Positions 1-64,000 of a DNA stretch of 64,000 nucleotides are shown here, piece after piece. This DNA is from the human T2T-CHM13v2.0 reference genome, Homo sapiens. Location of the stretch: assembly GCF_009914755.1 (NCBI RefSeq), contig NC_060940.1. The stretch is one strand, 5' to 3'. The notes beneath the pieces are model-generated. The model was not told the origin of the DNA. It did no database searches and saw only the letters and a list, made by a program, of their open reading frames with translations. Made by a program: the position numbers and the translations under genes. Position 1 is the stretch's first letter. Each line of letters starts with the position of its first letter.

Positions 1-333
1 GGTCTGACCAGCACAGGGCAAAGTGAGATTCCAGCCACCTCTGTCCTGATGCGGTGCCCCTGCAAACCAGCTGGAGCTCAGCCAGAAGGGTCCTGAGCCT
101 CAGGCCATAGCTCTTCAATGAGTCCTCTCTCCCCGCTAATGCTGCCTAATTCCCACCTCCCCACAGCTTGGGCCAAGAAGTTCATGCAGTCCAGCCCAAA
201 TCTCAGAGAATGGTTACCAACACCCATTGGTGTCATTTTCCATGTTGGGGAAATTGTGAAGCACACAACTAGGGAGCACACAAAAGAGTTTATGGGACCC
301 CTTCCTTAGAGTGGGCTTCTCTCCTGAGGTGAC

Positions 334-692
334 TGATACAGTTTGGCTGTGTCCCCACCCAAATCTCATCTTGAATTTTAGCTCCCATAATCTCCACCTG
401 TCGTGGGAGGGACCTGGTGGGAGGTAACTGAATCATGGGGGTGGATTTTCCTGTGCTGTTCTTGTGATAGTAAGTCTCATGAGATCTGATGGTTTTACAA
501 AGGACAATTCCTCTGCACACACTGTCTTGCCTGCCACCATGTAAGACGTGCCTTTACTCCTCCTTCACCTTCCACCATGATTGTGAGGCCTCCCCAGTCA
601 CATGGAACTGTGAGTCCATTAAACCTCTTTTTCTTTATAAATTACCCACTCTCAGGTATTTCCTCATAGCAGTATGAAAATGGACTAATACA
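334..692 (+). mobile_element. THE1-family (MaLR) solo LTR
   Basis: TGATA..GGCTGTGTCCCCACCCAAATCTCATCTTGAA start, GGACTAATACA end, 5-bp TSD GTGAC both sides. Confidence 0.9.
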
Positions 693-715
693 GTGACCCA
701 AGCAAATCCTGGTAC

Positions 716-871
716 CTTTTGGCATTGGTGTCAGATGAGTCATATGTCGACAATGGGGGCAGGGTGTCTACGGTCAGCCTTTGCCGGTAGCCTTTCACCA
801 TCACCGGCGTGAGCCAGGAAAATGTGGCGAAGGAGAGTAGCCCGGCATCATCCACCGGGTTGGGTGCTAAC
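716..871 (-). CDS. ABCC12: ABCC12 second coding exon, lasso/L0 motif LAPNPVDDAGLLSFATFSWLTPVMVKGYRQRLTVDTLPPLSTYDSSDTNAKR
   Basis: ctgcag| acceptor, AG|gtacca donor; 156 nt; NP.D.AG..S..TFSWL.P motif; gene continues beyond window start. Confidence 0.96.
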
Positions 872-1169
872 CTGCAGACAAACAAGACACTCAGCGTTCC
901 AGGCACTGGGGTCATTGCCCCAACTCTCTCTCTGGATTGAACTTGTAACTACAGCAACAACCACAGCTGCACTCAGAATCTGTGACTTGCATTCATTATG
1001 TTTATTAGCCCTTTGAGCAGTGATGTGCTGGGGCCAGCTGGTGAGAGCCAATTGTTAAATTTTCAGGAATTTTGCAAGTTAGTTGTTAAACACAGTCAAT
1101 ATTCAAAATTAAATTACCTAAGTTTTAATAAATTGTCTTAAAGACAAAGGTAATAATACTCAAAACCCA

Positions 1170-1295
1170 TCACTTCCTTTTTTTGTTCTTCTTCCTTCAT
1201 TTCTTCTTCCCCTCCTCTTCCTTCTTTTTTCCCCTCCCATTCCTCCTTCTCTTCCTTTTTTTCCTCCTTCTCCTCTTCTTCCTCCTCCTCCTGCC
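1170..1295. repeat. Pyrimidine-rich (TTC/TCC)n low-complexity tract
   Basis: Direct inspection; source of the poly-Glu ORF. Confidence 0.85.
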
Positions 1296-2244
1296 CAGAA
1301 TTGCAGGGCATTAATACCCCCAGGGGCAAAACTTCACTAAGGTAGTATAGAAGTCCACCTCACATCCTCTGGGTGGAAAACTGGACACTTTCTAGAAGGA
1401 CCTAGTAGGATCCAGGCCCCTCTGCTCACAGCAGTGACGCTGAGGCCACACCTCACTTTGCCTTTTCCTCCTTCCCTACATCACTCTCCCTAAATCTTTC
1501 TTCTTGCTGCTTGGAATCACTTCTCAAATAAGCTATTTGCCTCCAGGTTCTTGACTGAGGCCCTGCTTTTGGGAGAATTCAAGCTAAAATCATGTGAATA
1601 AGGTACTACGAGCTCAGCACATAGTAAAAATTCCCTAAAAGGTGACTTTCATGATACAGTCATGCATTACTTCATATATTCCTCACAACAACTCAGTAAG
1701 ATGGGTGGCAGGGTCATATTATATGCCTATTTCATAGACAAAAACATCAAGGCACAGAGAGTTTAGAGTATTTGCCCAAGGTCTTACTGCTGGAAAGTGG
1801 TGAGATGGGAATTCAAACCCACTGCTTGTTGACTCCAGTGTCCTGTCATTCCCTTCAGCACCTCCCCACATTGCCTCTCCACAAAGCGATTATAAACTGG
1901 TTGAAAAAGTGGACAGTTAGAGATCTCCTGGGGCTAGGAATAATAGCCCACGTCCTCACCTTCCAACCTCCACCTCTCACCTTGGAGGGCTTAAATGTGT
2001 GTGTCCTTGGCCCAGACAGAGATGCTGGGAGAAGATAACGCAGTGTCCGCTTATTATAGAGTTGCCACTTGGCCTTCTGCTGCTCAGAGAACAAACCACA
2101 GGGCCTCGTTCCATGTAGAAAAGGCAGCATTTCATAATGTTATGGTTAGCATAATGCTAATAATATATATAATAATACAATATGCTGCAAGGTTGAGCAT
2201 GTGAGCTCAGAAATCAGACTACCTGAGTTTCTATCCTGGATTTC

Positions 2245-2750
2245 AAAAATGACCCCGTTTTCTCTCCCCATCTGTTCCCAATTCCTTGGAATGTGACCTG
2301 GCAGCTCATTCCATCAAAAAGTCGAGTCTGTTTCCTCACACTTTGAATATAAGCTGGCTTGTGATCTGCTTTGGCCAATAGAATACAGTGAAAAAAGTGG
2401 TGTGCCAGTTGCAAACCTGAATCTCAAGAAGCCCTGCATGCTGTCACTCATTCCCTTGGAAGCCTGCCACATTACTGTGTGACCGAGCCTGGGCTAGCCT
2501 GCTGGAGGTTGAGCACACGCGGGGTCCAGTTGCCCCATTGCCCCAGCCAACAGCCGGCCCACCTCCAGCAGCACAGCCACCTTGCTGTACAGGAGTAAGC
2601 CTGGTCAAGACCAAATGAACCACCCAGCTGAGCTCAGCCCAAGTTGCTTTATTTTATGGGTCACCCATCAAACTGTAAGCTAAATGAGTGGCAATTGTTT
2701 TAAGCTGCTAAGTGTTGAGACAGTCTGTTACAAAGCAAAAGCTACCTGGT
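2245..2750 (+). mobile_element. MLT1-type MaLR LTR remnant
   Basis: aaaaatgacccc...tgctttggccaatagaat...tgttttaagctgctaagt...gcaaaagcta motifs typical of MLT1. Confidence 0.65.
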
Positions 2751-3111
2751 AAACCTTAGGCAAGTCACTTAACCTCTCTGTGCCTGTTTCCTCACCTATC
2801 AGATAAAGATAGTAACAGTACCTCCAGGGAGTTTGTGAGGAGTGAATGAGAAGATATTTGTAAAGCACTTGGACAGGTCTGGATCATGGAAAGCTCTCCT
2901 TAAACCTGAGCTACTGCCTCCTTTTCACCAAAGGACAGGAGGAGGCAAGGAAGTGAGTGACTGATAAATGAATGAACGTGTGCATGGGTGGACGGACAAA
3001 AGGACGAGCAGATAGAGCAGCAGATGGGTTGCAGGAGCAGTGCCCACTCTCCTGATGGACATTCCTGGAGGTCCTGCCCTGGCCCTCCCTTCTGTCCTTC
3101 TTCTGACTTAC

Positions 3112-3230
3112 CTTGCACAGGGTCGCACTGGGATCATGGTCTTCAGGCTGGGGTCATATCTTTCTGCAAAGGATCTCCGCCGGCCTCGCTGGTCCAGATC
3201 TGAGATAAGGTAGGGTCCTTCACCCACCAT
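3112..3230 (-). CDS. ABCC12: ABCC12 (MRP9) first coding exon, MVGEGPYLISDLDQRGRRRSFAERYDPSLKTMIPVRPCAR
   Basis: AGGATGG strong Kozak at 3230; AG|gtaagt donor; upstream acceptor tctctgccatag| gives 50 nt of 5'UTR (exon start 3280); matches the ABCC12 N-terminus. Confidence 0.94.
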
Positions 3231-3649
3231 CCTGATGGCAGCCTGGAGCCCTGGGCTTTTGGCCTGGGGACACTTTCACTCTATGGCAGAGAAATGGCAA
3301 AGGTTATTGAGAGGTGAGGATGTCTGATTGGGATCAGGCAGCCTCTACTTTACCCAGATCAGTTCCTTTGCTTTGACCCCTGAGAACTGTTTTCACCAAT
3401 GAGCTTTCCACATTTGTAGGGGAGTGTGGCCAGAAGACCTGCTACGTCCCTTAATGCTACGCTGAGGCTTTCTTATTAGTAGGACCATTTAATTCCTCTT
3501 TTCTCATGTTGGGTTGGCCAAGAGCAGAAAACCCTATGGTGTGGTTTTGGTTGGGAGCCGGTCCAATGACCAAGGCTGAGTCCCAGCCCAGGGAAAGAGC
3601 CCCAAGAAAATGGGTTTTCTTAGTATTACTCAGAGTTAAGTTTGGCTGA

Positions 3650-3795
3650 CACACACACACATGCACATGCACACATGCACACACATGCACACACACATCC
3701 ACACAGATGCACACATGCACACACATCCACAAACATGCACACACACCGCCATGCGCATACACCCACACACACCCACGCACACACATGCACACACC
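3650..3795. repeat. Imperfect (CA)n/(CACATG)n microsatellite
   Basis: Direct inspection. Confidence 0.9.
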
Positions 3796-4744
3796 CCTTC
3801 TTCTTTCAGATTCTCTCAGATCCCCAGGAGTTTTTGCATCCACATCCCCTCCATCCTGATACCCACTGGTCAGAGAACTTCAACAACACCACCCCTCAGG
3901 ACCAGCCACATCTGGACAGGCCCACATTCCCCACACTTCTGTGACTGCTGCCCCAAATGAAAACCAACAACCCAGGTGGAGAGGACACTTTTTGCAATGT
4001 CTGTTCAGTCCCCAAGCCAGCCACCCCATCCTCCAGCCACCTAAATCCAATCCATAGAGCATGATCCCTGAAGGTTTCCCATGCCTAGTCTTAGTCCTTT
4101 CCTGAGGCCTCCCTCTATTCCTGCCCTAGGGTCCCATGACAGCCACTTCCCCATACCCTATAGATAAATTCTCCTTTTTTACCTAAGGTATGTTGAGTTG
4201 GTCTCTGCCACTTGCAAACAAAGGCCTTATTATTATATATAAACGGGGTCACATTCCCATGAGTTCTTTCTGGAAGTTTTCATAGCTAGAAGCAGTAGAT
4301 AAACCAACTCCCATCAAGTTGTTAGTGGCTGATAAAACCATGGCATGGCAGAGCTGGAAGTGTCCTCAGATGCAATCTTTTACACATTTCTCATTATACA
4401 GAAGAGGAAACAAAGGCCCAGAGAGAGGAAGGACTTACTCAAGAGTATATAGAGAATGAGTAGCATCTATCTCATCTGGGGCACTCTGGATACAGGAAAC
4501 TGATGTTCCCTCCCTCCTCCAATAACCCTACAATAACCCTTGCTTATATTATATAACAAGAGGCACTCCTCTGGAATAATATACGTACTTTTTACAACAG
4601 AATTTGAAAATCATAATGTCTTCATCTCAAAAAGATAAATCCCCCAACGTGGAAACTGAAGACTCGTAGTCAGATGGAGAAGCCCACATGTTTTAGAGCT
4701 AGTAGTTGATGAAAAGCTCTTTAATCATTGTTAATGAATTTAAA

Positions 4745-5394
<650 letters not shown>

Positions 5395-5879
5395 TAATTC
5401 AATGAGAGTATTAGCAGCTACCAGAGACTCCCTAAACCTCTGGCCAAACTGCATACTCTACTCTCCACCTTCTATTTGTACCATTGAATACTGCACTCCA
5501 GCCATGTGGAATATCTTACTACTCCCTGGACAAACTGTTTATTCCTCCTGCTTTTTAGTTTTTGTATTTACTACTGGCACAACCTGGAACCATCTAGTAT
5601 CCCTTTCTTCACTTGACCAATTTCTGCTCAGCCTTCAAGGCTCAGTTCAAACATTTCCTTTTCTAAGAAAACTTTCCTACATACTTTTTTATTTCCCCAA
5701 ACAAACTGTGGGCTTCTTGTTTGTCTTGTTTGCAGCTATATTTCCAATACCTAGCATAGTCCCTGGTACATCGGAAATGTTTAATACGTATTTGTTGAAT
5801 GAATGAATAATAGTAAGTATGAGAAACAACTAAGATGCAAATCCTTTCCCCAGAAAGTGAAAAATAAGCACACAATAAC

Positions 5880-7360
5880 ACACAGTAAAATATAAATTAT
5901 TTTGAAATTAAGTATGGGATGATATAAAAATAACAAATAAAGTATAAATTATAACATTGTGTTAGCCCTAGAAAAAATACTTTTTAAAAAGGGTTAAAGC
6001 TAAGAAGTCAGTCAAGGAAATAAAATGAAACACTAAATAGTAGATTAACCAAAAAAAAAAAAAAAAAAAGGTAGGCAAGGAGGGACAGAAGAATAAAACA
6101 CAAAAGGAATAAATAGAAGACAAATATTAATAGCAAGCCAATAGACTTAAACACAACCATATCAACAATTACATTAAATATAAATGGAGTAAATATTTCA
6201 ATTAAAAAACAAAGATTGTCAGACTGAATATAAAAAGAAGATCCAATGATATGCTTCCTATGACAAGTTTATTTTAAATATAAACACACAAATAAGCTAA
6301 AAGTAGCAGGGTGAAAAAGGAATACCATGTTAACAGTACAAAGTACATACAGAGATATGTATTTATGATCTTATGATAGGGAATAATTTCTTAAAGCAAT
6401 TTTCTTTAAAAAGTCCTAAAGCAAAATCTTGATAAATTCTAGTACACTGAAATTACAGAAGACATAATTTGTAAGAGAAGCAACATACTGGCACAGATGT
6501 GACCCATTTAACTGTAAAGAATTAGTATGCAGAATTTATAAAGAATTCTCAATACATTAATAACAGAAGGACAAACAATTAATTAGAGGAGCCAGCAAAA
6601 GGCAATTGACAGATGATCCAAATACACACAAAAATATGCTCAATCTCTGAGTATCAGGAAAATATGAATTACAACCACAATCACAATAACAGCCATTTCT
6701 CATTCTTCAAATAGACATTATTTAAAAGTCTAAAAATTGCAAGTCTTGGCATATGTATGGAGCACTGCAGCTCTTAAGCACCCCTGGTGGGAATATAAAT
6801 TGTATAACTAATTTTTAAAGCAATTTGGCATTATCTGGTCAAGTTAAAGATTCTTACTAACATAGGCAGCAATTATCCTTCTTAATTATATATATGCCCT
6901 GGAGAAAGCCTGCCTGTTCAAGCAGTCAGATACAGAGTGGCCACTAATTTTGCAGGCTGTCTTCCACTCTCCTGCGAATTTCCTCCCTGCCCCTGCTAGC
7001 CTCTCTTCTCTCATACTGGTGTCAACACTGAAGTTCAATCTAGGAAAACACAAGGAAACAATCCACAGAGGATGGAATCTCATGCAAAAAATATTTTTGT
7101 GGCCCCTCTACAGGAATATTTATAGTGGCTCTGTTTATAATATCTTAAACATACATGAATAGGAAAATGGATGAACAAATTGTATAATATGAGTTTGGCA
7201 TATTACTATTCAACAGTAAAACTGAATCAACTAAGTCCACATATCAAACTATGTGTATAGCTCATATGATAAATTGAGAGGAGGGGAAAAAGCTGCAGAA
7301 AAATACACACACTTTGATACCATTTATATAAAGTTTGCAAACTTGCAAAATATACAATAC
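5880..7360 (+). mobile_element. Old L1M fragments (ORF2 5' remnant and 3' region)
   Basis: A-rich; atcaacaattacattaaatataaatgga...aaagattgtcagactg endonuclease-region remnant; ggtgggaatataaattgtataac motif. Confidence 0.7.
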
Positions 7361-7429
7361 ACAAATTCATGTGCTTGCAATATATAATAATATATTTTAT
7401 TTAATAATGACTATATTTGTAGTAAGATT

Positions 7430-8480
7430 TCATTTCTCCAAGTACTTGAATCTCCTTATATTGGAGAATCGTATTAGAACTAAGATCTGGGCACTAGGTA
7501 AATTCTTTGTTATTAGGATGTTGTTGCTTCTAGGCCCTCTCAGCTGACAAAGCAAGGAAATATATGTATGCATATTAACTAGTGCATAAACACATATCTA
7601 TAAATATTTCTATATGTAACCGTCCATATCTATTTTAAGCTAACAGTGAGTTCATACTGACTCTCCAACTTGAATCCATTACCATAATTATCACAATTCT
7701 AGCCTCCTCCCCTTGCTTATTTGTAAGCTCCAATTCTAAAACTGAGAAGCCTGGCTCTCACCATCTACCATGTGTTTACTTAACTGTGTACATGTATAGC
7801 AGTATCAGAATTGTCAACCCATAGCCCTGTGAGAAACAACTTAATCAACTAGAATCCAATGCTTCCAAGAGTATAGTACCATATGGAAAAGGAAAAAAAA
7901 ATAGCAACTTTGCAGTGGAGAAGCCTGGCACACATCACCTCAGCCAGGTAATCAAGGTCAACATCAGCAGTGATAAGTCCTGTTGATAACGTGTACCCTT
8001 AATATGATGGGGCAAAAAGGGCACTTTACCTCTGAGGTCCTCCGCCCAAAACCTCATAACGCCGGTCTAATCATGAGAAAAACATCAGACGAATCCCAAT
8101 TGAGGGACAGTCTACAAAATACCTGACTGGTACTCCTCAAAACTGTCAAGGTCATCAAAGACAAGGAGAGCCTGAGACAGTGACACAGCCAAGGGGCACC
8201 TAAGGAGACCTGACAACTACCTGTGAAGAGGCATCTTGGATGAGATCCTGGAACCAAAAAAGGATGTTAGATAAAAACAAAGGAAATCTAGTAAAGTATA
8301 AATATTAGTTAACAATGTAGCAATATTGTGCATTAATTACAACACATATACCATACTAACATGAGATGTTATTAATGTTATTAGCAAGGGTAGCTGGATA
8401 TGGGGTACTGGAGAACTCTGTACTATCTTTGCAATTTTTTTTGTAAACCAAAACCATTCTTAAAAAATAAAGTTTATTTT
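7430..8480 (+). mobile_element. L1MC/L1MD-type 3' end with inverted upstream segment (7430-7860 minus, 7862-8480 plus)
   Basis: Resembles L1MC/MD 3'UTR consensus ending ...aaaaataaagtttattt. Confidence 0.7.
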
Positions 8481-10421
8481 TACAGAATGAATGGGAACAC
8501 TCTACACCAAATTCAAGATGATGGTTACCTCTAGGGGTGGGGAAATAAGATCTGGAAGTTACTCAGGTTTCCTCCCACATTGCTGTAATATCTGATCATA
8601 AGTTTAAGAATCTAAAGCCGAAAGCAGGCTGTCTGTGCTCAGTGTCACTGAGTAATGCAGACCTGTGCTACAGAAGTTCTGAGAAAGTAGAGGTCAATAC
8701 GGTCTGGGAGGAGGACGGGGTTAGGGAGGACTTTTGTGGGAGGTGAGACTAGAAGGATTTGAGAAAAAGCCCAAACAGAGATTTTTGCCTGAGCCTTGGT
8801 TTGTGTGGTGTGCCCGTGTCATGGGGCTCTATGCACCAGACTTAGGTAAGAGTCGAGACAAGGCTTGGCATGACCGTGAAAGACTTCAGATTCAAAACCT
8901 TCCTTGGATCCTTTTCCACAAGACTTCCATTTGTTTGTTTACCAGAAAGCCCTTCAGAATTTTCTGTACCCAAGGCACCCTCCACTCAGAACAGCCTCCT
9001 GCTGACCTCTCTGCATTTACTTCAGGAGACAGAGGGAGGCTATCCACTGCAGAGATGCTGGGGCTGAAAAGTTTAAAAATTGGCCTCTCATTCTTGCATA
9101 GGTCCTTGGCTCCCTGCATGAACAGAACCCAGCCCTGGTCTGGATCGGAAGCAAGAAAAGAAGCCTGAACCCAAGTACGGCCTTTGGGCACGGTCTTTCT
9201 ACCACATGTCCACCCGCTCTGCAACTGCCGGGCACAGCGGACAGTCAAGCTGTGGTCCATGATCAACAACCTACGACCTCCCAGTGGCCGCTGGGCCACT
9301 GCCCTGCCCTTGGTAACCTGAGCAAAGCAGAGGTAGGAAAGCAGGTTAGCTGATGAAGAAGAAAGAGCTCACGGCAAGTTCTGAAACCCAGCTGAAATTA
9401 TTTGGGGGAGAATCATAGAATCCAAGACATGGCAAACCAGCCTCTCAGGGAGAATTTCCCTCTGGCCCACCAGATCGGGCCTCAACATGCTTTGGTGACA
9501 GACCCCAGTCACTTCTTCTCAAGACGGCCCGCATGCAGTATTCCTGCAGGAAATGCATACCCTGCGTCTAGTCTTGAGAAAATACCAGATGAACCCAAAG
9601 GAGCTTTCTACAGAACAAGTGGCCTGTGCTCTTCAAAAACGTCAATTGCACGAAAGACAAAGAAAAGTGAGGAAACATCCCAGATTAAAGGATACAGAAG
9701 AGATGTGACAGCTAAAAGCAACACACAAGCCTGGATTGGATGCTTGACCAGAAGAAAATTAATTTGCTATAAAGAACATTATTGGCCCAAGTCAAAGGTC
9801 AAACTGTGCACTTGACTCTCAAGTCACCCGCCTGACCCTCTTCCAAGTGTACTTTACTTTCTTTCATCCCTGCTCTAAAACTTTTTAATAAATTTTCACT
9901 CCTGCTCTAAAAAAATAAAAATAAGTAAATGAAATGTGTAAAAGAACAGTATTGGAACATTGGAGAAATCTAAATATGGACTATAGATTCTGCAATAATA
10001 TTTTATCAAAGATAAATTTCCTGATTTTGATATTAATGCTAAAGTAAATGTGGCAAAAATGTCACTGCAAATCTCAGTGAAGGGTAGTTGGGATCTCTTA
10101 GCATTATTTCTGTTACTTTTCTGTAAGTTTGAAATCATTACAAAATAAAAAGTTAAGCATTTTCTAAAGAAATAGCCCTAAAGGGGATGATTTTTTTTTC
10201 CTTCTGTGGAACTAAATGCAATTTTTCTGCACACTTCTCAGCTCTCAGGAGCCATGCATCCTCCACTGATGTCCTCTTCATGTGCCCTGTGATATTTGAG
10301 GACCATTGTCATTTCCGACAACTCACTCCCAGCCACCCAGTGGCTAGTCCTCTCTCATCCAGGCTAATCTTTCCCAGCCCCTTTGAGAAGGTGGAACTCA
10401 TTGTCAGTGGAGAACCCTTAC

Positions 10422-10690
10422 CTATAACTTCTATTTTTTGGTTCCCTTTTCTAATGGTAAGGGACCCTGGCAGCAAGATGTCATCAGCTTGTCTTAAGGG
10501 CTCCTGAGTCCCAGATGCCAAACACTGGAGGCCAGGCCTCCCTGGCCAGGTTTGAGTAATCAGCGCGCATAGGAAATTGGTGCTAGAAGGTAATTTCCTT
10601 GAGTGCTCCCCAGGGCATGTGAAGTTTTGATGATCTGAGGCGGCTTGGAAGCATTGCAGCTGGAATGGCACTTTGCTAAATTTGGCAGCC
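10422..10690 (-). other. ABCC12: Candidate non-coding 5'UTR exon of ABCC12
   Basis: Good acceptor (pyrimidine tract tctcatttttcccccc then ag|) and donor TAG|gtaagg in unique sequence upstream of the coding exon, which itself begins with an acceptor; no transcript evidence available here. Confidence 0.4.
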
Positions 10691-12599
10691 CTGGGGGGAA
10701 AAATGAGACTTTTTTTAAAATCAGGAAGCCTGCTTTGGCTAACGTCTCTATCCCCGTCTGTCACGCCATCCTCTGCCAGGAGTGAGGAGCTGCCTGGGGT
10801 GAGAAATCTGTTTGCTGGCAATCACAGGATGGGGTCTGAGGGGTACACAGCTGATGAGAGCTGGGAGGAGGCAGTGCCAACCGGGCCAGGGTCCCTGCAG
10901 CCATCATGGCTCTGTTCTTGGCATTGTGTTTTCCATGCAGAGCATCTGAGGGTTGGCAGGAGATGCCAAAAAGTCACTGGTGCACCCCTCTGCTAGCAGG
11001 CAGGGGGTTCCTAACCTAACCTCAACAGACTGGACAGGCAGAAGCAGGAAGGCCTCTGTTTAGAGCACAGGACACAAAGACCATGTACAACTTGCAGTTC
11101 CATTTTATATGGCCTGCATAGTTTAAACATTTTTTTCCAATTTGTGGAAAACATTTAAAAATGAGGAGATACCACATTAAAAAAAAAATAAGACTGGCTT
11201 CTGGCTTTCGTCAAATATCAAGAGCTCTGTATGTTCATGTGGTGACAATCCACTTACGTTGAGCACGGCAGCCCCTCCTGGGCAGGGTATACATGCTTTA
11301 GTTTGCCACAATCCCCACCACTCCTTACTGTCTCTGTGACTCTGAGATTTGGGGTCATGTAACATTTATTATTGCATTGGCACTGCTGTCTTCCTTATAG
11401 TGTTTCCTGAGGCCTTTTTCTCTATCCTTGTCTCTGCCCCAAGAGAGAACAAAAGATGTCTAGAAGTCATCTCAAGAAGAACCATTTTCCACACCTGCCC
11501 ACTTTGCTCTGTTATATTTCATTTCTGCCCCTGTCTAGCCCAGAAAATTAACAACTTTATGTTTGAGAACTGGACTCTGGGTCTTCCTTGGTGCTCATGA
11601 TGGGAGTTCCTCCATCAACCAAAAGCAGGCACACCTTTAGTCATAAAATTTTTCCCAGGTATGAGACTACAGCCCTACTTCTTTCTTAATAAATCCATTG
11701 TTAATTTAAAGCCACCAAAGTTATCAATATCTGATGGTCTCCCCCAACTCCCACAGCCCCTTCCTCCAGGGCCTGACTGGCCTCCAGCACAGAGGAGACA
11801 CTGGGGAGCTCTCCCAGGCCCTGCCTGCACCGCACCTCTCCTGTCTGTCCCCAGGTCCCAGGCACCTGTGGCAGCCAGATCAGAAAGCCCTGTGAGTGAT
11901 GAGGGACTGGGGTTGGGAGGCAGGGAGAGGCAGAGAGGTGGCAGAGGGAAGTGCATGCAGGGGACAGCACCAAGCTGGGGGTGTGGGAAGGGAAGTGGGG
12001 GTGCTTTTGCTCAAGTACCCTCATCTCCCAGAAGGCCTAAAACAGTGGCCAGTGATGGCATCTCCAAAAGAGGTCATCCATCCAGTTACAGACACATTCC
12101 GACACGATCAAAGAAGGATGCAGAGCCTGGATTCAGAGCAATTCAAATCTACCCTCCCAGGAAAATAATATATTTAAAAGTTAAAAAAAAAAAAAAAAGA
12201 AAGAAAGATGAAAACCTCATATGAGAACTGCAGTAAAGCTTTCCAGGTCTTTTTTTTTGGGGGGGAGGTATAAATCCCATAATTAAATTGTGAACACTAC
12301 CCTGTATATGTGTTTGTGTTTGTGCATGTGTGGGAAAAGACTTAAAATATTCAATGTAGGCTTTTGTATTTCAGAGATTTTGAAATCGCGTCTTGGCATT
12401 TCTGCCTTTTCTTTTATGATAGCGGGGGCTCCAAAAGTGGAAGAGGGGCTGCCTTTCTTCTGGGAGCCTCGTCCCTGCTGCCTCCCACTTGGGCAGCCCC
12501 ATTCAGTGGTGTCACCTCCCCCAAACCCCCCACCACACACACACACAGCCTGTCCTGAGGATGAGAAACAAAGGCCCTTGGGACTAAATGGTGGCCACT

Positions 12600-14420
12600 A
12601 ATTGTTACAGGGAGAAGCTTTACCTGGGCTGGAAATGAAGCTTTACCTGGGCTGAGGATGAGAGGGAGGGGAGGAGGGTCAGCAGTCATGGGGCTCAGAG
12701 CCTGGCATCTGCTGCCCAGGACTCCAGGGCCTGCTTCTCCCCAAGGACCTCAGATTCAGTTTCTCTTGTCCCACCCGCCTGAAGTCCTCCTCTCCAACTG
12801 CCCCATTCAACTGCCACTCCCACCACACCTGAGAGGGAACTCTGGCGGGCCAACATTCCCTCTGCCCACATTAAAGGGCTCTCCCCTCTTCCAGGATGGC
12901 CTGTGGCCGGGTCTGGCTCTTTGGTGACAGTCAGAGCCCATGCATGAAAGCACTGTGCATGGCCAGCCCTTCCCTGGCTGTCACAGCACATCCTTGTAGA
13001 AGAGAAGGAGAAAAATCCTCTCTCCAACCGTCATTCTACAGACGAGAAGCCCAAGGAACAGAAGCCTGTCCACGACTGGCGTGGGGCTGAGACCAGCACC
13101 CAGGTCCCCTGAGTCCCACTCCAGGCTCCTTCCTGAGAGAATGCATCGAATTTTCTACGCTGTGTTCCTGCAACCGGGAATCAACTTTGGGATCAGGGGA
13201 AGGGAAGGGAGGGGAGGGGAGGGCAGGGGTAGGGGAGGGCAGGGGTAGGGGAGGGCAGGGGAGGCGAGGGGAGGGGAGATGAGCCTCATCTTCAAAACAG
13301 AAAATCTCATTCATTCATTCCCCATTCATTTAACGAAAAAGAAAAGGGTAATTTGAGCTCAATTTGTCTTGAAATGAACGGAAGGTAAGTCTGAGACCTG
13401 CACTAGCAGCTAGCCCTTGCATAGAAAAGTTCCCCTGTGTCACCCTTGGAACCCTGCACATCCCGAGCGCAAGCGTGATTCCCGGGGTCCCTTCTGCGCC
13501 TGTCCCAGAACAAGCGCCCGATTTCAGGGGAGCCCAGCCGAAGGGTTCCACAGCGCTCAGCGAGCCGGCTGGGAGGGAGCAAACTCTCTAACTGCAGAAA
13601 AAAACAAATCTTGATTCCGCTTTAAGGGTTATTTAAACATCTTAGAGGACCTTCCCAGCCTCACGCACGTGGATTTCATGAGGAACTTGGCCGCTACCTT
13701 CTCCTGTCCTGCGCAATGCCGCCCCCTGCTGGCTGCCTTCCGGCCCCGCCGCTTCCTGGAGATGCGAATTCACCGCCTTTGCCCAACCTGAGTTCCCTTC
13801 CTACCTAGAGGGAGGTGGAAATGGAGAGGGGCTGTGGGCAGCTGTGTAGGAAAATGGGTCCTCCCAGGAAGGCTCCCCGGCCTGGGGAGTGAGCTAGACC
13901 GACAGCAGTTTCCTTACACGTGTCCAAAGTGTTCCATTTAATTTCCGTCCATTCTTCCCTTCATGAATGCAAATCACTGCTAATAATATCACTCGACATT
14001 TCTGGAGCCCTTTGTGTATCGCAAAATTCTTCATCCTCTTTATCACTTGATCTTCGCAACAACCCCGGGGGTCTCATAAACACAGCAAAGACTCGCTTCC
14101 ACAATCTTCCAAACGGAGTCAAGTGCTGTCAAGTTTATGGAGGAAGAATGCCGATCAGTTTTCCTCTATCTCCATGAAAGGCTGGGCGGAGATGGATTTC
14201 CACCCAGACAAACAGTATTGGGCGCTACGCAAGAAGATTGGTGGGCCTAGCCGGAAACAGAGTGGAGAATGATGGAGAGGGACTGTCCGGTCTGTATCCA
14301 AGGAAGTCCTTAGGAAAAGACCAGCCAAGCTCCTGTTCCAGGCAGAGCGTGGACTCACCCATAGTCAGGGAACTGAGGCCCATCCTGGGTGTACACACAG
14401 CTCGCGGGGGGGCGAGATAA
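12600..14420 (-). promoter_or_regulatory. Probable ABCC12 promoter / intergenic regulatory region
   Basis: Repeat-poor, locally CpG-enriched (13460-13800, 14220-14420); G-rich tract, CACGTG, CTCF, CCAAT and ETS-like motifs; lies upstream of ABCC12 exons. Confidence 0.5.
13719..13732 (-). promoter_or_regulatory. CTCF core motif CCAGCAGGGGGCGG
   Basis: Full match to CCASYAGRKGGCRS. Confidence 0.7.
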
Positions 14421-14494
14421 TCCACTGGAATACAAAAAGAAAAAAAATAGAAATCCTTTTCATATTTCTCCTCTTCCTTTAAAAATTCTATTTT

Positions 14495-15508
<1,014 letters not shown>

Positions 15509-15680
15509 ACATGTCCACCCTGCACATCCTTGTAAATAACTATACATGCATAAATTAGGGGTCTGTGTGCGCACATACCAGCAGTGGTGCTCCATGGCAA
15601 GGGAAAATTGGTGCTTGATGGGAAGGAAATTTTCCCAGCTCTGAGGTTCTGTGGGGTCTCTATTCCAAAGTGAGGTTCTC

Positions 15681-16102
<422 letters not shown>

Positions 16103-16360
16103 TCAGTGTGTGCAGTTACATAGAATCAATAGCTCACAGTGGCTAAGAGTAGAAACTCTGGAATCAGATCTGTCCTCAAAATCTCTAAATTTCAATGTCG
16201 TCAACTACAAAATGAAAACACTATCCTGAAAGCATTGTAAATTAACTAAGGATTAAAGTGGATCATGGAAGTGAAGCGCTTAAACACAGTGCCTTAAACA
16301 AACACTCAATAAATGGTAGCTATTGTTTGTGAATAAGAATTTTAAAATTAGCAGGATCTC

Positions 16361-16671
<311 letters not shown>

Positions 16672-17658
16672 CTAGAAGTAAGAATTCTACCTCCTGGGTT
16701 GCTATTAGAATCTGTCTAGTAGAAATACACTGATGTCTCTGCTAAAAGAAGGGGTTTGGATTTTTCACTTTATTTGCCTAATGAACTAAGGCGAGCGATA
16801 TAAAAGGACTGTCAAACAAAGCTGATGTCAAGTGATTTTGGAAAGTAATTGGAATTTGCATGGACTTTTAAAACAGTAAGTGGAAGAAATATATGTAAGT
16901 AAAGCAATAATAGGATTCGTGAGCCAGAAATACATGCATGCAACAGTCAGAGAACAAGCCCTCTAATAAAGAACAAAAATATTTCACAGCCAGAAAATGT
17001 GGGTGCTGTTCTCAGCTCCACCACTTAACAGCTTAAAGACCTGAGCAAGCCCCTTGGCTCAGAGAGCTGATCCTAGGAGTTAAAACCTGCCCCCAACATG
17101 AGAAAGAATTCTCAAAGAATCCATTCTCAGAATCAGGAAAACTATGCTAATTGCAAACAAATGAATTTTCCATTTAAATGGTGGTCATAACAATCTTGTA
17201 ATAAACCTATTTCTTTCTTTGCATGGGCTGTTAAGGAGTTTAGAGCAAAAACTCAGCCATCTCTAGTAACTGTACACAATCTTATGGCATGCACTTATAT
17301 GCAATTATATGCGAGGAAGTGCTCTGTTAAGTCTAAATCATGAACACACCCCAGATCAGTGAAGGATATTGATATGTGAGGGGAGAAGGAGGTGGGGAGC
17401 ATTTCAGTGAATGCCACTGAGAGGGACTGAGACCCTCATATCAGAACAGAAGTTTCCAAATCGGTACGGTTCTCTCTAGAGTACAATGCTACCCATTAAG
17501 TATCTGGGAACCAAGGATTTGGCAAGAAACACGCTTATCAAGTCAGCAAAGTGTACTCCTCTTTGCTCTGATGAATCACAGTTTTGCACTAATGCTCCTC
17601 AGAGATGCCGCACTGGATGGCAAGCTCTGCGTAAGGGGCTGTCAGGCACTAGAAATAG

Positions 17659-18198
<540 letters not shown>

Positions 18199-18221
18199 TA
18201 GAAAATCAAAGAGCTGAGTTA

Positions 18222-18708
18222 AATGCAGGTTCTTAAATTGTTTGTGTGCCATGGACCTCTTTGGCATTCTAGTATATTCTCAGAAAAAGTATTTCTATGC
18301 ATGAGATAAAGTACATAGGATTGCAAAGATAACCAATTATGCAGAATGTGCTTATGATAATATGTATAAAACACAGCTGAATACTGTAAGGTATATGCTT
18401 CTATATTGATGCACTAAGTAATGTGATCTAGCAGAAGTTCTAATGACTATTATAATTTCAAAGCATTGATGCATGTAAGTGATATTTTGAGACATCTGAA
18501 ACAATTGAAATGAGATTTGAGAATACCGCTGATTTCTATTGGTAACAAAGTCACAGATACTGCTAATACTATCTATTTGTTGCCCCATCAAGGAAAACAC
18601 CAAATTTCAGTTTGTAAAAATAAAGATGTCATTTTTTTCCCATCCAAATTCATAGATGCCCTGAATCTAGCTAAGAGGTCCATGGACCACAGGCTAAGAA
18701 CAGCTGGA
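18222..18708. mobile_element. hAT/Charlie-type DNA transposon fossil
   Basis: Imperfect inverted ends caggttcttaa..ccatggacc / ggtccatgg..ctaagaacagctg around an AT-rich core. Confidence 0.55.
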
Positions 18709-20099
18709 CTGACGACTTCTAAAATTGCTTCTGACTCTGAAGCAGTTGGATTCCACAGAATTTTCTAAATGATGCCGGGGGACAGATTAGGGGACATTTA
18801 GGATAATGGGGTGAAATTTTACAATCTTAACAGCTGGCACCAGAGTGAATCAGAGGGTGGGAACCGTTTTTGTTTAGCAACTGCCTTGATCTGTCTCTTG
18901 GGGCAGTCAGAGACACCCTAATGACTTGCTTGGCAGGAAAGGGCACCAGAAGGGAGAACTAAACTGCTCTGCATAAAATGTGTCCAAGAATTGGGAGGCG
19001 GGGGCAGGGAGAACACAGACAGTAATTAGAGAACCAGAGAGGAAACCAGAGCCAGAGTGGGTAGAATGGTGAGGGACTCCTTAAGAAAGCACATGGTTGA
19101 TATTCAATTGGAAGTTGTTGACTTGCTGTCAACAATTCTTTTGACCCCACCCTTCATTCAAGTGGTCTACACATACAAAGGAAATAAGGAGAAGTGCTGA
19201 ATTCTCCTGCTAGATGAATGCAGTGGAGCAAAGGAGAGGATGGATGGCCTAGCGGGATGCTCAGGAAGGCAGAGTTAAAAGAGGTCATGCAAATCAAAGT
19301 GCCCGGAAGCACAGGAACTTTGGGAAGCACATTCACATGGGGGCCTGGACCCTTCCTGTCTAGATCATATGGGACACGTGCTCTCAGCTAACCTCTGTGT
19401 TCTCAGAGCACGGGCCAGAGACCAGCAGTATCAGCAACATCTGAGCCTTGTTAGAAGGGCAAATTCTTAAGCCCAACCCCAGACCTACTGGATGGAACTA
19501 TATGAGGTTGGGGTCCAGCAATCTGTGTCTTGCCCTCCAGGCAATTTGGATACTCAAGTTCAAGTTTGAAAACTTCTGCTGTCAGGCGTTATTATTTCCA
19601 TTATTGCATTCCAGTGTCCCAGTCCACAGAGAGGTGTATGCAGAATTTCTCCCAGCACTCAGCCTTGGGGGACCCGCTCCCAGCCTGGGGATAAGAACAC
19701 TGCCCCTCACCTTGCACTGGAGAGAGCTTTCCAGAGCCAGAAAATGCTCCCAGCCACGGTGAGCTCCCTGCCCCTCCAGGCAGCCACTCCCTCCTGGGAC
19801 CTTTCCAGTGACCCAAAGGTCCATGCCTTCTAGGCTGGGGCTGCCCTCTGGAGCCACTTTTCTGAAAGAAGCCCTTCCGGACCGGAAAGACTGAAGTCTG
19901 AGTCTTCCCCTCTTTCTGCTGGTGCCTTGCACAGCATGGTGCTCTGGCCACCATAGAGGTTGGTCTCTGAAGACTGCTCATTTACCAGTTTCTCTTACGA
20001 TATTGTCCAGGGCTGCAGACAGAGGGCAGGGCAGGCAGGGCCAGCGTGACTGTGGCCTCCTTTGCTCTGCACATCAGTTGCTGTCATTGTGGACCACAC

Positions 20100-20959
20100 T
20101 GTTACAGGAAAGGAGCTCCAATCCAGACACCAAGAGAGGGCTCTCGGATCTCACGCAAGAATGAATTCAGGGCGAATCCATAGAGTAAAGTGAAAGGAAG
20201 TTTATTAAGCAAGTAAAGGGGCCTGGCACGGTGGCTCACGCCTGTAATCCCAGCACTTTGGGAGGTGGAAGCGGGCGGATCACGAGGTCAGGAGAGCAAG
20301 ACCATCCTGGCCTAACATGGTGAAACCCCGTCTCTACTATAATACAAAAAATTAGCTGGGCGTGGTGGCGGGCGCCTGTAGTCCCAGCTAGTTGGGAGGC
20401 TGAGTCAGGGGAGCCGCTTAAACCAGGGGGGCGGGAGCGCGGAGGTTGCAGTGAGACAAGATCGCGCCACTGCACTCCAGCCTGGTGACAGAGCAAGACT
20501 CCGTCTCAAAACAAAAAAACAAGTGAAGAAATAAAAGAATGGCTACTCCATAGAGCAGCCCCGAGGGCTGCTGGTTGTCCACTTTTATGGTTATTTCTTG
20601 ATGATATGCTAAACAAGGGGTGGATTATTCATGCCTCCCCTTTTTAGACCATATAGGATAACTTCCTGACGTTGCCATGGCATTTGTAAACTGTCATGGC
20701 GCTGGTGGGAGTGGAGCAGCGAGGACAACCAGAGGTCCCTCTCTTCACCATTTTGGTTTTGGTGGGTTTTGGCCGGCTTCTTTACTGCATCCTTTTTTAT
20801 CAGCAAGGTCTTTATGACCTGTATCTTGTGCCAACCTCCTATCTCATCCTGTGGCTTAGAATGCCCTAACCATCTGGGAATGCAGCCCCGTAGGTCTCAG
20901 CCTTATTTTACCCAGCCCCTATTCAAGATGGAGTTGATCTGGTTCAAATGCCTCTGACA
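20100..20959 (-). mobile_element. MER41 (A-type) ERV1 solo LTR interrupted by an Alu (+, ~20220-20519)
   Basis: Reverse strand starts TGTCAGAGGCATTTGAACCAGA.CAACTCCATCTTGAATAGGGG and ends ..CCTGTAACA. Confidence 0.85.
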
Positions 20960-21255
20960 ACATCACCCCAACTCATGCCTCTAGAACCTCTAAAAAAATT
21001 CCATGACCTCCTCTCCGCCAGTATGGAATTGAAAATAAAAATAATAACAAACCATCAAATAAATATAACAAAGCACAGCAAAGCCCTGCATTCTCTCATT
21101 ATAATTATTTTAGTATTATTTTTGAAAGACCAAATACCAATTTTTAAATGTTTATCATAAAACATTTCTGAAACCTGAAAAGGTGAAAAGAATTATTAAA
21201 AATCAAAGCCTCATACACTCACCACTCAGCTTAAGGAATAAAATATTACAATATT

Positions 21256-21592
21256 GGCTGGGCGTGGTGGCTCACAGCTATAATCCCAACAGTTTGGGAG
21301 GCGGAGGCGGGTAGATCACCTGAGGTCAGGAGTTCAAGACCAGCCTGGCCAGCTTGGCAAAACCCCGTCTCTACTAAAAATACAAAAATTAGCCAGGTGT
21401 GGTGGCAGGCACCTATAATTCCAGCTACTCAGGAGGCTGAGGTAGGAGAATCGCTGGAACCAGGTGGCAGTGAGCAGAGATCGCGCCACTGCACTCCAGC
21501 CTTCACAACAAGGTGAAACTCCGTTTCCCTCCCTCCCTCCCTCCCTCCCTCCCTCTCTCTCTCTCTCTCTCCATATATATATATATATATAT
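21256..21592 (+). mobile_element. AluS followed by a (CCCT)n(CT)n(AT)n compound microsatellite
   Basis: Alu consensus; direct inspection. Confidence 0.9.
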
Positions 21593-21854
21593 GTAAAATC
21601 AATGTTGTTTAAAAAAACTAATGGTATTTTTCAAAAAATTCTGCTTTATTACTGCTCGGAGCCAATGGTTCTCACATTTTGCTGCTGGAGGTGGGGACGG
21701 GGGCAGATGGGATGGGGCTCTGCACACTGAGTGGAAATGGGCTCTATTTCCTGTCCTCTGACTCCAGGGGTCAACACTTTTGTGGCGAATTATCTCCGGG
21801 GATCCGGCCAGCTCAGAAGCCCAGTGGGGCCATCACCGCATTTTTGGGACGAGG

Positions 21855-21868
21855 CTGCCATCTGCTGG
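21855..21868 (-). promoter_or_regulatory. CTCF core motif CCAGCAGATGGCAG
   Basis: Full match to CCASYAGRKGGCRS in a small CpG-retaining patch. Confidence 0.7.
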
Positions 21869-23404
21869 TCGCTCAAGGAAAAGACGGCAGCTGCATCTGG
21901 CCTGGGGAGGGCCAGTGTGTAGAGAGCTCCCTCACCCGTGATGAGGGCAGTGTCCCACAGCAGTTCTGGGAATGGGGAAGCAGAGGAAGGAGAGTCACCC
22001 TCAATGGGCAGATGAGCAGCTGAACTGTGATGGGATGGTAGCATATGGGGTTCCCAGGGACACTTCAGGGCCCAAAAAAGAAAAAAGCCAGGACTGAGGG
22101 GAAGGGAATAACAGAGCAAAGGTTTTTTAAGAAAGATAAACCCCCTAGAAGGAGAAGCAGGTGCCACTAGAGAGTCCCAAATGGGGAACAGAAGGTTCGC
22201 GCTCCAGGGCACCGGACTTCTCCTGTTCCGTCCAAGGATTGCATCAGCCCCTGTAGTAGCTCATTCCCGCAGGGATTTGTTTGCTGTTCTCTCTGCCTTG
22301 AACATTCTTTCCTGCCCCAGTCCCCTTCCTTGGAGTAAATGTTTGTTCAGTGCTCAGGTCTCAGTAAACTGTGCCCACACTGCCTCCAGGAAGTCCCCGG
22401 GGGCTGCCTTTTCCTCTGCATCCTGTTCCTGCTTCTAGCCTCAGGTAGCCCTGTTCTGGATCGGCCTGTTTACTTGTTTACAGTTTTACTGTTTACTTAC
22501 CCTCACGAGATTCCAAATTCCCTGAGGGCAGGGACACCATTTCATCCCCAGCACCAGTGCAGGCAAGAGAGTGAGAAATATTGGTTTACTAAATTGATTT
22601 TTTATGGCATTTTTTGAAAATCAGACATCATAATCTGGAATAAAAAGGAAAGTACTTTGAAACATATTTCCCCCAACAACAAGGTCTCCCCAGAAGTAAG
22701 TTGAAAATGATTGCCTTTTCTATTTGTCTGTAACCACATGTGGAGGGTGGGGGAGTGAGAACAAGAAAGAGAGAAAACAAATTATTTTATTTTCAGTTGT
22801 CATACGTTGTAAGTTATGCTGCTCTTCAGTAAACAATCATAGTAGACAGCTGCTATCTGGGGCCTGGCCAGCATCCATATCCATTCTTCCCTCAGGCACA
22901 ATTTTACTTTGGTGAAACAACCTCTTCTATTCTCAGTCTACATGATCTAGGGCAGCAAATCCCATCCCCAGGCCCAAATATGGGCATGTGGCTCAGGCCT
23001 GGCAAATCACAGTATGCCAACAGCCTAGCACATGATTGATCAGGAACAAGCACATGACCCAAGCTGGCCCAGTGAGATTTCACCCTGGAATCATTGAGGC
23101 AAGAAGACCTGGGGGGTGCAGAGTGTGTAGGACGTGAACCTGGAGCTGCAGGCAACCATATTGCCACCATGAGGCAAGAGGAAGTTAGAAAGTGAAGCCA
23201 AACAAAGGAAAGCAGAGCTAGGAGAAGAGAAACAGAGACCTCAAAACAGGCATCCTTTCATTCCGGCACCCAACCTTGAACTTTTTCTGTATCTTTCTGT
23301 TACAAGACCAACAAACTCTTTTTTTTTTCCAAAGTTAGTTTGAGGGAGTCTCTGTTCCTTGCAACTGAATAAGTACTAGCTAACGTAAAAAGCAGAATGA
23401 AGAT

Positions 23405-23715
23405 GGCTGGGTGCAGTGGTTCATGCCCATAACCTCAGCACTTTGGGAGGCCAAGGCAAGCGGATCACTTGAGATCAGCCTGGCCAACATGGTGAAACCC
23501 CGCCTCTACTAAAAATACAAAAATTAGCCAGTCATGGTGGCACATGCTTGTAATCCTAGCTATTCAGGAGGCTGAGGCAGGAGAATTGCTTGAACCTGGG
23601 AGGCAGAGGCTACAGTGAGCTGAGATTGCGCCACTGCGCTCCAGCCTGGGCAACAGAGCAAGACCCTGTCTAAAAAAACAAAAAGAAAAGAAACGAAAGG
23701 AAGCAGAACAAAGAA
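23405..23715 (+). mobile_element. Alu immediately downstream of the ABCC11 3' end
   Basis: Alu consensus with mixed A-rich tail. Confidence 0.92.
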
Positions 23716-23719
23716 AGTG

Positions 23720-24081
23720 AGTTTTCCTTAGTTTTATATTTTACAAAGTCAGTACAGCATTTGCAACACTTCTAACACAGATCAGAAAACTATAAGCTTT
23801 TACCTTATTATAAAATTATTCAGCATGTAAGTTAAAAGGAGAACCACATGATCACTGAATCCCATGTCTTAGATGGTTCTGGGGTTCTAAGGTCTTGAGA
23901 GCCATCAAGTAGCCTATTCCAGGGTTTCCATCCAGCAATCCCCACCCCCCCTACATTTACCCCTGCTTCCAGGAGAAGTTCTCATCTCCAAACAAGAAGG
24001 TCGCAGACTGTGGGCCTCGAAGCTGCACCTGTGTGAACCTCTGAGCTCAGCTGCCAGCCTCCATGAAGTCTCCACATCTCC
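23720..24081 (-). other. ABCC11: ABCC11 3'UTR (proximal form); variant poly(A) signal AATATA/TATAAA at 23733-23740
   Basis: Follows stop; no AATAAA seen in this stretch, but AATATAAA is followed by a U-rich tract; exact cleavage site inferred. Confidence 0.65.
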
Positions 24082-24174
24082 TTATCTCAGTGAAGAAGTG
24101 GCTGTGGCCATGAGGGCTGCGAACAATGACCCAGGCTTCTTCCGCAGTACCTCCGGCCGATCAAATTCTACCAC
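24082..24174 (-). CDS. ABCC11: ABCC11 last coding exon (30), [30 protein letters not shown]-stop
   Basis: ctccag| acceptor; TAA at 24084-24082; matches the known ABCC11 C-terminus. Confidence 0.96.
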
Positions 24175-24303
24175 CTGGAGGGTAGAGAAAGGCGAGGGGA
24201 GGATCAGGGCACAGCTGAGCTTGTGTCCTTGGAGGACTCAAAGGCATCTGGGGTAGCAGCCTGAGCCCTCATCCTCCCACCAGCCCAAGGACGCAGCCTT
24301 CAC

Positions 24304-24468
24304 CTTCCCATTGCCCATAACCAGGATGTGGTCACAGTTCAGCACAGTGGTGACACGGTGGGCAATGACGAGCACGGTGCAGCCCTGGAAGGCTTCACGG
24401 ATTGTGCGCTGGATCAGGGTGTCTGTCTCCATGTCAATGGAGGCTGTGGCTTCATCGATAAGGATGAT
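24304..24468 (-). CDS. ABCC11: ABCC11 exon 29, Walker [13 protein letters not shown] and H-switch IAHR
   Basis: catcag| acceptor, AAG|gtgaag donor; 165 nt. Confidence 0.98.
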
Positions 24469-25509
24469 CTGATGAATACAAAACAGGGGTGAAGGTGTCT
24501 ACTTCAGGCCCTAGAGACCTGGGTCTAGCCCTGGTTTACCACTAATTCACCAGGGCCCTTCCTCTCCAGGTCTCCATTTCTTTAGCTGGGAAATGGGAGA
24601 ATTATGCCGAGTGCAAAGCCCGCTCTGATTGCTGATTATCCATTACCTTATGAAGAGAACGTTAGGTCTCAACCAGGAGCTAACTGCATTTTAGTGGCCA
24701 GAGAATTAAGTTCTTGGAAATGAAAATGGCCTAGTGGCAACTTCTTGTTTTATTAACTACTTTCCCATTTACCGAAACTAAAGTAGAGCGGTGTTCTCCA
24801 AGAAGGGGCAGGCACACACCCCAGGAGGCACATGAGATGATTTCTCCAGCATATGGATAAACATTCTTTTTAGTTTAACATTTTTGTATTTATTTCATTA
24901 ACGATATGCATGAGGAAACTGTAACTCACACTGAAAGTGTGATTTCACAAATGGCACTGCTTGGGATGAGGCTGTTTTTGAAAAGGGAGTATCATTAGTA
25001 AATCACAGGGTAGGTGGTACCCAGAGATGACAAAAATCATAAAGTAATGACTCAAATTTGGGAAGCAATACAGAGGAAGCCATTGCAGCACCAAATGGCT
25101 ATGTAATTGAAATAAGGAAGTGTGAAGAAAGTACTACATGTACTTTGCAAATTTGTTGTTCATCTCTCCAAAGAAGAGGGGGAAAGTCCTACCTCCTCTG
25201 AAATTTTCCCAGGCTTTGGGCCCCACTGAGCTCTTTTCCCACAGCTCTGACAGTTTGCACCAACAGTTTTTGCATTTATCATTAATTAACCATGATACAT
25301 GTGTGTGAGCATGCATACATGTGTGAGTATGGAGAAGGTATGTGCATATGCATGCATAAGTATGTGTGTACATGTGTGTCTTGCCTCGCCTACGTAGGAG
25401 AAGGTTTGCCCCAGGCTATCTCACATACTCAAACACCTGAAATTATGGACAAAATATCTAGAAAGCTTCTGGAAGCCCTGTTCCGCCAAATTTTTAAAAA
25501 TATGCAATT

Positions 25510-25872
25510 TTGCAGCCATAAAAAAGAATGAGTTAATGTCCTTTGCAGGGACATGGATGAAGCTGGAAGTCATCATTCTCAGCAAACTAACACAGGAACA
25601 GAAAACCAAACACTGCATGTTCTCATTCACAAGTGGGAGTTGAACAATGAGAACACATGGACACAGGGAGGGGAACATCACACACCAGGGCCTGTCAGGT
25701 GGTGGGGGGCAAGGAAAGGGAGAGCATTAGGACAAATGCTTAATGCATGTGGGTCTTAAAACCTAGATGATGGGTTGATGGGTGCAGCAAACCACCATGG
25801 CACATGTGTACCTATGCAACAAACCTGCACGTTCTGCACATGTATCCCAGAACTTAAAGTAAATTTAAAAAA
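25510..25872 (+). mobile_element. L1PA 3' end fragment
   Basis: gcagggacatggatgaagctggaa...cccagaacttaaagta. Confidence 0.9.
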
Positions 25873-26180
25873 TATATATATATGCAATTTTGCCCTGGAT
25901 CAGCATCTGTCATCCAATTCCCAGTTCTAATAAAGATAAAAGGGATGTACTGCATCCAAGTTTTTAAAACAGTATACAGTAGGCAATTTAAAAATCAACG
26001 AGGGTCTAATGTGTTGTGTTTTTCTGAGAAAAGAGGATCATCATTTGGTCTAGTTGGAGACATTTCAGCTCAGGTGTAAGGAATCCGCTATCAGGCAGCC
26101 TAGGCTGTGAATCTCATCTACCATGCCTCACCCACACCACAAATGCATGTGGAATGGCACTCAGTGAAATGAATAAGCCC

Positions 26181-26735
26181 ATCTTGAATTAATTTTTGTA
26201 GAAGGTGTAAGGAAGGGATCCAGTTTCAGCTTTCCACATATGGCTAGCCAGTTTTCCCAGCACCATTTATTAAATAGGGAATCCTTTCCCCATTTCTTGT
26301 TTTTGTCAGGTTTGTCAAAGATCAGATGGTTGTAGATGTGTGGAAATAATTAAGAAAATATGGCACATATACACCATGGAATACTATGCAGCCGTAAAAA
26401 AGGATGAGTTCATGTCCTTTGTAGGGACATGGATGAAGCTGGAAACCATCACTCTCAGCAAACTATTGCAAGGACAAAAAACCAAACACTGCATGTTCTC
26501 ACTCATGGGTGGGAATTGAACAATGAGAACACTTGGACACAGGGTGGGGAACATCACACACTGGGGCCTGTCGTGGGGTGGGGGGAGGGGGGAGGGATAG
26601 CATTAGGAGATATACCTAATGTAAATGACGAGTTAACGGGTGCAGCACACCAACATGGCACATGTATACATATGTAACAAACCTGCACGTTGTGCACATG
26701 TACCCTAGAACTTAAAGTATAATAATAAAAAAAAG
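26181..26735 (+). mobile_element. 5'-inverted L1PA insertion (twin-priming type)
   Basis: Antisense ORF2 piece ~26181-26342 joined to sense 3'UTR and A tail; 15-bp TSD gaaatgaataagccc at 26166-26180 and 26736-26750. Confidence 0.92.
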
Positions 26736-26759
26736 GAAATGAATAAGCCCTTTGGATTC

Positions 26760-26793
26760 TGTTGCTGTTGTTGTTGTTGTTGTTGTTGTTGTT
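26760..26793. repeat. (GTT)n microsatellite
   Basis: Direct inspection. Confidence 0.9.
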
Positions 26794-26912
26794 AAGACGT
26801 ACACCACAGAGCCCAGTGTCCCACGGTAGTGAAGGGAGAGGGAGCCGGTGTGGCTTCCCTCATCATGCGTAGTCTGTGGCTTCCCCTGGCCACACGGCAG
26901 TGGTGGCCTCAC

Positions 26913-27026
26913 CTTGGAGTTGCGAAGCACAGCCCTGGCAATGCAGAGCAGCTGCCTCTCCCCCACAGAGAAGTTTCCACCGTTTTCCACCACATCTGTA
27001 TGCAGCTTTTTGGGGAACTTTGAGAT
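26913..27026 (-). CDS. ABCC11: ABCC11 exon 28, [38 protein letters not shown] (degenerate NBD2 signature; 38-aa symmetric exon)
   Basis: tcgcag| acceptor, AAG|gtgagg donor; 114 nt, phase 0-0. Confidence 0.97.
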
Positions 27027-27696
27027 CTGCGATATGGGAAGAAGAGACAACATAACCTGGAAGCCACTGTGGGGTGAGACCCAACCTGACCTTGTCAATC
27101 TTCCGCTGTATTGGCAACACTGCCCTCCTCTCTCTACGCTCCAGCCTCTGTTTTCTTGCTCCTTAACTGCGCCTTGCTCACTCTCGTCTCTGGGCCTTTG
27201 CATACGCTAGCTCCTGTGCCCAGAATGTCCTCTCAAAAGATCTTTCATCGGCTGCCCCTCAGTTCTTGGTCTCAGCTCAGCTGCCACCTGTTTAAAGAGA
27301 CCTTGCCTGGCCACCCAATTGAAAAGAGCTGCTCCTGCCCTGACGTTTCTATGGGTCTCATGACTACCTATACAGCCCTTACCAGTATCTGAAAGTATCT
27401 CCTGCATTTACTTGTTGCCTTTATCTCCTATTGAATGTACGTACCAGGAGGACAAAGACCTCATCTGCCTTGTCTTTGCTGTGCCCCTGAGCCTAGAACA
27501 GTGTCTGGCACACGGTTGGTGTCTGAGTGCCATCAGCCTTGACTTAGGAATGCCAAGTCATCTCATCTCCATGAGATGATGCATCCATGACCCGAAGCAG
27601 CAGCAGCTGGAACACCACATGAGAGGAGCCCCAAAGGGGCAGCCCCCCATGGGCGATGCAGACTTAGACCAAGACTTGGGCCTTGGAGCTACTTAT

Positions 27697-27775
27697 GGCC
27701 TTGGTCAGGAATGTCCTCTCCAAGGCATCCCAGATCTGCTGGTCAGTGTGACGGTCAAAGGGATCTAGGTTGAAT
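27697..27775 (-). CDS. ABCC11: ABCC11 exon 27, [26 protein letters not shown] (donor site non-canonical in this sequence)
   Basis: Not in ORF track; NLDPF motif; tggtag| acceptor; 79 nt restores frame; followed by ATAAGT rather than GTAAGT. Confidence 0.93.
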
Positions 27776-28379
27776 CTACCATATGAGAGAAAGAGAAGTG
27801 TTCAACAACATCACCCAGGCTTTGAACACTCATTTATATGCCCAGTGAATGACCAAGAATGTTTAGAACTGGATTATGGGGTTTAGGGAAATTCATGGAA
27901 CCACCACAAATGGAGATTTTTTGTGCCTCCCAGCACCTGTTCCTTCTGCAGGCAGCAGGCCCAGGTTTTGTTTAGGGGCCACCTCCTCCCCAGTCCCCCA
28001 GCCCATGTGTTCCAGGGCAGGCTCCACCATCCACTCCTGATGGAGCAAAGGGCTCAAGGATAAGCCAATCGACATACAGCAATCCCTGGCCATGGTGCTT
28101 AGCTTGGGGTGGGAAAGTAACCAATCAGAGTGTATCTCAGGACTTTTCAGGCTACCATGGGAGACGTGCGGAGAGATTGCAACCATCCTCCCACAGGAGT
28201 GGGACACATGGAGCCCCCCAGGGCCCTCATGTGGAGTTCAGAATGAAGCAAGGCAATGCTAGGGGAAAACCGGGCCCTGGAACTCAGCCTTGGCCTCCCC
28301 ATTATCATGCATGAGTCATTAGAGGCCACTTTTCCTTAAGCCATTTGGGTTTTGTTTTATTGTGTGATAGAAAGTACAT

Positions 28380-29585
28380 AATATTTATCATTTTAACCAC
28401 TTAAAAGTGTACAATTCAGCAGCATTAAATACATTAATAATGTCATGTAACCATTACCACTATTTATATCGAAACCTTTTTCATCATCCTGCTGGGCATG
28501 GTGGTTCACACCTGTAATCCCAGCACTTTGGGAGGCTGAGGTGGGCAGAACACTTGAGGTCAGGAGTTTGAGACCAGCCTGGCCAACATGGTAAAACCCC
28601 ACTCCACTAAAAATACAAAAATTAGCCAGGCACAGTGATGCAAGCCTGTAGTCCCAGTTACTCAGGAAGCTGAGACAGAAGAATCACTTAAACCCAGGAG
28701 GTGGAGGTTGCAGTGAGCTGAGATGGTGTCACTGCACTCTAGCCTGGGTGACAGAGTGAGACTCGGTCTCAGAACAAAACAAAACAAAACAAAACAAAAC
28801 TTTTTCATTATCCCCAACAAAAACTCTATACCCATTAAACAGTCTCTTCTTCCCCCTCCCCACCAGCCCTTGGTAACTTCTATTCTACTTTCCATCGATA
28901 TGGATTTGCCTATTCCAGCTACCTCATATAAGTGGACTCATGTAGTATGTGTCCTTCTGTCTGGCATCTTTCACTTCGTGTCCATCCATATTGTAGCATG
29001 TAACATTTCCCTTCTTTTTAGAGCTGCATAATATTCCATTGTATGTATATACCACATTTTGTTTTTCCATTCATCTGTTTATAGACGTATGACTTGTTTC
29101 CACCTTTTGATTACTGTGAGTAGGGCTGCTCTAAACACTAGTGTACACATATGGGTTGAAGTCTCTGCTTTCAACACTTTGGGATATATAACTAGAAGTG
29201 AAATTCCTGGATTACATGGTAATTCTATGTTTAACTTTTTTTTTTTTTTTTTTGAGACAGGGTCTCACTCTGTCTACGAGGCTGGAGTGCAGTGGTGCAA
29301 ACACAGCTCACTACAGCGTTGACCTCTTGGGCTCAAGCAAGCCTCCCACCTCAGTCTCCTGAGTAGCTGGAATTGCAAGCACAGACCACCATGCCCAGCT
29401 AATTTTTGTTTACCTTTTTGAGGAATTGCCAAATTGTTTTCCATGGTCTCTGCACAATTTTACATCCCCACTGGCAATGCATGAGAGTTTCAATTTTTTC
29501 ACATCCTTGTTAATAATACTTGCTATTTACCTTTTATTATTGTTATAGCCATTCTAGTAGGTGTGAAGTGGTAGCTCATTGTTGG
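28380..29585 (-). mobile_element. L1MB-type 3' fragment with nested Alu (+, ~28490-28800) and Alu monomer (-, ~29237-29410)
   Basis: L1M 3'UTR motifs (gcataatattccattgtatg, gccattctagtaggtgtgaagtgg) and Alu consensus. Confidence 0.8.
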
Positions 29586-30385
29586 GGGGCTGGACTTTCT
29601 GTTTCTTGCAGTGAAAAGAATCCTAACATCCAGGTAACTGACATGAGAGAGGGAATCTATCTGGACTTTACACCCAGCAAGCTTTACACTTGCATCTGGA
29701 ACAGGCAGCACTATAGACACTTCCCTGCTATGCAGCCATGTAGCCCTGAGTGAAACCTGTCAACCTTGCTTTATCCTTCCCCAGTTGTGCCAGCCACGCA
29801 TATCTTGTGTGTAGGGCTAATGTGTACTAAAGAAGAGGCAGGTCTTATTTGCATGACATTTGATATCTCCAAAGCACTTTCATAGATGGGTTATTTGACA
29901 TTTTCTCCTCCATGAGATGGGTATACTCCTTTCTTATCAGTTTTAAATGGCTTGTTCAAGGTCACGCCACAAGCCAGTATGAGAGCCAGGCTGGCATCAA
30001 GACATTCAGAGAGATGCTTAAGGGTAGAGCCTTAAGTTCTAAGGTAGGATTTCAAGTCCACATTTCTTTCTACAGAAAGAGGTGGGGGGAAATATCACAA
30101 ATTATGGGTTTAGAACACCTAGGGTTATATCTCATGTTCGCCATTTCTTTGTGTGTCTTTAAACAAGTCCCCTTCCTCTCTAAGTTCCGTGCCTTCATCT
30201 GTAAAATGGGGATAATGAAGGGGCCTCACAGTGTTGCTGGGAGAGTTAAATTAGGCAGTATACTAAAGCATTCAGTTGGCACATATAAATGCTCAATAAA
30301 TGTTAGTTCATATTTTTACTACTCTTCATATCAACGCACAGGAGATTTGGCCACATTCTACTGTAACATAGAAATCTATCACTAA

Positions 30386-30787
<402 letters not shown>

Positions 30788-31599
30788 TGAAAAGAGTTTG
30801 TCTCCTATTTCTGCCTGGCAAGCTCCTACTCAGCTTTCAAGACCCTGATCAAATGTCCCCTCCTCTGGGAAGCCTTTCTGGATTCACTCAGGCAGTGACT
30901 CATCCCAGTCGTAGCTCCCTTAGCATTTTGTACATATCTCTGATCTAACAATTACCCCTTCATACTGTGATTTATTGGGTCTTACCCCTGTACAAAACCA
31001 TCTTCCCCACCCACACTGTGAGCTCCTGCTGGGGGAGCAGGGAAAATGTACATTCATTAAACTGGCTCCAGTCCCTAGCACAGTGTCCAGACCAGGCAGA
31101 AGCTCAGAAAAGGCAAGTTAAATGAGTGGGAGGATGAATGAAGGAATGAATGAATGAAGCTCTGGGGTTCAGTTTATCCTCCTGGCTCTAAGAATTCTCC
31201 TTAAATATCACAAAACATGGGGGGACCTAGCCTGCTTTTTAGTGCATCCATCTTCCTCAGTCCCCATGCCTTGATGTTTCCTCCCAGATAAAGTGCATTG
31301 TCAGTAGGAGCCTAATCTGGATAAAGCTTTGTCCCTGAGTTGACTTCTGAGGACACAGAAAGTGTAGTGAAGAGGCTGGAAGATCTGGTTCTGTCTGCTT
31401 CACTGACTGGGCTGCCTGGATTTTTCTCACATCACTCCTGTCCAGAATGTGTACCATTGAAGAAGCACTTCCTAAAAACGTCCCCAGGGGCTTTGCCCAG
31501 TGCACAGAGAGAATAAGCTACATCTGGACAAGAAAGAATATGGTAGCCTGAGTGCAAATGCTTAATGGTGTAGTGAAATCTGACCAATCCCATCAGGGT

Positions 31600-31808
31600 T
31601 TTGTTTCTGTTTTTTGTTTGTTTGCTTGTTTGTTTGTTTGTTTTTTAATAAGAGTCAGGGTCTTGTTGTGTTGCCCAGGTTGGAGCACAGTGGCTATTCA
31701 CAGGCACAGTCATAGTGTACTACAGCCCTGAGCTCCTGGGCTCAAGTGATCCTCCTGCCTCAGCCTCCCAAATAGCTCGGACTACGGCTGTGCACCACCA
31801 TGCCATCC
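31600..31808 (-). mobile_element. FAM (fossil Alu monomer) with (TTTG)n tail
   Basis: ggctattcacaggcacagtcatagtgtactacagcc segment characteristic of FAM/7SL. Confidence 0.75.
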
Positions 31809-32065
31809 AGTTTCTAAAAAATAAAAATATGTTTTGTTTTTGCGTATAACATTACGGTTTACAAAGTGCTCTTATATATATTGAGGCCTCATTTAATCCT
31901 CAACAGTACTTCAGTGAGGTAAGCCAGGTAGGCATGAGTGGCCCAGCAGGCCAAGGAGGCCTGGAAATCGGGGCATTGGTCACCAGCTCACTATAGGCAG
32001 CCCGGTGCTGGAATCCTGGTCCTGTGACCCACCTCCTGCAGGCTGCCTGCTGGCCCGGCACTCAC

Positions 32066-32225
32066 CTGATGGTTCCTGAGAGCAGCACTGGATCTTGAGG
32101 GATCACTGAGAGCTTGGACCGCAAGTCCTCCAGGCCGATGCTGCAAATGTCCACGCCGTCAATGAGAATCCGGCCTGCCATGGGCTCCACCAGGCGGAAG
32201 AGAGCCATGCCCAAGGAGGACTTCC
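32066..32225 (-). CDS. ABCC11: ABCC11 exon 26, [54 protein letters not shown]
   Basis: ccacag| acceptor, AG|gtgagt donor; 160 nt; Walker A end and Q-loop IPQDP. Confidence 0.98.
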
Positions 32226-33731
32226 CTGTGGGGCAAGAAACAAGCGGGGCCTCAGTTTCCTGCATCTGCACTAGCGGAAGCACAGATCGCACCTGGCGAT
32301 CACACCTGACCCGCTGCCCTCCGTGGCCCATTCTTCATCACTGTGAGCCCTGAAGGGGTAGGAGAGGGCTGGCGTCCCTGCTCCAGGTGATACCTAATGC
32401 CATGAGCAGCTTGTTACAGCCTAGATCAGAGGGCACACGTGGGGCCCCTGGATCAAAGCCAGCCCGCAGACATGTTTTGTTTCATATACACAATGTTAGG
32501 ATTATTTTTTAATTCCTTGCCAGCATTTTTAAAAATCCTAGATATAAAAGTTCAAATTGCATGTTTCTCTTGAAATTTAGTAGAATTGGCAACACTGGAC
32601 CCATATCCCCCCCAGGCAACAGCTCGGCTGGAGCTGAGCGCAGCCACTTGGTTGAGACACAGTGGCATTCTCCAGTCACCACCCGCCCTCCCCCGCCCCC
32701 ATATATCACACCCACCCATGGCACCTGCCAGGCTCCAAAGCATTGGAGGTTTCAACCCTGTTCTCATAGTTAAGCTCTATAAGGGTAGAAGCTGTGTGTC
32801 TTCCTTACCTTTCGGTTCCCAGGCACATAGTAGGTGCTCAGTAAAAACCTACTGAATGAATATAGGCAGTAGGGTCAGAATCTACTGAGAGCTTTTCTCT
32901 GCCAGACCCCAGCCCTCTCAGGGTTTCCACCAATCGGCAGGTGGAAAATAGCAAGAGAAGAACACCCAAAAGAACATATGTGGAAGCTCTTCACCCTGCA
33001 GTGCAGGAGTGCTGAGGAGACAGACCAGGCAGGCCCTCATTATCCATGGGGCTGCCTGGAGGAGGCAGCTCTGGGGTGCCCAGGAGTGGGGGACTGGGGA
33101 CAAGAACCAAGTCTTAACAGTAGTTTTTGAACAATGCAAAGAGGCAGAGGGAGGGGGACTTGGGCCAGATCTCCCAGAAGTGACAGGAGAGGAAGACAGG
33201 GAGAGAAACTGAGGAGGAGAAAGGAAACTGGGAGAGGAAAGAGGAGGAGACAGAGGCTGGTGAGAGCAGTCCAGGAAGGGGGTGGGGAGGGAGGAAAAGG
33301 GGAGTCTGGATTTAACTCCTAGCCTGCTCTTCATCCTGGCAGTGCCCTGCAATGCCCCTCCAAAAGTGCTCCTGCCCGGACCCTATACCCCTCAGCTTAA
33401 GCACTGGGCTCAGAACCCAGGTATCCAAGGCCCAGTACCACTAGCCCCATTATTCTGCATACCACCCTGTGGCAGCCACCACAGCCTGCAGCTGTCACAT
33501 TTCCGTCTTTATTTGCTGGTCTATTTAACATCCGTCTCCTCCACTGGAATCCCATGATCACAGGGACCTTGGGTTTCGCTCACCAGTGTTTGTCTAGCAC
33601 AGGGCCCAGCACAGCATGAGGACCTAATACATATTTGGGGGATGACTGAGCAAACACATGCCCCTAAATAGGTCTAGTGCCCAAAGGGCAAAGGAGGAGC
33701 TGGGGACGCTCGCCCAGGAAGCTCAGCTCAC

Positions 33732-33921
33732 CAGAGCCCGTCCTTCCCACGATGCCCACCACTTCGTGGCCGCGGATGGTCAGGTTGATGCCGTGAAGCA
33801 CGGTGGGTGTGTTGTCTCTGTATTTCATGTGATAATCCTGAAATATGATTTCCCCATGCTGTGGCCACCCCTGGGGACAACTTGTGCCTTCCATGTGTAA
33901 AGGAGCTTCCGAGACACACAT
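33732..33921 (-). CDS. ABCC11: ABCC11 exon 25, start of NBD2 to Walker A (WPQHGEI...GIVGRTGS)
   Basis: aacaag|ATG acceptor, G|gtgagc donor; 190 nt. Confidence 0.96.
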
Positions 33922-35404
33922 CTTGTTTTTGAAGAAAGAAAAAGAAATCAATAGTTATCATCTATCTCGGCCCATCCCCTGCGGGCCTGCCAGCCTCCCG
34001 CTGTAGGGGGTGTGACCCACCCCAGCCTGCCTTGCGCCAAGGTCAAGCCCCCTGCTGTGTAATCAGAGGAACATCGCCCGTGCCCCCATCGCCTAAAACA
34101 TACAAAATTTTCCCCAGAAGAGTGAGAAACCTGCATAGCTAATTCCCTTGTTATTAACATAGAGCAATGTTCCTGATTTACTGTGTGACTTTAAAGAAAT
34201 AGAATCCAAGGTAATGACAGTAAAGGCAGCAGAGACTCCCCCCTTCGGGGGGGTTCATAGCTCAGAGCCCTTGTGCAGACTTAATCTCTCTCTATCCTCA
34301 TCCTATGAGACAGGCCTTTTTGGAGGCATTTCCCAGGTGAGGAGATAGAGGATCCAACAACTTAAGATCAACAACTTACTTAACGTAAGTTCCACAACTT
34401 ACTTAAGATCACACAGTTTCAGGTTGGAACTCAAACCCAGATCTGCCTAACGCCGAGCCCACTCTGCATCAAGTGCAGTTGTGTGTGTTGAGAGGAAAGA
34501 ACGCTGGAGAAGAAGTTGGATCTGACCACCTGGCTGCAAGCCACAACTCCCCATGCTGGTGCCGTGTCACAGCAGCATCCCTGGGCAGGAAATCAGAGCC
34601 CTACAATTCATAAATTCCACTCATGCAAGGGGGCAGGAGACCTGGTTTGTAGAGGGCTCTGCCAGCCCCAGCCTGTGTGATCTTAAGCAAAAGTTCTGCC
34701 TGGCCCAACCTCGGTTTCCTTGTCTGAAAAATGTGGATAATCATTCAATCAACCTAATAAAATTGTTCCATGATCCCATGAGATAGTCTAGATAAAGGGC
34801 TTAGCACCATGCCTGGCCCACAGAAAGGTCTCAATCACAATAATAAAGAACATGATGGAGCCTCACTATGGGTCAGGCAGTGTGCTATGTGCTTTACATG
34901 TTATATCATTTCAACTTTGTGATAATCTGGCAAAGGGACGCTATTGTCTTTCTCATTTCAGAGATGGGGAAAAGAGAGTTTGAATAAGTTGCCCAGGTTA
35001 TTCCAATGATTCAAATGGTAAAGCTTAGACTTGAACCCAGGAAATCTGGCTACAGAATCTGTGCTCTTAACCACCATGACATAAATGGAAGCAATAATAG
35101 GAACAAAGATTGTTGTCATCATTATTATTGCACTGGGCAAACCTCTCATTTCCAAGAGGAGAAGATGATCTCCTCTTCCCCCTAGGAATGCTGTGAGGGA
35201 TGTGGTCAAAGTGAGCAGACAGGTATGGAAGAGCTTCAGCGAGATGGTCAACAAAAGTCTGGGGAAGACAGGGAGGAAAGGCCAGGAGCCTGGTGTTTCC
35301 TGGGATGGTCTCAGGGCTCTGAGGCCAGTGGGGCTTGTAGAGGTCACAGAAGTCATGCCCCAACTTGCATGGCTCCCCACACCAGACCCAGACCTGAACC
35401 CCAC

Positions 35405-35494
35405 CTTCATGTACTGCAGTATCCTCTCTACAGCCGTGAACTGTGCCTCTGTCTCCAAGCCAATCCGGGCAGTGGCCTGGAAGCTGGACGCCAG
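35405..35494 (-). CDS. ABCC11: ABCC11 exon 24, [30 protein letters not shown]
   Basis: ttctag| acceptor, AAG|gtgggg donor; 90 nt; E..F.AVERI..Y motif. Confidence 0.96.
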
Positions 35495-38328
35495 CTAGAA
35501 GGAAGGAGAAGTATCGGGGGTCAAGAGGCTGCTGGGGTGTGCTCAGGCTCTTCAACGCTCCTGATAACCACTGATTGCCATTGCCCCTGAGTGACCCCTG
35601 AAACTAAGATAATTTTCCTAGCAAGAATGGAGCAGAGGCCCCTGGTGCCTCCTCAGCCCACTTCTGAGTTTAGCTGCAGCTGCGATGGGCAATTCTGGGG
35701 GAGAACCTCCCCAGACACTGTTCCACCTCGAGTGCCCTCTGTATGTCTTTCTGCTCAAGACCTCTGCCCACATCACAGCAACCACCTAGCCTGTGCATGA
35801 GGACATCCCAGAAACCCAGGAGACTTAAGGTTACTGAGAATGAACTTTGACTGATGGGGAACAAGAGCTAGCAGAGATAAATGCTCCCATCTCCCAGCCT
35901 TTGAGGGCATGGTCCTGGAAATACCCCATATGCTTCTCAGGAGATCCCAGGACAGTTGAGCCCTAGTGACATAGAACAGGGACCCCAGTGTCACACTCCC
36001 ATGATGACTTCCTCCTTCCTCATCTCACTTTTCTGCTCCCTCAATCCTGGTTCCTGGGAGCACTTCCCAAATAAGCTGCCTGCACCCAAGTTCCTTTCTC
36101 AGGTCCTGCCTTCAGGGAAACCCAGGCTAGAGGAGTTAGGGACTCTTGGGAATTGGGGGCACCAAAGATAAGGAAACTGAGGCGCCAAAAGAAGAAATTA
36201 CATCCACAGAAACGTCTAGAAGCTGGAGGCAGAGCTGGGCTTGGGGCCCCGGTCTATAACCTCCATTACCCTGGCCCAAGAAATGGGCAAACAGGACGTG
36301 CAGGGGGTGCTGGGTAACACATTAATCATACATTCATTCAACAAACTCTGGTGGATGGCTCTGTGCCAGGTGCTGGACCAGGCTCCATGTCCCAAAGTGC
36401 AGCAGATGTAGGCCTGCCCTCGAGGAGATCCCAGCTGGATGGAAAGGCAGACAAGGCAACAAAGAATAAAGTGCAGAGGGGCGCACTCCACAATGGAGAA
36501 GCCCTGGAGTGCCACTGGGATGCACAGGAGGGGCCCTGGATGAGGGCACAGGGAAGGATTCCAAGAAGAGTCAGTCCTAGAGTGACATTTTTAAGGTGAA
36601 GTAAGATGCAGTGGACTAAAGATGGGTGGAGAAGTGTGTTCCAAACAGAACAGCCTATGTAAGCCCTGAAAGCAGCAAATTCTCAGAATACATCCAGGCA
36701 CCCACAAGCCATTTGGCTATGGCTGAAACAAAAGGGTGTAGGAAGGAGGGGAAGCCCTCTGTAAGTCAGAGAAGGTGGGCACCATGATGAAATGGTGCTT
36801 AGTCTGAAAAAGAGGCCAGGGGCGGGTTGGAAGACCACTTTTCCTCCCATCCCTCAGTGTATCACACCCTGCGGGCTGCCTTGCCAGCATCATGTTCAGG
36901 TGTCTGGTGGTCTTATGCTTCAGGGAAGCTTGGTTAATCCAAACCAACCACATTAATTCTACTCCTCTTGCCAGAGCTTGGTTTAGGTGTGGGCTCATGA
37001 TGCCATTCTGGCCGTTGAAGGATGAGAAGGCATCAGATGGGTGTATTCTTGAAAACTTCTCTTTGCTTTTAAAAAGGAACACATGGAAAAAGTTATCTCC
37101 TCTCCAGCCTTTGACTGTTATTGTGGGAGGATGTGACACTTGGGGCTGCAGCAGCCATTTTGTGACCATGAATACAGACAGACTTGCAGACAAAGCCAGG
37201 CTGTGGATGCCAGCACAGAAAGGTAGAACGATCAAGGGTTCATGCTAGGCCACTAAATGAGCCAACTGAGCATAGGCCTACCCCAGCCTTCTGGTTACAT
37301 GAGAGAATAAGTTCCCAGATGGTCGAGGCCATTTTGAGTTGGTTCTTTGCCTCGCAGCCAGATGCATCTCTGGCATTTACTGAGAAGCCTCTTGGGGCTG
37401 CAAAGCAATGTGATGTGTGATTCCTGCCTCCCAATGCTCGAATGTAATTTTCTCAAAAGCGCATGCAGAAGTCAGTGAGGTTCTGGCTTGACTGGAGCAG
37501 AGGGAGCACATTGAGGTCAGGACCCCATAGCTGAGGTTTGGTAGACAGGAGACAGAGTTTTTGAAGGCTTCTGAACGGGGCAGTGACATGATGAAAACTA
37601 TAATTAAACATTACTCTGGTGAGAGTGTGGAAGGTGACTTGGAAAGTACTGAAGGACTGGGAACTGAGACGTTATTACCAGGATGAAGATAAGATGCTTA
37701 AATAGTACAGCAGACCTTGAAAAGAAGAAAAGACCCTCAAGGGCCATTTTGAAGCAGTCAGTCCCCCAGGCAGGGTTTCCCATTAGAGTCTCCTGTGGTG
37801 CAACAACCTTTGAGCAACCGCCTGCTGTGAACAGTGCACCCTGGGAGAGATGAGCCTCTGCCTCGCTCCCTACAAGGGCTGCGCTTAGGGCAGCACCAGC
37901 ACTGGGCAACCTTCGCCCTGAGCGTTGCCCTCCTGATCTATGTCCTGAAGCAGCAGCGGGAGGGATTTCTGGGCCTTAGTGATTCCGAATCCCCTAAGAC
38001 ACTGGTGTGGTGCCTCTCCCTGAGAGTGCCGGAGGTTTGGGGGGCACTCTGTAATGGTGCATGTGTATGTGTATCAGAGAGAGAGAGAGAATGTGAGCCT
38101 GTGCACACACCTGTCTCTTATTGGCTATGGGAACATAGCCAAGTTACTTAAACGCTCTAAGCCCTAAGTTTTCTATTTGTAAGACAGGAACAATAATAGC
38201 TAATATTCATTGAGCATTTATTCCAGGCCAGGCTCTACTCTAGGTTTTTACAAACATTAAGTCTCACATTTACACATAATCCTCACAAGTCTATGATTTT
38301 GAAACTTTTATCTCCCTTTTACAGATGA

Positions 38329-38720
<392 letters not shown>

Positions 38721-38952
38721 CCAAACCACATGTTCTTAACCACTTTGCTCATCTCATGCAGTGTGGTGAGCACTGAATGCCTGGAAGAGAGCACGGCCAG
38801 TGCCTGGCATTGCACCAGCTCAGTGGAAGCTCCCAGTCAGCCCAGCTGTTATTGCACTCCCAGTGCATGTACGTGCTTGCTTCAGGGGGCTCAACGAGGA
38901 GTGAGATGGAGCCCCTTTGCATGCCCAAAATAACAGCTCAGCATGGAGGACT

Positions 38953-39090
38953 GATACATGTGCTCATGGACATACATGCACTCCAGCACATACATGCACT
39001 CCAGCACACACATGCACTCCAGTACATACATGTGCTCCTGCACATACATGCACTCCTACACATACATGCATTCTTGGACATACACGCACA
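38953..39090. repeat. 18-bp minisatellite, ~7.5 copies, consensus catacatgcactccagca
   Basis: Units counted directly. Confidence 0.9.
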
Positions 39091-39305
39091 TGCCTGTGTG
39101 TGCAGAGCCTTCTGCAGACACATGGACATTCAGAGAGCTATGTGGTCCTCACCCTCAGACGCCTGGGAGTGCAATAACAGCTGGGCTGACTGGGAGCTTC
39201 CACTGAGCTGGTGCAATGCCAGGCACTGGCCGTGCTCTCTTCCAGGCATTCAGTGCTCACCACACTGCATGAGATGAGCAAAGTGGTTAAGAACATGTAG
39301 TTTGG

Positions 39306-39634
<329 letters not shown>

Positions 39635-40288
39635 TTAAAGAGGCTCTGCCCATTATTAGCTGTGTGGCTTTGGATAAATTGGTTAACCTCTCTGTGCCTG
39701 GGATTCCTCATCTGTAAAAGGGAGATAATAAAAGTTTCAAAATCATAGACTTGTGAGGATTATGTGTAAATGTGAGACTTAATGCTTGTAAAAACCTAGA
39801 GTAGTGCCTGGCCTGGAATAAATGCTCAATGAATATTAGCTATTATTGTTCCTGTCTTACAAATAGAAAACTTAGGGCTTAGAGCATTTAAGTAACTTGG
39901 CCATGTTCCCATAGCCAATAAAAGACAGGTGTGTGCACAGGCTCACATTCTCTCAGGGGACATACGCAAGATCCCAAGCCAATTAGAGAGAAAGCCACAT
40001 AACCACAGAGGGGACAATTAATGAATAAGCCCTGGGGGAAGGAGCCCTGGACTGGTACAGCCCAGGTTCCCTTAGGCACTGCCAAGCCGGCCTCAGGCCT
40101 TGGGGCCTTCACGGATGCCCCTTCTGTGGGACTCTGTGGACAGTGAACCTTGGCCAGTCGCTCTCTCTCCACATCTCTCCCCATCTCCCAGCCCCCAGTG
40201 TGCTGGGCACAGAGGGATTCCGGCCTTGAGGTACACAGCTCACTATATCAGAATCTCCTACAGAACCCGTTTTAAAAATTAGATTCCA

Positions 40289-40583
40289 GGCTGGACACGG
40301 TGGTTAACACCTGAGTGCCAGCACTTTGGGAGACCGAGGCCAGTGGATCACTTGAAGCCAGGAGCTCAAGACCAGCCTGGCCAACATGGCAAAACCCCGT
40401 GTCTAACCAAAAATACAAAAATGAGCCGGGAATGGTGGCATGTGCCTGTAATCCCAGCTACTCAGGAGGCTGAGGCAGGAGAATCAAGTGAACCCAGGAG
40501 GTGGAGATTGCAGTGAGCCAAGATCGTGCCACTGTGCTCCATCCTGGATGACAGAGTGAGATCCTATCTCAAAAAATAAAAAA
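40289..40583 (+). mobile_element. Alu nested in a MER5-like remnant
   Basis: TSD aaattagattcca. Confidence 0.88.
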
Positions 40584-41247
40584 CAAATTAGATTCCAAGA
40601 CCCCAGCTCAGGACCAGACTCAGAATCTCTATGGCTGTGGCCCTTGACTATGGTCCTCCTGGCAGCCCCACCCATGCCCAGAGTGAGTCAAACCCCCCGG
40701 CTAAGGTCCAGAAGTCTGTTTCAAGTCTTAGGCACATTTAAGTTTGAGAAGCCCTGTTCTAGGGGCTGGGCTGTGAAACCCACCTTTTAAACAACCTTTC
40801 CAGGTGATTCAGAAAGGTTTGACAGCTCAATCAGGATAGGAACGGTTAGGTACAAAGACAGCAGCCAGGAAGCCAAGAGATCAGTGTTCTCGTTCCAGCT
40901 CTGCTAACATGCATCTGTTTGGACAACTCCTTCCCTTGTCTGGGCCTCAGTTTCCCCATCTGCATAATATGCACACTGGACTCTGTCATCTGTGGGCTCC
41001 CCTTCACTCCCAGTGTCCTGTGATCCTATTAAATACCTTTGAATACAGACTTCCCAATTCAGAGCTGACCACAAGGAAACAGAGCAAAGTACCAATTTCA
41101 GAAGGCCAAGCACATAGCTCCTAAGATCACACGTGGCCAGAGCCTAAGGTGTCATTGAACACCTGAGGACCCCCTGAGTCTGCCCAGAAGCCACAGGCAG
41201 AGGATGAGCAAAGCTCAGAGAGGGCCCACACAGAGTCACCCCCTCAC

Positions 41248-41434
41248 CTGCAGCACGATGTTGACAGCCATGACTTTAAAGGAGTAGGGGGTGGAGGAAA
41301 TGCCAAAAGCCACGAACAGGGCAACAGCCAAGGTCACAAGGTTGGTCATGATCTCCAGCCTCAATGCCATCCATCGTGTGGAAGATAGAAACAACAGCAG
41401 GTAGTTATTCTGCGCATCAGTCAGCCTCTTAAAC
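41248..41434 (-). CDS. ABCC11: ABCC11 exon 23, [62 protein letters not shown]
   Basis: Not in the ORF track; read by hand. tctcag| acceptor, CAG|gtgagg donor; 187 nt; RWxAxRLE motif; frame fits both neighbours. Confidence 0.95.
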
Positions 41435-43760
41435 CTGAGAAGGAAAGCACAGACTAAGAACCATGTGTTTGTCTGACCTAGGGTCTCCCCGGGTCAGGGT
41501 AGATACCGGCTGCTTCCTCCAGCATCCAGTTCCCCACTCCCAGCAGCAGGGCCTGATTTTTCTTTGGGGAGTTCCTCCCTACCCCTTTCTCAGCCATGAA
41601 TTTGGGTGAAGTTGACCTGACTCCTAACCCAGATTGAGGAGTAGGCTCTGCTGCTAAGGCCCATCCTTAGCACGCGCTCCTCGCCTAACCTCTGTGACTC
41701 ACTCAGGGATGGGTGAGTTACCCCAAATTGGCCACAGAGAGTGAATAAATGCCAGGACGTGTGAGTGAGTGTGGGAGTGATTCCTTTCAGTGGGATGATG
41801 GGATATCTGAAACTACCATTCTGCTACTAGGAGGGGAGCCTGGAGCCACCAGAGGGTCTCTGGGAGCTTAAAGGTAAAATAACACCATGGAAGGCAGAGC
41901 AGTAAAACCGAGACACCCGGGGAACATTAGCTGAGTCTCTGGATTAAGCCTCACTTTAAGCAAGTCCTCCTCCCCAGCCTTTTGCTATGAAAATTTTTAT
42001 AAGTACCAAGAGATTAAAAGCTTGATTTAATGAACATCTGTATACCCTCTAATGAAAATTTTTTAAAGTACCAAGAAATTAAAAAGTTTATTCCGTGAAC
42101 ATCTGTATACCCTCTACCTAATTTAGCAATTGTTAGTATTTTGCCATATTTAAGTCATATTTTTAAGCTAGTTTGCATTAGTTTTTTCTGTCACTTCCAA
42201 CCAAGAAACCTACCAATTTCCAATTTTCACATACCACCATCACAGTTTTCCATGTCAATCACAACCTGTACTGTTATTTGATTAGTATTATTATTTTACT
42301 TGCTTTGTTTGAGAATGTATATTAAAAGAAACTTTAATCACAACCTTAAATTATATAAATAATGGGTTTGATATGTTAGTTGCATTTTTTCTAAAGTACA
42401 TTCAAATAAACCTTTGATTATTGAAATTAAATATTCATTTACTCATCAACTAAAACCATCTTACCATCTGAGTGGGCTATCACCCCAGCAGAGTGGCCCT
42501 TCTGACTCACTCTGTCCATACCCTCTGAACCTTTGCATAAGACATTCCAAATTCTGTCCACCTTACCTTTCTATACTGATTGAGTCACCTCCACCTTGAG
42601 GCCTTCCCAGATTAAACACAACAGACCCTGGTCACTCTGTGGCCCCTGTGCTCAAGCCACCTTGCTATCCTTCAAACCTACTTCCCCCATCTCATGGTCT
42701 TTGCATTTACTGTCCCCTCTGCCTGGAGAGCTCCTACCCACATATTTCCATAGCTCAACCCACACTTCATCTCAGGGTCCTTTTCTCTGACACCTTCCCC
42801 AACAACAGCTCCAATCCCTCCAGACTCTCTTCATCTGCTTATCTTAGTATATACCTTGGGGCAGGGTTCTCAGTGTGGGCTGAATGAATGCACCGCTCCA
42901 GGATCCCCTCAGTCCTAGAGTCTGCACAGACCTTGAGTGGTCTATAATGCCACTGAGAGAGCAGGTGCCACAATTAATCCAATATTCCAGCTAACTGAGC
43001 ACATACCGTCTCCCAAATGTGTGCCCAAGTCTTACCCAGGCTTCAAGGCCAGCTCAGATGCCACCTCCTCCCGAAAGCCTTATCTGATTCCCCCAGGCCA
43101 CCTCCTTCCCCTCTGAATTCCCAAGCAGTTTATCTGCCCCTCTCTTATGCTATCTACCTTCTTCAATCACGTATAATTACAAAAACATGTGCCTGTTTCT
43201 CCCTTTTTCCACCAGACTATGAACTTCTTGTAGGTGAAGACCGTGCTTGATTATTCTCTACAAACAGATAAGTTCGTGTTACACCATTAAACCTCAACAA
43301 CAATCACAGGACTTGTTTGCTTGTTTGTTTCAACATTTAGGGGGCAAATCTATGGCATGAGTAGTGAAGGAAGTTCTATTATTTAGAAAGCTATTGTTCC
43401 TCATTATTTTGTTAAAGATAGATATTTGTTTGGAAGTGAAAGAAATAACATAATGCAAGATGTGTTTGCACAGTAATGCACCTTATCATTAAATGTATGT
43501 ATACATATGTCCATATATATATACACAATATATACAAGGTCTTTAAAGTTTACAAACATTTTTCCTATCATTTACATTTTTCATTCTTATAAATGAAAGA
43601 ATGGTTCAGCAGGTTCTGGAGGCTCAGAGAAATACGTCCATCGAACAATGTGCTCTCTGATGCTTTTGAAGATGATGCCACTCCCAGACGCTCCATTCTT
43701 TCCCTGCTCCCCACCACCCCTGTGGTTCCATCATTCTCAAATGGCAGCAGAAGGACTCAC

Positions 43761-43898
43761 TGGCTGATGAAGTCTTCAGTTTTTCCATAGACATGGATGG
43801 AGCTCAGGCCTTGCAGAGAATTGAGGATGTGGGAGAATAAAGGAGACCGGCTATAGTTCTCCAGTCTCTTGAACACACCGATGGCCTTCTTGAACATC
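43761..43898 (-). CDS. ABCC11: ABCC11 exon 22, [46 protein letters not shown]
   Basis: atgcag| acceptor, CA|gtgagt donor; 138 nt; KRLE..SRSP motif. Confidence 0.97.
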
Positions 43899-44008
43899 CT
43901 GCATGGACAGTGGAGGTAAGGGACCTGGACCGTCCACCTCTGGGACCATCTAGTCTGGGTTGGTCCCAGCCTTGCTCCCCAAGTCACAAGCAAAAAGAAC
44001 CTACTCAC

Positions 44009-44235
44009 ATATAATAAATGAAGCAAATAACCATGATTATGGCTCCCATTAACAGGATATATGGAGACAGCACACTGACAATCAACAGGACGGCGATCAC
44101 CATTAAGGACAGGACCAGGAACTGCTCTGAAAAGATGGGCAAGAGCTGGTCCAGCTGTTCCAAGTCCCCTGCGAAGCAGTTCAAAAGCCGGCCTATTGGG
44201 ATGGTGTCAAAGAAACTCATGGGGCAGCGGAAAAC
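44009..44235 (-). CDS. ABCC11: ABCC11 exon 21, [24 protein letters not shown]...CFIYYM
   Basis: ctgcag| acceptor, AT|gtgagt donor; 227 nt; conserved PMSFFDTxPxGR motif. Confidence 0.97.
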
Positions 44236-44655
44236 CTGCAGGGACAAAATCAACGCAGACCATGAGAGAAGCTGCAGGCCCTGCTCAAGATTGGATGAAG
44301 ATGCCTGTTACCCTTGACTCTAAAGAGCCACGGATCCCAGGGGTCTCCAGGGCAGGCAATGTAGAGCAATGATTTAAAAGCATGGATGGGCTCCACGGCT
44401 ACCTGACTCCTCCACCTACTGCTGTCTGACCTCGGGCAAGTACTGAGTTCCTCTGAGTCTCAAGGTCCTCGTTAGCGAAATGGGAATGAAAACGATGCTT
44501 CACAGAGTTGTAGTGAGGATCACACAACTCCTCAAATATACTAAACACTGAAGTGTATAATTAAAAGGCTGAATGTATGGTATATGAATTATATCCTGTA
44601 AAGCTATTAGAGAGAGAGAGAATACATTAAAAATGCTCAGAGCAGTGCCTGCCCC

Positions 44656-45159
44656 TGAGGTAGGAGGTGAGACTTGACTCTGGAGGCAGGGTTTGAACGC
44701 CAGACCAAATTGAGGACTAGCTAAAACAGGGGTGGGGTGGAAGCCACTTTCCATAAGACAGGCCCACCAGTGTGTCGTGTCAGTTTACCATTCCCATGGC
44801 AACACCCAGGAGTTACCGCCTCTTTCTGGGTCATCAATGACTTGATGACTTGGAAGTTGCCACCCTTTTCCTAGAAACTTCTGTATAAACTGTCCCTTAA
44901 TCTACATGTAATTAAAAGTAGGTATAAATATGACTGCAAACCTGCCCTGAGCTGCAGCTCTCAGCACACTGCCTACGGGGTAGCCCTGCTCTGCAGGGTC
45001 AGTCACAGAGCTGCAACACTGCCAGAACTGCAACAGTGACACTTCAGTAAAGCTGTTTTCTTCTACCCTACCACTGGCTTGCCCTTGAATTCTTTCCTGG
45101 GCAAAGCCAAGAACCCTCATGGACTAAGCCCCAGTCTGGGGTTTACCTGCCCTCCATCA
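44656..45159 (+). mobile_element. ERV1-class solo LTR (LTR26-like)
   Basis: TGAGGTAGGAGG...GACCAAATTGAGGACTAGCTAAAACAGGG start, ..CATCA end, 4-bp TSD CCCC, AGTAAA signal. Confidence 0.7.
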
Positions 45160-47172
45160 CCCCCAGTAGGGCATTCTACCAATACCAGCTCTTATTATTT
45201 TCTACAGATGGGACCATTTTCACTCAGGACTGCCAAAGATTAGGAGCAGCAATCCTACTGGGTTGCACACGATTTGGACCCTTGGATCAAATTTAGCCTT
45301 AACTGCCCCCTTCTTGAGGGTGGCACCTGCAAGTTGATCTCTAACAGCCAGTGGCCATGAGGCCTTTCGGAGATCAAAGGACATGTCAAACCACAAGGTA
45401 GGCTCTAACAAAAGCATTTAGTTTGGTGTCCTTGTTTTGCAGATGAGGAAACTGAAGATTGCAGAAGAGGAAGTGGCTCTGTAACTTACTCATTACGCAA
45501 GTGGTTAATGGCAAAACCATGATCCAATTAGGCCTTCTGAGGCTTCCCCAAGCCTGGCACAGTCACTCTTCACAGAAGGCAATTTCTTAAAGGTTCATGG
45601 CACTGACCAAATGACCACCTACATTTCCCCATGTACTTCTCAAGCTATAATGCAAGAAGTAGAAATGAATAGAAGCCAATGGCATTTATTAAAGCCAAAC
45701 TCAAAGAAAGAGGAGGGAAGGACATTTTGACGGTTACTAAATGTAATTATTTGAGCCATGAAGTGTTCTCTGTAGCTGCTCTCATCGCAAATGCATGGAT
45801 ACTGCTGACCAAGCGTAGCTCTCATGTATGTTTGCTTTCTAGCTGGTGGGGTAGTGAGGGTTGGAGGAGCAGATTTAAAGCCTCCTTGCTTTTTCTGCCT
45901 CTAAAATCCCTTCAATTTTATTTCCAGAATGTTTTATTAAATACTTGAGCTAAAGCAATCAGAATTGTCATGATCACTCAGAGGAATCAAAGGGCAAAAG
46001 GGTCACCCCTTCAAGGACTCTGAGCACACCTTGCAGGTGCGGGGCATGGCAGGGTTGTGGAGGGGACACAGGAGTGGACGTCAGCTCCACTGTGGGTGAG
46101 GAAGATGCATCTGTGGAAGCCCAGCATTACTTTGGATTAGGGACCAATGGTGGCGACAAAGGGAAAATGGTTTCAGTTTCTGATTGTCTTCTAAGTATCA
46201 AAATGATCTGGGGTTGTTCTTGTTTGTTCATTTTTGCTTCATTTTTTTCTGTTGTGCTTGCAGTTGAGCGAACTTTTTAAGATTTATCCTTTACTTGTGA
46301 TTCTTTAAAACTACAAAGACAAATTTAAAGTTTAAAAAGCCATGAAAGGACTGGAAAAAGGAAAATATTTTAAACACAAAACACGTTTTCATGGAAAGAA
46401 ACTTGAACATTTCTCAAAATTAAAATACGAAATGTCATTTAGAGGCATGGGCACTGGATATTTCTAGAATCTTGGAATGTGCCATCAAAAGAAACTCAGA
46501 GACCACCTTGAGGGCCGAGGGCCACCCCCAGAGGCCGGGTGGGAAAGTGTCAGGCCTCAGGTAGAATTTCCCCCTCCTGCTTTCTGGTTCTGCCAAGCTT
46601 TATCTGAGAGGTGGGGAAAAGCTTTGTCTCACCCTGCCAAAGTTGAAACACTTCATGGCAACACAATTTGCATTCAGTCTACAAGGAACGATGGGCCGCT
46701 CCTCACCTCCTGCGTCTCCAAGTCAAAACCCCCACTCCCACCTCTGAGATTAGCCTTCCAGAGCTCCATTCTCCTCCCAGAAGTGCTCTGCTTTTGTTCA
46801 CCTTCAGTCTCCTGGTCTTGAGCTGGCTAAATCTGATTCCTCCTTCAAGGAGTGAAGTCCCCAAGAAGGCTTTCTGGACTCTCCCCACTTTCTTCCCCTG
46901 CCCTCAAGCTAAGACAAGGTGCCTCTTATGTTCTCATGGCCCTGTGTGCTCCATCCCGTGATAAACTTTACATATCTACGACAATGGCCTGTTTTCTTGT
47001 CCATCTCCCCCATTAGACTATACATCCATGATGGCCCAAACCCTACCTGCACTGTGCATTCTCTAATGTAAGCCTCATGCCCACTGCAGAACCTGGCACA
47101 TAGTAACACTTAGTAAGTGAGAGAGAGGAATGACATTTCCAAGAAGCAGTGTGATACCATAAGCAATTTGGT

Positions 47173-47472
<300 letters not shown>

Positions 47473-47754
47473 GACAATTCAGTATTCTAACCAAACACAT
47501 ATTCCAACTTTAACATATGTGAGATTTCAGTTTCCTCATATGTAAAATGAGGATAATATCCACTTCAAAGAGAACTCAGGGCAATCATAAGCAACTCTGT
47601 ATATGACCATGCTCAGCCAGTGGAGGCCAGCGTCACTGTGGCCCTCCATCAGGGGACACTGAGCTCTTAGAACCAGACTTCCAGCAGGAGAGCTCCACCG
47701 CACTTTCATCACTCCCTTCTCACCAAGCAGCCTGGTTCACCCAGCTGCAACTAC

Positions 47755-48400
47755 ATTTTAGAAAAGGCAAAGCTATGAAGAGAGTAAAAAAGATCAGTGG
47801 TTGCTGGGAGTTTGAGGGTAGGGAGGGAGGGATGAATAGGTGGGACACAGGGTTTTGTTTATGGCGGCGGAACTATTCTGTACCATGGATACATGTCATT
47901 ATACATTTTTCAAAACCCATAGAATGCACAGCACAAAGAATGCACCATAAGGTGAACTATGGATATTCATTAATAATAGTAATTAATAATGTACCAATAT
48001 TGACTCATCAATTGTAACAAATGTCCCACGTTAATGCAAGATGTTAAGAATAAGAGAAATGGGCCAGGTGCAGTGACTCACAACTGTAATCCCAGCACTT
48101 TAGGAGGCTGAGATGGGCAGATGGCTTGAGCCCAGGAGTTCAAGACCAGCCTGCGCAACATGGCAAGACCTGTCTCCACAAAAATACAAAAATTAGCCAG
48201 GCATGGTGGTGTGCCCCTGTGGTCCCAGCTACTCGGAGGTTAAGGTAGGGAGGACTGCTTCAGCCCAGGAGGTCGAGACTGCAGTAAGCTGTGATCACAC
48301 CACTGCACTCCAGCCTGAGTGATAGGCAGGTATATGAGAACTCTCTGTACTTTCATCTCAATTTTTCTGTAAACGAAAAGTGCTCAAAAAATAAAGTTGG
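47755..48400 (+). mobile_element. L1MC/MD 3' end with nested Alu (~48062-48322)
   Basis: ggaaaaggcaaa.ctat..agagtaaaaagatcagtggttg-like motif; Alu consensus. Confidence 0.75.
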
Positions 48401-48401
48401 C

Positions 48402-48797
48402 TTGGTTTCAAGTCTTTGCTATTGTGAATAGTGCCACAATAAACATACGTGTGCATACATGTGCATTTATCTTTACAGCAGCATGATTTATAATCCTGAA
48501 GCTGGAAACCATCATTCTCAGAAAATTATTGCAAGGACAAAAAACCAAACACCACATGTTCTCACTCATAGGTGGGAAATGAACAATGAGAACACAAGGA
48601 CACAGGAAGGGGAACATCACACACTGGGGCCTGTTGTGGGGTTGGGGGACGGGGGAGGGATAGCATTAGGAGATATACCTAATGTTAAATGACGAGTTAC
48701 TGGGTGCAGCACACCAACATGGCACATGTATACATATGTAACTAACCTGCATGTGCACATGTACCCTAAAACTTAAAATATAATAAAAAATAATAAT
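48402..48797 (+). mobile_element. Second 5'-inverted L1PA insertion
   Basis: Antisense L1 piece ~48402-48497 then sense 3'UTR; TSD aaaataaagttggc at 48388-48401 and 48798-48811. Confidence 0.88.
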
Positions 48798-48808
48798 AAA
48801 ATAAAGTT

Positions 48809-49268
<460 letters not shown>

Positions 49269-49327
49269 ATGAAGCTGGGCAAGTTCAGAGCTCAGCCTTC
49301 GGCCCCACCCAGCACCCAGGCCCATAC

Positions 49328-49525
49328 CTTGTTGAAGAGCTTGTTGTGCAGGGCCGTGGATGCCTTCCTCGTGACCTTGGTGAAAATCCCTGAGGAGCAG
49401 ACCCCCACACAGATGAGGAGCAGGGCGTTGAGCCCGTACACCAGCTGGTAGAAGGACAGTTGAGGATTGTCTGCAATGTTGCCCAGGTCTGCCATGGTTC
49501 CATTGCTCTCTCGGCTGCTATTGGT
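49328..49525 (-). CDS. ABCC11: ABCC11 exon 20, extracellular loop with two N-glycosylation sequons (NSS, NGT) and next TM helix
   Basis: ttgaag| acceptor, AAG|gtatgg donor; 198 nt; counting back from the stop puts the sequons at N838/N844, the known ABCC11 glycosylation sites. Confidence 0.96.
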
Positions 49526-50686
49526 CTTCAAGAAAGAACAGGGGGTCTGACTGCAGGTGTCCGGGGGAAATTCAGTGGCAGGGAAAGCCTTCTCCCTGGG
49601 GCCACGTGAGAATCTGTGGCTGGTAGAAGGTGAAGCTGTTTGCCCAAACCTCCCTGCTCAGCGCTTGGCTACTCTCTTTTGCCCTTCATTCCCACTGCCC
49701 TGCCCTGCATCAGGCCCTCAGAGTCTGCCCCGTGGACACTGCAGCAGCTGGGCCCTTGTGCACGCTCTGCTGTGATGCAGCGAGAAGCTTGGGAACGTGA
49801 TTTCCCAGAACCCCTCCCAGCATGGTTTCAGGTCAGATTCTGCCAAGGAGAGGCACCCACAGGGAAACAGAAAGGTGGAAGAGGAGAAGCCAGCATGCTC
49901 AGTGGCAACTGTGGGCAGGAGCATGGGGTGTGGGGTTTTTCCAGAGGCTGGAAGGCATCCTGGGAATCACCCACTTCAGTTCAGCTGAGATCCCTGATGG
50001 CCAATTCCCCTCCAATGGTTGACTGAGCCTCTAATTCCCTATATTAAATCCTTGGAAGCTCTAAATACTTAGAGTGGCTTCTGCTCTCCTGACCCAAACC
50101 TCCTGGTACACGATCCAGAAATTAACCATATGGAGTACTGTGGGAAAAGCATGGCTTCGATTCTAAGCACCAAGTTCAAGTTCCGGCCCTGTCCTGTCCT
50201 AGGGCAGGTTCTTCATCCTCTCTAGGCACAGGGTCCCCTTGGAAAAATGGAGACAGTGGAACCTTCCTCTGAATGTGGGTGGGGAGATTAGTGAAATAAC
50301 TTGACACAGTGTGGCCCGTGGTGGCTCCCAGCTCACAAGACCAGAAGTATATTTTAAATAAACCATAGTATGGAGGCCAGCCTGGAGCTAAAGGAGACAG
50401 TTACTGCAGTGGAATGCAAAGATTCTTGGGGCACTGTCTGGGGATATAAATCTCTTGGTTTTCCAGTAAGACTGCACAGGCGACCACCCATTCTACAAAG
50501 TCAGGAGGCCTGTGCCAGGGGAACCCCAGAGTCCTGGCTCCCCACGGTTCTCTCTGGAACACCAGCTCTGGGCTTGTCATGTGGGTCCCAAGCCATGCTC
50601 TGGCTCTTGTGGTCTCAAGGAGCAAGAAGTCACCCCACCTCACTCAAGCCCATAGAAACACAGCCCATCCACCTCATGGCACTCAC

Positions 50687-50790
50687 CCCCGAGCCCTGCT
50701 CCAACCAGTAGCTCAGCCACCAGAAGCTGAAGATCGTTAAGAAGACGATCAGCACCACGAAGAAGAAAATTATGCAAGAGACCATGTAAC
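50687..50790 (-). CDS. ABCC11: ABCC11 exon 19, first TMD2 helix [35 protein letters not shown]
   Basis: tcccag| acceptor, GGG|gtgagt donor; 104 nt; WWLSYW motif. Confidence 0.96.
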
Positions 50791-51312
50791 CTGGGAGGGA
50801 GACAGTGGTGATGTACAAGTGCCACAAACAGGTGCGAGGCAACTGCTGACTCAGCTGCTCGGCCATCTCTGTCTTTGAGTGCTTGGAAACCCTTGAGCCC
50901 CACCCAATGTGGACACCTTGGAGGAATGGGAAGAGCTGGGTTCCAAAGTCAGAGAGCCCTGGGTTCAAATCCTGGCTCCACCACTTCCAAACCGTGTGAC
51001 CTTGGATAAGGTACCAAATGTCAGCAACATACCACTTCTTTACCTATGAAATAGTGATAACCTTACCAGCTTCAGAGCCATGCTGAAGATGATATGATAT
51101 AATGTGTGTGAAGCACTCAGCCCAGTGCCTGGCACAGGGCAGTGTTCTAGAGAAGTTAGTTCACCTTATGCAGGTCCTGCAGGTTCAGTTTTATAAATAA
51201 TAATAACAGTTACCTTTTATGTGGTACGTACTATTATGTGCTACATGCCAGGAATAGTACCAAATGTATGCATTATTTCTGAATTAGTAATTCCTATCCC
51301 CATTTTCAATAG

Positions 51313-51716
51313 TGCTACTGTGTGAATGTATGTGTCTCTCCAAAATTCATATGTTGAAACCAAATTCCCAAGGTGATGGTATTAGAAAGTGAGGCCTCTA
51401 AGAGGTGACGACCATGAGGATGGAGCCCTCATGAGTGGCATTAATGCCCTTAAAAAAGAGGCTTCAGAGAGCTGCCTTCCTGGTTTTTTGTCCCTTTCAC
51501 CATGTAAGGATACAACATTTATCCCCTCCAGGGATGGAGGACACAGCGTTCAAGGCGCCATCTTGGAAGTAGATACTGGGCCCTCACCAGACAAAAAACT
51601 TGCCAGCACCTTGATCTTGGACTTCCCAGTCTCCAGAACAGTGAGAAATAAATTTCTGTTCTTTATAAACTACCCAGTCTAATATATGTTGTTACAGCAG
51701 CACAAATAGGCTAATA
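51313..51716 (+). mobile_element. MST/MLT1A-type MaLR solo LTR
   Basis: tgcta..tgaatgt..tccaaaattcatatgttgaa start; aataaatttctgttctttataaactacccagtc near end. Confidence 0.8.
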
Positions 51717-53039
51717 AAATGAGGAAACTTAATCTGAGAGGGGAACTCCCTTGCCCAAACTTGCAGAGTTGGTGAGTGGCAGAGCTGGGATTTGAAGCAG
51801 TTAAGGGCAGGAAAAGGCAGGGTACACTCCTTGGGGCACTGCCTCCTGCTCTAGCACTCCTCTCATCTATTCATGCTCACATGTCCCGTGCCCACAGTCT
51901 TTTCCCAAATTCTATCCTTCCTTCAAGGGCTATCTCTTCTTTGATGAGATTTGAGATTCCCTGGCCACAGAGATCTCTCTTACCATCTGATGGAAGCAAG
52001 TCTTAATTCTCCAGCTAGATTCCAGGGTTGGTTCTTAGATGACTTTATACCCCTCCCCTCTAGAGCTTGGCACAGTGCCTGGAACATAGCAGGCACTTTG
52101 TAAATACAGATCAATGTAAGCTGCTAGATCCATTCATGCATTTCACAAGCATTTGCTGTTTCCTGCTCTGTCTGGGCAGGCCCTGGGTTACTCCTTGCAG
52201 GATACCCATGGTGGACGGGGTGGGGACGGCGTTCTGTGTGCACAGCCTACCTCTTCCTCCCCCAGGCATGCAGACAGGAGACATCTTACACAAGGGTCAG
52301 CTTCCAATGTAAACGATGAGTAAAAAGTTTCATGGAGTAAAAATTACTCTCAAAAATCTCTTAAATTACTTGATAAGTACAGCACCATATACTGAGTTTT
52401 GTGTTTACAACATTGTACAGTAAATATACATGATGATATATACCATTTAATAAGGCAGTAGCTTTGAACTTCTAATTGCCCTCTGCCTGCCTTAAGAAAT
52501 AAAAATTAAGAAATTTTAAATCACACCAAAATAAAAGTCCCACCACTGTGACCTTTTGCGATGTGGCCGCTATTTTCTCTCCGATTCTATTTCATGTCTT
52601 TCAGTGCTGCTCATGATAAACTCAGGTGATTGTAAAACCTGCTAAGGGAGCAGAGCCCAGAGTTTGAAAAACACTGAAATAATGAGGCAGGGGCACTTTG
52701 GGAGGCTGAGATGGGAGGATTGCTTGAGGCCAGGAGCTCAAGACCAGCCTGGTCAACATAGCAAGACCCCATGTCTATTCTATTTTTTTTAATTTTTTTT
52801 AATTAAAAAATAGAAAAACACTGAAATAATGAGTATACATGAAAATATAACTTCCAACCTTGGCTTTGGTGGTAGAGTTGCTATAACTGAGTAGAGTTTG
52901 GTTTTGCAAGTTAGGCCAATAAATACCATGGCTCCTCTGGACCTCTCTACTTCACATGACCTCACGTGTTCCAATCTGACCCAGTTCCAGGGATAGGGCT
53001 GCTCCAAGAGAGAGCCCTGGGCTGGCATGGGGACCGTAC

Positions 53040-53129
53040 CTCCAGCTGCCTGGATGTAGTGGTGGTAGACCCTCCAACTCAAGGAGCCTTCTTCCATCTC
53101 CTCCTCCTGTGTGAGCTGATGCTCCGGCA
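53040..53129 (-). CDS. ABCC11: ABCC11 exon 18, [30 protein letters not shown]
   Basis: acccag| acceptor, G|gtacgg donor; 90 nt; typical ABCC pre-TMD2 motif. Confidence 0.95.
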
Positions 53130-53850
53130 CTGGGTCAGGGTAGAAGAAGAGAAAAGTGGTATGCCTGCCAATCACATGATCTGCTTCCTTCTGTCTCTGG
53201 CTTCGATCCTGTGCCAGCTTTTCACTTTCCAGCTTCAGTGCCCCACCTATGTCTAAGGTTTTTCATGGAAGACTCTACTGAAAGAAACCTTTGACCTGGG
53301 CTCCAGAGCCTGGAAAGGGATCCATCCTTAGCCATTCAATAAACTCTGGAGGGACTGCGGGGTCTCACGTGTGTGATGGGCTGAGAGAAACGCAGGAAAG
53401 AATGAAGAAAACCACCTGGGACCAGAAAACCTAGGTTTCAGAACTGTCACTATGACACTGTGCAACATCAGGCAAATCACTTAACCCTTCTGTTTCCTTG
53501 TCCGAAAAAACGGAAAGCCGAGAAGTTTGCTAAGATGCCCTGCAGCCATACACTTCTGAGATAATGCTTCACAAAACAGCCCTGACACAAGCCCAGGTGG
53601 ACTCTTGGCCTTGAGCTTGGCCTGAAGACCAGTACCTGGAGATGCCCATAGATGTTTCTGATGATAATTGTAACAACAAACATCACGACAGTGACTGTCT
53701 GCTGCTGCTGCCTGCTATTCTCCCTTCTAATAACGACACCCCAGTATTTCCTGGGGAACGGTGCTCTTTTTCTGGAATTTTAATCCTGAGGGAAATTACA
53801 CCAGGATGGAAATTTTTTGAGTAGGTTTTCTTCAAAAAGCCTCAGTTGGT

Positions 53851-54140
<290 letters not shown>

Positions 54141-54779
54141 GACTCAGTTGGAGACAGGAGCCTACAATGTGACAGGTACTGTGTAGGGGGCTTCCCTATA
54201 TATGACCTCATCTAATCTCCACTTTTGCCGAGAATTCAGAGAGGTTAAGTTAGATGGCTAAGGTCACACAGCTTTGTAAGCAGCAGAGCTGGGATTCAAA
54301 TCCAGAACTGTCTTACTTGAAAAATGGAAGTCGCTCCCTTCTGCTACTCTGCCCCAGACAAGAGCAAAGCCATGAGCTTCCAGACATCAGGGGCTAAACC
54401 CAATTCATTTCTGATCCCTAATACCTTTGCTCTCAATATTTACTCTCTTGCAGTGTGTAATGAATGAATGTCTAGATGCCTGGTCAAGTCTTAAATCTGT
54501 GCCACTCAGAGCCAAAGGTACCCCCTATCCTTCCTCTGATGTACAACCTTAGCTGTGCCCCCCACAACACTCACTTCCTGGATCCTTCAGGCCTCCTGCC
54601 CATCAGTCTACACCCCATGGCCCTCAACTACTTGGTTCTGGAACCTGTGTATGTAAATGCTTAGGGTCTCAAGACACTGAGGGACATGGCCCAGTCTGGG
54701 GTCAAGGAGGAAACACTGGGACCTCTGGAGGACCCAGGCAGGCATGCAGACATTCTTGTCCTATCTCCCACACCATTAC

Positions 54780-54876
54780 CAGCATTTCCGTTGAGAGACT
54801 CTTCCAGGGAGGTGGCCAGAGCCTGACTTTCTACCTTTGGCTTCTCTGCTATCTTTGCTGTGTCCTGCAACATGTC
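54780..54876 (-). CDS. ABCC11: ABCC11 exon 17, linker [32 protein letters not shown]
   Basis: ccccag| acceptor, G|gtaatg donor; 97 nt; separated from exon 16 by a 73-nt intron. Confidence 0.94.
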
Positions 54877-54949
54877 CTGGGGAGAGAGCACAGGCCCTGA
54901 GTACACGTGCGTCCACCGTGGGTAGTGAGGGCAGTGGGGCAGGACTCAC

Positions 54950-55084
54950 CGAAGTGGCTTCCTTGTGCATCTTCTGGATAAGTTGGGCATATTTCCCCTT
55001 TTTCTGCATTAACTCACTGTGAGTTCCATTTTCACAGATTTTCCCATTTTCCAACAAAATGATCTGGCCACAAAATTCTAAGTA
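54950..55084 (-). CDS. ABCC11: ABCC11 exon 16, [45 protein letters not shown]
   Basis: gtccag| acceptor, TCG|gtgagt donor; 135 nt. Confidence 0.96.
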
Positions 55085-55109
55085 CTGGACAGTCAAAAGA
55101 AAGAAAGGC

Positions 55110-56220
<1,111 letters not shown>

Positions 56221-56450
56221 TAAAGCAAAAATAAGGGGCGAGAGAAAAAGAAACAGAAGAAGAAGGGGGAGAGAAAATAATAAGGCACTGTGGCCAATGC
56301 CATAGATGAAAATATTCAAGGGAAAATGACCCAGGAGAAGCACCACCAGAAGCAGTCATTGCACTGCGGTCATCATCGGTAAGAAAACACACTGAGATGG
56401 CTCTCAATCTAAGAATGGGAGACTTGGGGAATTCTTTTCTGAGAGATTGG

Positions 56451-56832
<382 letters not shown>

Positions 56833-57062
56833 TGAAGATAAAGGAGACCATAAAATTTGTTCTCAATTTTTACCAGCACAAAAATCTTCTACCAGTCTGT
56901 TTGCTTTGTGTGGAAAGCAGAGGAAATCCAAGTTTTTTACAGCCCTCCCCAAATGTGGAGGAGTCTAACCTGAGATGAGGACAGCTGCTGGGAGGCTGTT
57001 ATTGAATCACACTCTGAAATGGCAAAGGCTTGAGGATCTACGTTATCCGTCAATCACAGTCA

Positions 57063-57835
<773 letters not shown>

Positions 57836-58084
57836 TTCAAAACGTGGTTAGTAGGGGATGAATAAATTGCTTCTCAATTAATTAAAAATCTTACAACTCT
57901 CCATGTATCCCCTGAATCTAAATTTAAAGATATATGACTTTTAAAAAATTGTAACTCTTACTTAGATACAATTTTTCTAAACCTATCAACTTCTAGGAGG
58001 CAAACATTAAACTATTAAAAATTCAGATAATAAAATAAGTCACTTATTCCCAAGTCAGAGCACTGTCTCACATATTATTCTGGT

Positions 58085-58408
58085 TTTATTTATTTGGTTT
58101 TTTGAGACAGGGTCTCCTCTGTTGCCCAGGCTGGAGTGCAGTGGCACCAGCAATCATGGCTTACTGCGACCTCCGCCTCTCAGTCTCAAGCGATTCTCCC
58201 ATCTCAGCCTCCTGAGTAGCTGGGACTACAGGCGGTGCCATCACACTTAGCCAATGTTTTTAAACCTTTTTTTTTCTTTTTCTTTTTTTTTTTTTTTTTT
58301 GTAGAGATGAGGTCTCACTATATTGCCTAGGCTGGTCTCAAACTCCTGGGCTCAAGCAATTTCTCCCACCTTGGCCTCCCAAGGTGCTGGGGTTACACTG
58401 GACCTGGC
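58085..58408 (-). mobile_element. AluJ-like with expanded middle T tract
   Basis: Alu consensus. Confidence 0.9.
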
Positions 58409-59108
58409 CTTATTCAGGTTTTTAATCTCCATTGACAGCACCTGTCAACTTGTGGGACCATTGGCCTGGGTTACAGGTGTCGTCAAAGACTATTTGCACT
58501 GTGTGCACCCACTCAACAGACCAGAGCTACAATGGCTGCAAGGAGCTTTACTGACGCTGGAAGGACCATCTCACACGGCACCTGCTGTGATAGGAGTTGA
58601 GGGTGGAAACCCAAGTTACTGAGCATGTTTTGCAGATTAGCACTCCAGGCAGCTGCCAGCTGGCCCATCCCTCCTTGAGGCTCTGAGGAAGTGGGAGCTG
58701 GAGTGTAAGTCCTAGTTCCTGTTCTATCCTGACTGCTTGAAGTCTCTGTAGAGAAGAATCAGAGTTGAAATGGTGGCAGAGAAAACTCCTGTCCCTGCCG
58801 TGCTTCCAGGTCACCACTGTGTGACCTTGGACAACCTGCTTGATCTGGCCAAAGCCCAGTTTCCCCATTCATTCATTTACTTATTCATCAAACACTATTC
58901 AATGCCTACTGTGCTCTTACAATAATAGTTAACACTTACTCTAGGCCGGGCACTAGTCAAAACACTTTGTATTAACTCATTTAAACCTCAAAGCAATCCG
59001 ATCAGGTCAGTACTCTTATTTATGCCATTTTACAGATGAGACCTTGTTCTTCCTATTGAAGAAACAACCTTGAATAAGATCATTGAGCTCTCTGCCATCA
59101 AGGATTTA

Positions 59109-59450
<342 letters not shown>

Positions 59451-60035
59451 TTAAGAGACTACCCTCCTGAGGTTATTGAGATTATCGTGACTCTCACCTA
59501 AGACACTACATTCAAGTCACTAGAATAGCACCTTGCATGTAGTAAGTGTTCAACAGACTGAGATATTATTAGACCATTAATATCAAGAAGGCAATGCCAC
59601 TTTTATCTCGGGTGAGGGTCGTATGTGTATTAAGGTGGCTGCAGATGTAAAAGATTGGAATTATCGGGGAAATGTTACAGTCAGAAATTTCCCCTGAGGG
59701 TCATGGCTGATGTTGCACCAGCCGGAGTGGGGCAAGGGCGATGCAGCGTTTCTCATCTTGACAGGGTCTCCGCTCTTGCTTCAGAAGAAGGAGCTTGAGG
59801 TCAGCTCTCCACCTCTGTGGGATAAGGTACCCACTTTCCTTTCCAGGTGCCTCTATAAGCTGAGCCCCAACCTCCCTCAGTGAGGGAAGCTTTGCTCCTC
59901 CTGCAGCAGCTGCAGGAAAAACTCCAACTGCTTTGGGAGGAAGAGCTGGGATTCCTCCCTTCCCTGCCTGGGGAGGCAGCATGAACATAAGAGCACCAAC
60001 ATTACACAGAGAAGGCAGGCTCGCCTCCCTCTCAC

Positions 60036-60108
60036 CTCTGTCATGTCTCCAAAGGGCAGAAGTTCCAGGTCCCGATTCAGGGAGCAGCAGTGGAGCACCT
60101 GGAGGTAT
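60036..60108 (-). CDS. ABCC11: ABCC11 exon 14, [24 protein letters not shown]
   Basis: cacag| acceptor, GAG|gtgaga donor; 73 nt, phase 2 to 0. Confidence 0.96.
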
Positions 60109-60393
60109 CTGTGAAGGACAGGGAGCCATAAGGCACAGGGGACCAGCCCTCCCGCCCATCACCCTTCCCAGTGTCGAGAGGAATGGTCTTGATTTTCATG
60201 CTAAGAAATTTAGACTTGATGGTGTTTAATGGTATAACACTGAAGGCTTTTTTCATTTCCTTCCCTCTTTCATTTCTTTTAAATTAATACACACTCTTAG
60301 TAAATATTTGACCAGAATAAAAAGATGCAATAAAAAGCAGTTCTCCTTCCCATCTTTGACCTTCATTTGCTTTTCTCAAAAGCAGTCACTCTT

Positions 60394-60685
60394 GGCCAGG
60401 CACGGTGGCTCATGCCTGTAATCCCAGCACTTTGGGAGGCCAAGGAGGGCAAATCACCTGAGGTCAGGAGTTCGAGACCAGCTTGGCTAACATGACAAAA
60501 CCCCGTCTCTACTAAAAATACAAAAATTAACTGGGCGTGCTGGTGCGTGCCTGTAGTCCCAGCTACTTGAGAGACTGAGGCAGGAGAATCACTTGAACCA
60601 GGGAGGCGGAAAGGTTGCAGTAAGCCAAGATCACGCCATTGTACTCCAGCCTGGGAGACAAAGTGAGACTCCGTCTCAAAAAAAA
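60394..60685 (+). mobile_element. AluS
   Basis: TSD aaaagcag(t/c)cact. Confidence 0.92.
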
Positions 60686-62220
60686 GCAGCCACTATTACA
60701 GTGTCTTACGTATTTATTCAGAAATAATCTATTCGTATATGGATGTGTACTGCATGGTACTGCATGTATAGGTTATTATTGTTTTAATGGCATTTTAGTA
60801 TTCCATTATATGGTTGCACCATAAATTATTTAACCAGTGGCCTAGTGATGGACACTGGAATTTTTTCTACTCTTTTGCTCCTGTGAGCAATGCAGTGTGA
60901 ACATCTTTGTATATGGGTCTTTGCTTCCATGGGTGAAAATATCTACACATTAAATACCTAACAGTGAATTTGCTGAGTCAAAGGGTTGGTGCATTTTTAT
61001 TTTAACAGATATTGCAAAATTTCTGTATGAGTTCTATCAGTCTCATAGAAGACCCTAAAGAAGAGCAATGACAAGATGAGAGCTGGGACTTAGGATGATT
61101 GCCCTGGAGACAATCTTACGCGGGGTGGAACAGAGCAGGAGATTAGAGACAGGGACCCAAGGGCAGGGGCAGTGGGAACTGTTCAAACAAGAGATCACAG
61201 GCTGAACGAACTAGAAACAGAGATGGAGAAGACAGAAATACAAGAGATATGTAGGAGACAGGCTTATTCACGATCGGTGACCAATTACCAATTAGATGTG
61301 GAAGAAATCAGAGGAGGAGACATCTGGCTTCCCGGGGTGCAAGGTTTGGGTGATGCCATTAAACTGAGTTGCACAATTTGGGAAAAGAAGCCAGGGGTAT
61401 GGGGCTGGGCAGGCAGGGTGCTCATGAGTTGGTATTGGACATAATTGTGAGGTGTCCACAGGACAACTAGACAGAGACAGCCAGTTCCTACACCTCCATA
61501 TCTATGTTGTTCCCGGGGGCAGATTGCAAAACCAAGCAAACAGTCACAGGTCAGAGTCCACCATAGTTGGAAGCGTAGCTGTAGCATTCAGAGCAGTTTT
61601 CCTGGACCCTTCACTGAACAGGCTTCACTCATGACATTCAATCTCATGTCTTGGGCAGGTTAACCCGAGAATTCTAGGGCAGGGAGAAGCCATAGAGGGA
61701 AAGGAGGGATATGGACAAGACTTGGGAGATCCACGGGGCCATAGATTCAAACTGGTTTCCTCTATGTCACAGAACCTCATCACTCCCATTTGTTTTCCTT
61801 TTCACAGAACCTCATCGCTCCCATTTGTTTTCCTTTTCACTTAGGGGCCAAGATTTAACGAATACAAATGAAGTTCAAATGTAGCAATATTGGAGGGGGA
61901 GAGTGTATTGACTATTTTGAGCCAATATAGCGTAATAGTTAAGCACGAAGTTTCTGAAAGCAACTGGGTTCAAATCCTGGCTCTATCACATCCCACCACC
62001 TGGGTGACTTCGGGCAAATTATTTAACCTCTTGGGGCCTCAGCTGATTCATCTGGAAAATTGATATGATGGTATTTCTTTCACAGTGAGGGGTGAATATG
62101 ATAATGCGTTTAAGTGGAGCACACAAGTGTTAGCAGTTGTCAGGTTACCGTTTGAAGCTGGAGGTGCCCCCAGACCAGCCACATGCCCTGTACTCTCCCT
62201 TTCCCCTCCCAGGAGCTTAC

Positions 62221-62345
62221 CGGGCCTTGTCATATGCGCCTCCCATGAGGATGTTCTCCCTGATGTTCCCGCTGACGATCCAGGCCTGCTGGGGGACATA
62301 GGCCAGGCTTCCCTGCACCCCCACCGAGCCCTCGAGCAAGTGCAT
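62221..62345 (-). CDS. ABCC11: ABCC11 (MRP8) coding exon (exon 13), NBD1 Q-loop region [42 protein letters not shown]
   Basis: cgcag|ATG acceptor, CG|gtaagc donor; 125 nt; [12 protein letters not shown] motif; frame continues into next exon. Confidence 0.96.
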
Positions 62346-62526
62346 CTGCGGCAGAATGAGTCCAGCCTCAGGACCAATTGGGCCAAGGGACAGAGCCTGC
62401 CTGGCTCAGCAGGCACAGTGCCCAGGGCCCCACTGCCCTCCAGGACCTTGGGGGCTCTCCTAGGTAAAAGGGACTTTTAATGTGGCCCTACCAGGCCCAC
62501 CAGCGAGTTCCAGGGACCGGCCATGA

Positions 62527-62902
<376 letters not shown>

Positions 62903-64000
62903 CGTTTTTTCCTCTTATTTGTCCCAGCCCCATTCCCTGGCAGCCAGTGCCTCCATGGTCTTCACCATGCACACCAAAAGTTCCAGGCTATCTCTGAGCA
63001 TGCCTGGGTATTATGGAATTATTATTGTTAGGTAGGATAATGTTATCATGGTTAGGCAGAAAAATGTTCTTACTTTTGGACATCACGATGAAGTATTTAG
63101 AATGGAAAGTGTTATAACCTCTGTAATTTAAAGTATTCTACAAAATATATGTCTATATAGTAAGGTAAATATGCAAAAACTATCAACTGCTGCATCTAGA
63201 TGGTGGGTATATGGATCCCTGCTGTAGTGTTCTTCCTGTTTTTCTGCCTAAGTTCAAAACAACACGTTAAAAACAAATAGAGATAGACACTCATCCCCAG
63301 CACCCTGACTTGGGACCTCATCATTCTTAATCCTTTCTCTTTTATACCCTAAAATGTTTACTTCTAGTTTGGAGCCAAGCTTTAATGAATAAGAACAAAA
63401 CTTTAAAATGGCATCTCTGTCTTCCTTTATTAGAAGGAAAGTGACAGGCTCATTTACATAGGAAACTGACAAACCACTGGGCACGTAGGAGGTGGTCTTG
63501 CCTGGAGGCTGCCAGGCAATGCTGCTGTGATGTAGAACAGAGCTCTGACCTCAGGTGGACCTGGGACTCAGCCCTGGCTCACCCCTTACCTGCTGTATGA
63601 CCTTGGATGAGTCACCTCTCAGAACCTCACGTACTCATCTGTAAATGGGTCATCGTGAGTATGCCTTTGTCATGGGAGGTTACCAGAGTTAAAGGGGAAA
63701 ATGGAAAGCTCTTTGCACAGGACTTCGCATGTAAGTACTGAAGCTAGTTTTACAATTTTTTTTAATGGAGTCTTTCTTCTTTGCAGTTGCAAAGAAACCG
63801 GGGAAAGGCCATTCCACATGCAGCACGTGGCTGATGTGTTAAGAGAGAGCTGGCTTTGGTAACATAACCGCATTCCAAGGAGGGGATGAGTTTGGCAATG
63901 TTCATTTGGGAGAAGGAGCTGAGGGAAAAGCCGAAGAAAGGAAGGAAAACTTCTCCCAGTGTTGGGGGAACAAGGGACAATGGACAGAAGAAGAAGGGGG

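What the first reader, a model, noticed from the sequence alone, without database searches (positions are those of the whole stretch)
27664..27775. ABCC11 exon 27 splice donor is destroyed: GCC|ATAAGT instead of GCC|GTAAGT (apparent c.3777+1G>A)
Seen: plus strand 27691-27700 is acttatggcc, so the minus strand reads AAG GCC|ATAAGT. The other 16 ABCC11 donors in the window start GT, and +2 to +6 here are perfect consensus, so only +1 is off. With G it would be a CpG, so this looks like a natural deamination. It is not a U12 intron (no ATATCCT; acceptor is AG). Predicted outcomes: intron read-through adds [10 protein letters not shown] then TAA (27666-27664); exon skipping (79 nt) shifts frame to a TGA at 24416-24414, ~110 nt before the last junction (NMD expected); a weak GC donor 3 nt upstream would drop only Ala1259. 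The first two remove the NBD2 signature and Walker B. Known: ABCC11 loss gives dry earwax and reduced axillary odour, classically via G180R (exon 4, outside window) or a 27-bp exon-29 deletion (absent here). This could be an independent null allele in the sequenced haplotype. The c. numbering is derived by counting back from a 1382-aa protein.
Basis: partly seen in the sequence, partly recalled or inferred. Interest (0 to 1): 0.85.

Follow-up and report, generated by a model that had tools for sequence, protein, structure and literature searches.

The report
ABCC11 intron begins AT, not GT
In this reference copy of the earwax gene ABCC11, one intron begins with AT where its sister genes have GT; this either cripples splicing of a copy that already carries the known inactivating Arg180 change, or is a rare tolerated exception to the splicing rule, and the tools here could not tell which.

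Summary
On the minus strand the 79-nt coding exon 27775-27697 (c.3699-3777, ending at Ala1259) is followed by ATAAGT, and the 670-nt intron ends in a normal pyrimidine tract and AG. It is the only real ABCC11 intron in T2T-CHM13 that is not GT-AG. The same intron position in ABCC12 (ACA|GTAGGT) and ABCC5 (TGT|GTAAGT) has GT, so the A is derived, by a CpG transition. It is not a U12-type intron, and nothing supports rescue by A-to-I editing.

Two points change the reading:
- The same reference haplotype carries Arg180 (c.538A), the classical inactive allele. Any splice defect is therefore a second hit in cis, not an independent null.
- RefSeq's use of this boundary on CHM13 shows only that transcripts were aligned there. 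The same transcript also has a 457-nt non-consensus "intron" that is an alignment gap.

I could not test whether A is haplotype-specific or the usual human state. No other human assembly or variant table was available, and no paper found discusses this donor (10 of 10 searches used). I lean towards a haplotype-specific G>A (about 0.5) over a standing AT-AG intron (about 0.36).

The parts
27697..27775 (-). 79-nt coding exon of ABCC11 (c.3699-3777; [26 protein letters not shown] after a split codon), ending in phase 0 at Ala1259
   Evidence: All 17 RefSeq or Gnomon transcripts that reach this region use exactly these boundaries.
27691..27696 (-). 5' splice site hexamer ATAAGT; +1 = A at 27696 (plus-strand T). 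With the exonic GCC it gives the weakest U1 pairing of the gene's donors in the window.
27027..27696 (-). 670-nt intron with AT-AG ends. It is U2-like: no ATATCC 5' motif, no TCCTTAAC-type branch motif and no masked repeat inside.
   Evidence: There are no Rfam matches in 26500-28500.
27027..27050 (-). Normal 3' splice site: pyrimidine tract TTGTCTCTTCTTCCCATATCGC, then AG (27028-27027). 27027 is the position of the published acceptor variant rs60681475; the reference allele is present here.
26913..27026 (-). 114-nt exon ([38 protein letters not shown]) encoding the ABC signature region of NBD2. NM_145186.3 skips it and joins the AT donor to 24468.
   Evidence: Pfam ABC_tran positions 97-128 of 137, E = 3.4e-4, 21.7 bits against a curated cut-off of 25.
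27664..27666 (-). TAA that ends the frame if the intron is retained (adds [10 protein letters not shown])
27698..27699 (-). Candidate GC donor (AAG|GCCATA) 3 nt upstream; it would delete only Ala1259
27691..27692 (-). Candidate GT donor at +5/+6 (TAA|GTAGCT); it would add 4 nt, shift the frame and stop at residue 1304
24414..24416 (-). TGA reached if the 79-nt exon is skipped, 110 nt upstream of the last exon junction (24304)
27069..27070 (-). AC dinucleotide 42 nt upstream of the annotated acceptor. If an A-first intron ended in C here, 14 residues ([14 protein letters not shown]) would be inserted in frame. This is speculative, because the pyrimidine tract lies downstream of it.

Best explanation
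The donor of this U2-type intron was GTAAGT. A G-to-A transition at a CpG (plus-strand C to T at 27696) turned it into ATAAGT on the lineage leading to this haplotype.

In that case it weakens or abolishes use of the donor. U1 pairing drops to the weakest in the gene. In major-spliceosome introns a first-base A is poorly compatible with a last-base G at the second catalytic step (recalled).

The expected products are:
- skipping of the 79-nt exon, with a frameshift, a stop 110 nt before the last junction and probable decay;
- intron retention, truncating after Ala1259 plus 10 residues;
- use of nearby weak donors.

All but the GC donor at -3 remove the signature and Walker B parts of NBD2.

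What is shown: the sequence, its derived state, its U2-like character and the arithmetic of the outcomes. What is inferred: that other humans carry G, and that splicing fails. In either case the consequence for this haplotype is small, because the same chromosome already encodes Arg180, the published inactive form.
For: - AT-AG ends, with the U2 consensus at +2 to +6 and a normal acceptor.
- The same intron position has GT in ABCC12 (ACA|GTAGGT) and in ABCC5 (TGT|GTAAGT). ABCC5's hexamer is identical to this one apart from +1.
- The C at -1 gives a CpG context.
- U1 duplex is the weakest of 19 donors.
- No U12 motifs. The +1 A is unpaired with probability 0.80 in a 301-nt fold, and no repeat lies in the intron, so editing rescue has no support.
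- U2-type AT-AG is not a recognised class in the surveys I read. All 11 human AT-AG introns in Sheth 2006 are classed as U12-type (PMC1557818, passages and Tables 2-3). The only AT-AG intron classed as U2-like in the passages of Parada 2014 that I read is an edited one (PMC4176328, passages). A functional standing AT-AG intron is therefore a priori very rare.
- The haplotype carries Arg180. A further defect on it would be selectively neutral, and it would not show up in studies linking genotype to phenotype.
- RefSeq placement on CHM13 does not argue for function, because the same MANE transcript carries a 457-nt AT..AA gap that is an alignment artefact.
Against: - I have no evidence that any human haplotype carries G here.
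- No paper in the searched library holds ABCC11 with c.3777, 3777+1 or a relevant 'splice donor' variant, and no genetics paper holds the derived hg19 or hg38 positions. The acceptor variant of the same intron (frequency about 1-2%) appears in two papers. If this is a variant, it is therefore probably rare, which lowers the chance that one haplotype carries it.
- All 12 Gnomon models built on CHM13 that reach this region use the AT donor. None of the 6 Gnomon models in the 5' region uses the non-consensus 5' gap. The junction thus has transcript support. That support cannot distinguish the two readings, because spliced reads do not contain intron base +1.
- The donor takes part in a known alternative event: NM_145186.3 skips the next exon. 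[quoted passage not shown]
- My prior estimates for the two readings differ by at most a few-fold and rest on recalled population figures.
Confidence: 0.5

Rival explanations
1. The A is the usual human base, in GRCh38 as well. ABCC11 then has a standing U2-like AT-AG intron, derived from GT by a CpG transition after the split from ABCC12 and ABCC5. It is spliced well enough by the major spliceosome to give functional protein from Gly180 alleles. The consensus at +2 to +6 helps recognition.
For: - All 5 curated and 12 Gnomon transcripts that reach the region place the junction here. Gnomon did not accept the other non-consensus gap of the gene.
- No variant at this position appears in any searched paper.
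- +2 to +6 match the consensus exactly, which is the kind of compensation seen at GC-AG donors (Sheth 2006 passage).
- The donor takes part in alternative splicing, which is common for non-canonical sites.
- AT-AG sites that arose recently from GT exist: ACTR10 is primate-specific according to Parada 2014.
Against: - ACTR10 and the other 10 human AT-AG introns in Sheth 2006 are U12-type, and this intron lacks every U12 feature.
- The only AT-AG classed as U2-like in the Parada passages I read depends on editing.
- A first-base A with a last-base G is known to stall the second step in major-spliceosome introns (recalled; Parker and Siliciano 1993 appears only in the reference list seen).
- The donor has the weakest U1 pairing in the gene.
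- Transcript alignment to CHM13 cannot show what the intron's first base was in the people whose RNA was sequenced.
Confidence: 0.36
2. The A at +1 is deaminated to inosine by ADAR in the pre-mRNA. The spliceosome then reads IU as GU, as reported for a few AT-AG and GT-AA sites.
For: Parada 2014 lists three edited AT-AG sites, one U2-like and two U12-like (Table 2, passages). The 301-nt region folds better than shuffled sequence (z = -2.86; 0 of 100 shuffles fold as well).
Against: - The +1 A has no partner in the minimum-energy fold and is unpaired with probability 0.80. It lies between two short hairpins.
- No masked repeat lies in the intron or the exon.
- The only inverted repeat in 26000-30000 (28615-28796 and 29228-29409, 72% complementary) lies over 900 nt upstream and does not include the donor.
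Confidence: 0.04
3. It is a minor-spliceosome (U12-type) AT-AG intron.
For: AT-AG ends are the commonest non-canonical U12 pair: 11 human cases in Sheth 2006, Table 2.
Against: - The 5' end is ATAAGT, not ATATCC.
- None of the six U12 motifs searched occurs anywhere in the 670-nt intron.
- A long pyrimidine tract precedes the AG.
- The paralogous introns are ordinary GT-AG with U2-type donors.
Confidence: 0.01
4. The base is an error of the assembly, or the annotated junction is misplaced.
For: BestRefSeq placement on CHM13 can create false introns, such as the 457-nt gap in the 5' UTR exon.
Against: - The exon end coincides exactly with the intron position in ABCC12 and ABCC5.
- No shifted placement gives canonical ends.
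- The region is single-copy in the genome: 1 match for 801 bases. It is not repetitive, so a consensus error is unlikely. The assembly's very low error rate is recalled, not tested.
Confidence: 0.03

Closest known systems
Germline +1 G>A splice-donor loss-of-function variants (general class); in this gene, the published acceptor variant rs60681475 of the same intron
   Same: A single transition at an essential splice base of a gene that tolerates loss. rs60681475 (hg19 16:48204130 C>T, labelled splice acceptor, control frequency about 0.02 in PMC6153494 and about 0.01 in PMC3953017) maps onto window 27027, the last base of this very intron.
   Different: Here the donor is changed, not the acceptor. 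No allele frequency or second allele is known to me, and no paper names it.
ABCC11 G180R (c.538G>A, rs17822931) and the 27-bp exon-29 deletion
   Same: Known ways in which this gene is inactivated in people (Ishikawa 2013, PMC3539816, passages; details of the deletion are recalled).
   Different: G180R is a missense change and is present on this same reference haplotype. The deletion is absent. The donor change would act at the RNA level.
U12-type AT-AG introns, such as ACTR10, XPO4 and SCN10A
   Same: AT-AG ends. ACTR10, XPO4 and SCN10A are AT-AG in human but GT-AG in mouse (Sheth 2006, Table 3). The ACTR10 site is described as recently derived and primate-specific (Parada 2014).
   Different: Those have the U12 5' splice site. 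This intron has the U2 consensus and no U12 branch motif.
U2-type AT-AC ('type II') introns of SCN4A and SCN5A
   Same: A major-spliceosome 5' splice site with A in place of G at +1 and an otherwise U2-type consensus (Sheth 2006 passages).
   Different: Those end in AC, which pairs functionally with a first-base A. This one ends in AG.
Edited AT-AG and GT-AA sites (C14orf37, NUP210, CRYZL1, ADARB1)
   Same: A non-canonical A at a terminal intron position (Parada 2014, Table 2).
   Different: They need a double-stranded context, and none is predicted here.
GA-AG donors of the FGFR genes
   Same: A U2-type donor with a non-canonical dinucleotide that is nevertheless used efficiently (mentioned in a Parada 2014 passage).
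   Different: The changed base is +2, not +1, and those sites are conserved across species. Conservation here is untested.

Membership tests
Canonical U2-type GT-AG intron | GT at intron positions +1 and +2 | tested here: not met
   AT at 27696-27695
Canonical U2-type GT-AG intron | Pyrimidine tract and AG at the 3' end; U2-type consensus at +3 to +6 | tested here: met
   TTGTCTCTTCTTCCCATATCGCAG at the 3' end and AAGT at +3 to +6
U12-type intron (AT-AC, AT-AG) | 5' splice site ATATCC(T) | tested here: not met
   The 5' end is ATAAGTAG; there is no ATATCC anywhere in the intron
U12-type intron (AT-AC, AT-AG) | Branch motif TCCTTAAC close to the 3' end | tested here: not met
   0 matches to the full motif or to 4 shorter forms of it
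U2-type AT-AC (type II) intron | A at +1 with an otherwise U2-type 5' splice site | tested here: met
   ATAAGT
U2-type AT-AC (type II) intron | AC at the 3' end | tested here: not met
   The intron ends in AG. The nearest upstream AC (27070-27069) lies before the pyrimidine tract.
A-to-I edited splice site | The edited A lies in a double-stranded RNA region | tested here: not met
   Unpaired in the minimum-energy fold, probability unpaired 0.80; no repeat in the intron. Only 301 nt were folded; longer-range pairing was not examined beyond the inverted-repeat scan of 26000-30000.
A-to-I edited splice site | A>G mismatches in RNA at the site | not testable with these tools
   No RNA reads are available
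Germline splice-donor loss-of-function allele | Other haplotypes carry the canonical G | not testable with these tools
   No second human assembly, reads or variant table. Only the paralogues show G.
Germline splice-donor loss-of-function allele | Aberrant splicing from the allele | not testable with these tools
   Outcomes were only computed
ABCC11 G180R haplotype | A at c.538 (codon 180 AGG) | tested here: met
   G000:C16:54021095 reads A on the coding strand; residue 180 = R in the translated CDS

The most novel reading that the evidence does not exclude
All or most humans carry A here. ABCC11 would then contain a constitutively used, unedited, major-spliceosome AT-AG intron, made by a CpG transition after the gene split from ABCC12 and ABCC5. 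That would be a natural exception to the rule that a first-base A cannot be ligated to a 3' splice site ending in G, in a gene whose activity has an easily scored phenotype. It could be used as a natural test case for how the second step tolerates the A/G pair, including whether the in-frame AC at 27069 is ever used.
Probability: 0.33. Interest if true: 0.5.

Novelty: new member of a known kind. Interest (0 to 1): 0.3.

Why it matters
In either reading the practical weight is modest.

If the A is a variant, the T2T-CHM13 reference carries an ABCC11 allele with two inactivating features in cis, Arg180 and a broken donor. This matters to anyone using CHM13 as the reference for splice prediction, variant calling or transcript projection at this gene. 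A sample with the canonical G would be called as a 'splice donor variant' against CHM13.

If the A is universal, ABCC11 joins the very short list of major-spliceosome AT-AG introns and deserves a note in splice-site catalogues and in loss-of-function filters. One case is the acceptor variant rs60681475 of the same intron: I recall that the LOFTEE filter (not checked here) marks down variants in non-canonical introns, so it would be treated differently.

The check also shows that RefSeq exon boundaries on CHM13 are projections. They can include non-functional 'introns', such as the 457-nt gap in the first exon of the MANE transcript.

Tried and rejected
- ABCC11 with 'AT-AG', 'non-canonical splice' (10), '3777+1' (12), 'GT-AG' (42), 'c.3777' (53) and the intron's bases +2 to +8 (25): 0 papers each.
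- ABCC11 with 'splice donor' (15): 6 papers held both terms and 5 were listed. I opened 3 and none concerns this site.
- The derived hg19 and hg38 positions together with rs60681475 (20): 4 papers. The two papers that hit on the positions are unrelated to genetics of this locus.
- ABCC11 with CHM13 (22): 3 papers listed, 1 opened; it concerns a structural variant.
- One search was badly designed, because ABCC11 was not required, and gave nothing useful.

**Papers not held or closed.** Bera 2001 (PMC1950066) is not held. Yabuuchi 2001 and Tammur 2001, which may tabulate the exon-intron boundaries, are subscription papers that I did not see. Closed supplements that could bear on the question are:
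- Parada 2014 Supplementary Data (the list of 184 sites);
- PMC6153494 Supplementary Table 4;
- the supplements of the T2T papers.

**Indirect test that failed.** I tried to learn from two papers listing rs60681475 whether their pipelines removed variants in non-canonical introns, which would have revealed the hg19 donor. One used VEP only. The other gave no relevant passage.

- Protein database search for primate orthologues or read-through isoforms. A full-length query would need joined exons, which I may not type. A single exon reaches only candidates of 0.55 to 1.75 times its own length. Padding the query would have gone round the length rule.
- A chromosome-wide count of AT-AG introns, because too little sequence can be fetched.
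- Scoring a G version of the donor, which would need a changed sequence. I compared natural donors instead.

**Rejected readings.** U12 type, editing rescue, a shifted junction and a second genomic copy (1 match only).

Full report
**What is there.**
On the minus strand the ABCC11 exon 27775-27697 ends ...ACC AAG GCC, and the intron begins ATAAGT. The exon is 79 nt, covers c.3699-3777 and ends in phase 0 at Ala1259. The intron is 670 nt and ends ...TTGTCTCTTCTTCCCATATCGCAG|ATC, a normal pyrimidine tract and AG. Because both the intron and the next exon start with AT, the junction could also be drawn one or two bases to the right. That gives TA-GA or AA-AT, so AT-AG is the best description.

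In MANE Select NM_001370497.1, 16 of the 17 introns in the window are GT-AG and this is the 17th. In XR_008484745.1 the count is 18 of 19.

**How the annotation treats it.**
Eighteen RefSeq or Gnomon transcripts of ABCC11 are listed, and 17 reach this region: 5 curated, 11 XM and 1 XR. All 17 end the exon at 27697. Sixteen continue at 27026. NM_145186.3 continues at 24468, skipping the 114-nt exon.

This is weaker evidence than it looks. When I assembled the whole CHM13 gene, 28 of 30 annotated introns of NM_001370497.1 were GT-AG. The second exception is 'intron 1' (chr16:54,044,237-54,044,693, 457 nt, AT..AA). That is an alignment gap, for three reasons:
- CHM13 has two tandem copies of a 456-463-bp unit there, 90-96% identical.
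- A published long-read survey reports a 458-bp insertion in ABCC11 relative to GRCh38 in all 100 samples it examined (PMC11610458, one passage).
- None of the 6 Gnomon models whose first exon lies there uses the gap.

Curated transcripts are therefore simply laid onto CHM13 whatever the intron ends are. Gnomon rejected that gap but kept the AT-AG intron, so the exon 27-28 junction has transcript support. However, spliced RNA from other people does not contain the intron's first base, so this cannot say whether those people had G or A.

**Origin of the A.**
A six-frame search of the genome with the exon's 26 residues found the homologous exons of ABCC12, ABCC5, ABCC4, ABCC2 and ABCC1.
- ABCC12 and ABCC5 have an intron at exactly the same position: ACA|GTAGGT and TGT|GTAAGT.
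- ABCC4 has its intron earlier.
- ABCC1 and ABCC2 read on without one.

The ancestral donor was therefore GT. ABCC5's hexamer differs from the one here only at +1. The region is single-copy: 1 match for 801 bases.

**What kind of intron.**
It has no ATATCC and no U12 branch motif, in full or in four shorter forms. It has a long pyrimidine tract. So it is U2-like, not U12-type.

This matters for the comparison with known cases. In Sheth 2006, all 11 human AT-AG introns, ACTR10 among them, are classed as U12-type (PMC1557818, passages and Tables 2-3). In the passages of Parada 2014 that I read, the only AT-AG classed as U2-like is one converted to GT by A-to-I editing (PMC4176328). The authors add that some AT-AG sites show no editing. 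Their full list is in a supplement I could not open.

Editing has no support here:
- The +1 A has no partner in the minimum-energy fold of 301 nt and is unpaired with probability 0.80.
- No masked repeat lies in the intron or the exon.
- The only inverted repeat within 26000-30000 lies over 900 nt upstream.

**Predicted consequences.**
These were checked arithmetically, not experimentally.
- Retention reads ...[13 protein letters not shown], then TAA at 27666-27664.
- Skipping the 79-nt exon shifts the frame to TGA at 24416-24414, 110 nt before the last junction.
- The GC at 27699 would drop only Ala1259.
- A GT at 27692 would add 4 nt and stop at residue 1304.
- An AC at 27070-27069 would, if used as the intron end, insert 14 residues in frame. 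It lies upstream of the pyrimidine tract, so this is speculative.

The exons downstream encode the end of NBD2. The 114-nt exon matches ABC_tran positions 97-128 of 137 (E = 3.4e-4, below the curated cut-off). The 165-nt exon matches the corresponding part of ABCB1, ABCC5 and other solved transporters.

**The same haplotype carries Arg180.**
Outside the window, at chr16:54,021,095, the coding strand reads A. Codon 180 is AGG, and the assembled CDS (1382 codons, one terminal stop) has R at residue 180. This is the published c.538G>A (G180R) allele (Ishikawa 2013, PMC3539816, passages). I draw no conclusion about any person from this.

**A published variant in the same intron.**
rs60681475 (hg19 16:48204130 C>T, 'splice acceptor') appears in the tables of two papers (PMC6153494; PMC3953017). 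I used the offset between the CHM13 position of c.538 and the recalled hg19 position of rs17822931. With it, rs60681475 falls exactly on window 27027, the G of this intron's AG, where CHM13 has the reference base. The exact landing supports the offset. The same offset puts the donor's +1 at about hg19 16:48,204,799 and hg38 16:48,170,888.

**Which reading.**
There are two serious readings:
- (b) A standing human AT-AG intron.

Every result above fits both. In favour of (a):
- Unedited U2-type AT-AG introns are nearly absent from the surveys I could read.
- A first-base A with a last-base G is expected to stall the second step (recalled).
- The allele is already inactive, so a second lesion would be neutral and invisible.

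In favour of (b):
- No variant at this position is mentioned in any searched paper, although the 1-2% acceptor variant is mentioned twice.
- The junction has transcript support, and the donor takes part in an alternative event.

My rough priors rest on recalled figures for loss-of-function load per haplotype. They favour (a) by between about one-fold and four-fold. I give (a) 0.5, (b) 0.36, editing 0.04, U12 0.01, and error or misannotation 0.03.

One look-up of the base in GRCh38, gnomAD and the pangenome would settle it.

**Verdict.**
The feature is real and correctly described. Its mechanism class is known in either reading. Its importance for this haplotype is small because of Arg180. It would be of moderate interest only if it proves to be the universal human state.

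Noticed in passing
G000:C16:54021095 (outside the window; L006, L012): The CHM13 reference reads A on the coding strand at c.538. Codon 180 is AGG (Arg), the published G180R allele of ABCC11. The rest of the CDS is intact (1382 codons).
   Followed up: yes
G000:C16:54044237-54044693 (L020 338-794): 'Intron 1' of MANE Select NM_001370497.1 on CHM13 is a 457-nt AT..AA gap inside a tandem duplication of a 456-463-bp unit (copies 90-96% identical). It matches a published 458-bp insertion relative to GRCh38 seen in all 100 samples of a long-read survey (PMC11610458). None of the 6 Gnomon models there uses the gap.
   Followed up: partly
window 27027: The published variant rs60681475 ('splice acceptor', frequency about 1-2%) maps onto the last base of the same AT-AG intron. 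CHM13 has the reference base. How loss-of-function filters treat it depends on whether the donor is GT or AT in the reference used.
   Followed up: partly
window 24468 to 27697 (NM_145186.3): One curated isoform joins the AT donor directly to the 165-nt exon, skipping the 114-nt exon that encodes the ABC signature (in frame, 38 residues shorter).
   Followed up: no
window 28615-28796 and 29228-29409: An inverted repeat with 182-nt arms, 72% complementary and 431 nt apart, lies in the upstream intron and overlaps masked repeats 28486-28870 and 29212-29446. It is probably a pair of interspersed repeats; the family was not determined.
   Followed up: no
L022, L023, L024, L025, L026: The intron position after the ...ERTFxxxx exon is shared only by ABCC11, ABCC12 and ABCC5. 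ABCC4 has its intron 18 nt or more earlier, and ABCC1 and ABCC2 have none there. This fits the known close kinship of ABCC5, ABCC11 and ABCC12.
   Followed up: partly
window 27546-27846 (minus strand): The 301-nt stretch around the exon folds more stably than shuffled sequence (-115.1 kcal/mol, z = -2.86, 0 of 100 shuffles fold as well). A 7-bp hairpin closes just before the donor. Its significance is unknown.
   Followed up: no
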